From assembly GCA_951406725.2 (NCBI GenBank), contig OX597815.1, positions 70,184,001-70,248,000 of the forward strand: 64,000 bases of DNA, written 5' to 3'. Origin of the DNA: Octopus vulgaris (lineage: Eukaryota). Made by a program: the position numbers and the translations under genes. The first letter of the stretch is position 1; every line of letters starts with the position of its first letter. The notes below the pieces were generated by a model, which saw nothing but the letters and a program-made list of their open reading frames with translations, ran no database searches and had not been told where the DNA came from. This document shows, in pieces, positions 1 to 64,000 of this stretch.

Positions 1-764
1 ACTGTATGGAAGGCTTTATTGAGTTCACATGATCTTACAGCACTTGGACATCTTCCTGGTGGGGCCAGAGTATGAAGGTATCATCAACATATCACCGCCA
101 TAAGGTTGGTTTTGGTGGTGTTGATCCTAAAGCCAAATTCTCAAAGTATTCCATGTATATATTGGCTATTATTGGTGATAATGGTGAACCCATAGCTAAA
201 CCCTTTTCTTGTCTATATATATCTGAAGTAGGTAGTTTCTACACAGAAGGTCAATATTTCTATCAAGTTTCTAATTGGTATACTAGTGTGTTCTTTTAGA
301 TGGGTGTCTGTCACTAGTTTTTCTTGAATCATCGATAGTGCTTCACCAGTTGGGACTTAGGTGAACAGACTTATCACATCTACACTCACCATTTGGTTGC
401 ATTCAATGGGGGTATCTTTGATCAATTCTGTGAAGTGGGTGGAATTCTTCACGTACAATGTTGACTTTCCTGCTAATAGACTGATTATATCCACAAGGAA
501 GCGGCTCAGTGGATCTCATGCTGAACCTCTTCAACTCACTATATGTCTTAATGGAATATTATCTTTGTGAATCTTAGGAAGACCGTACATGTGTGGTAGT
601 TTACTGTAGTGTTGAGTCAGTTGTCTGTACTTCATTGGTGTAAAGTGATCCTTGTTCTTGATCAAGATCTGTGACAACTTCCTCTCTATTTTCAAAGTAG
701 GGTCTTTATTTACTTTGCTCTAGCTACCATCACTTATAAGACTTGCCAGTTTTTCCGAGTAGTC
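1..764 (-). mobile_element. Penelope-like retroelement reverse transcriptase remnant (stops/frameshifts; runs off window start)
   Basis: Manual minus-strand translation gives DYSEKLASLISDG...DPT..., MYGLPKIHK (564-590) and YVDDTF (74-91), motifs typical of Penelope-like RT; in-frame stops are present. Confidence 0.85.
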
Positions 765-950
765 AGAAAACAACAACAAAAACATCAAAAAATGCCTTAG
801 GAATGAGAACCCAGGTTCGAAATTTCCCCAAGACACCTGGAGGGTATGTCAGCCGAAACATTGTGTTAACAACAAACAAGATGAGGACAAATATCCGTCA
901 ATCGTAAATAATGTACATAATTCCCCATTTCTTAAACATAGAACTGTAGA
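765..950 (+). repeat. Dispersed repeat with a deleted hammerhead core (second copy ~57190-57295)
   Basis: Shares 'ctggagggtat..cagcc.aaac..gttaac...aaacaagatgaggacaaatatcc' with the 57206-57290 copy; GAAA at 855-858; CTGATGA core mostly deleted here. Confidence 0.7.
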
Positions 951-1623
951 AAACAGATATTTGAAGAGATTCCATGATACAATCAGATACCAAAACAACA
1001 AAAGAATCTTTAGTTGTCAAGGACTATAGAATTTCTCAAACAACAATAAATACATTATTAATATAGATGGAGGGAAATATGAAGGCAGGTGAATTGACAG
1101 AAAGAGTACAATGTCATATTCTGAATACCACAAAACCCTGCAGGGACTCAGAGCTGTGCATGAGAAATAATTTGAACAAACGTTATGTAATATACTATAC
1201 TCGCAAAAATTGGCTAGCTGCCTAATACTGGCAAGCAAACATAGGCGTGATATTATATGATAATCCAACCTAGAAATAAAATATAAATAAAGATGTAAGT
1301 AGGACAAGTATGCACATAATAAATGAGGTTTTTAAACAAACTGTATCACAATTCATTTTGTGTATGTGTGTCAATTCAATGTTTATGGATGTATGTGTAT
1401 ATATGTGTGTGTGTGCATATAAAGACAACTACAGGTACATCAGATGTCATACAACATAAATTTTTGATTTATTAAAATTATCTCTGTGTCCAGAAGAGGT
1501 ATCGTAATTACCAAATAGCAATTAAGATAAACTCCACTTCAGAAGGGAAGATAATCTCAAGATTCAAGTATTCTCCAAAGTTGATATGAAAAAGGATAGA
1601 TTTATTGTATGAAAAAAAGAAGA

Positions 1624-1672
1624 TAGTTGTGAACACATATTTCTGGCAAAATAGCCCTCATCAGTATAACAA
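1624..1672 (-). ncRNA. Hammerhead-like motif, partly decayed
   Basis: Minus strand reads CTGATGA-G-GGC-TATTTT-GCC-A-GAAA-TATGTG-TT; core boxes intact, but stems I and III are imperfect. Confidence 0.45.
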
Positions 1673-2829
1673 TTGTCTGATTTTATCTCTAGTAGCCAAG
1701 GGTCTTAGACTTATACGAAAAAAAGAATAGAATATATTTATAGCCAAAGAAACTTGCATAATGTTAGGTACAGGCATAGTTACGTGGTTAAGAAGTCACG
1801 TCTGAAACCATACAGTTTTGAGTTCAGTATCACTGCAAGACACCTTGAGCAAGTGTCTTCCACTCTACCTCTAGGCTGACAAAACCTGACGAGTGAATTC
1901 AGTAGATGAAAACTGATACAAGCTTGTCATACATATATGTATATAGGCGCAGACAAAGCTGGATGTGCTTCCAAGTGCCAACCACTTTACAATGTGGACT
2001 GGGTACTTTATAATGTAAAGTACTTATTAAACCTAACATTTACACATATCTGTATACATATCTGTATATGTCCATAAGTTTCATGTAGGTATATATAGAT
2101 GTAACTTAGTCTTTTTCTCTCACTTTCTTTCATTCTTCTGCATCTGTGCAACATAAATCTTTTCGATTAGTTTCTGGGACATACAGATAAACACTACATC
2201 ATCATTTAATGTGCACTTTCCATGCCAGCATGGAAAGTAGACAGTCTGACAGGATCTGGCAAGCTGCAGGGCTGTACTGAGCTTCAATGTCAATTTTAGC
2301 ATGTTTCTATGACTGGACACCCTTCCTAATGCCAACCCTTTATAATGTGTACTGGTGCTTTTCTTGTGACATTAACACTAGTGAGGTTACCAAGTAACTT
2401 GCAAGAAAGAACAGGAAAAAGTCCCCACAACTAAGTGGAGGAGGGATATCGAGAGTGGGGAGATGGTTGTATGCCAGGTGTGGAGGCTAAGAAGTAAGAC
2501 GGAGGGATAAGGCTCAGGTGTCTTGCTATACAGGGGATACATGCCAACACTACATTACATAAGGGTGGGTGAGAATAACTGGAAAGAAGATAGATGTGGT
2601 AGTGACTAAATGCCAGAGCAGCTCAAGATACAAAGTGATGTGAAAGGAGAGTAAATGATGGGTAGAAATGGGGGTAGAGGTGAATGTAGGGAGTAATAAA
2701 CAAAGATGGAGGTGTGGTTTGAAAAATACTAGTAAGGAGCGGACATAATGTGAGAGAGAAAGAGAAAGATGGCTCAGAAAAGATATTGAGATGTACATGT
2801 TATACCACAATCACTATTAAGCATGAGCT

Positions 2830-3018
2830 TGTATTTTGCTTGCTTGACTTGCTAGAAACAGCCAAATCTCCCTCAAATCACAAATCTACTGTCTTAAAAA
2901 ACATGTACATTAGTTAAAATGGTCCTGGATTTGCTGTACACAGGAAAAACTTTGGATGGTCATGGCTGGAATTCCCTTTGATCATAAGTCTGCCCAAATG
3001 GGATTGACTTGCAATGAA

Positions 3019-3064
<46 letters not shown>

Positions 3065-3270
3065 TACTATCACCACAACCACCATTTCTATGCAGAGCAA
3101 CAAAGAAGCCTCTACATGGTGGCTTGACCTACTAGAAATAGTAGCTAATGTACTCAGATTTCATCCTTTCTTAGAAAAGAATATGTTGGATATGTGGTTT
3201 AAGGTTGGTTCCCTTCTCAGAAAAAAACAGGATGGTCACATCTGAAATTCCTTTGATCATAAGGCTAAAT
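2830..3270 (+). mobile_element. Two tandem copies of a short interspersed repeat ('gctagaaatagcagccaaat...ggatggtca...tttgatcata'), separated by (TAC)n
   Basis: The same motif recurs at ~8735-8890, 17930-18315 (pair) and 44650-45010 (pair). Confidence 0.7.
3019..3069. repeat. (TAC)n microsatellite
   Basis: Seen directly. Confidence 0.95.
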
Positions 3271-4049
3271 AACCACCACAACAACTACCACAACCATAGC
3301 CACTACACAACTTCTACTACTACCAATACTACAACTACTGACAGCAATGTGTAATCAAAAAAAAAAAAAAGACATTGGCAATGAAATGTGTTCAGAAAGT
3401 AAAAGGTTATCACGAGATTTACACTGAGAAAAATAGAGGTAGTGACTAAAAATAGAAGTTAAAATCACAACAGCAGCAGCATTAGGAGGAGGAGGAGTTA
3501 TACAAGTTTGCCAAGTAATAAGACTTACATAATAAACGTGACTGTATGTTGCTATTAACATTATACCTTGAAAACATATGGCCAGGGACATATAAACACA
3601 ATACTCACTCTCTCACACATGGCTGTGTATGCACGCAGATACACACACCACAGGTGATATGCTACTATAAAAAGTACAACAGAGCTTCAGACAGTAAAAT
3701 GTGGAACAAGACCATTTGCGGTATTTAGAGCTGTCTTTTTTTGCATTTTGAGTTCAATTCCTCTAGTGGTTGTACTTTTCGACCAAGACCGATGTGTAAT
3801 CAACATCATTTTAACGTCTACTTTTCCATGCTTGCATGAGTTGGATGAAGTTCATTGAACTTGATTTTCAACAGCTTCATGCCCTCCCTCTGGTCATCAA
3901 CTCATACCTGTTTCCTAGCAAAGTAATATTTTCCCTTAGCCTAACATGCTTCTGTAGAATATTGGAATATTGGGAATGAATAACACATGTCAAGACAAGA
4001 CATGAATACACACACATACACACACACACACAAATATACATACATATAT

Positions 4050-4264
4050 TCTTTTATTCTTTTACTTGTTTCATTCATTTGACTGTGCCCATGCTGGAGC
4101 ACTGCCTTAAAGGGTTTTGATCAAACAAATAAACCCCCCACGACTTATTTTTATCAGCCTTGTGCTTATTCTATTGGTTGTTTTGCCAAACCACTAAGTT
4201 ACAGGGACATAAACACACCAACACTGGTTGTCAAGCAGCGATAGGGGTAACAAACACAGACATG

Positions 4265-4311
<47 letters not shown>

Positions 4312-4597
4312 CAATAAGAAAATGGAGGAGAACAATAAGTGGTTCATCAACTTTTAGACATTATATTATGTTAACTTATTTATTTACTGGGTTGGATTCA
4401 CAACCTCTAACTTTCTTGGAGTTATATATATACGATGGGTTTCCTTCAGTTTTCCATCTACCAATCCACTCACAAGTCTTTGGTCAGCCCAAAGGCAATA
4501 GTAGAAGACACTTGCCCAAGGTACCACACAGTGGGACTGAACTCAGAACCATGTGGTTGGGAAACAAGCTTCTTACCACATGGCCATACCTGCGCCT
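4050..4597 (-). mobile_element. tRNA-derived CORE-like SINE (family B), interrupted by (TA)n and a unique insert
   Basis: Reverse complement shows a tRNA-like head 'gtggtaagaag...gttctgagttcagtccc' and the CORE-like 'accttgggcaagtgtc'; many other copies, e.g. 28590-28950, 36770-37010, 55200-55935. Confidence 0.75.
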
Positions 4598-5230
4598 ATG
4601 AGTGAGTGTGTGTGTGTGCACGCGTGTGTGTGTGCACGCGTGTGTGCGTGCGTGCGTATTTGCAACAAAGCCTCCATAAACTAGAAACCCAGAATTAGGG
4701 TCACTATGAAGAACAATTATACAATATCAATGTATGGTATAACAGACAGCAAAATCTTTCAAAATCCAAGAAACAAAGAACCCCTAAACAAGTTCAAACT
4801 TATGATAATGAAGGACAACTTAGAACAACCAGAACACAAGATATAAAAGATTCACAGACAACAAACACATCAAACATATACTTCCATCATCATCTGCCTA
4901 ACAGTTATCATTATGGTTCTGACACCTGGGCAGTTCCATTTCACATGGCAGTATGAACAACATTAAAAGCATAAACACTGCCTGAGAATCGAAAGACAAG
5001 TGGCAGAAGCAAATATTAGTGTACTATGTCCATTACATCTATACTTTCTTATTATCAATTTTTTAAAATGTTCAATAATATATTAAATTAACATCTGTGA
5101 CATTCAATTTATTTTTATATAACTTTATTTCTGTCCATTCCACACATTTATAACCCCTATGTCTACATTTTTGTATTGCATGTATGAAAGTCCCTTATTA
5201 GAGGAAAATAATAATAATAATAATAATAAT

Positions 5231-6090
5231 AAAGACACTATCAATTCAATAATACAACCTAAACACAAGACAAACTCTATACAGCAATTATTCAGTGAAA
5301 TAAACTTCCACCAGCTATCTAGTAAACCAATACATTACACACTCAACACAATACAAACAGTAATACAACAAAAGACTGCACCCACACCTCAAGAGAAATA
5401 AAAAAAACTGATGCAATACAATACTGGGAAGAGTTTGCACACTCCCAAGAACAGCAAAGAATACAATGCTGCACACACACCAGCAATACAGAGATGTAGC
5501 AGGTGAAGTAGTAGAAATTTGCCTGAAACTACCAAATGTTGAGCAATAATAATAATAAAATACCTCAAAATTGAAGTATCCAAGATGTGGGGCACGAAGG
5601 TGAAAACAATACCAGCAATAACTAGAACACTGATACTAAAATGTATGAACAAAAATGTAGAAGCTATACCTGGACCCACAATGCAGAGTACCCCAAAAAT
5701 AGCCCAGCTAGGAACAGCCCACATCCTACGAAAGACAGTGTCAATTCAATAGTACAGCTCAAATAAAACAATCCACAAACAAAAGACAGACTCTATACAG
5801 TAAATATCCAATAAAATAAACCACCTCCACAACATGTACTCTACAGGGCAGATACCTAACAGAAGAACACAATTTGCATTGTACACACAGCACAATACAA
5901 ACAGTAATACAACAAAAGACTGCAACGAAACCCCATAACAAAATAAACAAATGCAATACAATACAGGGAAGAGTTTGTACTCCCCTAACAACAAAAAAGA
6001 ACACACAATGTTGAGCACATCTCAGCAACAGAGGTATAGCAGGTGATGCAGTAGAAATCTGCCTGAAACTACCAAATGCTAAATAATAAT
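5231..6090 (+). mobile_element. Two tandem 5'-truncated R4/Dong-type non-LTR 3' ends in (AAT)n
   Basis: 5561-5752 translates YLKIEVSKMWGTKVKTIPAI...KIAQLGTAHILRKTVSIQ*; the 3' UTR is duplicated (5250-5544 and 5753-6080); each unit is bounded by (AAT)n. Confidence 0.8.
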
Positions 6091-6102
6091 TCTTATTATA
6101 TG

Positions 6103-7674
6103 TAAGGCAGTGAGCTAGTAGAGTTGTTACCATGCCAGACAAATTATTTAGTAGCATTTCATCCATCTTTATGTTTTGAATTCAAATTCTGCCAAGATTG
6201 GCTTTGCTTTTCATCCTTTGAGATTGATGAAATACATGTACCAGTTGAGCACTGGTGTCAATAAGTAACTACACTCTCCCACAAAATTCCTGACCTTGTG
6301 CCTATAGTACAAAGTTATTACTTTTATTATTATTATTACTATTATTATTGTTAACATGGTGACCTGGCAGAAATGTTAGCACACCAGGCAAAATGCTCAA
6401 CAGCATTTTAATCATCCTTATGTTCTGAGTTCAAATTCCACCATGGTCAACTTTGCCATTCATCCTTTCAGGGCCGATGAAATAAGTAACAGTTATACAC
6501 TGGGGTCAATGTAATCAACTTGTCCCCCTCCCCTCAAATTTCAGGCCTCATGCTTATTGTAGAAAGGATTATTAATATTATTATTACCTTCGCCTTAGCG
6601 AAGGCAGAGGTTGTTTTCAGTCATGTTTTCTTGTTTGTCCATGGGCAAGATATCTCAAGAACCACATGATGGATTCAGATGAAACTTTCAGGGATGTTTG
6701 GTCTAATGACTGGCATGAACTGATTAGATTTTGAGATCAATCTGGTACCGGACAAGGATTCTGGATTGTTTTTCCTGTTTTTTTACTTCATTTTTGAGAG
6801 CGGTCATTTTTCAGTATTCTTGTTTGTGAGAGCAGTCGAGTTTATTTCAGATATTCTCTGGCTAATCAGTTGGTGTTGCCTTGGTGGAGGTTTGTGCTAT
6901 CTGAGAACTCTTGTTATTATTATTTCTAAGGCAGTGACCCGGCAGAATCATTAGCATGCAGGGCAAAATGCTTAGCAACATTTTGTCTGTCTTTACATTT
7001 TGAGTTCAAATTTCACCAAGGCCAATGAAATAAGTACCAGTTATGCACTGGGGTTGATGCAATCAACTTGTCCTCTCCCCTCAAATTTCAGGCCTTGTTC
7101 CAATAGTAGAAAGGATTATTAATATTATTAGTATTATTAAGGCGGTGAGCTGGCAGAATTGTTAGCACACCAGGATAATGCTTAGTGGCATTTAGTCTGT
7201 CTGCACGTTCTTAGTTCAAATTCTGCTGAGGTCAACTTTGCCTTTTATCCTTTCAGGGTCAATAAATTAAGTACCAGTAAAGTACTGGGGTTGATATAAT
7301 CAATTATCTCCTTCCCTCAACATTTCAGGCCTTGTAGAAAGGATTATTATTATTTCTAAGATAAGCACAAGGCTGGAAATCAAATAATTTAGAGATACTT
7401 TATTTTAGCATCCCTGGATAGATGAAAGGTAAAAATCTTCCCTGGTAGGGTTTGAATTCAGAATGAAATGGACTCTAACTAAATATTGGTTTTACATTTT
7501 GGCACAAGGCCAGCAGGTTCAATGGAGGGGGTAAGTCGATCACATCCACCCCAGTACTGAACTGGGGCTTATTTCATCGACCTCAGCAGTATTTGAACTC
7601 AGAACGTAAAGATGAATGAAATACCACTATGCATTTTGCCTGGCATGATGACGATTCTGCCAGCTTACCGCCTT
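6103..7674 (+). mobile_element. Head-to-tail array of tRNA-derived SINE family A with (ATT)n spacers; last copy (~7487-7674) inverted
   Basis: Repeated unit 'aaggcggtgagctggcagaat...gagttcaaattc...tttgcctttcatcctt...aagtaccagt...ggccttgtgcc...attattatt'. Confidence 0.85.
6582..6914 (+). mobile_element. Helentron-associated non-autonomous element (HINE/DINE-1-like)
   Basis: Starts TATTACCTTCGCC; near the end carries the complementary subterminal GGTGGAGGT followed by a short 3' tail; inserted in T-rich sequence. Confidence 0.55.
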
Positions 7675-7860
7675 ACTCTGCCTGGTTATACAGTAACCAA
7701 AATAATTGTTTTAGTCTGAGTAACTGTGACTGACTGAAACTCAACTATGTTGTTAGGCAACGTTGATAAATAATGAAACTGACACCTCTAATTATATACA
7801 TATGTACATATATGTGCGTGTCTACACACACACACACACAAACACACAAATACATATGGT

Positions 7861-8294
7861 ATTCCTATGGAATAGAGTCGGAAATTATCAAGTGTACCAA
7901 ATGCTGTAATTTCTTCAGACTGTGTGTTTTAAGCACCATAGACAACAAATTTGAAAAATTGATAAATATAATGGTAGCAGGACAAAGGATTTTTACATCC
8001 TTTCCTTTGCAGTAAACTTTCAGTTTTGCGTTTTTTTGGGTTTTTTTTAACATTTTTCGGTTTTACGTTGTGAATAATTTCAAAGAATCACAATCTCAGA
8101 TGTTTAAAACATAATTTAGGTGGGGAATTTTGAAAAAAATTACGGAAAAGCAGCCCTCCCCACCATCTCCACCAGCATACATTTGTTTTCTTTTTTTCAG
8201 ATTCGTAATCTGCGATACTTAAAACCATACAAGTTCCAAAGAAACAAACAGTTTTGGGCGTACCAGATAATATCCGACTCCATTGTATAGGAAT
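7861..8294. mobile_element. MITE / non-autonomous DNA transposon
   Basis: Imperfect ~50-bp terminal inverted repeats: attcctatggaatagagtcggaaattatc vs reverse complement attcctatacaatggagtcggatattatc. Confidence 0.7.
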
Positions 8295-9539
8295 GACACA
8301 CGCACACATAATATGGGTAAATAGTAAAAAGTAAGAACTGATAGAATGATATTCCATCTTCTCCTTGCCTAATTAAAAACAACCACTCTCATTCCAGTGA
8401 ATAATAACAGGTGTCATGTTGCTCTCCACATGATTCTTGCAGTAAAACGTAAAACAGAAAATATAGAAAGAATTTTTACTATGATGACGATGTGTTTACA
8501 TCTTCACGTGTTGTCAATTAGATTGTTATTTTGATCGTGTAAACACATTGGTATTCTAGAGATGAACGAAAACACACACACTCATGCACTTCGAAGTCTC
8601 TGTCAACACTTTCCTAGTAAAAATAAATATGGTATTCAATGGAAATGTGTTTAGTGATCCTTCACTTTAATTATATGATTGTTTTTTCAAAATAACTACA
8701 TAGAAACGTTTGTGTGTATCCTTTACGACGTAATTGCTCTATCTGCTAGAAATAACTGCCAGATCTCTCGCAACGGTGTTGCAAAGACAGAACACATTAG
8801 ATAATGCAGACAGCCCTACATATCTCTAAGATGGCAAAATGGTCTTTGGTCATAGGTCGGCCGGATTAGAGTTGGCCTTGGATTAAACGACACAGTGTGT
8901 GGGTACACGCACACACACACATATATATATACACATTTGTATGCACGTACATATATACATATACATATATCATGTGTGTGTATACACACACACTCGCATA
9001 TAACAGATGAGAAAGAGAGGAAAAACTGAAAGGAAGAGGAATATACAAGCACGTGCAATCAGGGGTAGAAGGTAGAAGCTGTGATAACGTTACTATTCTA
9101 AATAAATAAATAACCAAAACCAAGAATAAGGAAAGCAAGATTTCACTGAATAATAAATGTAGGTTGGAAAATACGATTTGTCTGAGGTTTAACACTTCCC
9201 ATCTCCACCTCCAGCAGTAGCAGCATCACCATCATTGTTAATATTGTGGTATTTGTATTTCTTTTTTTAAGAAGTGTGATTTTATTTACCAGGTCAAAAA
9301 CTGGTAGCACACCAGAGAAAAATATCAACAATACACAGCTTTGCAGATTTTAACAAAATATTTGAGTCGTTGACGCCAAAGGGACATTACATCCAGCGAT
9401 AGAAATGAAAACCGTGTCAAAAGGCTATCTTAAAAACGTAACGACGGTCTTTCAATAACTATAGCGTTCATTTTACCTTTGACGTCTCTATCCATGGGGT
9501 CTATTTTATCAAATCTTGGTGACGTGTATGGAGGTAGAT

Positions 9540-9770
9540 TCAACGTACCTGAAACTTCCTCAATAAATCTGGAGAAGGCTCACTGGAAGAAGCTTGCCAA
9601 ATACCAAATACCATTAGGTGGCTTTGGATGAAAAAAAGCAGACCAGGGGTTTGCTGCTATTGGGATGAATGCTGGAATTTGGATCAACCCCGGCTAGGAG
9701 TGTCTGATGTTGAAAAACCCGAAACCCAGTAAGATCCACCCCACCGAAACATCACCGATGATGCATCCCT
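9540..9770 (+). mobile_element. HERO-type (R2 superfamily, RLE) non-LTR 3' remnant
   Basis: RWLWMKK C-terminal motif followed by a 3' UTR 'ggatcaaccccggct...gtgtctgatgttgaaa.acccgaaac...aacatcac.gatgatg'. Confidence 0.5.
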
Positions 9771-11488
9771 GAGGATCCGTGAGATGCATCGTGGAAGTGT
9801 ATGTGTGTGTGAGAGAGAAGGGGTGGGGCACTCACTATGTAGCTGCTCGACTGCTAGAGATAGATGCCAGATCACTATCAAATCCCAGACCCGTTGAGAA
9901 GAAAAGTGAGTGGAGCAAGGCACATAGAATAGTGTAGTACTAGATAAATTTGTTTGGATAAAAGAAAAAGAAAGATAGAAAATTCAACTACAAGATGGTC
10001 ACAGCTAGAGGGCATTATTTATGTCTGTTCAATCAGGGCTCTCCTGATTAAAGTTAGTTTCGACTCTGTCCCGTGCTCAATGGTACTGGAATCACCTTTG
10101 CCCTTTATTAAGGAGAGGTTGATTAATTACCACTAAATATACATATCAATTCAATCAGCTATACCATTATCATCACCATCGTTTTAATGTTCACTTTTCC
10201 ATGTTTGTATGGGTCAAACGGAATTCGTTGACGCAAATTTTATACGCCTGGATGTCCTTCCTGTTTTCCCAACAAGGTAATATCTCAATGGAAAGACATG
10301 TCTCTATGGAAGATTGGAAACGATTGACTCCGCTTGTATGACAGTGACACTCTACAACTAACATGCAATGTCAAGCCAAGGAGGCACACACACACACACA
10401 CACATGTACACGCCGGGCTTGTATAAGTTTCTTCCCACTAAATCCATTCACAAGGCATTGATCAACCCAGGGTTATAGTTAAAGACACTTGATCAAAGTG
10501 CAGGGTAGCGGGACTCAATTTGAAACCATGTAATTGAGAATCAAACTTCTTAACTGTACTGTGTTGGATTGTTGCACTCGTGTTAGTAGCCCAGCTGTCT
10601 ACGCAGCGCTTCAGCAGAGAAACAATAGTGGCGTTGAAGCAGTCCTTGTATTTAAACTCATTGACGAATACAACGGCCACCCCTTGTTGATAGGGGGCTT
10701 CTAAATTCTTTAGAGAGTCAATTGCCAGGCCTCCAAACGTTTCTGACATCACACAGAGTGATTTCTAACGAAGCTCCCAAAGTCGCAGCGAAGTCAGTTC
10801 TGAGAGTAAAGAGGAGAAAGATGAATTGTGCGCCGAACTAACTGGAACGTTATTTATCGATCCTGAAAGGATGACAGGTGAAGTGGACCTCGATGAGATT
10901 AAGAAAGCAACCTGTTCGAAGAACTAACGATTCTGCCAAGTCTGTATCAGCAACCATTCACTCAATAAGTTCCAACATTCTAGCGAAACTGTGACTCTCA
11001 TAGCTTAGAGCAAAGGGCTTGAGCAGTTGTGAAGTCAACTGTCCCACAACTGCTTGGTACCAAAATTACTGAAACTGTTTGTCTACATTTTCAGCGTTGA
11101 AGAAAGAGGAATAGGTGTGATAGTGAAATGGTAACCTGCCATGTTGATCCGCTGGGGATCTTTTCTTTTTGAAAGCCAGATTTTTCTAGTTAACTAAATA
11201 ATTTGAAACTTCGTATACTGGTAGAATGTGTCAAAAGAAAACAATAATTTCAACTAGTTTTTTTGACAAAAATGTATTTTATAAGTTTAAACGTAGTTTA
11301 AATCTGCGAATTTTAACCAATCGTATTTTAAAAAAATAACATAAAATCGAACTGCACTCTTCAAAACTTGCACTAACAAGGTAAAATTACTACCTGCTTT
11401 TATAGCAAGTTGGTGCAGGTAGTTTATCCGTCTCCCTCCGACTTTTAGTTCATGCAATTGAAAAAAAATACGCATTATTTATAGCAAG

Positions 11489-11533
<45 letters not shown>

Positions 11534-12444
11534 ATGCAAATGGAATGAGGGGAACAGGTGGCGGACGACAGTTGGACTACATGAGAGATTACAACAGGTA
11601 GACAAAGATTCGAAAGGTGGTGAACAAAATGTAAACACACACGAAAAAATAGCATAAAAAGTTGTACATGGTGAATGTCGGTTGAAAATAAAGAAAAAGG
11701 TTAACGTTTTGGGACAGTCACGTTAAGTTGACAGTATACACCCACTCTATCGCTCCACCACCGCACATATCTCTATGAGATATTTAGAAATTTAATATTT
11801 CTGACTTTTATCAAAGTAAAATAACAAAGAAATAAGAAAAAGAATACCTGTTTAAAGCAGATACGTATATTTCAAATACATACTGTAATATATAATAGAT
11901 AGATAGATAGATATTATCATCATTTAACGTCCATTTTCCATGCTGGCATGGGTTGGACGGTTTGACAGGGGCTAGTTAGGCAGAAGACTGCACCTGACTT
12001 CACTGTCTGTTTTGGTAGGGTTTGTTTATGGTTGGATGTCTTTCCTAACACCAACTACCATACAGAGTGGACTGAGTGCTTTTTATATGGTACCAGTACC
12101 AGTGAGTCCTGTTTTGGCATGGTTTTTACAGCTGGATGCCCTTCCAAACACCAACTTTTCAGTATGGACTGGGTCCACCAGCATTGACGGGGTCACCAAG
12201 TAACTTGTAAGACAAAGATTCTTTGGGAGAGGTGTTGTGAAAGAGGTGGCTTTGTGCCAGGTGACGAGAGGTTGGAGTGTGGCAGAGGGGTAGAAACAGG
12301 TGTCTTGCTGTAGAAGAGATACATGACTACCCAGTCAGAGAAAGAGAGAGAAATCAAGAATGAAAACAGAAACAGGTACATTACTGTAAAGGAGATAGAT
12401 TATTCACCCAGAAGAAGCGAGCAAGAGAAGCAGAGAGATGTATA

Positions 12445-12692
12445 TCATCATCATCATCATCATCGTTTAGCGTCCGTTTTCCATGCTAGCATGGGTTGGA
12501 CGGTTCTACTGGGGTCTGTGAAGCCAGAAGGCTTCATCAGGCCCAGTCAAATCTGGCAGTGTTTCTACGGCTGGATGCCCTTCCTAACGCCAACCACTCC
12601 GTGAGTGTAGTGGGTGCTTTTTACGTGCCACCCGCACTGGTGCCAGACAGAGCTGGCAAACGGCCACGAACGGATGGTGCTTTTTATGTGAC
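12445..12692 (-). mobile_element. RTE-derived non-autonomous retroelement (family C) with (GAT)n tail
   Basis: Minus strand 'gttggcgttaggaagggcatccagc.gtagaaac...agcatggaaaacggacg...gatgatgat'; other copies at 26530-26810, 27110-27270, 37700-37950, 40290-40540, 47930-48105, 55305-55640. Confidence 0.75.
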
Positions 12693-13029
12693 CTAAAGTT
12701 CGAAGGTCGTGCTTCACCACCTCATATATATATATATATACATGACAGACTTCCCCACAGTTTCTGTCTACCAAATTCACTCAAAAGGCATTGGTCTGCC
12801 CAGAGTTATAATAGAAGACACTTGCCCAAGATGCCATACAATAGGACTAAAGTCCAAACCATGTGGTTGCAAAGTGCAGTTTCAAGTGTAAACCAAATAA
12901 ATTAACTAAGTATTTCAAATATTAACTTGTAATGACCAATAATACTTTCTATGAAAATAGTAAAATAACTCATAGTAAACTCTCATCATAACTTTTTCAG
13001 AATATAAAATATATCTATGTCAGACTTGG

Positions 13030-13432
13030 CTTTTTGCCATCATTACATCAATTAGTTTAAGGCAGCTAATTCTATTGGAGTTAACTGTGTCATGGAAGGA
13101 GAAGAAAAGAAGTAAATATCAGTAGTTGGTAGAGGATTGCAGTAAGAATGGGAGGAACATGGTCTTTGCTGATGGAGGTTGTCAGTCAAGAGTTTGCAGG
13201 TCACATTGTGAGGAAGGCCTGTAGATCCCTGGGCATTGAGCCATCAAGAACAATGCAGAGACTGCTGAAGCAACATGTATCTGGATGAAAAAAAGTGATT
13301 AGTGGGGGTTAAGTAGAAAGCTATGAAGAGACAAGCCAAGGCTTGATCATCATGGGTTGTGTGACATGAATGGGGTGTATAAAATCCAAAACCATCAGTG
13401 ACCCTAGTATACAACACTGGAGATGTGTCCAA
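13030..13432 (+). mobile_element. HERO-type non-LTR retrotransposon, restriction-like endonuclease C-terminus plus 3' UTR (decayed)
   Basis: Translated fragments LILLELTVSW, KRSKYQ*LVEDCSKNG, MEVVSQEFAGH...SLGI and AEATCIWMKK match the recalled HERO C-terminal pattern. Confidence 0.7.
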
Positions 13433-15693
13433 GTATTGTACCTGTAGATGTGTGTTTGAACTAACAATATTTTGAGTTTAAAGACTAAAATATTTCATCT
13501 TATGTAAAATAAGCCAACGGACATGTTTGAAAATGTAAAAACTGTCTGTTCAACCAACTTTATGGATAGGCAGACAGAAAGTGACTGATGAAGTCCTAGA
13601 TGACGTGTTCCAGACGAGCACTGCAGATCAACTGTGTGGTGTAAAGAAAAAAGAATTTCTTGGAGGAAAACTAACCAGCATCAACAAGTGTGTGCACACC
13701 AGCAGAGGCTGAGTGGACAACAAGAAAGGCTCACAAGTGGCAGAAATGAAGATAGAGTTATGATGACATCAAGGATTAAATGGAGAGGACCTTGGCAGAG
13801 TGTATGGTTGCTGCATAGGCCTGCAGAGTTTGTGTTACAAGATGAGGTAGTTGTGTCTGAGGCTACCCACTTCAGCTTTGAGGGTGGGCATATTCATTCA
13901 CTCATTCAATATTAGGAGATAGGAAACAACGATTACATGAAAATGAAAAAATTCAAAAAAAGGTTCAAGGAAAATTAATCTCTATCATTTTTGCATGCAA
14001 GATCAAACCCTTCAAAGGTCAATTTTATGTTTCGTATTTCCAGGTTGTAAAATTAAGCACACCCCACCCATCTATTAAGAGAGATGATTCTTCCCTCTCA
14101 ATTATTTGTATAATTTAAACATCTAGACATTATCACATTGTATCATGCAGATTTAACCTGAGAATTGCGTGAAGGAGAAATGGTGCATCATACTGTAGAA
14201 TACCCAAACATTTACACTTGCTAAAATTTTTCACATTCAAAGTAGACAGCTATAGTCAAAGATTATGCAAAAATAAGGGATGGTCACATTTGGGATGACT
14301 TCCAAACTGTCTGATCGGGAATAACCAGGATTTTAAACAATACTGCATGTGTGCATGTGTGTAAAGAAAAATTGAAATAGAACATGAAAACAATTAGTTG
14401 AAATGACAACAAAGATCCTCTCATCGACCAAGACTCATCATAGTTTCAGCACATTTAAAGTCTAAATGATTAAAGTTCCATGGTTGTTTGTCTTTTATGC
14501 AAACTTATATTTATATAAATAGTTTAATATTAAATTGAAAAATTATGCCATCCTTTTTAGTAGAATATGTATTTTTTAAATTTTTATGAGAAAAGGTTGA
14601 CAGTGATTCCAAAGTTTCAGCTTCCTTACCACTATCAAGCTGTTTGATAATGGTAAGCAAATTGAAACTGTGAGGTCATTACCAACATTTTCCAAGCAAA
14701 ATTTGTGTATATATATATATATATATATATAGTGTGTGTGTGTGATTAGGTTTAGTGATGCAAGCAGGAAAATAGAACACAAAACATGAGTATATATACT
14801 TATTTATAATTAATAGTTATCAAATGATTAGGGTTGAGAGTTATCAAAGTTTGATAAATGCCAACGCATGATTCTCAGCCCTTGAGTCATTTCTGCTGTT
14901 TATTAATAATAATGATTATATATATATCATCATCATCATGATATATATATATATATATATATATACAAATACACACTCAAACATACACACATTATAACAG
15001 ACCTGGTAGAGAAGTAAGTCACTTCCTCTTCTCCACTAATACGAATGTTCACCTTGAGTAATAGCACAAACACAACCCTTACTAAGCATATCAGATTGGG
15101 GAAAAGATAGAATGCAAAACTGTGTCACTTCGAGATTTATTTGCCCATGAGATAAGTTGAGGAACCATTTCAGAGTGGAATGAGTGCTACATAAACCAAA
15201 TACAATCAGGATATATTCTTGATGGTTTCGTAATAGGCTTGCTTGGAGGAGTGGGAGAGCAAAAAAGTAGTCCTAGACAGATTTTGCTGAAGATCAAGGG
15301 CAGCAGCCAATAACCACTGGAATAGTAAAAACTGATAACTTACCAAACTTTTACTTGGACTGCAAACATGCTCAAGTACCTAATCAAACAAATCGACCCA
15401 GTAATTATTTTGAAGACTGGTACTTATTGTTGGTCTCTGTTGCCAAAATGTTAAGTTATAGGGACATAAACAAATCAACACCAGATGTCAAGTAATGGGG
15501 GAGACCAAAAAACACATATATTTATATATACCTCCCACATTGACATGTTGGTAAATATTTTAACAGCAAACACACAGCTTGTGCCAAGTGCAAGCTGAAA
15601 AGGAACTGTAAAATATTAACTATCTGACACTACCATAAGCACCTGCCTAACTTCACTAGCGCCACATCAACAGCAGCATTATATGTATGTATG

Positions 15694-15743
<50 letters not shown>

Positions 15744-16028
15744 GTGCCCCAGCATGGCCACAGCTCATAAGCTGAAACTAGAATCAATCAATCAATCAAT
15801 CATATACACACACACATTTATATATATGTATATATATATATATATATACAAACATATATACACGTATATATACACATATATACATACACAGATATATATA
15901 TATATATATATATATACATGCATATACGTACACACACACACATATACATATATATACATTTATGTATTTATTTTGCAAGATTCTTGATGTAAAATTGTGT
16001 TTTGAAACAGATATTATTATATTTGGGG

Positions 16029-16423
16029 ATGGTCATATTTTGCCAATTAAACACACACATTTATGTTTGGTCTTTATTTCAGCTTTATTATTATCATTTT
16101 TGTTTCTTTGTCAAAGTTATTTTATCACACATCCTGTGACCTTTTCAGTGACTTTTAATCCCACATCTCTGTAACTTCTTCAGCGACTCTTTATTCCACA
16201 TCTCTGTAACTTCTACAGCAACTCTTTATCCCACAAGTCTCCTCTTGTTCTACTTTGTCCATTTTTCGGACTAAGCAGAACAGGAGGAGACACGTGGAAT
16301 AAAGAGTTGTTGAAGAGGTCACAGGATGTGTGATGAAAGAGCTTTGACAAACGAAAATAATAATCAAGTTGAAGTAAACACCAAACATATCGTGCGTGTG
16401 TTTAATTGGCAAAATATGACCAT
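16029..16423. repeat. ~395-bp imperfect foldback (inverted repeat) element
   Basis: atggtcatattttgccaattaaacac at both ends in inverted orientation; arms align to the loop at ~16260-16268; left arm has a triplicated ~35-bp unit. Confidence 0.9.
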
Positions 16424-16463
16424 TTTATTGTTCAAAGCTTCTTGGAATTTCTCACTTGGAAAG

Positions 16464-16497
<34 letters not shown>

Positions 16498-18459
16498 AAT
16501 ACACACGTACGCACAACAAGTCTATGGTTGGCTCGAGGCTATAGTAGAATCCCAAGGTGCCACGCAGCTGGACTGACCCCCAAAATCATGCAGTTGGGAA
16601 GCAAACTCTTAACCACACAGCCAGCCCTGTCGGTATGTGTGTGATTTTGCTTAGGTTTGGCGAAGAACCAAGCAATAGGAATTACGTAATTAACCTCATT
16701 AGCTTCCGGATGAAGTGAACTCAGAGCTGAGTGTTTGTGCAATATTTTATAGGTTCCTCGGAGCCATTAAAACGCAGTACTGACAGAGAGTGCACTGTTT
16801 TTTATAGCAGAAACAGCCGTAAGCTAATGAAATTGATTACGTAATTCATGTTCCCTTGTTATTCAATAACACACACATAAATATGTATGTATACGTGTTA
16901 CGGGCATCCATAGAGTTTCCGTCAACCAAATTCACTCACCATGCATGAGTTGGTCCGAGGGGGCTACAGGAGAAGACACTTGCCCAAGATGCAGCGCAGT
17001 ATGACTGAACCCGAAACTATGGGCTTGCGAAGCGAAGTTCTTAATCATACGGCTATACCTGAATAACTCGACGATCAAGAGAAGCAAGGAGAGAGGGTGC
17101 GAGAGAGAGAAAGGGGTGAGGAGGGAATGAGAACATCGATATTTCTTCTTTTTCTCAAAAACAGAAAAAATAACTGTGACTAATCTTATAATAAATAACA
17201 AGGTAACACGGTGAAAGGAAAATAAACCTACCTTTATTTCATTTATAGGAAAACGGTAGGTATATATTATTACTAATCAGAAACTCCCCAAAGAGAGTTG
17301 GAAATCCCAAGAAGCTTTGAACAATGAAAGTCAAATAAAAAAATTAAAGTTTAAAAAGCAACTGAGTGCAGCTTGGGTGTGGGGGGTCTGATACAGGTCG
17401 CGTTTCGTGACATTAATCTTGTGATTTATTTTTTCCTAATTAAAAGGGTGTTAATAACATTTTATACCAGTTGTCTGCTAGTTTGAATTTTCTTAGCTAA
17501 AATAGACGAAGCGTGTGTGCGCACGTTTGTGTGTGTGTGTGCATGATGTGAATATGCGTAGACGTGGATGTGTTTTAATGTGCGTGCTTGTGTGTAAACG
17601 TGTTTACGTGAAAGGGTATGTGTGAGCTTTTAATCCACGAAATCTATTCTTAAAGAAACCTAAACATATTTTCAAAAAATAACAAAAAGCCGGAATCCTT
17701 GTGTCTATTATAAAGTTACCTTCCAAATAAAAGAGCCTCTCTCTAGGCAGCAGCTCGACTTGCGAAAAATAAGATCGAAGCTCCCTAATATTACACCCTA
17801 TAGTCTTTAAAAAATGTTCATTTGAGTAATAAGACAAAATAGTCATGGCTAGATTGTCTTCATCGTTGAGTCAACTCGATGAGAGCTGATCTGGGGCTTA
17901 ATAAGAGCCCTAAAAAGCCTGTGTCTTGTCATACAATCCGCTAGAAATAGCAGCCCATTCCCTCAAATCATACATTATATTTTACAAAAAAGAAAAAAAA
18001 AAGAAAGGTATATTGGATAATATAATCCTAAATATGTTTAGGAAATGGACGGGATGGTCACGGATGGAACATAATTGATCAGAGGTCTGCTCGACAACAG
18101 CTGACTATGGTTAATCAACAGTAACTAACTGACGAGAGAGCTTCTGCGTGGTCACTGGAGCAGCTAGAAATAGCAGCCATATCTCATACTACACTCTGCA
18201 ATCTTAAATAGAGGAGAGATTGACCAATTTTGAGATACACAAAGATGGGATGATCGTGGCTGGAAGCGATCTTGAAAATGATCTGTCCGATCAGTGTTGA
18301 CCTGGATTTAAACAAAGTATACATTCGTGTGTTTGTATATTATACACACCCTGTTGTCCTACAATTGTTAATTTGTAAAGCATCTTCAAGTATATAAACA
18401 TAACCACATGCGTAGACATAAATATCCACCAACAGATAAATATTCTTGTTTATGTGTGT

Positions 18460-18563
18460 GCACAGAGACGAACAATATATATATATATACAGAGACGAAC
18501 TATATATATATATATACAGAGACGAACAATAAATATATATATATATATATATATATACATGCA

Positions 18564-18607
<44 letters not shown>

Positions 18608-18612
18608 GCATA

Positions 18613-18683
<71 letters not shown>

Positions 18684-18725
18684 CATGCATACGATATGTA
18701 TACATGCATACGATATGTATACACA
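18460..18725. repeat. Compound minisatellite: (cagagacgaac + TA run)x3, then (catgcatac + TA run)x several
   Basis: Seen directly. Confidence 0.9.
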
Positions 18726-19959
18726 CACGCTCAATAAATTCTATAAAACAGACACACACACATATATATACACAAACACAAAGTAAAATATATGCACATT
18801 GAGACAAAGAGTAAATAAATTATATAACACCATATGAACTTCGTTATTTTGTAAATAGACATGAAGAGGAAGATGTGCGCCGAAGATCCGGCACAACAAA
18901 CTAAGGAACACGTCCATGGTTTATTAATATAGCGTAATATCTAAGTATTCCTCTGACTTGACATTGGCAAACATGTGATAAGTTCGAATAAATACAAAAA
19001 TAAATAAGAAATACCACACGGTTATTAGTCAGATAGTATTGTTTCTATATCATGCTAACACCGACCACGCTACCTCAGGTAAGAAGAACAGGTTAGCTCT
19101 ATTAATTGAAGACTAATTTAGTTGTAAGACTAAACAGCGCCTGTAAACGTGTTGATTATGTGAACTACAGAGAAAGAAACAAGAAATATATAAAACTAAA
19201 TATCGGATTTTATTGTTGTTAGTTATTTTATCAAAGGTTAAAGGGAAAAAATATAATTAATCAGCGAGCAAACGTGTAGATTTATTTTGGTATGTATGTT
19301 AGTGTAATAACGAGAAATTAACCACATGTCGAGTATATTTTACCTGTTGAAAGAGAGCAGTGTAATTATAAACAAAAAGGGAATAATATAATAGAAAAGC
19401 AAGTAGCTTTATGGAAAATGCCTTGGCAGACAGCCGTCATTTTTGTACATCTCTCCCCCCCTCCTTCCAGTCTGAAAGAAAAATACTGCCTGATCTTGTT
19501 TTCTCTTTCCTCATACAAAGCCAAAATAAAAAGAAAAAAATCTTATGAAATCATGGTACTAAAATCCTAATGATTATCTCTTAATTTTGTTGTAATCATA
19601 ACCACTTACCTTTGTAAATATTAGTTATGACTCAATGAATGAACCTTTTTTTGTTTATATCCTAGTAATATTACATATGGAAAGTGGGACGAGAGTTCCC
19701 GTAATTGTGTAACAAGTCCCAGCCATTTTGTCCAATGTTAAGAAAGATGTAAACATATGGAAACCCATTTACGTTAAAGTCGTGTGACTAGGCCTCCTTG
19801 CAACAGTAAACAAATAAAAAAAAAGTGCGTCTCTGTATCAGAAAATATATGTACGCACTGTGTTTAGTTTTTTTCTTTAAAGAAAATTGGTGAAGTATTG
19901 TTTCTGGTATTTTATTTTTGTTATTTGTTTACTTTAAGTAATGATGTTATGAAATCGTG

Positions 19960-20245
19960 ACGACACACACACGCACGCGTATGTGAGAGAGAGAGAGAGA
20001 GAGAGAGGAGAGACAGAGAAGGAATAGAGAAAAAGGGGGGAAGAGAGAGAAATTCTCTCAAATTTAAAAATTACCTTAATATTAAATAATAACAACAAAT
20101 CTGTTTTATTAAACGTTTACCGACCTAATTTTATGCAGTTAAATATCTAACTTTCTACATCCACACCTCCATTATAGCTGTGCGTGTTTTGTTTTGCGAC
20201 AGTCGGAAAGCGGTTCTTAGACGTTTCCAATATTTCTGTATTGAA
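19960..20245 (+). promoter_or_regulatory. Probable KXD1 promoter / 5' UTR region with (GA)n tract
   Basis: Repeat-poor, relatively CpG-retaining region immediately upstream of the ATG; (GA)n at ~19985-20050; TSS not determinable. Confidence 0.4.
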
Positions 20246-20367
20246 ATGTCGGACGGTCAGACGTCTCCGTTGTCTATAGAAGACTATGCCACGACTTTTA
20301 CTGAAGCACTCACTTGTCAGATCAACAAGGAAGATGTTGGCTGTATGATCCAAACACAGAAAGAGAT
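20246..20367 (+). CDS. KXD1: KxDL motif-containing protein 1, coding exon 1
   Basis: MSDGQTSPLSIEDYATTFTEALTCQINKEDVGCMIQTQKE+AT, donor gtacgt at 20368 (phase 2); resembles the KXD1 N-terminal 'N..DV..II..QK.M'. Confidence 0.85.
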
Positions 20368-21439
20368 GTACGTATTGTCACTGGAGATTATTGCCTTTTT
20401 ATTTTATTTTATTTTTGGTAAAACACTCGGTTTGATATCATCTAATTTATGTGTAACAACATGTTTCTTACAAAGCGTGAAACTTCAGATTTTCTTCAGG
20501 TGAGGGTAAAGAGAAATTCTCGTATTTCAGGCATTGGCAATTTAAGGGTAGCTGTTCTATCTCGGAATAGCAATCGGATCACTGACTCAGTTCGTCTAAA
20601 ATCGATAAGCCGTTCGTTCTCACCATGTGAGTCCGACTGCACGCAGACACTCATCTATATACATACATACATACATAATAAACACCTCATCGATTGATGC
20701 ATCTAGCGCTGCAACGCAAGCAGAACCACGCAAAAGCATGACATACGACCAAATAGCATTACATTGTAAGTTTCAATCCATAGTTGTTTTTTCGAGACCT
20801 CGGGCCACATATTGCACGACCACGCCTATCACGATGAAATCTGCGAACGAAGTATCTTTGTTCTTTTGCAAACGACTTTCCAATGGTTAAAATGTCACCA
20901 ATATAATGAATTGTATATGGCTCACGAATACACTTCAAAACATCTTGAAAATTAATTATCGCAATACAAATTTATAAAAAAAAAAAATCACAGGAACAAT
21001 GAGAAATGGGGGCATAACTACAGTTAAGTGCCCCTACCTTCGCTCATATTTTTCTCCCCTCATAATTTTCTTAATAATGCATATTTTTTTAATGAAATTT
21101 GACAGATATATGTTTTTGAAGGCGTAGGTTACGATTATGTTCGTTCATTTTTTTCTAATTAAAACATATTTTAATCAAAAAGAAAATAATTATCCCACAA
21201 CAACAGAAAAAAAAAACTGACATTATTTTCATTGATGTTATTTGTTATTAACATAAAATCGGTTGTATGAAGGAAAAAGTATCCGTCCTGAGGTTTAGCC
21301 TTCTAAAATACAAATCGAAAGTAATTCTAGAATGTTTTTGCAATGTTTTCCATTCCACTTCTGTAACATCATTATGTTATGTAATGACCATCAACAAATT
21401 ACTGAATGGTTTTTAAAATATTATAGATGGCGGGATTGT

Positions 21440-21899
21440 TTTAAGCACGCCATATATCCCCCTCATAACTTTTTATATTTTTGCGAATTTGTGTTCTACA
21501 CACGGAAATCCATTCGGCTATGCAAAAATGAAAAGACGTGTGATTAAAGGAGGTATTTAGCTGTTATTTTTAACACCTCTCATGACCACCTCATACCGTC
21601 CTCGTTTGTCACTCTGACGTATTAATGTTTTTCAATATCTTTCTCCCCATAAACACAGTTAATGGTCTATTGCAGGGATTTAAGTCAAAGCTTCGGACTG
21701 TCCGTATTTTAAACTGATTTTTAAAAAAGAATTCGAAAAATTAAGAATAAATTTCTTAAATCTTGAAAAATTGAAATGTTTTTTGTTTTCATGGTTATAT
21801 GAATTACCGTGCGTAAAACACAAATCCACAAAATTTTTTTAATTTTCCGAAAATTCCAAAAACTAAAAGCGCAATGAGGGATTATTTGGCGTGTTTAAA
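21440..21899. mobile_element. MITE-like element with long imperfect terminal inverted repeats
   Basis: ttaagcacgccatatatcccc...tttgtgttctacacacggaaat vs reverse complement of the right end ttaaacacgccaaataatccc...tttgtgttttacgcacggtaat. Confidence 0.65.
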
Positions 21900-23756
21900 G
21901 CAGAATTTAGACGTTTTAGTAATAATCTTGCTCAATACGTTCGTCTTCAAAACGTCCTTGACTTTTGATACAAAACGAATGCAGCGTAAAATATCAAGCT
22001 AAACTGATGAACGAAGAGCAATACATTAAATAAATAATCTTCTCTTAATAACACGTTATGTCCTAAATAAGGCTAAGGTGTAGTTTAGCAATTTTTAAAT
22101 TTGAGAGTAAATTGACCGGAAGTGATGATAGTTAAATCCTGTAATTTTGTCAACATTCTATTCTACAGTGAATCGATAGGAACAACGCCACTAGTTCCCG
22201 TCCTTTTTGTACTGTTCATTTGTGGTGCAGGGTTATTGCAATATTCACATTTAACCATGGTGGTTATCATGCGTCGACATGTAAATCACCGAATTCGCTT
22301 TTCACTAGTGTTATTTGTTGCAAGTTATAGTACTTATGAAACGTTTACCTTTGCTGCTACAGATTCTTAAGATATTACTAAAAGGTACTGTATCAGTAGC
22401 TACATGTGGACATGACATAATGAGGGAGCTCTGTTAATAAAATTAAGGGATTTCACCAGTTCTCTTGAGGGTTGTCACTGTCGTCATTTCTATCAGTTTA
22501 TATTCATTTCTTTAAATCTCTAAACTGCATGTTAACTCTCAAAAGTTCATGTTGAGACGTCTGTTTATGTTGATAGGACGTTTATATACTTTTAGTTGTT
22601 TCACATATCTCACAGTAGATTGCAATCTATGTGAAATCTCATTGTGCTGTCGATGTTAGTGTCTCGAGGTTGTAAATAAAACGATAAAACGTATCGATAA
22701 TAGTTGCAGGCATGGCAGAGTGGTTAAGAAGTTCACTTTCCTTCCACTTGGTTGTGGGCTCAGTTTCACTTGTGCAAATGTCTTCTGCTACAGTAATTCT
22801 TTCATATCTTTGGCACATGTTAGAGGAGGGGTATAGTCAATTACATTGACCCCAGTACTTGAATTGTACTTTATTTTATCAACCCTGAAAGGATGACAGT
22901 CGAAGTTGACATTGGCGGAATTTGAACAAATGTCTTCTACTGTAGCCTTGGGCCTACCAGTTTGGTAGACAAAAACTGAAAATTGTGTATGTAGTGTGTA
23001 CATATATATATATATATATATGTTTGTGCTTAACATCTTGTATTGATCTGTTTACATTTCTGTAACTCAGTTCAATGAAAGAGACTGATAGAATAAGTAC
23101 CGGACCTAAACATAAATACTGTGGTTAATTTGTTTGACTAAAAAAAGACAAAAAAAAAAACCAAACAACTTTTGAGGCAGTATCTCACCATGGTCACAAT
23201 CTAATGATTGAAGCAAGTAAAAGATAAAAAATAAATACGACATATAATTTGAAAACAAAAGTAATTGTGACTACAAGGTTATTTGAAATGTAGCACCATA
23301 TTACTTTAATCAGTTAATTCTTTTACTGGTTTCAGTCATTAAAAATGGGCATGCTGAAGCACTGTTTTGAAGGGTTTATTCGATCAACTCAAACCCAGTA
23401 CTTCCTTTTTTGAAAGTTTGGTACTTATTTTTGCTGAACTGCTAACTTGCAGTAATGTAAACAAACCAATTTTGGGTGTCAAGCAATAGGGATAGGGGTC
23501 AAAGATACACACGCATGCATACATATGATATATGTGCACACAATGCTGTAGAAATGAGTTGCAATGTCACTGGTGCCAAGCTGTATCAGCCTCTTTTCTT
23601 TGGACATCAGTGGTATAGAGAAGGAAGACTGGTATGCATGGGCAATTGCTGGTCTTCCACAAACAACCTTGGTCAGACTTGTGCCTTGAAGGAGAATTTT
23701 CTAGGTGCTGTTCCATGGTCATTCGTGACCAAAGGGGGTCTTTATATATATATGTA

Positions 23757-24308
23757 TGGTGGCTGCCCCCTTGTTATCGAGTATGGCCATTGCTCGAAGC
23801 TTAATCAATGTTGTTATCGTGCAATGCCTGTTCAAGATTTTTTTTAAAGTGAGGAAAGGCTGTGCACTGAGTCAATCCCACTCACTAAGCAACAGCAGCC
23901 ACAATCCGAAAAGAAGAACAAGTCAACATCATCGGTAACCACTGAGCCACAGGTTTTATGACGGAGTTATCCCAGTTTCCTGAGTCACCTTCTCCTAGAA
24001 GGATACCCTAATAAAGGCTAGGAGTCCTTCACTCCCAATGGTTTAACCGCGCAATTGGGTATTCAGTTCGATTATTTCTATGTCCCCATGCATGATACAG
24101 CCTTAAGGCATTTATTGGATGGCCGTTGACTCTCAAGAGTTCCTCCGCCCTTTGACGGGTTTTGTTTTTCATCCCGCAGGGTGTCCAATAAACACCCTCC
24201 TCACCAACCAAGCTTGGTGGGGTTGCCGGTTTAGTCGCCAACGACCCGACCATGCAACAGGTTGTACTGGGTTACATGATACCAGTAGCACTTGAAAGTG
24301 ATCTGACA
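23757..24308 (-). mobile_element. GC-richer non-autonomous retroelement, probably RTE-related, inserted in (TA)n
   Basis: Sharp composition change between TA runs; structured 5'-UTR-like sequence; family call from recollection only. Confidence 0.4.
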
Positions 24309-24388
24309 TATATATGTATATATATATATATATATATGCTAGCATGGAGAACGGACGTTAAACGATGATGATGATGATGATATATATG

Positions 24389-24418
<30 letters not shown>

Positions 24419-24420
<2 letters not shown>

Positions 24421-25249
24421 GGATATCCCAAAAGTCACTAATGGGTTTCAATTTCTAATAACTTCCTTAACTTTACAAATAAATGCATGAAGTTTCGATA
24501 CATTATAAATGACATAATGGAAATTAATATGCACAAGTCAAATTTTCCAACACCACTACATCACAAATGAAAAATGGCAGCCATTTTCAGCTTCGCATGC
24601 CCATGCTCTTTCCAAAACTTGCACCATAACACTCTCAAGTGTTTCAGATCCACTTCTTTGATTTCTCTATTGATGTTCTTCAGTTGCACCAGGGTTTTTG
24701 GTTTCTTGATGTAAACCCTCTCCTTCAGGTATCCCCACAAGAAAAAATTTGGGCTAGTCAAGTCTGAAGAGCATAAAGGCCAATTGACATTGCTGTAGTG
24801 GGAGATTATTCTCTCTCTGAAGCACTGCTGTAGCAACTGCATTGTTTCTCTTGTATGAACTGTTGCCCCATCTTACTGAAACCATGTGTGAGGTCTACTT
24901 TGAATGGCCTTTACATTCCCTAGACTTGACTAGACCGGATCTTTTCTTGTTGGGATACCTGAAAGAGAAAGTTTACATCAACAAACCGGAGACCCTGGTG
25001 CAACTGAAGGAGGACATCAATAGAAGAAATCAGAGAAGTGGGATCTGAAACTTTGTTTCTGTGCTCTTTCCAAAACTTATGATGCCATTTAAACAATGAC
25101 ATTTTTCATAGGTGATGTTGCAAAATTTGACTTGTGCATATTAATTTCCATTATGTTTTTTATATTGTATCAAAATTTCATACTTTTATTTGTAAAGTTA
25201 AGGAAGCTATTAAAAGCTGAAACTGATCAGTGACTCTTGGGACACCCTG
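24419..25249. mobile_element. Head-to-head foldback of two Tc1/mariner-superfamily (rosa/maT-like) right ends
   Basis: Both arms encode the same transposase C-terminus in opposite directions (WPLCSSDLTSPNFFLWGYLKERVY on -, WPLHSLDLTRPDLFLLGYLKEKVY on +); ends cagg.t.tcccaa.agtcact inverted; TA at the right flank. Confidence 0.85.
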
Positions 25250-25344
25250 TATATATTATTGTTATTATTAGTTAATAAATCATGTTATAGACCTGGTAGT
25301 TTTTCAGTAAATCACATTCACTTTCTCAGATACAAGAATGTTTA

Positions 25345-25533
25345 TTGATCATGGCAATTGTTTCAACCCATCTAGCATCAGTTCCTCACGGGAACAAATG
25401 TTATTTTAATGAGATACACCTTGTCACTTTGAGGAGACACATTTACACTGACAGTTACACCTAAACCAAATGTTCAATATACCCACCCATGAGGAATTGA
25501 TGCGAGATGGGTTGAAACAATTGTAGTGATCAA
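25345..25533. repeat. ~190-bp element with ~50-bp terminal inverted repeats
   Basis: caattgtttcaacccatctagcatcagttcctca vs tgaggaattgatgcgagatgggttgaaacaattg. Confidence 0.8.
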
Positions 25534-28500
25534 CTTTCATCTCTCTCATTAATCATGTATATATATATATATATATAGACACAGGAGTGGCTGTGCAGTA
25601 ACTAGCTTGATTAAAAACCACATGGTTCCGGGTTCAGTACTGCGTGGCACCTTGGGCAAGTGTCTACTACTATAGCCTCGGGCTGACTAATGAATGGAGA
25701 TTTCTTTGTCCAACCCATGCTAGCATGGAAAGTGGACGTTAAACGATGATGATGATAAATGAGCAGTATAAGATATGGATTCAGAGAATTCTATGGCTAT
25801 CACAGTAAACTCCTCATACAGGCTCAACTATCAGTAATCCAGGGGATAAAATTATTCTTTGAAGAATATGTCATCATCATCATGATCTAACATTCATTTT
25901 CCATGCTGTGAAGTTACAAAGTAACTCACAAAGACCCCTCAACTGAGTGGGAGTATGATATTGAGTGAGGGAAAAATATGATAGAGGAATGAACAGGTAT
26001 CTTGCTGAAGGAGAGATACATGGCTTTCCCAGGTGAATGTGATGAAGCAGATTTTCTTTGGCCAGATGCCTTTCCTGTCACCAACCTTTACTTGTTCCCC
26101 TGTAAGGTAATATTTCCCTATGGCCAGATATGTTTTCATGGAACATTGGAAATGAAAGACACTATTTGTATGAGTGATACTTGTTACAACTGAGGCTTGC
26201 CAGATCCTGTCAAACTACCAACTCATGAAAGCATGGACATTAAATGATAATGGTATATATATGAAGTACTTTTTCTGTTGATCCTACCAATAATTGCACA
26301 ATGCACTATACACACATATAAGTATATATGTGTGTGTGTGTGTGTTTGTCTCCTTTTCTTGGCAATGCACTATACTTATCTATAAGTATTACTATCATAA
26401 AAGCAGTGTCTTGAGTTTCCTGTCAGTTTTTCCCCAACGATGGCACCTTAATGCAATACTCTGATAGCAGTATCACAGGAAGATTAACAGAGAAAATAGT
26501 CTTTGTGTGTGACAAATGTATGGGTACATTATCATCGTTTAACGTCTGCTTTCCATGCTGGCAAAGGTTGGACGGTTTGACTGAGGACTGGCAAGCCAGA
26601 TGGCTGCACCAGGCTCCAATCTGATCTGGCAGAGTTTCTACAGCTGGATGCCCTTCCTAACACCAACCACTCCGAGAGTGTAGTGGGTGATTTTATGTGC
26701 CACCAGCACGAGGGCAAGTCAGGTGGTACTGGAAACGGCTACCCTCAAATGGTGTTTTTTATGTGCCACCTGCACAGGAGCCAGTCCAACGGCACTGGCA
26801 ATGACCTCAAAGACAACAAATTTCCAGCAATTTAATTTTTAGTAATTAAAAGAAATCAGAAGCACTGTTCTAAGCAAAAAAGTACAAAGCACATCTGAGA
26901 AACAATTATATTGTGTACTCAAATCTTCACATTAAAAATGTGCAGACAATAGACTCCCTCAAAAGTTGTGGCTATGTGCTGGGCTTGAGAAGATGTGTCA
27001 AACTAAGTAAAATCTCTGTCATCCATACATATAGGCTTGTCTTTTACAGATACTGGTATCACATAAAGTGCACTTGTACTGGTACTGCATTAACACACCT
27101 GGGCCAGTAGCAAGTAAAAAGCACCCAGCACACTCTGTAAAGTGGTTGGCATTAGGATGGGCATCCAGCCATAGAAACCATGTCATAACAGACAATTGGA
27201 GTCTGGACAGCTCCTGTTAAACCATCCAGCCCATGCCAGCATGGAAAATGGACATTAAACAATGATGATGATTGCTTTACAAGGTAACCTTTCGAAATTT
27301 AAGCATTGCTGATATCATAGAAAATATAGTAGTAATACCACATATAGTATTGTAGTGCTGATCTTTTGTCTGAGGTTATCCAGTTGTAGAAAGTGCTTCA
27401 ACAATTCATATCTTTATCATTTAACATCTGTCTCCCATGCTGGCATGGATTGGATAGTTTGATAGGGCCTGACAGAACTAAGGACTGCTTTGTATTATAA
27501 TGTCTGCTTTAGCATGGTTTCTATGGTTGGATGCGCTCCTGATGCCAACCATGTTACAAAGTGTATTGAGTGCATTTTTTCATGCTACTGGCACCAGTCA
27601 GGTCACCATGCAGCTTGCAAAATTACAAACAACAAAAGAGGCAGCTTTATGCTAGAAGATGAGGGGTTAAGGTATGAGGGAAGGGACCAGGGCAGAACAG
27701 GTTTCTTGCTGTCAAGGAGCTTCATGGTTGCTCACATTTTAGAAGATAGGGTGGGGCATTTGGAGTGGAGATCAGAAGGAATAAAGTGGTGGTGGAAGTG
27801 GCTTGGTGGATACTTAAGGTATGACGAAAGTAGAAGTGAGTGGGGCCAGAAGAATGAGGAGTATGGGTGAGTAGAGGTTGTGAGAGATGGGGAATAGGTG
27901 ACAGGTTTGGATATAATGAAGGACAAATGTTGATGTGTGGTCATTTACAAATATCAATATTTTTAGCTTTTTACAACCTTTGATAGTAAAGAATCCAAAA
28001 ACAAATAGAGAAACTCCAGATGTTATCCATTGAAAAGAGAAAAAAATGAACATAACAGCAGCATATTATAAGATTAATAATGGTGGTGAGGTGGTTGTTT
28101 TTTGACATGATTATGATGGCAGTGGTGGTGTTTTTTTTGGGGGGGGGATTATGATGATGGTGATAGTGGTAGTAACATTGGCAGTGACAACACAGTACCT
28201 TCTCAGGTTTCTGTGAATAAATTAACCAATATTTTAACCGAAATCTTTAAGTTTACTAGAAACTCTCTTTTTCTTTCTCCCTGTCTTTAGAATTACATTT
28301 TGTATAATTTTCTGTCCATTTCAGTCATTATAATTAACAAAGACAATATAAAAAAGTGAGACAAACATATAAGATTTAATTTCCTGGATAAACATAATGT
28401 TGGAAAAGAGAGAGGCATAAGAATACTTTACATTAAAAATTACTTATATGAATTGAAAAAACGACATCTTAACTTACAAAATGAGGAGGATATTCTATAA

Positions 28501-28962
28501 TAGATACAACCTCTATCCCCCAACGAATCTTGCTAATTAATGTCAAATTTCAGCTGCACTCTCTTTGGTTCTTTTAAATATTTTTATTCTTTTACTCTTT
28601 TACTTCTTACAGTCATTTGACTGTGGCCATTCTGGAGCACCACCTTCAAGGGTTTTAGTCAAACAAATTGACCCCAGGAATTATTTTTTAAGTGTAGTAC
28701 TTATTTTATCAGTTTCTTTTGCTGAACCGCTAAGTTATGGCAATATCAACACACCAACACCATTTGTCAAGAGGTGATGGGGGGAGAACAAACACACACA
28801 AACATATATGACAGGTTTCTTTCAGATTCCGTCTACAAAATCCACTCACAAGGCTTTGGTCGGCGCTAGACTATAGTAGAAGACACTTACCAAAGGTGTC
28901 ATGTGGTGGGACTGAATCCGGAACAATGTGGTTGGTAAGCAAACTTCTTACCAAGTTTAGAT

Positions 28963-29032
<70 letters not shown>

Positions 29033-30352
29033 ATGGAGAAACATACTTAAATCAATAAAACATCAACTATCCGATGATACAATAGATGAACTGATTGCTT
29101 GACAATTTCTAACATCTATGTATTAATTTTGTTGGGTACCTATCTAGCAGTATATTGGATATATATTATCCCATGGTGGGTTGAATTTTCAACCCCTATC
29201 TCATTTTATATATATATATATATATATATACTCATATGTATAGATGTGTATGTATATATATTTGTGTGTATATGTGTGTGTGTGTATATATATGTGTGTG
29301 TATGTGTATATATGTGTGTGTGTATATATATGTGTGTGTATATATATATATATGTGTGTGTATGTATATATATAGGTGTGTGTGTATATATATGTATATA
29401 TTGTGGATGTGAACGAAATTATTATGCTTCTTTTTTTAATTTCAGCTGGTTTATGTATATCATTGAGAAATTAGAAGTAACCAAACAAACAAAAAACGTC
29501 TGTTAATTCTACCATCTGATTCGTCATTTGTCACTATCTCCTTGCTCCTGTTTACTACTACCACTACGCACACACACACACACATATGGTTTCAATAATT
29601 CCTGCAATAAAATTCAATTTAAACTGAACCAGACAGGAAATTAAAGAGGAGGGTAGGGCTAGAAGAAGGTAGAGTGTGAGTAGTTGTTGTTGGTGGTGGT
29701 GGTGGTAGATGAGGTAAAAATGTGAAAGTAGTTTATCTGCTAGATAATTGTGTTTAGAATTGTATTCCTTTGATTGAGGTAAAGCAACATTTGCATGCAG
29801 CAGGGTATTCTGATATATTATGGCACTATATAAATATATTGTATACAGTCGTATATATATATATATACCTCTACCCACATACACACTCATGCACAGAGAA
29901 GTATGGCTGTGTGATTAAGACAGTTCATTCTCAACCACATGGTCTCAGCTTCAGTCTTGTGGTTCCTTGGGCAAGTGTCTTTCTACTATAGCCCCGTGCC
30001 AGCCAGATATATAAATGTAGTATTACTTTAATGAATTTTTATAAACCGACTGTCTCTCTCCTTATATTAACTCTTGCTTTGTTTTAGCTTTCGTTATTTG
30101 ATTTTATCTTTTTCGTTAAGATAAGTTATTAATCATATCATTATTTTTTTTTGTTTAAATTTTATGTAGTCTTTTCATCTATAATGTTGCATTTGAGCTC
30201 TCTGTGAGTCAAATCTGACTAAACACCATACATTATTTCAACATTTCCAGGTAAAATCCCCACCAGGATTTAACTTTTGGCTATATATCTCTCTCTCCTA
30301 CAGAATGAGGCGCAATACCCACATAAGATATTATTATTATTATTATTGTTAC

Positions 30353-31630
30353 TTGTCCATCTTTATGTTCAGAGTTCAAATTCTGCAAAGGTCGACTTTG
30401 CCTTTCATCCTTTCGGGGTCAATAAAGTAAATACTAGTTGAGCACTGGGGTTGACATAATCGACTTACCCCTACTCCTGAAATTACTGGCCTTGTGCCAA
30501 AATTTGAAGCCATCATTATTATTATTATTATTATTTAGGTTGGTGAGCTGGCTGAATCGTTAGCATGCTGGATGAAATGCTTAGCAATATTTCACTAGTC
30601 ACTACATTCTGAGTTCAAATTCTGTTGAGATCAACTTTGTCTTTCATCCTTTCGGGTTCATTAAATTAAGTACCAGTGAAACACTGGGGTCAATGTAATC
30701 AACTAGTCCCCTCCCCCTAAATTCCAGGCCTTGTGCTTATAGTAGAAAGGATTATTATTAGGGTAGCAGATTGGCACAATTGTCAGCATATCAGGCAATA
30801 TACTTTCTGCTCTTTGTGTTCTTAGTTCAGATATTGCCAAAGTCAACTTTGTCTTTCATCCTTTTGGGGATCAATATAATAAAGTACCAGTCAAGTACTG
30901 GGGTGGATGTAATTGATTATACCCTCCTCCCGAAATTATTAGCCTTTTGCCAAAATCAGAAAGAATTATTGTTATTATTTAAGATGTCGAGCTGACAGAA
31001 TTGTTTGTGGATTGGACAAAATGCTTAGCAGCATTTCTTCTGGCTCTTAATATTCTGAGTTCAAATTCCACCTATGCCAGTTTTGCCTTTCATCCTTTCA
31101 AGGTTGATGAGTTCCAATCAAGCACTGAGGTCAGTGTAATTGACTGACCTCTCCTGTCAAAATTACTGGCCACATGCTAAAATTAGAAAGAATTATTATA
31201 ATTATCAAGGTGGCAAACTGGCAGAATCAGTAGCACACCAGGTGAAATGCTTAGTGGTATTTCATCCATTCTTAGGTTCTGAGTTCAAATTCTGCCATCT
31301 GCCATCATCCTTAGGGTTGAAAAATTAAGTACTAGTGAAATACTGGGGTCGATGTAATTGACTGGTTCTCTCCCCCCAAAATTTCAAGCTTTGTACCTGT
31401 AACAGAAAGGATTATTATTACTATTATTATTGATGAGGCAGCAAGCTGGCAGAATCAGTAACATGCTAGGCAAAATGCTTAGCAGCATTTTGTCTGTCTT
31501 TAACTCCACTGGGGTCAGTTTTGCCTGTCAAAATAGGTACCAATTGAACACTAGGGTCGATGTAATCAACTAGTCCCCTCCTCCAAAATTCCAGGCCTTG
31601 TGCCTTTAGTAGAAAAGATTATTATTACTA
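30353..31630 (+). mobile_element. Tandem array (~6 units) of SINE family A with (ATT)n spacers
   Basis: Same unit as 6103-7352; similar arrays at ~33335-34130, 46830-47300, 48310-48665 and 60440-60700. Confidence 0.85.
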
Positions 31631-31635
31631 TTATT

Positions 31636-31970
31636 TAAGACGTTGCACATTATCCAATATCGTGATGTTGTTGATTGAAGATATTGTGTCTACCAGGGGT
31701 TTGTACTGTCTGACAAGTCACAACAAGAATCTCAGGCAGACAGTACTTTATGCAATATGAGTGCAGTTCCAAGTAATGCTGATTTTTGCAACATACCTAG
31801 ATTGTAGGGTATTTCTAAAGATTTCAGATGGTTTTTCAGGTTGGGTGGTATTGAACCTAATGCTCCAATGACAATAGGGACAACCTTTATGTTTGACTCT
31901 CGTAGCTGCCACATCTTGTCAATCTCAATTCTCAGGTTTCCATATTTATCAATCTTTTCTTTCATGATGA
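31636..31970 (-). mobile_element. R4/Dong-type non-LTR 3' end
   Basis: ORF 31732-31965 EKIDKYGNLRIEIDKMW...VVPIVIGALG...LQKSALLGTALILHKVL; A/T-triplet tail at ~31620-31635. Confidence 0.85.
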
Positions 31971-32841
31971 TATTTGATCTCTCAACATTACTGGTCTTGT
32001 GTCAAAGATATGAAAGATTTATTATTATTATTATCATTATTGTTATTATTATTATAGAGCATTAAGTTCAGATGCCACCAATGGCCAGTGTTACTCATTA
32101 GGCCAAGGACTACAAATACTTATGAAATTTGCCATAGGTGGAGGAAGATTGTTGTCGTCTGTTATTGCAGTCAAATGATTTCTTTCTCCTACTTTTTCTT
32201 TTCTATTTTTCTTCTTTCTTTTCTTTACATTTTTTTCTTAAATCATTTTCTTTCTCTTTTTTCTTTTCTCTTTTCTTTCATCTTCAAGAGATGGTAGTTT
32301 TGGTAGATGCAATAGAATTATAGATAGAATACAAAACTATACTTTGTTCTAAGTCCAATTTTTAAATGTACTGAATGTATTTTCCTCTTCTTTCTAACAT
32401 TAATGAAACAAAAGACAAGAACTAGTTCCACTGACTGTGTTGTTCTCTTCCACTACAAAGATCGATTGTCCTTGTACTTGTACTTTGTACTTGGTCAAAA
32501 GAAACCATTTCCACTACCACCAACACCACTACTATGACCACTACCTCTACTACTCCTACTACAACCACTACCATCACCACTGAAAATGTGATGGATTGTC
32601 AGTATTATTAGAGCATTATTATTATATTAGTGAAGACAAGTGACTTAGTTGTTAGGGTATTTTGCTCATGATTGTAAGGTTGTGAGTTCAATTCCTGGCA
32701 GCACATTGTGTTCTTGAGCAAGACACTTTATTTCATGTTGCTCCAGTACACTAAACTAGCAGAATGAGATGTATGTGTAATTCAAAGGGCCAGCCTTGTC
32801 ACATTCTGTGCCATGCTGAATTTCCCTGAGAATTACCTTAA

Positions 32842-33062
32842 CCCCTTCAATACCAACCCGGCTGAAACCGGCTCTGGCTCCATCATACAAATGTCTTGTC
32901 TTCATAAGTTTTGAATTAAAATCTTCTACCAAACCTTAGTCACAATTTATGCTCCTAACACTAGCTGAATGATAACTAAGTTATTTTACTAAATTCTTTG
33001 TTATATTTAAAGTAATTGAAAGCAACACAAAGCATCTCAAAATAAATACGGTAATGAAAGGG
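32842..33062. mobile_element. piggyBac-type MITE nested in a SINE
   Basis: TTAA on both sides (32838-41, 33063-66), CCC...GGG ends; a diverged inverted relative lies at ~55968-56172. Confidence 0.8.
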
Positions 33063-34139
33063 TTAAAGGTACGCATGTCTGTGGACTGCTCAGGCACTTT
33101 CACATTAATTTCACAAGCAGGCTGTATTATTGATCAAATTAACTGGAACCCTCATCATAACCAACAGAGTGCCAGCTATTATTATATTTGAAGTAAACAT
33201 GGCAACATGGAAGGTTTCATCCTTTCAGGGTCGATAAAATAAGCACCATTTGAGTACTGGGGTCGATGTAACTGATTATTCCTTTCCCACCAATTTGAAG
33301 CCTTGTGCCTATAGTAGAAAGGACTATTATTATTAAGGCAGTGAGCTAGCAGAATTGTTAGCATACCGGGTGAAATGCTAAGCGATATTTCATCCATCAC
33401 TATGTTCTGAGTTCAGATTCAGCTGAGGTCGACTTTGCCTTTCATCCTTTTGGGGTTGATAAATTAAGTACCAGTGAAACACTGGGGTTGATGTAATTGA
33501 CTAGTCCCCCCCCCCCCCAATTCCAGGCCTTGTGCCTATAGTAGAAAGGATTATTATTATTATTGTTATTATCATTACTATTAAGGCAGCAAGCTGGCAG
33601 AATTATTATCATGCCGGACAACGTGTAGTGGCATTTTGTCTGTTTTCACACATTTTGAGTTCAAATTCTGCCAAGATACTAGTTAATTGACTTACCCCTC
33701 CCTCAAACTTGCAGACCTTGTACAAAAAATTATTATATTATTATTATTATATTTAGCATACCAGGCAAAATGTTTAGTGGTATTTCGCCTGTTGCTACAT
33801 TCTGAATTCAAATTCCGCCAAGGTTGACTTTGTCTTTCATCCTTTCAGGGTCGATAAATGAAGTACCAGTGAAATACTAAGGTCAATGTAATCGACTACT
33901 CCCCTGCCCCCAAATTTTAGACTTTGTGCCTTTAGTAGAAAGGATTATTATTATTATCATCATCATTATTAAGGTGGTAAGCTGGTAGGATCATTAGCTC
34001 TTTATATTCTGAGATCAAATCTTGCCAAAATCCACTTTGCCTTTCATTCTTATAGGATTTATAGAATAAAGTACCTAGTCAAGTTCTGGGATTGATGTAA
34101 TCAACTTACCCCTTTCAAGCTGGTAGAATCGTTAATAAG

Positions 34140-35043
34140 GTTAGGTTAGGTGTGAGGGCATGTACTGTTGCAGCATACTACAGCATTCACCATTTGTTAG
34201 TATATTCATGGGTCCTCCTGATCAACCTATTGAAAAGAGTTCCAGTCTGTCCCTGTCTCTGCAAGATACTCTTCATCTGCCATGATCATGTGGCATGTGA
34301 CTGACCAACATTAGCCTTCAATCCAGCTGGATCCTCAGTGAAGAGAACACATTAAGCAGGGTCTAACTTGGACAACCTAGCAACATGATCAGTCTGAGCT
34401 GGTGCTCCTAAATCATAGAACAGGATACATCCCAGTCTCTGAGTAAAGTCATTGGTTGATTATGAAATCTGACCAATGATAACCCATAATCTTGTGAAGC
34501 ATCCTGGTACCAAAAGAGTTTGGGAAGCTCCTAAGGGCCTCAGATACTGTCCAAGTCTTCAACTATAGAGCAGGGTCTGAGATCCATCAGGGTTGTATCT
34601 TGGATCTGACTCTGTTCAGTGCCTGTGTGGATTTGATACTTGGCTGAATGGTGGCTCAATCAAGTTGTGGTGCACTCATTGGTGAAACTAAGATTGCAGA
34701 CCTAGATTTTACTGATGATGCAGTTATTGTTGCTGAGTCTCTGGATGTCTCAAGGAGCACTCTCCTTTCACTGAGTGAGAAAGCAGAACCACTTGGCCTT
34801 AGAGTCTCTTGGTCAAGATAAAGATCCAGTCCTTTCATTGGATTCTTGGAGGACTCTACCTCATCTGTCTCTGTTGCAGTGAGAATGTCAAAGTTGCTGA
34901 CTGCTTGACTTATCTCAGCAGTGAGATTCATAGTGGAATTAGCTACAAGTTTGAAGTCCTAAAAAGACTCGAATGACACATTGGACAAGGATGTTTGGTG
35001 CTGCTGATATCTGAGCAAGAGGACTAAGATATGGGTCTTTAGA
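34140..35043 (-). mobile_element. RTE-clade LINE insertion with inverted 5' segment
   Basis: ~34575-35043 (+) encodes IHQGCIL...DLDFTDDAVIVAES...RTKIWVFR; 34140-~34575 (-) encodes the following TLLY..TWTVS...RMLHKIMGYHWSDF and the tail; TSD ttaa(t/c)aag at 34132-39 and 35044-51. Confidence 0.75.
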
Positions 35044-35304
35044 TTAACAAGTTCAACACAGTACTTAGTGGCATTTCTTCTGGCTCTTAACATTCTAAAT
35101 TCAAATTCCACTGCAGTCAATTTCACTTTTTATCCTTCCAGTCTCAATAAAATGAAGTACCAGTGGAATATTGGGGTCAGTTTAATAATCTTACCCCTTC
35201 CCTTAAAATTGCTGGACCTGTACCAAAATTTGAAACCACCACCACCATCATCATCATCATCATTGTAAGAAATAGAGAAAGAAATTGCCATTATTTTGCA
35301 TTAA

Positions 35305-35458
35305 CTCTTTAGCATTCAGATTATATTCTATCAAATGTAATGCTTATTTATTCCCATTGTTTTGAATTAATCATGTATTATTTCATAGCTTTGTTTTTGA
35401 GATTTCAATGTGATTCTTTATAATTGAGCTGGATATGGCTGATGTAAATGCTAAAGAG
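35305..35458. mobile_element. TTAA-flanked MITE (second piggyBac-type family)
   Basis: TIR ctctttagcatt/aatgctaaagag with TTAA flanks; inverted relatives at ~35985-36153 and 38153-38372. Confidence 0.8.
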
Positions 35459-38152
35459 TTAAGGTTAACAATGTCAGGCTTAGAATCTTTATGATATTTT
35501 AAATGTATAACAATGATCCAGTATCATCTTATCTTCTGTGTTATATATAGTATCAGAAACACATAGGCTGAGTCAATCAACAAAATAATTATTGCATCAT
35601 GCCTAAAAAAATTTATGAAGTTTCAAAATAAGAGAATTAACCTCACACCTACCGGTTTAATGCAAGTAGCCATGTAGCTATTCTACATCAAAAAACCTGT
35701 TCCAGACCCATATTTTCATATTTTAGCCTCTTGTCTCCTAACAGAAAGACACCTTAGCCACATTCTGTTAAAGTGGATTTTAATCTTGCTCAGTCTCAGT
35801 AGTGCTGATGCCATGAAAAATAAAAAAGCACCTCATATACTTGGTAAAGTGGTTGGCATTATGAAGGGCATCTAATTGTAGAAGCCATGCCAAAGCAAAC
35901 ATTGGAGCATGATGCAGTTTTTGGACCTATCAGATCCTGTTGAACCATCCAACACATTCTAACATGGAAGACAGTGGTTTATCATTTTGCATTTAAACCA
36001 GCTATATCCAGCCCATATAGTCTACAATGTAATTGAAAAACTAAACAATCACACCATTGAAATCTCAAAGCTATGAGATAATGCATGATTAATTCAAAAC
36101 AATTTGAATAAATAAATATTACATTTGACAGAGTAATCTGAATGCTAAAGGGCTAAATGATGATACTGATGATTTTAAATAGTTGACTCTTAATTTAAGA
36201 TGCAAGTAGAATTGCCAAAAATGGCCTATGAAATTGTGGTCAGATGGAAGAATAGAATAGAATAGACAGGAAATACGTATATAGTACAAAATAGAAATTG
36301 TATATCACCAACAGTAACAAGCAATGGCTTGGAATGTCAAATTTACATATGCACACCTTTATACAACACAGATGCACACACATTGCACAACACATACACA
36401 TCCACAATGTTTCTTATAGTTTCAATCTACCATATTCACTCACAAAGAATTAGTTGGCTTGGGGCTATAGTCAGTGCTCTGCAATGGAATTGAACCCAAA
36501 ACTACATGATTGCAAAACTAACTTTTTAAGCACACAACCATATCTGTGCCTGTCAGCTTCCAATGAAACATTCGAAGTGTTGTTGACTAATTCATTTAAT
36601 AAGTCTTTTGACATCTTTAATTAGTCTTTGGTGAGCACAGATGGCCAAGTGGTCATCAGTTTATATCCGGTCACTGCAAGGTTTCCATGATAAAGACACT
36701 TAACTTTCAATGACCCACTCCAGTTACAAGTGGATTCTATAGGGCAATATTTTACACCATTGTATAGATGCATGCGTGGCTGTGTGATAAGAAGTTTGCT
36801 TCCCAACTACATGGTTCTGGGTTCAGTCCCATTGCATGGCACATTGGGAAAATGTCTTCTATGATGGCTCTGGATGCTTCCCAACCACATGGTTCTGGGT
36901 TCAGTCCAGTGTGTGGCACTTTAGGCAAATGTCTTCTACTATAGTTCTGGACCAATCAATGCCTTCTGAGTAGATTTGGTAAACAGAAACTGAAAGAAGC
37001 CTGTTTGTGTCTGTGCACATGCACGTGTTTGTTACTGTTTTTTTGCCTTGACTTTGCATGATAGTTGTAAATGAGTGTCACTCTCATAGAAAGCAGTGCC
37101 CTTCATTTCCAACATTCTGTGTAAACATGTCTTGTCATGGGGAAATATCACCTTACTTGGAGAACTGGTGAGGATTGGTAACTTGAAGAGTATCCAGCCA
37201 TAGAAAATCTATCTCAACAAATTCTGTCTCTCTCATTCAAGTACGGACAAATAGATGTTAAACTGATGGTTGTAACATCATAAGTCGTTGAGTCATTGAC
37301 TTTCATTACTGTTTTTTAAGTCACCTGCAGGAAAAATAGCCTACAACAATAGACTGGCTTCTTGTCCAAGAGATTTTTTTTATTATATGCTTAATACTCT
37401 AAAAATCAAAAATAAGCAGTGGTCCAGTTGACCAAAGGAGTTTGTGAATGAACATCAGAAAAATTATCTTTCAATCTTTCAGAATCACAGCAGCAACATT
37501 GTTATACTGCCAGCTTACAAGTCAAAGGTTTGTTGCTTAGATGCAGACCTTATCACCACCTGACTGAGCAACACATAGGATCATCAGAATTGCAGCTGTA
37601 ACATTTCAGCCTTTTATTTTTAAAGGAATAGTTCATCTAGGACAACATCATCCTTGTATCATGTGTGTTTACTTTTTTTATGAAGTTAAAATGTGTTTTT
37701 AATACCCACACCAGTGCCAGTGCCATATAATAGCACCCATGCTGGCACCGTGTAATAGCCCTGTGCTGGTGCCATGTAAAAATCGGCCAGCACACTCTGT
37801 AAAATGATTGGAGTTAGGAAGGGCATCCAGCTGTAGAGACCAAGCCAAATCAGACTGGAACCTTGTATAGCTCTCCTACTTGCCAGCTTTGGTCAAACAA
37901 TGCAACCCATGTTGGCATGGAAAACACATTAAAAAATGATGATGGTGATGATTTGTATTGAAATACACTGCTTTCATTTGAATTCCATCCATCCAGCCAT
38001 GGGGAAATATTAACTTGCTTTAAAACAGATGAGCATTGTAACAGGATGGGCCTTTGGCTGTAGAAAACTTATCTCAACGAATTCCATTGGACCCAAACAT
38101 GCATGATGACAATGAATTTTTTTACAGGCTGTTTGAGTCAAGTTGATATTAA

Positions 38153-38372
38153 CACTTTAGCATTTAAATCAGTCATATCTAGCCCAAATATTTTACTTAT
38201 TTTACATTGAAGCCTGCCAGATCCAGTCTCTCACACCTACCCTACAATGTTGTTCTAAAAATACACAATCACATCATTGAAATCTTGAATCTAGGAGATG
38301 ATGCATGATTAATTTTAAAAATTGTGAGCAAATAAGCACAACATTTGATAAAATAATCTGAAAGCTAAAGAG
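38153..38372. mobile_element. TTAA-flanked MITE, longer copy of the 35305 family
   Basis: ttaa|cactttagcatt ... aagctaaagag|ttaa. Confidence 0.75.
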
Positions 38373-41300
38373 TTAAAGGGTTAATTTTAGCTTCGCAGGG
38401 TGTTTTTTTTAAATCTTATATGCAATAGGTAAAGCTGAAAGCTGGTGAGTAACCAATTTGAATGTGTGCTAATTTTAGTGTAAGTTTGTTCATGCCTATG
38501 CCTGTTTGCAGTTGGCTTTTGTAGGATTCCAACACAAGTATTTAGCTATTTGCTACTATTGATGTGCAGGCTTGGCAGGCATTTTTTATCTCAGAGAACA
38601 CCTCCATAACACACATACATGATGGTGTCTGTGCAATAGTGAAGGTGCACAGGCACATTCCTGTGTGCTGGCACCCTCATTGTCCAAGTCTAAGCTTTGT
38701 TTAATTTAATTTAATGTTATTTGGGTAATCCTGACTTGGCAGGAAAATTACCAGGAGATAGACGATGATTGATACACTGAAATAGAAATAGAGTGTTACT
38801 TGAGAAGGACAGACTGGATCAAAAGAAGGTTTGTGATGATGCAGGAATAAAATGTTTGGAAGCATGGAAGAAAAAGTAATGTTAAACGAGCAATGATGAC
38901 TGATGATGATAAGGAAGAGGATAATGGCGAGTCAGGTGCTAAAATTAAGTATTGTTTTTTGTTGTTGTTTTTTGTACGCTTTTTGTTCACATATTTCAAC
39001 AATTATTTCTAGGGATGTACTGTAGATTGAACAACAGTTATGGAGTAAGTATAGGGGTTGTTATGGTATCATATCATGTTATCTATCTGTACTGGTTGGG
39101 TGGAAGGAGAGGGAACAACGATGGTAGTGGTGGTAGCAGTGGTGCTGATGGATGGATGTAACTAAACTGGCAATTGCAAAAATATTCTTTTTTATTCAAG
39201 TGAATCACAGCTGTCAACAGCTATCAGTTATTTCCCCCAGATAGTATTATACTGCTACAGCCATTACTACTACCATCACCACCATGACAACCACTGCTAC
39301 CACCACCACCACCACTGATACTATTGCTTCCATGTTACATCAACAAAAACAAACCCTCCCCACAGACATGCACCCACGTCAGGCTTTCGTGTTACATATC
39401 CTTCATGTGTCCAGTCAACCAAGTATGTAATGGCACTACTTTATGTCACTCGAATGGAAGATTCCCTGATAATAAAACAATGATTCCATTGTGTTGGCAA
39501 CAGCAACAAAAGCCATGACAAGCCATTGGATCCATCGCTAAGAAACAAAGCATTCATTTTTAAAGTAGTAGTAGTAGTAGTAGTAGTAATGATGGTGATG
39601 GTGACGATTTAAACCTATCATGGAGATACTTCGGTGCAATGAGTGTGTTAAATTGGAAATCAAATACTTCTGGAATGAGACACTCCGTAAATATTTGAGA
39701 ACATCATCATCATCATCGTTGTTGTCATTCTTTTAATCCCTACTTTTCCATGCTTTCATGGGTCAGACAAAATTCATTGACACATCATTTTTCTACAGCC
39801 AGATAGATGCTTTTCCTGTTGCCAACCATTGTCTGTTATCAAAGAAAGTGTTACATGCTTTTCTTTTGCAAGCCAACAGGGCTTCCTTTGGGGAAAATGT
39901 GTGTAGGTTGAAATTACAGGGTAGTTGATGATCTACCATAATGCAGGCAGTGACCTTGGCAACACCTACCTTGGTGCTCTCACTTGGACATATTTTCACA
40001 GAAGACTGCAAGCAAACTTCATGTACAATGCTGGGTATGTGGGTGTATATATTATCCGAGATGTCTTTTTCTTTCCAAAGATGGTAGGGTATGATTCAAG
40101 GGAGGTTGGTTGCTATTTCTAGTGTGCCTAGTGACCACATGGAAGCTGCCTTTGTGAAGACAAGAACACACACACACACGCACAAGGTACTATTTCCCTA
40201 GTCTGAACATATTTTCATGGAAAACTGCAAATATGTCACTTTTTGTGTGATGGGGTGGGGAGTAAAGTTTTTGTTTACAGTTAAAACATAATGTTGATGC
40301 CACATAAAAAGCACTTGTGCTGGCGCCATGTAAAAACACTCCTCCCTGCACCCAGCACACACTGTAAAGTGGGTGGCATTAAGAAGGGCATCCAGCCATA
40401 GGGACCAAGCCAAATCAGACTGGAATTTGGTGCAGCTCTCCTGTTTGCCAGCTTTGTTCAAACTGTCCAACCCATGCCAGCATAGAAAACGGATGTTAGA
40501 AACAATGATGATGGTGATGGTGATGATGATGATGATGATGGGCTTTTTTTACAGTTTCTTTTTCCCAAATCCACTCAATGTTTTGATCAGACCAGAGCCA
40601 TAGTAGAAGACACATGTCCAAGGTGATGCACAGTGGGCCTGAAACCAAAACTATGTAACTGTACCTGAGCTTATATTAGCCAATGAATACATTGGCTAAT
40701 TAACTAATTTATTAACTCTGTTAACAGGTTATAAAAAGCACCTTCTTCAAGATGCTCAATCTGCTAATCTTATGTGTTTGGCCATGTCATTGTCAATACC
40801 TTTCAATTTGCTGTAGATTAAACAAGTTGTTTAATCACAAATAAGCTGTGATCAGGCAGACTTATGATCATAAACATTCCAGTTGTGACTGTCCCATCTT
40901 AATTTCAAACATGATACCCAATTCTTTAGTCTGGTTGAGGTCATGACAACTTTCTAGTGTTGAAGTACAATAAAGTGTTCTCATTATAATCTGTAAAATA
41001 ATCAGTGATTAGAAGGGCATCAAGCTTTAGAACCAACCCCAAAAATGGAATGCATGAAGAAGGCATGATCTTCCACCCCATCCCATGAGGCCAACATCTA
41101 TCCAGGAAGGCAATAACTGTTCAGGGGATGACACTTGCCCAAGATGCCACACAGTGGTACTGAACCTGAAACCACACAGTTGGGAAGCAAACCTTTTAAT
41201 CACACAACTACATCTGCATCAGTGGAATATTGCAATAAATATAAGTATTACAGATATTTTACTAAACCACTTCTAATTCTTAATTGTTTTGAAGATTAAC

Positions 41301-42460
41301 TGAAATCCATCATTAATCTGAGTCATCAGATAATGTTAAGTTAAAAGAAGGGATTAATGGTAAAACAATGAAAGAAAATCAATGACTTCAACAGTTCCAG
41401 CTATTTTAAGACAAAACCATATGGACATTAATGGCAAAGATGATTCCATGATCTAAATATTCTTCAGTGAAAGGAAATCATTCAGTAATTGAGGAACGGA
41501 TACCTGGAAAAGGAAGAAGAGTCTTGTGAATTTATTTATGGTAAAAGGTCATCCATTTGTAGCTCTTAATGTTTGTTTACTTCTGAATAAATCTTGTTCA
41601 AAGATCTATAAATGCTCATCTTCATGATCTTTTTACTTGTTTCTGACTGCGGCCATACTGGGGCACAACTTTGAAGAATTTTTAGTCAAATGAACCTGCT
41701 CCAATACTTTTTTTTTAAAAGCCTGATAGATAGTCTATCATTCTCTTTTGCTAAGTCACTACGTTACAGGGACGTAAACAGAACAACAGTAATGGGGGAC
41801 ATCCTCAAGCACAAAGAGATATACACACAAACACATGACAGACTTTTTTCAGTTTCTGCCTACCAAATCCACTTACAAGGGTTTGGTTGGCCTAAGGCTA
41901 AAAAGAAATCATTTGCTCAAGGTACCATGTAGTAGTACCAATCCTCACCTATTTCCAAGTAAGGCTCTTTCTGAGTACATTCTGTGTTCAAATTCTACCA
42001 AAGTCATCCTTTCAGAGTTGATGAAATAAGTACAGTTAAGCACTGGGGTTGATGTAATTGACTAGTCTCCTTGCCCAAAATTTCAGGTCTTGTGCCTATT
42101 GTAGAAAGGATTATTATTGTTACTAACATTAATATTATTAAATTTTACTTCTCAGGGCTCTCAATCTTACTTCCTCACAGTTAATTCTGTGAGAGTGGAC
42201 AGCAACCTGTTGTCAAAGGTCTCACAGGGTCTCTTTCTATGAATTATAAGATTTGGTACTTAGATGTTAAGTATTGTGGAAGATATTTAACACCCAAGTA
42301 CCAATCTCAAAATTCTCGCTGTCCCCAATGGAACGGTTTTTTGAGTATGTTTTACCCTTATGTCAATTCCAATTTCTCAGACATATTTCTCAGTGTCAGT
42401 TCCAATTTCTCCAACATATTAATTATTATTATTCACTGAATTTTATTTTTGTCATTTCAG

Positions 42461-42613
42461 GCTATCTCGGTATGAAAAAACTAACGAAATGCTTCTCAAT
42501 TTCAATCTTCTGTCTTCATCTCGCTACGAAGCAACGTGTCACAAGTTCAAGAAAGACACATTACTCCTGTACGAGATGAAAAAAGACCTAGATACAGTCT
42601 TTAAAAGAATCAG
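42461..42613 (+). CDS. KXD1: KXD1 coding exon 2 (KxDL motif)
   Basis: Acceptor tttcag; G+LSRYEKTNEMLLNFNLLSSSRYEATCHKFKKDTLLLYEMKKDLDTVFKRI+AG; donor gtcagt; the EKTNEMLLNFN and MKKDLD..F.RIR motifs are diagnostic. Confidence 0.95.
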
Positions 42614-45169
42614 GTCAGTAGTGATTTTCAATTGTTTTTTTGGGGGGAGGGGTATCAAAGTTCAAACAAATTTAGAACAAGCCACGATGGTAATTTCCAT
42701 GTGGTCACCAGACATGCTAGAAATAGCAACCAAGAAAAGGACACCTCGGATAATGTATGCACTACTTACCTCTTAAAAGCAATTTTAAAAGAGCCCATAA
42801 TACCTGATGGTTGCTGCTGAAACTCCCTTTGATGAAGGATTCACTCAATTGAGGTTGATCTAGGTCTTTTTTTTTTGTAACTCAACAGCAATAACAACAA
42901 CCACAAGAAGAATTAGTGTACTTCAACAACAGATCTTCAGTCAATGTGAATTGCAACGTAATTGTGAAGAAATGGTGAAATGCAAAAAATGCATTATTTT
43001 GTCAGGTCCTAAGGTTGTTGACATTTTAGACATCCCTAGTTAAAGGACCTCATAAACAGGAGTTAAGATTACTATTGAAGTGAAAAGTATGTGTGTCTTG
43101 GATGATACACAAGCTATGGCCATACTGGGGCACTGACTGTGTATCACCATTCAAATCTGCCCCTGTACATATTTTCTTAAGTCTAGAATATTCTATTACT
43201 CTTTTTTGCTAAACTGCTAAGTTACCGGGTTTGTTAACAAACCACTAGTCGTCAAGCACTGAGTGATGAATATGAAGATGTGTGAGCAGGTGCATACACA
43301 TCATCATCATCGTTTGATTTCCATTTTCCATACTGGCATGGTTTAGACCGTTTGAACTTCCTAACACCAACCACTTTACAGAGTGTGTTGAGTGCTTTTT
43401 ACATGCCACTGGCATGAGTGCATTTTACATGGCACCAGTACCTGAAGACAAAAACCCTTAAGCTGGGAGAGGGAGTGGAGGCATGGACCTAAAAGACATC
43501 CCTGTATGTATGGATGGCCGTGATTTTACTTAGCTTGATATGTCTTCTCAAGTACAGCACATTGCCACAAGTGCTGGTCCTTTTGTCATCTCCTCAGTGA
43601 AGCCCAGTTTCTGGAGATCCTTTCTCACCACTTCATTCCACATCTTCCTGGGTCTACACCTTTCACAGGTTCCCTCTACAATTAGAGATCAGCACTTCAT
43701 TATATACATACATTGCATACATATATACACTATGGGGTTCAATATAGTTTCTCTTTACCAAGTACACTGACATGGTGTTGGTCCATCTGAGGCTATAGTA
43801 GAAAGCACTTGACCAAGGCACCAAACAGTGGGACTAAACTTGAAACCACATTGATATGAAACTGATTTCTTAACCTCAGCTTTGCCTGCACCTAGAAACA
43901 GCTCAGCATAGCCACATTCTAATACTAAACTATGTAATAAAAAAGCAACAGGAGAGAAGCACAAAAGACAAGAATGCATACTTTCACCTTGACTGTAATC
44001 TTGACCCCAACCCATTTTCATTCTATTAGATACCTTAATTTTCAATAGGGAAGTCTTAGGATCTGACAAAATTACAAACGTACACCTTGCATTCCTATGA
44101 ACCTATCTACCTACACTTCCCATCTCCCCATCCTTAGTCCATATTCTCTCTTATACTCACCTTCTTACACCTTGACTGTGTACTTTGATGCCTCATCACC
44201 AACATTATTATTTTCTTTCCATCCACTCCTATATAATGTCAGGAAGCCATGTATCACCTGTGCTTGTCCTGTCATATTTTAAGTTCTCGACACTTGGCAT
44301 AAAGTTACTTCTCCCTCTTCTACAACCCTATTCGGTCAAGGTATTTTTTTTTTTGTCTTGCAATTTTCTTGCTCATCTCACTAGTGCTGGTACCATAAAA
44401 AAAGTACCCAGTATACTCGGTAATGTGGTTGGTGTCAGGAAGGGCATCCAACTGTAGAAACAATGGCCAAGCAGTCATTGGGCCATGCTGGACAAATTGA
44501 CAGGATCTGATGAATCCAAGGATCCATCAGATCCTATCGACCTGTCCAGCCCATCCCAGTAGAAGATAGATGAATAATAAGACATCTTAGTTCTGGAGGT
44601 TTTACATTCACCATTGTTTTCACTTATACCTATATCAAGCTAATGAGAGAGTCTGTCCATGGGTCATAGATGTGTTAGAAATAGCAGCCAAACTTCACTC
44701 AAATCACACCTAATTTGAATAATATATTCCTGATTTCCTTGTACCTCGGAAAAAGATAAGATGATCATAGAAGATCAATACGTTTGATCATATTTTTGAT
44801 TAGGGCTGAATTACAGTTTAAATGTAACTGCCATGATTGGACCTCCGTGTGGCATAACCTTCTAGAAATATCAGCCAAATATATATCAAATCATATGAAG
44901 CCATTAATAAAAAAAGAATATATAGGATAATGTAGTCCTAGGTACACTACTATACTTCGAAAATAAGATGGTATGGCCACAACTAAAACACCTTTTGTTT
45001 TTAGGTCTTCTCCATCATGTAGTATGAACATCAGTATTCAGGTCTAAATCCACTGTTGTATATCGTTAAGAATCGCTTGATGTGCTTTTGTGAAATAGCA
45101 TAAAAAAGTATCCTACCCTGTTTGGATTTATAGAATGTGTCAAAGTGACCCTATGCAGTATTTTATCTG

Positions 45170-45462
45170 TTCCAGGCGTAAAACTACTCATATGCTGAGA
45201 GTTGCTGAAGCATGGAACAAACTGCCGGCATCAGTTGTTAGTTGTCAGAGCACTGCATCCTTCAAAACGTCCATGCTTCCTGAGATTCGCCAACACTACA
45301 CTTGATTTTCTCCCTTCCATACACACACAAGCATGTATCTGACTCATACATTGTTCGCTTTCCAGACATTTCTACATTACTGCATGTACTTTATATGCAC
45401 TTTCTGACAAGTTGCGGTGCACCTGAGCACTGTATACAATAATTTCATTATATTATATTATA
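45170..45462 (+). mobile_element. CR1/L2/Jockey-group LINE 3' end
   Basis: LRVAEAWNKLPASVVSCQSTASFK...* followed by 3' UTR and A/T tail; tail fragment repeated at ~46685-46740. Confidence 0.65.
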
Positions 45463-45581
45463 ATCTAATACAAGGGAAGCAACTCTGCTCCTAGCCTTTG
45501 TGAGTTGACTTTAAATGAAAGTAAATATATATAGTAAGCTCTCGCTGAGTTATTTTTAATAGTTATATATTCATATATTTA

Positions 45582-46147
45582 TTGGGTTGTCCTGAAAGTT
45601 CGTGTCGATTTTTAAAGGAAAGAAAAAATTCAATAAATACTTGCCATTACATTTTTAATCAACCAAATATGAACCATTTTGTTGCACAGTGCATCTCCAT
45701 ATTTCCTTTAACTTGAAAATACCCTCTTCCCAGAATTGAGGTGGTTTCATGGCAAAGAATTCATCAAGGTATCTTTTTACATCATCCAAGGAATTGAAAT
45801 TTTTACCATTAAGACTATTCTGCAGAGACCTGAATAAGTATAAATCCGAAGGAGCAATATCTGGTGAATATGGAGGGTGGGGTAACACATCCCAGCCGAG
45901 CTGCAGCAATCTTTGTCTGGTTCCCAAAGCATCAAGTGCCGAAAATGAACTTTCTTATCTTCTATTTTAAAGGGTTACAGAATTAACACAGGTTATAGGA
46001 ACATAAACCTTCTTCCACGGAAAGATAGCTTAAACTTTGCTCTAAATGGAAGTGTAGTCAAATCCTATTTTATGGACTCAACCATGTTCTAAAATAAGTC
46101 GAAAGGTAAGCTACTATAAATCGGCACGATCTTTCCGGACAACCCAA
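45582..46147 (-). mobile_element. Internally deleted mariner element
   Basis: ~30-bp TIRs ttgggttgtcc.gaaag.tcgtg.cgattt, TA on both flanks; transposase C-terminus with HPPYSPDIAPSD (45655-45927). Confidence 0.92.
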
Positions 46148-46607
46148 TATATTTATAAAGTTATTAAATTTTCGAGGTTAAAGATAATAAAAATCAGTTC
46201 CATTCTTTATTATTCGAAAACAAAAAAAAAAAAAACCATAGCAATCATTACTAACCTGTTTTTAAATTAGTGTTTTAGACATGTTCTCCCGTTACGTAAA
46301 CACAATAGGGCGATGACTAAGGCGAGTTGTTACAATGTTAGATAGAAAACTATGTAGTATTTGTTTAAACTTTCTGCCCTTTGAGTGCAAACTTGCCAAG
46401 TTCAACTTTACACTCTTTCGATTTGTGCAACCAAATATACTGGAGCACACAATTGTAAAACATTGCCTCAATAATATATATTCATTCTTCCATGCTAGCA
46501 TGGAAGAATGAATGTAAAAACAAAGGAATAATCGTTTTCTATCTTTTTTTCTTTTCCATTCTGTGTAATGTGTGTACTTTGAGCATTCTTTGCTGTTTTT
46601 CTTTATT

Positions 46608-46651
<44 letters not shown>

Positions 46652-48234
46652 TCTCTCTAGTCATTCTCCTTTTCTTTTACCTTTCCTGACAAGTTATAGT
46701 GCACTGTATACAATAAGCTCATTATTATTATTATCATTATTATGCTACATAGGTGCAAGTAGTACAACTCTCGAGTAGCTATGATTGTGAGTTCAATTTG
46801 TGTTAAAGTTACATGTGGAATTTTTAAGAGGGCAGCGAAAATGCAGTGAACTCGCAGGATCGTTAGCATTCCAAGCAAAATGCTTAACAGTATTACATCC
46901 ATCTTTGTTCTGAGTTAAAATTCTGCCAAGGTTGACTTAGCCTTTCATCTTTTATGGGGGTTGATAAAATAAATGCCAGTTGAACACTAGGGTTCATGTA
47001 ATTGACTATTCCCCTCCCCCAAAATTTCAGGCCTTGTGCCTTTAGTAGAAAGGATTATTATTATTATTAAGGTGGCAAGCTGGCAGAAACATTAGCATAT
47101 TGGGCAAAATGCTTAGCAGTATTTCGTCTGTCTTTATGTTCTGAGTTCAAATTCCGCTGATGTCGACTGTTGCCTTTCATCGTTTTGGAGTCGATAAATT
47201 AAGTACCAGTAGAACACTGGAGTTGATGTAATCAACTCAACTCTTCCCCCAAAATTGCTGCCCTTGTGGAAAAATTTCAAACTATTGTTGTTGTTGTTGT
47301 TGTTGGTGTTGCTGTTATAAAAATGATGGGGTAGGAAAGAGCTAAGTCAAAAGTGTAAAGATTTACTCTTGTTAGTTATGAGTTGAATGCTATAGTTTTA
47401 CGTTGCAGCTAGTTAATGTTGATGGTGATGCTTCTATGAGTTAGAGAGAATTTGTTGAGGCAGATTTTCTAAGGCCAAGATGCCCTTCTTGTTGCTAGCC
47501 CTTGCATGTTCCTAAGCAAAACAATATTTCTTCATGGCCAGACATATTCTTATGAAAGATTGGAGACAAATGACATACTTTGTATGATAGTGACACTTAT
47601 TTATGACTATTACATGATACCCTGATGAGAAGGGCACACACACACACACACCAGTAACATTTAAAATCCATCTTCTATGCTAGCATTAGGGGATGAAGAG
47701 AAATAACCCAGAAATCGCGATACACAGATATTGTTTTGAGCTGAGGGTGGGTGCTAGATTCCCTTGTTCGAAAATATAAGGATACAGATCGTGTCATATA
47801 GCCAACTGGAGAGGATGTCTCCTGGGACTAAATTACAGCAATGTTAGTCCTAAACCAGGACTGCCATGTTATGTTAGCAAACTATCTTTACTACATGTAT
47901 TGAACAGTTTGAAACAATGTAAGGCAGAGGACTGCCATGTAAAAAGCACCCAGTACACTCTGTGTGTTAGGAAGAGCATCCTGCTGTAAAAACCAAGCCA
48001 AAACAGACTATGAAACCTGGTGTGGTCCCTGGCCTTGCCAATTCCTGACAAGCCATCCAACCCGTGCTAGCATGGAAAATGGACGTTAAATGTTGATGAT
48101 GATACAATGTGCAGTAGTGTAACAAATAATAAAAATTCAGTGATTAATAATTCCTACAAGAGGATCAGAAGAAAAATATTCCAAGTTCTTACATGTAAGT
48201 CTTTTTATTTATTTATTTATTTATTTATTTGCAG

Positions 48235-48281
48235 AAATCTGAAACAGAGATTAAACAAAATATACCCTGAAGCCTTCTCAG
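48235..48281 (+). CDS. KXD1: KXD1 coding exon 3
   Basis: Acceptor tttgcag; A+NLKQRLNKIYPEAFS+G; donor gtatga; phase fits exon 2; PEAF motif conserved. Confidence 0.92.
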
Positions 48282-50199
48282 GTATGATTTTTATTATTAT
48301 TTGCAAACAAAATGCTTAGCAGCATTTCTTCCACTTCCTTATGTTCTTAGTTCAAATTCCACTGAGGTCAGTTTTGCCTTTCATTCTTTTGGGATCAATA
48401 AAATATCAGTTGAACACTGGGCTCAGTGTAATCAACTTATCCCCTAAAATTGCTGGACTTATGCCGAAATTTGAAACAACAACAATTATTATTATTATCA
48501 TTAATCTTATGTTGAGTTCAAATTCCACCCAGACCAACTTTGTCTGTCATCCTTTTGGGGTCAATAAAATAAGTACCAGTTATGCACTGGGGTCAATGTA
48601 ATCATCTAGCACCCTCCCCCACAGTTTCAGTCCTTTTGCCTATAGTAGAAAGTATTATTCTTATTATTAATAATTGTTTAGGTGAAAAAATGACTGTATG
48701 ATTAAGAAGTCCCAACCACTTACTTTCAGGTTGCATCTCACTGCATGGCATCTCATCTTGAGCAAGGTTCTTCTACTATAACCCTGAGCCAACAAAAGAC
48801 TTGTGAGTGGATCTGGTAGACAGAAACTGAGAGATGCTTGTAGTATATATATGTAGTATATATATATGGTTGGCGTTAGGAAGGACATCCAGCTGTAGAA
48901 ACTCTGCCAGATCAAGACTGGAGCCTGGTGCAGCCATCTGGTTGCCATAGAGGAAATATTACCTTGCTTAGATACAAGTGAGGGTTGGTGACAGGAAGGG
49001 CACCCAGTTATAGATAATCTAACTCATCAAATCTCATCTAACCCATGCAAACATGGAACAGTGGACATTATAAAGGTGGTGATGATGATGATACATACAA
49101 GTGCACACACAAACACACATATACAAACACATACGTGTGTGTGTGTGTGTGTATGAAGCTTGTTTTGCAGCCAAGTGGATTTGGGTTCAGTCCCACTGCA
49201 TGGCACCTTTGGGATGTGCCTTTTATTATAAATCCGGGTGACCAATGCCTTATGAGTGAATTCTGTGGGCAGAAGCTGTGTAGAAACACATCATGTATAG
49301 AGATAGACAGACAGACAGACAGATATATACATATATATATATTCTTCCCAAGCATGAAACAAATACACCTGCTTGTTGTTCCCTCACCTGCCTTTGTCTT
49401 TTGCTTTCTGTAAATTTGGATTCTGTGTGTGTGTGTGTCCCACACCATGCCAGCATGAAGTAGTGACCATAAAATAATAATGATGAGTTTAACTTCTTTG
49501 ATCTTATGTTAAAACTGAAACATATCATGATAGAATGATCTTAGTTTTTTAAGAACTCACAAAAACTGCCATATTCGCTTGTTATTTCTTAACAGTCCTC
49601 TCTTATCCTGTCTGTTTATTATGATGAATAGAAAAGCTTTCCTTTCTTTTGTTTTTTTTTTCTTTACACACTTCTGTGACTTGGTCACTGACATTGATGC
49701 AGAAGAATCATGGCAGAACTTGAGAACTTTTTACCACTTGATGATAAATTAATTACACTTATCTTCATCATTATCATTTTTTAATGTCCACTTTTCCATG
49801 TTTGCATAGGACAGACAGAATTTGTTGAGGTAAATTTTCTGAGGCCAGGTGCTCTTCTTGTCATCAACTCTAACCTGTTTCCAAGTTAAGAAATATCTCT
49901 TCTTGGCTAGACATGTTTTCATAGAAATGAAAAACACTGCTTGTATGATGGTGATGCTTTCCTACAGCTATTATTTAAAGTCAAAACAAGAACACACACA
50001 CAAGCATACACACATGTACTTCTTTCATTTTCTGCCTACCAAATCCACTTACAAAGCTTTGGTTGATCTAGGGCTATTGTAGAAGACACTTGGCCCAGGT
50101 GCCATGCATTGAGACCAAACCTGGAACTATGTGATTGGGGAGTGAACTTCTTATCGCACAGACATGTCTGTTAACAAAAAGTGAAAACTAAGGATTTTG

Positions 50200-50745
50200 T
50201 GTGTTCTTAAATATCTCCATTGTCTGTTCCTTGATATAACTGCAATATATTGGTCCGTAGCAATGTAAAAGTACACTTTTAGTGATACAAATTTATGACT
50301 TTGTTTTCCTTCACCAACTTTGTGTCATTTATATCACTTATGGCTTCAACAATGATAAACACCACAATAATCACTTTTGCCTCCTTTGATAATCTTGAAG
50401 TCCATGATCATATTAAAGAGTCCTTTTCCAATTTGTCTTCTGGTGCCATGAGAAATGTTTCTATATTGTATGGAGAGAGAATATCATTCTCAAGAATCAT
50501 ACATTTTGAATGTGCTTGTTTTTCTTGCATCTAAAATATTACATGCATACACTCTTCCGTTCTATTTTCTCTCTGTCTTACTGTTTATACATAAACAGGC
50601 ATACACGTATTATTTTTCTTTAGGGTTTTGCCCAAGACAGTTGCATTTTTTTGTTTTTAGCGTAATTCCATTTTTATATTACTGAGTTCTTTTAAATATT
50701 TCTTATTTCATATATCACTAATTTCAATGTTTGGAAAATTAAATC

Positions 50746-50784
<39 letters not shown>

Positions 50785-51308
50785 CGAAGAAAATGCCGTT
50801 TCCATCAGAATATATCCCCCGCTATTTTCACTATAAAAATTAATGAACCGAGGCAGTGCAGAGTTACCTACCCTGCATTGTACTTGATGGCTTTTTTTTC
50901 TCTCTTGTATTCGGGTCTCTTACATATAACTCGTATACAGTGTTTCATTGCAATATTCGTAACTCTAAGTAAGCATATGTGACTTAAAAGTGAGTACATT
51001 TCACTTACACAGTGGTTTTGTTTTGTTTTGTAATGACACATTCAATAATATATCCGTTCACTGTGAGATCAAAATTTCCACTGTAGTTCGAACTATCTGT
51101 AGTATATTCACTTCTTTTTCATTCCTTATAGGAATAATTGTCGACTTCTCGTGTATAAAATACACACCAATAGCAGGACTTTCCTTGCCAAATATTTGTG
51201 CACAAGTAAGGTTTGCTGAAATCATAGAAAGAGATAATTCAGCATTCGGCATTACTATAGAGTCGGGAATTAATCTAGTATGCCGAAAGCAGTAATTTCT
51301 TCGGATCT
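50200..51308 (-). pseudogene. Possible disrupted Ig-superfamily exons, antisense in KXD1 intron 3
   Basis: 300-nt segment 51308-51009 bounded by aaacag and gtaagt gives ANLTCAQIFGKESP... and, after a frameshift, DLTVNGYIIECVITK; the next segment (acceptor ttttag at 50531) has DYCGVYHC but multiple stops. Confidence 0.3.
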
Positions 51309-52865
51309 CTGTTTTAAGCATAGTAGATTACAGAGTAGGGATGAGAGTTTTATTTCTACCACCTCCCGTAATTATTTTTCCAGTTTTAACTTGTCGGATT
51401 TATGAGATACTGTGTTGTTAATCTTTGATTTTATGTGTGTATGTGTATTAGAGAATAAAACCAAAAACATTATGGAAAATACAAAAATAGAGTTGGATAT
51501 CTCAAGTATGCAAAACGAATATGTAAATCTTTAAAAATCACTTATTAAATGTTTTTATTTGAAAATAATTCCAAATTCTGCCTTGTTATTTTTTTTTTTT
51601 TAACTTTAAATATTATTACGGCTTTTAGTGCAGCAGATAATTCCTAACTCAGTTCTATAATATCATCATGTATACTTTAAAAATTAGTTTTAGACACCAT
51701 TAATCGTACTTGTCTCTTAGAAAAATATGAATAAATATAATAAAATAACAAATAGAAGGTAGTAATCACAACCATATGATGAGCGTTTTGGCTTGTTGAT
51801 GAAAACATAATTAATAATTAACCAGCCTAGTTCATATTGTTGTAATTAATAATAATGTTACGATGGTTTCGTGTTTCAGTTTTTTATGAAATAAATCACT
51901 TTGAAATCTCTCCTCACTTTAAAGTCGTGAAGTCGCGTCTGTGTACAACAGTTGTTGTTCACCGACTTTATTTGTTTAAAGTCCAACCATGACTGTCCCT
52001 CCACCGGATGTAATCTAGGAAAATTTAAAAAAAGGGATGGAAGAAAATATCGAAGATTTATATTCAGAGAACTATGTCCAATGTTTCTCTTTAGTGAATC
52101 GTGTATGCATGTGAAATTATGATATACATAAGTTTATATCATCTGTTCCCTATGGTACGTTTGTGGTTATTTGTTACTTCTGCATTGGATGTTCCAAGAG
52201 CAATCGGTTGCTGAACTACAACGGATCAGCCTTATGGCTAAGATCAATATCTTATCATCATCGTCATTATTATATATTGATTTCAAATTGTGGCACAAGG
52301 CCAGCAAGTTCGTGGGGAGGGTGACTACTCAATTACATTGACCTCAGTGCTCAACTAGTACTTATTTTATCGACCCCGAAAAGACGAGGTCAAAGTCGAC
52401 CTCAGTGAAATTTGAACTCAACATAAAAACAGACAAAATGCCGCTTTGTATTTTGCGCGGTGTGCTAACGATTTTACCAACTATATATTAATGAGGGTTA
52501 ATTTCTCTCTATAAGAAAAAAGCCATCTTGTTTTGTGTTATTTATCCACCTTATCTCCATTAAGTCCGAGGAGCTAGTCGTGTTTTCTAACATGAGGAGC
52601 GAAGTCAACCTGTTATATATATATTTGTGTGTGTGTGTTTAAGGGCAGTTATTTTATGTGTGTGTAGAAAGTGTGTCAATAGCCAGCTGGAGATGTCTTC
52701 CTGGGGCTACAAGCTACAGTAGCATTAACCCTTAAGGGATAGCCACATTTAGGTGGCAAATATACTTCACGATGTCGTTCAGCTACTGTTTGTACCTCGC
52801 TCAGAGATTTATTATTGCTTGTTTCCACGTTTCCAAGATCATTCCCATCGCCAACCGGTGGTTGT

Positions 52866-52910
52866 CACACGCTGATGACGGGTCAGTATTCAGAAACTCG
52901 GGTCCGTGTG
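52866..52910 (+). ncRNA. Type I (minimal, Penelope-style) hammerhead ribozyme
   Basis: CACACG-CTGATGA-CGGGT(CAGT)ATTCA-GAAA-C(TCGG)G-TC-CGTGTG: 6-bp stem I, intact core boxes, GUC triplet with predicted cut after 52904; the first stem II pair is a C-A mismatch. Confidence 0.75.
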
Positions 52911-54889
52911 TATCGCGTCAGGCTGGAGATGGGAAAGATGACTTCCCTTTGCAAATATTATTTATTTATTTTTTTTTTGTACTTGTTTCAGTCATTTGAC
53001 TGCGGCCATGCTGGAGCACCGCCTTTTAGAGTGGTGAAATAGTACAGCAGGGATCACCACCTCCTGCCGGAGCCTCGTGGAGCTTTTAGGTGTTTTCGCT
53101 CAATAAACACACACAACGCCCGGTCTGGGAATCGAAACCGCGATCCTCCGACATTTTGATGACGAAACCTCAAAGTCACTGTTAGCATTTTTGTTGAAAA
53201 ATATTAAGCTTGTTTCCTAACCATGTGGTCTTAGGTTCAGTCCATCTGCACGTCACCTTGGGCAAATATTTTTCGTTACCTCTCTGAGTTGAAAGCCTTG
53301 TGAGTGAATTTAATAGACGGAAACTGAAAGGAGTCCATCTTTGTGTTGAGTTTGTCCCCATCACCGCTTGGTAAACTTGTCTTGGTTTGTTTACGTCCCA
53401 GTAATGTAGCGGTTGGGCAAAAAATTCCGGTATAATAAGTACCAGGCTTTAAAAATAAGTACAGGGCTCGATTTGTTCGAATAAACCCATCATGTTGATG
53501 CCCCAGTGACTGAAACAAATAAAAGAAAAGAAAATTAGACACATGTATGAAGGTGGGCGTTTGATTGCTTCCCTTCGATGTCTTCATGAATTACCTCTCT
53601 TGTATAATTTCTGATTGTCTAATTAAAATTGAAATTTAAAAACTATTCATTCAAGTAAAGACGATCACTCAACCCACTTCAGAGATCTATTTTTGTTGTT
53701 AGATATCCTAATATCTAAATGTAAGCTTCATGTCTATTTTTTTTTTTACCTGTAGGAGTTCTCTTTGTATAGATATAAGGTGTGTGCATACATTTGTAAA
53801 TATGTATATGTATTCATCCGTATGTATATTTATGCTTGTAGATATTCTATGGCCAGAGGCCTTGTTTCCAACCCTCACCTATTTCTAAGTAAGGTAATAT
53901 TTCCCTATGGCCAGACATGTTTACAAAGAAGATAATAAATGGACACTGCTTGTATGACAGTGATGCTCATCTACAAGCATTACATTATATCAAGACAAGG
54001 AAATAGTTAACAAACATACACACAAACATAATCTCCGTCTCATGCACGCACACACACACACACACATAGAGTGGTCTTCTTTCAGTTTCTGCTTATCAAA
54101 TCAAATCACAAGATCTTCATTGGCCCTGGGGCTAGAGTAGATACTTGCTTAAAGTCCACTCAGTGGGACTGAATTCCAAACTGTGTGACTAGAAAGCAAA
54201 CTTCTTTACCACAGAGCCATAAAGTATCCTCCCAATCCTTTCTGTCAAAGAGCGTAGGCTCAAAATGTTAAAGACTTTTCCATTCTTCCCGAGCATTAAG
54301 CAAATACACCTGCTTGTTGTTCCTTCACCTGTCTTCGTCTTTTGTTTCCTGTATGGAATGTCTTCAACCATGAAAGAAAAGTAGACCAGTTTTGGAATAT
54401 GGCATTTAAGAAATATATTATCTTTGTCATATTGCCTCCATCATCATTACCTCTGCTATCATTATTGTTCTCACCATCACATTATTGTTATTATCATCAT
54501 CATTTCTGTGCAATAATCTAAATCTGTATCGATATTGATATTCTTTGAGAAGAATGAAGTAATAAAAACAAAATTCCAACTGTTGTTTGGAAACTAGGTG
54601 ACAAAATCAGTTCACTGTGAAGGTACCACAATGTTGACATCAGCTTTATAAATATTAAAACAGAAAACAATCAAAACAAATGCTTACATTATCTCATTTT
54701 TTACCAAGTGACTTGGTAACATGACTTGGCATTAATTAATTTAGTGATTTGACGAGAACTTTTGTTTATTTTACATGACCGTGAACTGTGTCTAGATAAC
54801 ACAGTTTATCTAGACACTGAAGCTTTGTTTTCATATGTTTTGTTCATGCCACGTTAGTTTGTTCTTAATTGTTTCAACTTCTGTTTCAG

Positions 54890-54960
54890 CTTGCAATGAA
54901 ATGAAAGCCACAGAGAACAAAGATGAGGACAATAATATCGGCTCAAACCTGTCAAACTGA
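54890..54960 (+). CDS. KXD1: KXD1 terminal coding exon
   Basis: Pyrimidine tract plus tttcag acceptor; phase-1 join gives A-CNEMKATENKDEDNNIGSNLSN-TGA; short acidic tail; total CDS 393 nt. Confidence 0.7.
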
Positions 54961-57900
54961 ATATGAAACTGAGATGACACAGGACAGGTTGGGGGCCCAT
55001 TCAGCTCCCTCCAAATTAACTAAAGCGTCAAGCTGTGTATAGTTTAATATAAAGCAACTGTGATGTACCGAATGGTCATATTTGATGTATAGCTTCTGTC
55101 TTGTAGTGATTAGTATAATGGTCAATATGTCTTAAATTTCAGTAATTATTTGTCTCTCTTAACTGAGATTTCCAGAATATTCATTGGTCATTATGAAGGA
55201 TTCAGTCCCACTGTGTGGGTAACTGTCTTCTATTATAGCCCTGAGCTGACCAATGCTTTGTGAGTGAATTTAGTAGAGAAAAACTGTGAAAACCCGTCAT
55301 ATATATCATCATCGTTTAACATCCGTTCTCCATGCTAGCATGGGTTGGATGGTTCGACTGGGGATCTGGGAAGCCAGAAGGCTGCACCAGGCTCCAGTCT
55401 TATCTGGCAATGTTTCTACAGCTGGATGCCCTTCCTAACGCCAACCACTCCGTGAGTGTAGTGGGTGCTTTTTACGTGCCACCTGCACAGGTGCCAGGCG
55501 AGGCTGGCAACGGCCACGGTCGGATTGGTGTATTTTATGTGCCACCGGCACGGAAGCCAGTCGAGGCGGTGCTGGCATCGGCCACGAGTCGGATAGTGCT
55601 TTTTACGTACCACCAGACCAGGGATCCTGGCTGGTTCAATTCGATTTTGATTTTGATTTCGCTTGCCCCAACATGTCTTCGCAAGCATATATATATGACA
55701 GGTTTACACACATATATATGTAGTTGTGTGTGTTTATATGTCTTTGTGTTTGTCCCCCACATCACTTGACTGCTGGTGTTTATTTTTTTGCATTCCCGTA
55801 ACTAAGTGATTCAGCCAAAGAGATCAATAAGTACCAGATTTAAAAATGAATATTGGAGCTGATTTCATCAACTAAGCTCTTTGTGACACTACTCCAGCAT
55901 GGCCACATTCCAATGACTGACTGAAACAAGTAAACGGTAGAATATATTTTTTGCCAATACATGTTCAACCCGTTTGTTACCATATTTCTGCTAAACTAAC
56001 ACTGTCTGTGATTCAATTAATTTTGAAAATAATGAAGAATTTTGTAAAATATTTTGCCATTATTAATCTGGTATTTGGAACTTTAATTAACATGAAATTT
56101 TGAAATAAATTTTTCATTTAAATCACTTACAGAACCAGGAGGAGGTCTCAGGCGGGTTGATATTAAAACAGTTAAATTGAAGTTTTAAAGACTGAAACAG
56201 TTTGGTTGTCTAAAATCAACCCTCATGTATTGATTTTCTCACTCTACCCCCACCCCATTCCCACTCCAGATATTCAAATGAAGTTGCTTCATTCAGTCTT
56301 GTCTTGTAGAAATTAAAATATCATATTTGCTCCTTGTTAGCTTTATTGATGCCTTCATCATTTATGTTCAGAAATTTTTTTTTAAATGATGGACGCATTG
56401 AAATAGGGGGAAAAATGGAGTTTATTTACAAGTGTAGATATGACTGGGTGGTTAAGAAGCTCACTTTGCAATCATGTAGTTTCAGGTTCAGTTCTAATGC
56501 ACAGCACCTTGGATAAGTGTTTACTACAGCCCTGGATTGACCAATGCTTTGTGAATAAATTTGGTAGATGGAAACTGGATGGAAGCCTGTTATATATGTG
56601 TTTGTGTTTGCCTTCCATCACTTGACAACCAGTGTTGGTTTGGCAAAAGAGACCAATAGAATAAGTACCAAACTGTAAAAAAAGAAGTAAAATAAAAATA
56701 TGTACTGGTAATTATTTGTTCAACTAAACCCTTCAAGACAGTACCCCAGCATGGCCACAGTCCAATGACTAAAACAAAGGAAATGGACCCCCAAACATGA
56801 ATAAGAAATAGTCATTTTGAATACATCATGATCATTGTTTTAACATCCACTTTCCCAAACGTGCATGTTTCAAATGAGTGTCTGTCTGGCTGTAGAAAAT
56901 TTTGTCTCAGGGAACCTTGTCTGACACAAACAAACATGGAATAGTAGATGTTAAAACAACTATTATGGTGATGATGATATTCAAATTTCAAAAAGACCAT
57001 GCAAGCATGAAATAATAATTAAAAATTTTTTTTTAAAAAAGAAGAAAGACAAAAGAACATGTAAAATTATTTTTTAAAATATCAGTTACAAATGATGAGA
57101 AATTTTATTAACCATGTTGAACTTGGCAGGTTTTGAACTAAAAGTATAAAGCAAAACAAAATACCAACTCAAATACCCACACTCAAATAAGTCTACCAAA
57201 ATTACCTGATGAAAGCTGGAGGGTATATTCAGCCAAAACATGTTAACAATAAACAAGATGAGGACAAATATCCATCAAATGTAAATGATGTGAAATGCTT
57301 AGTGACGTTTCTCCCAGCTGATTACATTTTGATTTCAAATCCTTGTCGTGGTCAACTTTGCCTTTCATTCCACTCTTAGAAATGCTAGTCTTGTGTCTTT
57401 ATCAGAAACCATTATTAATGAAAAAAATAAAAAGCAGCAAGCTGGTAAAATCATAATGGTGTTGGAATAATACGTTTTGTGGTATTTGTTCTGGTAGGTT
57501 ACATTCTGAGTTCAAATTGTGCCAAGGTTAACTTTTATCCCTTAGAAGTGAATAAAATATAGTACTGGGGTTGTTTAAATTCTCAAATAGCTTCCCCTCA
57601 AAATTGCAAGCATTGTGCTAACATTTGAAGCCATTAATACTATTGTGAATATTGACTGTTGCAGCATGTAGACATGTTTTGCTATCTCTAACCTGGAGTT
57701 ATTACTAAGCATTATCAAATAAAAATAGTTTTGAAGTACTTGCTAAAAAGGATTTAACCGGTGGATGTCTAGCCACATTTTGGATGGGAGCAGACATGGT
57801 TTGTCTTTACAGACTTTACATTTTGCTTTCATATTTTGATAAACATTATCACAAAATATCTACAAAACAAAAACAAAAAACAAAAAAAAAAGCCAGAAAT

Positions 57901-58096
57901 AATACACTCTCATACAAAGGCGAAAAGACAGGACATAAACAAATTATACTACAGAATGAATATTTGGAACAGACAGAAAGAAATAATGAATATTTAATGG
58001 AAAAAGAAATTATTTCAAACAGTCTAACAAGTATTTTAAATGATAGTTATAACAACACTTGCACAAAGGCATATGTATTAATCAGGAAGAATAATA

Positions 58097-59258
58097 AGAG
58101 GTGCATTAAAAAAAAAAACAATTTTGTACATTTCACAAATTTTATTTAATCACCTTCAAAATACTTTCCTTAGTAGTTCACATACTTCTCCCAGCAGTTC
58201 TGCCACAGCTGGTAACACATCTGGAATGATATGGAGCTCTGCCGTCGCTTTTCTCATAATTTCCTTACTTGACTCAAACTGCTTCCCTTTCAGCATGGTT
58301 TTCATTTTGAGGAAGAGCCACAAGTATTGTGTTGTACTTGACCTGGAAAGTTTGGATTATGTGGGCAGAATGAGCAGGCACATTGTCGTTGTGAAGTTGC
58401 CAATTCTTCGCCACTCGCATGTCTGGCCACGTTCAACACAGCATCATGCAGGCGACATATAACCTCCTGGTAGTATTTCTTATTGATTGTCTAACCTTGT
58501 GAGTCAAAGAAACAGGTCAACATTATCTTCACATTGCTGCAAATCTGTCATGCATATTTTGACCTTATTGGGGACAGATGCTTCCATTGTGAGGACTGGA
58601 ACTTGGTTTCTGGGTCATAGCCATAAACCCATGTCTCATCACCAGTGATGATGGTTTTCGGGTTGCAGTGTAACATGTCCTGAGCGATTTCCATGCAGAT
58701 TTGCTTCTGTTCCACCAGCACTTTGGAGACGAAGCAATGAATTTCACCAACACTTTCTGCATGCACGAATCGTCCGTTAAAATGAAGTACACTGATCTTG
58801 TGCTTATTCCCACTTCATGAGCAATTCCCTGGATTGTTACACGACGGTCTCCAAGACTATTCGCCGAACCTTCTCAATCGACTCCTCGCTTTGGCTTGTG
58901 GATGGTCCACCTGCGCATTCATCGCTCACTGCGGTGCGGCTGTGTTTGAAGTGGTTGCACCTCCTTGAACTGAGTTTTGACCATTGCCTCATTGCCAAAA
59001 GCCTGCTGAATCTTCTGGATGGTTTGAGTTTGAGTATCACCAAAGTTTTGGCAATACTTGATGCAATATCTCTCTTCGATGTGTTCTGTCATCATGCGGA
59101 AGCAAAAATCCGGCGAGCTCGTACTACAGCCTACCAGCACGAAAAATTTTACGCATGTGCAGGAAGAGTAGTGTTACCTTCCACCCAAAGGATTTTGCCC
59201 ACACAGCATTAGTTTTGGCGATAAAAAATACAATCGGATACTTTTTGAACGCATCTCA
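58097..59258 (-). mobile_element. Decayed mariner transposon
   Basis: Fragments EERYCIKYCQNFGDTQTQTIQKIQQAFG, GGPSTS and IITGDETWVYGYDPETKFQSSQW; degenerate TIRs gag.tgc.tt.aaaa with TA flanks. Confidence 0.85.
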
Positions 59259-59349
59259 TAGTAGTCCTAGAGAAGCTAGTTTTACCTGTTGTTACACAGA
59301 TTTGTTTTAGATTTGACAAAATTTCTAGATATAAGACTCAATTTGTGCA

Positions 59350-60340
59350 AAACCACACGGTGTCTTTGTTCCAGGATCTAATCCAAAAGAGAACAGAGAA
59401 TAGTCTATCTGTGCATTAAGAAGGTTGGCAAAGATTTCCATCCTCCCTCCAACAGCTGGAAGTTCTCCACAATACATCAGGAGAAATTCTTTTTAGCATC
59501 ACGAGGCTTATGGAATCGTTTGCTGCATCTACTGGATTGAAGACAGCCAAAACACAGGCTGGAATAGTTAAACACTGCCACATACACTTGTGCCCCAGTA
59601 TTTGGGACAAAGGTATCAGTTAAAGCTATTGACAATGCTGACCCATGACTTACTGTCATTGTCACTTTTGTGTCACAGTATGGGCAAGTGGTTAGTGCAA
59701 GGATGACGAGTTGGGGTTGGGGCCACAATAGATTTGCAAGTCCTAATGACTTTTGAAAACCACAAGGTTGTACTCAGTCAAAGATACCGCAACAAATAAC
59801 TTGAGATTGATAATGTAGAGCTTAAAGTCTAGTTGTTATACATGCTGCTGTAAAAGCCACTTGAGAGTCCTTTGCCTTAAAGAGCTAGAAAAGCAGAACA
59901 ACAAAACAAGCAGTTCTCAGGTCCCTGAACACATTGGTATATTCCTAACCTGTTCTATCACAAAAATGTCAACAGGTACCTTTTGGATGCACTGGAAATC
60001 GTTAAGGAATAGTAGAAGGGAAGAGTTGTGTGGGTGCTCTCTTTGAGCCCAGCCACTGGCTTTCCACATGTGTATGGATGTGTAACCGTAAATGTTTTTC
60101 GTGTTCTTTCATACTAAAATTATATTGTCTTAGTTATTGTATTTATATGCATTTTATATCTTCCATGTTTTATTAATTTTTTATTCCGTTTATTGTATAA
60201 AATTCTCTTTTTCCTGCGTTTGTGTAAATTTGTTAACTAGCCCTACTTGTCATGTAAATGCTATGTCCATTAGCATGCATTGCATTTTATTGTATCTGTT
60301 TGAGCCCTTGTGGTTAATAAAGAAAAGATTGTTATTATTA
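59350..60340 (+). mobile_element. Probable LINE remnant ending in AATAAA and (TTA)n tail
   Basis: Coding-like fragments (VTFVSQYGQVVSARM) followed by a T-rich 3' UTR and tail; clade uncertain. Confidence 0.3.
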
Positions 60341-61729
60341 TTCTCATTCCTTTCGTTGGTCATTTTGTACAATTGCTTGCCAAACCATTTGCTGTGACCT
60401 AAAGCAAAAGAAGATAAATGAACTTATTATTAATGTGATTCTGAGTGGCTAACTAACACAGTCATTAGCACGCCAGACAAAATAGCGGCATTTCGTCTGT
60501 ATTTATGTTCTAAGTTCAAATTTCGCCACTTCCAATAAGTACCTGTTGAGTACTGAGTAGATGTAATCGACTATTTTGGGGCTTGTGCCTATAATAGAAA
60601 GGATTACGAAGGTGGTCAGCTAGCAGAATCATTAGCAAGTCAGACAAAATGCTTAGTGGCAATTTTTCCGGCCCTTTACGTTCTGAGTTCAAATTCCACC
60701 GAAGTTATTTTATTCAAGGTTTAGTCTTTGCTAAATTTACTCTAAGGCCTCTTGCTTCAAGACTTGTTTCAACGTCTTGAATTTCTTCAAATCTATCACA
60801 GTGTCTGCTAGGTGTTCCAGGATCTCCCATGGGTAGCCCGTCTTGAAGTCCTCTGAAATGGTTAGGGAAGAACCGAACCTTGGACACTGCACGTCAAATT
60901 GCCCCTGTACTCATTCCAAACTCTCCCCTTGCTGACTGCATCGCTATACATGGCTTACACCGCTCTCACAAGCATCCATCTAACTGTCGGGCTTTGTGCC
61001 TAGAGTAGAAAAGCATTCATCTAATTTTCTTAGAGACTAATAGACTACAGATTGTGGTACCTTATCATAAACCTCTAGATCAACAAATGCTAGATATAGA
61101 AGCTTACCCTTAGATAAAAACTTTACATGCAGTTATAAAGAGATAATCGGTAATACCCTGATCTGGCACAAATCCGAATTAAATCACATCTAAATTGTCC
61201 TAAATTTCCTCCATTGCTTAGTCCTTCAGTAGTTGGTTTTTTTCGTGAGCATCTCTTTTGATCCTGTAGCAGTTGGTAATTATGCTTCTATGCAAATCAT
61301 TAGGTGTAACACCACCTTGTATTCTATGGTTTATTGGGTGACTAATTTGAACTCAGTTTTGCCAGTCATTTTCAGCATCTCACTGGCTCTTTCTGCCTTC
61401 ATATCCTTAATGGACAGTATAAAAACAATGTATAAGACATGGTTGGGTGGATCCGAAGTTCCTTTCGAAAACATGGTTTCAGATTCTTTCACACTGCGCG
61501 GAACCTTGGGCGAGTGTTTTTTGCTATAGCCTCGGACCGACCAACACCCTGTAAGTCGATTAAATAGACGGAAGCAATATAGAAGTCCATCGTTTATATA
61601 TATATATAAATCTTTAGTTAAATATATTCAATGAGAATATTATATACTGAATTTATATTGAGTGCTCTATTGCATCAAAGTATTAATACTATTAAAGTAT
61701 TTATATATTTAATACGAGCGATTATATAT

Positions 61730-62460
61730 ATATATATATATATTAATATATTATTATTAATATTAGGAAATCAATATCAGAAAACTCCCCAGAAAGATAT
61801 ACACGTGTGAAAAATAATTGTTGTGTTAAAAATATATAAAATAAAAATAAAATTTGAATTTTGTATAACATATCGATTGGTAGTTTTTTTTATTGAAGTA
61901 ATACTATAAAATGGCGTTTGTTTGAAAGATAAATTAAAAATTGAAGACAGTAAAACGGATTTTACATATGAATAGTATGGATTATTGCAGAAGACTAATC
62001 AAGGAAGTATATATGGATTTAAATACTCTCATCAAAAGCAGTAATTTTTAATTTTTAATTTATCTTTCAAACAAACGCCATTTTATAGTATTACTTCAAA
62101 TTAAAAAAGCAAAAAACTACCATTCGATATGTTATACAAAATTCGAATTTTATATCTCTGAAGAGCAGAAGAGTTGTCTATAAATGCTTATCAATATAGG
62201 ATTTCATTATAGAGACAACAATTCTGTGAAACGATCGTAAGATGCTTTAAGTACTTGACTCAAAACTTTTAAACTGTCATATACATTATATATTTATACT
62301 TATACATATTTATATATATATATTTCTATACAAATTTATATTTATTTATTTATATATTTTAATACAACAATTAGTTTTCACACGTGTATATCTTTCTGAG
62401 GAGTTTTCTGATATTCATTTCCTATTATTAATAATAATATATTATTAATATATATATATA
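61730..62460. mobile_element. Nested foldback element in (TA)n, probably Penelope-derived, carrying a hammerhead
   Basis: Outer IR ~61730-61856 / 62331-62460; inner IR ~61851-61942 / 62050-62151; asymmetric insert 62152-62330 holds the ribozyme. Confidence 0.75.
62153..62244 (+). ncRNA. Type I hammerhead ribozyme with long stem II
   Basis: TATCT-CTGAAGA-GCAGAA..gttgtct....agacaac..TTCTGT-GAAA-C(GATC)G-TA-AGATG; palindromic ACGATCGT stem III; predicted cut after 62239. Confidence 0.75.
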
Positions 62461-62801
62461 ACACAAAGAAGAATGGAGAATGATACATTTTTAATTCATA
62501 ATCTATAATCCATAATTTGCTTATGAGCATTTCAGATGAACGTAAAACAATGTTACGTAAAACAATGATGCGTTCATTCTACTTTAATCGATCCATTTGG
62601 CCTGGTTGCTCTAAGGAGGATGTACAAGCATCGATATTCTAGATCTATGTAATACTATAGTCGATCAAATATAGATCGATTAAGTTGCATGATTTACACA
62701 TCATTGTATTACGTAACAATAGGTCATCTGAAACGTGCATAAGCAAATTATGATTGATAAATTATGAATTAAAATGTATAATTCTCCATTCTTCTTTGTG
62801 T
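62461..62801. repeat. Second ~340-bp foldback element
   Basis: acacaaagaagaatggagaat vs attctccattcttctttgtgt; internal arms (cataatttgcttatg, tttcagatga, gttacgtaa, taatcgatc) also pair. Confidence 0.9.
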
Positions 62802-64000
62802 TTTGTACTATACTCTGATATCTTCAAAAGCTAACTTTGGATCTACTAATGGAACAGGAGTACAAATGTAATTGTGTGGACTACGTGGTTTACAGCGGAT
62901 ATCACTCGTCGATCTAGTTAGTGTGTGTGTGCGTGCATGTGTGTGTGTGTGTACAATGTCACTTAACGTCTGCTCTCCATCTAGGTGAATAACATTGTAG
63001 TCGTATACACCAGTGGAACGAGCCACAAAATGACGAGGGTGATTTACATTTCCCTAGCTATAATCAGGGTTGGTTAGATTATCATGGTTTCGTTGCTCAT
63101 TGATAAAGAATCTCGAAACAGATGTAACGTCCTTTCAGCTACCAAAGACCCTCCTGTTCGGCTGAAACTACCGTCCGTTTTTGTTGATGTTAATACAAAG
63201 TCTGACGACTCTGTTTGACAACCCTACCAACATAATTTTTATGTCTTTACATGATAATTTTTGTTGATTTGAACTTTATAGTTTGGACCATCAAGTCGCA
63301 CCCTGGATTCTAAGATTTTTTAAGAATATCAAAGCAGTACCAATACCATTCAGTATTATAGATTATTTTACAGTCTTTTATGAAATAAGATAAACATTGT
63401 TAATTTAGATTTGTCAAGAAACATGTTGCTTAGCAACGCGCTGAAACAGGCTTTATGTATATATGTATATATATATATATATTATATTATATTATATTAT
63501 ATTGTTATTTTTAGTATATTGAGTTTCTCTAAGTAACACTTTCAAGATTGTTGCAGTGACACGCAATGGTCACACACTTACACACACACATGTTGCTATT
63601 GGCAATAATGCGATTCATCTGTAAAAATTATACAACTGCAATAGGTGCTAAATTCTCTATATTCAATATTTTCATTCTGGGACTACACATTTCAGATCTT
63701 CACAAAATAATTGAGACACAAAACAGACACCATATTCTGATAACAGGGTCTTTAAAAAAAATAATAAACAGAAAAATAAGAAGAACATTTTGTAAAAATA
63801 ATGATTTTCACTGATTCTGAATCTCTTGTCTAAAACAAAAATTCGAAAATTTTCTTCTTATAAAAATAAATGTGTTAGTGTTAACAGGGGGTGACATGAT
63901 CCGAAACTCCATCTTTTGATGTCAAGCAGACACGATATTCTCTGTCTTTCAATTATAATAAGTATACAAGGTGTATAGTTCTCAAAGGCATGTCCCGTCA

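What the first reader, a model, noticed from the sequence alone, without database searches (positions are those of the whole stretch)
61730..62460. Hammerhead-carrying nested foldback element: candidate retrozyme-like or Penelope-derived non-coding mobile RNA
Seen: a ~730-bp TA-flanked unit folding as a long rod (two nested IRs) with a side branch. The branch holds an intact core (CTGAAGA, ~60-nt stem II hairpin, GAAA, perfect palindrome ACGATCGT, GTA site). The central loop translates weakly to DYCRRLIKE..LN, reminiscent of a GIY-YIG C-terminus. Established: Penelope-like elements carry hammerheads in pseudo-LTRs and often insert with inverted ends. Inference: a non-autonomous self-cleaving element family, with an unusually long stem II for a minimal hammerhead.
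Basis: partly seen in the sequence, partly recalled or inferred. Interest (0 to 1): 0.75.

Follow-up and report, generated by a model that had tools for sequence, protein, structure and literature searches.

The report
Truncated Penelope retrotransposon end with hammerhead
This is the clipped tail end of a known kind of animal jumping gene (a Penelope-like retrotransposon), folded back on itself by an inverted extra copy that was likely made during insertion; its hammerhead RNA motif is real and has an unusually long arm, but it is predicted to cut only in pairs, and cutting is untested.

Summary
The hammerhead core and inverted repeats are real, but this is not an independent retrozyme. Walking upstream from genomic copies (727 first-look candidates) leads into a GIY-YIG endonuclease and reverse transcriptase ORF with Hydra-clade motifs (RWK, DKT, CxCx5C). 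Such inversions are a published PLE feature and occur in 8 of 30 sampled copies. The 'side branch' exists only because a private ~170-nt deletion removed the ribozyme from the inverted arm. 'DYCRRLIKE' lies ~575 nt past the endonuclease stop codon and is non-coding. What is unusual: stem II spans 63 nt (at most 26 nt in 25 published Hydra families), and an adjacent, older element (62460-62921) carries a decayed hammerhead with a 112-nt stem II. Four families in this genome keep a self-complementary loop III in different sequences, which fits dimer-only cleavage (untested). This scan already reported long-stem-II hammerheads on Hydra PLE ends from other DNA, including this genome.

The parts
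61595..61608 (.). (TA)n run at the left junction, likely the insertion target
   Evidence: sequence; family homology stops at 61606
61606..61722 (-). Inverted 'tail' of family A (about 117 nt; it is the start of the element body, 48 nt before the ATG in full-length copies)
   Evidence: matches L094 4062-4178 and five other long loci; ATG at L094 4227
61723..61855 (-). Inverted copy of the 3' end of the pseudo-LTR (equals 62333-62460)
   Evidence: 82 of 87 aligned positions identical to the direct part; alignment
61847..61855 (-). 9-nt overlap at a private deletion joint that removes about 170 nt including the whole hammerhead from the inverted arm
   Evidence: joint found only in the 5 loci that are this window's own place, of 221 loci
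61847..61945 (-). Inverted copy of the stretch just upstream of the hammerhead (equals 62047-62153)
   Evidence: 94 of 96 identical; shares rare alleles 62064C and 62077G with the direct part
61944..62460 (+). 5'-truncated direct copy: last ~520 nt of the 3' UTR/pseudo-LTR of Hydra-type PLE family A, ending in a TA run
   Evidence: 87% identical to L094 7884-8393, downstream of RT and GIY-YIG
62153..62244 (+). Minimal type I hammerhead: stem I 62153-57/62240-44, CUGAAGA 62158-64, 63-nt stem II 62165-62227, GAAA 62228-31, palindromic helix III 62231-38, predicted cut 62239|62240
62460..62602 (-). Inverted arm of a second, older hammerhead-bearing repeat (family B), into whose TA end family A likely inserted
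62603..62921 (+). Direct part of family B (3' end about 62807, tail to about 62921)
62606..62746 (+). Decayed hammerhead of family B: core CTAAGGA (family CTGAGGA) 62611-17, 112-nt stem II 62618-62729, GAAA 62730-33, CGTGCA, TA, stem I TTGCT/AGCAA

Best explanation
The stretch is a 5'-truncated copy of the 3' end of a Hydra-type Penelope-like retrotransposon with a head-to-head inverted duplicate of that end, likely made in one insertion event into a TA repeat, and its hammerhead is predicted to cut only as a dimer. Shown: collinearity with RT+GIY-YIG elements, scattered 5' ends, recurrent inversions, shared rare alleles between the arms, private deletion. Inferred: the element's GIY-YIG nicked a (TA)n target; its RT copied ~520 nt and stopped; a second copy from the same template, starting at the tail, was joined in inverted orientation; a 9-nt microhomology deletion (during copying or later repair) removed the ribozyme from that arm, which leaves the surviving ribozyme as a side branch of the rod. 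Inferred role of the ribozyme in the parent element: two hammerheads of a tandem transcript pair through the 8-nt palindrome and cut out unit-length RNA; a single one stays mostly uncut, so most cDNAs read across the site. This lone copy is most likely inert.
For: Full structure pLTR-tail-ATG-RT-EN-stop-hammerhead-TA in L094; EN or RT+EN upstream of the hammerhead region also in L091, L095, L096, L098. Family A endonuclease model's top structural matches are I-TevI and T4 EndoII GIY-YIG domains (Foldseek prob 0.94-0.99, E 0.02-0.055); family A ORF is collinear (30-46% identity) with intact 778-aa family C, whose model's best match is telomerase RT (E 4e-9). Hydra motifs RMRWKA, DKTGN, CSCKNKKIC, CRLC, CKH (definition in PMC8557442). 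5' ends -110 to -641 in 30 hammerhead-selected hits and 0 to -575 in 30 hits selected on the downstream part. Adjacent inverted pieces in 8 of 30 and 8 of 30 hits. Active monomer fold costs +5.1 to +5.8 kcal/mol, stem I probability 0.01-0.04, while the palindrome self-pairs at -10.0 kcal/mol. 26 of 30 hits extend 22 nt or more upstream of the cut site. Published: inverted 5' copies, optional tail and (TA)n targeting; dimer requirement and low activity of PLE hammerheads.
Against: No phylogeny against reference Hydra proteins was built. Pfam gave no family hit for the family A RT or EN fragments or the family C ORF at E<=0.01 (GIY-YIG in 5 and RVT_1 in 1 of 46 relatives), and the EN fold matches have E>0.001. 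No uninterrupted family A ORF was seen in the 12 long loci examined. Short 3' copies far outnumber ORF-bearing ones (727-897 versus 61 first-look candidates), which truncation explains but a partly independent short subfamily would too; some copies carry a diverged ~325-nt internal duplication. Within the family the core is hardly better kept than stem II (4.4% versus 5.5% mismatch, 59 copies), so selection on the ribozyme is seen only between families. Tail is about 117 nt against 30-40 bp in print.
Confidence: 0.92

Rival explanations
1. Family A has spawned a non-autonomous short derivative (pLTR-only, SINE- or retrozyme-like) that is mobilised in trans by the Hydra RT/EN, and the window copy belongs to it.
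For: Short copies dominate; copies with a ~325-nt internal duplication of the pre-hammerhead region exist; retrozymes related to pLTRs are described (bioRxiv 10.64898/2026.07.22.740005); a true 533-bp tandem hammerhead repeat exists elsewhere in this genome.
Against: 5' ends are continuous, not fixed; the upstream duplicate unit lacks a complete hammerhead; only 2 of 221 loci hold two complete same-strand family A cores, 737 and 1065 nt apart (L094's two mutated cores are missed by that pattern); the window copy is 87% identical to the ORF-bearing L094.
Confidence: 0.06
2. The 730-nt rod with a side branch is itself the mobile or functional unit (viroid-like foldback RNA or MITE-like element).
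For: Very stable fold; TA flanks; arms 94-98% identical.
Against: Most copies have no inverted arm; arms that exist start and stop at different places; the deletion joint that creates the branch is found in no other locus; the true left end is 61606.
Confidence: 0.01
3. The hammerhead of these Hydra families no longer matters as a nuclease; the long stem II serves as a structural or RT-binding element.
For: G-U at 10.1-11.1 in 37 of 59 family A copies; 22 of 30 copies of the young family C have C instead of U at core position 4; no pile-up of ends at the cut site; stem II is structured in three families (z -3.4 to -4.1).
Against: Core words, stem I and a self-complementary loop III are all kept across four families with different sequences, which is what a dimeric ribozyme needs; G-U or U-U at that position is common in published Hydra hammerheads. 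This rival concerns function only and is compatible with the best explanation's anatomy.
Confidence: 0.2

Closest known systems
Hydra clade of C-terminal EN+ Penelope-like elements (Craig et al. 2021, PMC8557442), e.g. Hydra-1_Obim, Penelope-13_HM
   Same: RWK, DKT, CxCx5C, CxxC and CxH motifs; (TA)n targets; hammerhead near the 3' end; 5'-truncated inverted copy at the 5' end (noted for Penelope-13_HM); G-U at the base of stem II as in Hydra-1_Obim.
   Different: Stem II region 63 nt against at most 26 nt in the 25 Hydra families of File S2; longer 3' UTR (~1 kb) and tail (~117 nt); two short motifs of its hammerhead are absent from that supplement, so it is not a listed family.
Minimal type I hammerheads of metazoan PLEs (Cervera and de la Pena 2014, PMC4209133)
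   Same: Short helix I (4-5 bp), 7-bp base of helix II, tiny palindromic helix III, predicted dimer dependence; mostly found as single motifs from truncated PLEs, sometimes as close opposite-strand pairs.
   Different: Helix II extended into a ~27-bp interrupted hairpin; G10.1-U11.1 in the window's subfamily.
Metazoan non-LTR retrozymes (PMC7229834; bioRxiv 10.64898/2026.07.22.740005)
   Same: Type I hammerhead, AT-rich non-coding repeat, PLE connection.
   Different: No tandem hammerhead units, no fixed unit length, collinear with an RT/EN ORF. The 533-bp family D in this genome does fit this class.
Adineta vaga Penelope copies (PMC3846280)
   Same: Inverted pLTRs, optional tail that is the start of the body, microhomology deletions, Asn-rich insert between RT and EN.
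   Different: Different clade; tail 31 bp there.

Membership tests
EN+ Penelope-like element | Telomerase-related RT in a single ORF | tested here: met
   Family A ORF collinear with family C ORF; family C model's best match is telomerase, E 4e-9; profile hits a retron RT at E 0.004. Indirect for family A, whose ORFs are broken.
EN+ Penelope-like element | C-terminal GIY-YIG endonuclease | tested here: met
   Model of family A EN (pLDDT 88): top seven matches are I-TevI and T4 EndoII, prob 0.94-0.99 but E 0.02-0.055; YIG-type motif in sequence.
EN+ Penelope-like element | Pseudo-LTR / partial tandem with optional tail | tested here: met
   L094 and L093: pLTR, tail, then ATG; tail at the direct 3' end in 12 of 30 hits.
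EN+ Penelope-like element | 5' truncation and inverted 5' copy | tested here: met
Hydra clade | RWK, DKT, CxCx5C linker, CxxC and CxH around the conserved E and N | tested here: met
   RMRWKA, DKTGN, CSCKNKKIC, CRLC, CKH/CRH; definition. Family C lacks the CxCx5C linker.
Hydra clade | (TA)n insertion preference | tested here: met
   TA runs at both ends here and at most 3' ends listed (read by eye, not counted).
Hydra clade | Generally short (<3 kb) | tested here: not met
   L094 copy spans about 4.2 kb, with an AAT-rich expansion in the linker and a ~1-kb 3' UTR; described as a tendency, not a criterion.
Hydra clade | Placement in the Hydra clade of an RT tree | not tested
   No reference Hydra proteins were available as tool-held sequences.
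Minimal type I hammerhead | CUGANGA / GAAA / UH core, helix I, helix II, palindromic helix III | tested here: met
   35 of 59 copies not selected on the ribozyme keep all 12 core positions.
Minimal type I hammerhead | G10.1-C11.1 pair | tested here: not met
   G-U in the window and 37 of 59 copies, C in 19 of 59; G-U and U-U also occur in published Hydra hammerheads.
Minimal type I hammerhead | Self-cleavage (as dimer) | not testable with these tools
   Only folding energies.
Non-LTR retrozyme | Tandem units each with a complete hammerhead | tested here: not met
   2 of 221 loci with two same-strand cores at unequal spacing; contrast family D, 533-nt period.
Non-LTR retrozyme | Non-coding unit independent of an ORF | tested here: not met
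   Collinear with RT-EN ORF.
Non-LTR retrozyme | Circular monomer RNA | not testable with these tools
   Only assembled contigs of runs guessed to be RNA were available.
MITE / foldback DNA element | Fixed terminal inverted repeats in all copies | tested here: not met

The most novel reading that the evidence does not exclude
Hydra-type PLEs and their derived retrozymes in this lineage have repeatedly grown hammerhead stem II into a 49-112-nt structured arm while relaxing the catalytic core (G-U at 10.1-11.1, U4C in the youngest family); the arm is a functional module, such as the RT-binding or cleavage-regulating element, and standard short-stem descriptors miss these ribozymes.
Probability: 0.25. 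Interest if true: 0.6.

Novelty: new variant of a known kind. Interest (0 to 1): 0.3.

Why it matters
As an element it is ordinary: a dead truncated PLE end with a textbook inversion. It matters modestly because (1) its ribozyme and three others in the same genome have stem II arms two to four times longer than published Hydra-clade examples, so descriptor searches with short stems would likely undercount them; (2) the four families give a natural covariation series for the dimer model of PLE hammerheads, whose function is still open; (3) the shared rare alleles of the two arms show that the inverted copy came from the same template, a constraint on the unsolved PLE integration mechanism.

Tried and rejected
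Rfam at gathering score: no hit. Loop peptide as GIY-YIG C-terminus: rejected. Within-family compensatory changes in stem II: essentially none; 62172/62220 is mostly A-A, 62174/62218 alternates U-G/U-A. Expression: no RNA holder listed; four runs guessed to be RNA hold only contigs of other copies, 85-99% alike, and cannot show ends or cleavage: no evidence either way. Junction check in three other runs: no contig bridged the joints, repeats were skipped: inconclusive. An ORF for family B: not found in 28 loci, so its PLE origin is inferred from shape (hammerhead, inverted arm, tail, TA end). Pfam and PDB sequence searches of single RT/EN sequences: no meaningful hit. Literature searches for long stem II in PLE or cephalopod hammerheads (listings only) showed no paper on it; precedents outside Hydra are two spike-moss PLE-X motifs of about 47-54 nt marked as deviant, and the supplementary alignments of PMC4209133 and the bioRxiv supplements were not read and could hold more.

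Full report
Observation. The region 61730-62460 does fold as a long rod with a side branch (-286.9 kcal/mol, z -29), built from three inverted-repeat pairs. The branch holds a complete minimal type I hammerhead: stem I 62153-57/62240-44, CUGAAGA 62158-64, a 63-nt stem II, GAAA, the palindrome ACGAUCGU and a GUA site. My descriptor finds this one hit in the 64-kb window and 1 hit in 100 block-shuffled windows; stem II alone has z -4.1. Rfam has no match at gathering score.

It is a repeat. The window lies in a 2.8-Gb animal genome (G000; likely a cephalopod, inferred from size, TA-rich microsatellites and a named Argonauta homolog). The hammerhead region has 727 first-look candidates; the 40 others listed are 92-95% identical. 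Most of the 30 fetched loci match only 61944-62460 and have no left arm.

Walking upstream. Two further searches led from the repeat into a GIY-YIG-type ORF end and RT motifs. In 12 long loci, RT thumb, endonuclease and hammerhead lie in order in L094, L098 and L091 (the last with inserts), and EN plus hammerhead in L095 and L096. L094 shows the whole arrangement: upstream pLTR, tail 4062-4178, ATG 4227, RT, AAT-rich linker, EN, stop 7340-42, hammerhead 8090-8184, TA end near 8400. The window's direct part matches L094 7884-8393 at 87%. The 'DYCRRLIKE' reading starts at L094 7917, about 575 nt after the stop, and matches the family's own EN only at E 3.9: it is not a GIY-YIG remnant.

Identity of the ORF. 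All family A ORFs seen are broken. The EN fragment P0001 folds confidently (pLDDT 88) and its top seven PDB matches are GIY-YIG nucleases I-TevI and T4 EndoII (probability 0.94-0.99, E 0.02-0.055, none below 0.001). Family A is collinear at 30-46% identity with a young sister family C that has intact 778-aa ORFs; the family C model matches telomerase RT best (E 4e-9). Pfam misses both and hits 5 (GIY-YIG) and 1 (RVT_1) of 46 relatives weakly. Craig et al. 2021 (PMC8557442; passages, section 11, supplement part 2 and motif searches) define the Hydra clade by RWK, DKT, CxCx5C, CxxC/CxH and (TA)n targeting; family A has RMRWKA, DKTGN, CSCKNKKIC, CRLC and CKH/CRH. No tree was built, so the clade call rests on motifs.

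Why it folds back. The left arm is one inverted duplicate: tail (61606-61722), pLTR end (61723-61855), then after a ~170-nt deletion with a 9-nt overlap the pre-hammerhead stretch (61847-61945). The arms are 94 of 96 and 82 of 87 identical to the direct part and share alleles rare in the family (62064C, where 44 of 51 have A; 62077G, where 49 of 51 have A), so both come from the same template (inference: one insertion event). Adjacent inverted pieces were flagged in 8 of 30 hits in each of two samples (each sample contains two pairs of hits that are the same or duplicated insertions, and six loci are shared between samples), with variable turning points. Inverted 5' copies and a tail at one end only are published PLE features (PMC3846280 passages only). 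The deletion joint occurs only in the five loci that are this window's own place, of 221. The side branch is therefore an accident of this copy.

Not a retrozyme. 5' ends run from -110 to -641 and from 0 to -575 relative to the cut site, with no fixed start. Two complete same-strand cores occur in 2 of 221 loci at unequal spacing. For contrast, family D elsewhere in the genome is a 99%-identical 533-bp head-to-tail hammerhead repeat, which fits the retrozyme definition in PMC7229834 (passages) and bioRxiv 10.64898/2026.07.22.740005 (parts 1-3 of 5; supplements closed).

The ribozyme. In 59 distinct copies fetched by flanking sequence rather than by the ribozyme (duplicates merged by identical 95-nt string), 35 keep all 12 core positions; mismatch rates are 4.4% core, 3.6% stem I, 5.5-5.6% stem II, 10% loop III (CpG), and compensatory changes are essentially absent, as expected for dead copies of one master. 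Covariation shows between families instead: stem I AUCU/AGAU (A), UUGCU/AGCAA (B), ACUUUC/GAAAGU (C), UUGG/CCAA (D); loop III ACGAUCGU, ACGUGCGU-type, ACAUGUGU or ACAUAUGU, ACAAUUGU, all self-complementary. The active monomer fold is 5.1-5.8 kcal/mol above the ensemble with stem I probability 0.01-0.04, alone or inside the rod, whereas the palindrome self-pairs at -10.0 kcal/mol. Cervera and de la Pena 2014 (PMC4209133; parts 1-2 of 4; supplement not read) found no monomer and low dimer cleavage for such motifs. 26 of 30 hits read 22 nt or more across the cut site, so templates were mostly uncut or religated (inference). Position 11.1 is U in 37 and C in 19 of 59 copies; G-U or U-U there is common among published Hydra hammerheads.

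What is unusual. Between CUGANGA and GAAA the 25 Hydra families of File S2 have at most 26 nt (my count); family A has 63, C 55-57, D 49 and B 112, and the arms of A, B and C are more stable than shuffles (z -3.4 to -4.1). Two spike-moss PLE-X entries of about 47-54 nt are the nearest precedent in that file. Four literature searches (listings only) showed no paper on long stem II in PLE hammerheads. Earlier notes of this scan, however, report the same association and long stems on other DNA (e1-8669291 in this genome, e1-9545524 and e1-9560118 in others); they are unchecked AI notes, not independent support, and none matched this family by sequence or place.

Neighbour. A second foldback abuts the element. 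It is an older family B with a hammerhead (consensus of 25 aligned loci CTGAGGA, ~112-nt stem II, GAAACGTGCGTA), an inverted arm and a tail to 62921; the window copy has G5A and G16.2A changes. Family A likely inserted into the TA end of B's inverted arm. No ORF was found for B.

Expression and assembly checks were inconclusive. The arms differ at several positions from the direct part, which argues against an assembly duplication.

Verdict. A dead, truncated Hydra-type PLE end with a typical inversion (confidence 0.92). The ribozyme is a long-stem-II variant of the known minimal PLE hammerhead, probably dimer-dependent; cleavage is untested. Interest 0.3; the most novel reading, a functional role for the enlarged arm, has probability about 0.25 and would deserve about 0.6.

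Noticed in passing
window 62460-62921: Second, older (70-87% identity) hammerhead repeat, family B, directly abutting the finding: inverted arm, 112-nt structured stem II, loop III CGYGCG-type, ~115-nt tail; this copy's core is mutated. No ORF found upstream.
   Followed up: partly
L120 2660-3500; L207-L221 (e.g. G000:C5:12018489-12025223): Family D: young 533-bp head-to-tail repeat, 99% identical, 1629 first-look candidates, each unit with CUGACGA, 49-nt stem II, palindrome ACAAUUGU, GUC site; arrays often two-armed. Fits a non-LTR retrozyme.
   Followed up: partly
L116-L145, L174-L176: Family C: young high-copy Hydra-like PLE (17156 first-look candidates for its EN region) with intact 778-aa ORFs, no CxCx5C linker, 55-57-nt stem II; 22 of 30 copies read CCGA instead of CUGA in the core; tail about 155 nt.
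   Followed up: partly
L138 about 900-1200; L003 + 1028: Two further hammerhead types: a compact one (16-nt stem II) present as an inverted pair, and one with a 40-nt stem II and ACGCGU loop III.
   Followed up: no
L094 6100-6600, L100 about 4980-5200: AAT/GAT microsatellite expansions in the RT-EN linker of family A (Asn-rich), like the N-rich inserts described for rotifer Penelope elements.
   Followed up: no
L007, L011, L016, L017, L034, L040, L044, L060: A second class of 5' inversion in family A: a short inverted piece from upstream of the direct part (about -110 to -356 relative to the cut site) rather than from the 3' end.
   Followed up: no
L023/L031-L060: Family A copies with a diverged ~325-nt internal tandem duplication that breaks off inside stem II, about 30 nt before the cut site.
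   Followed up: partly
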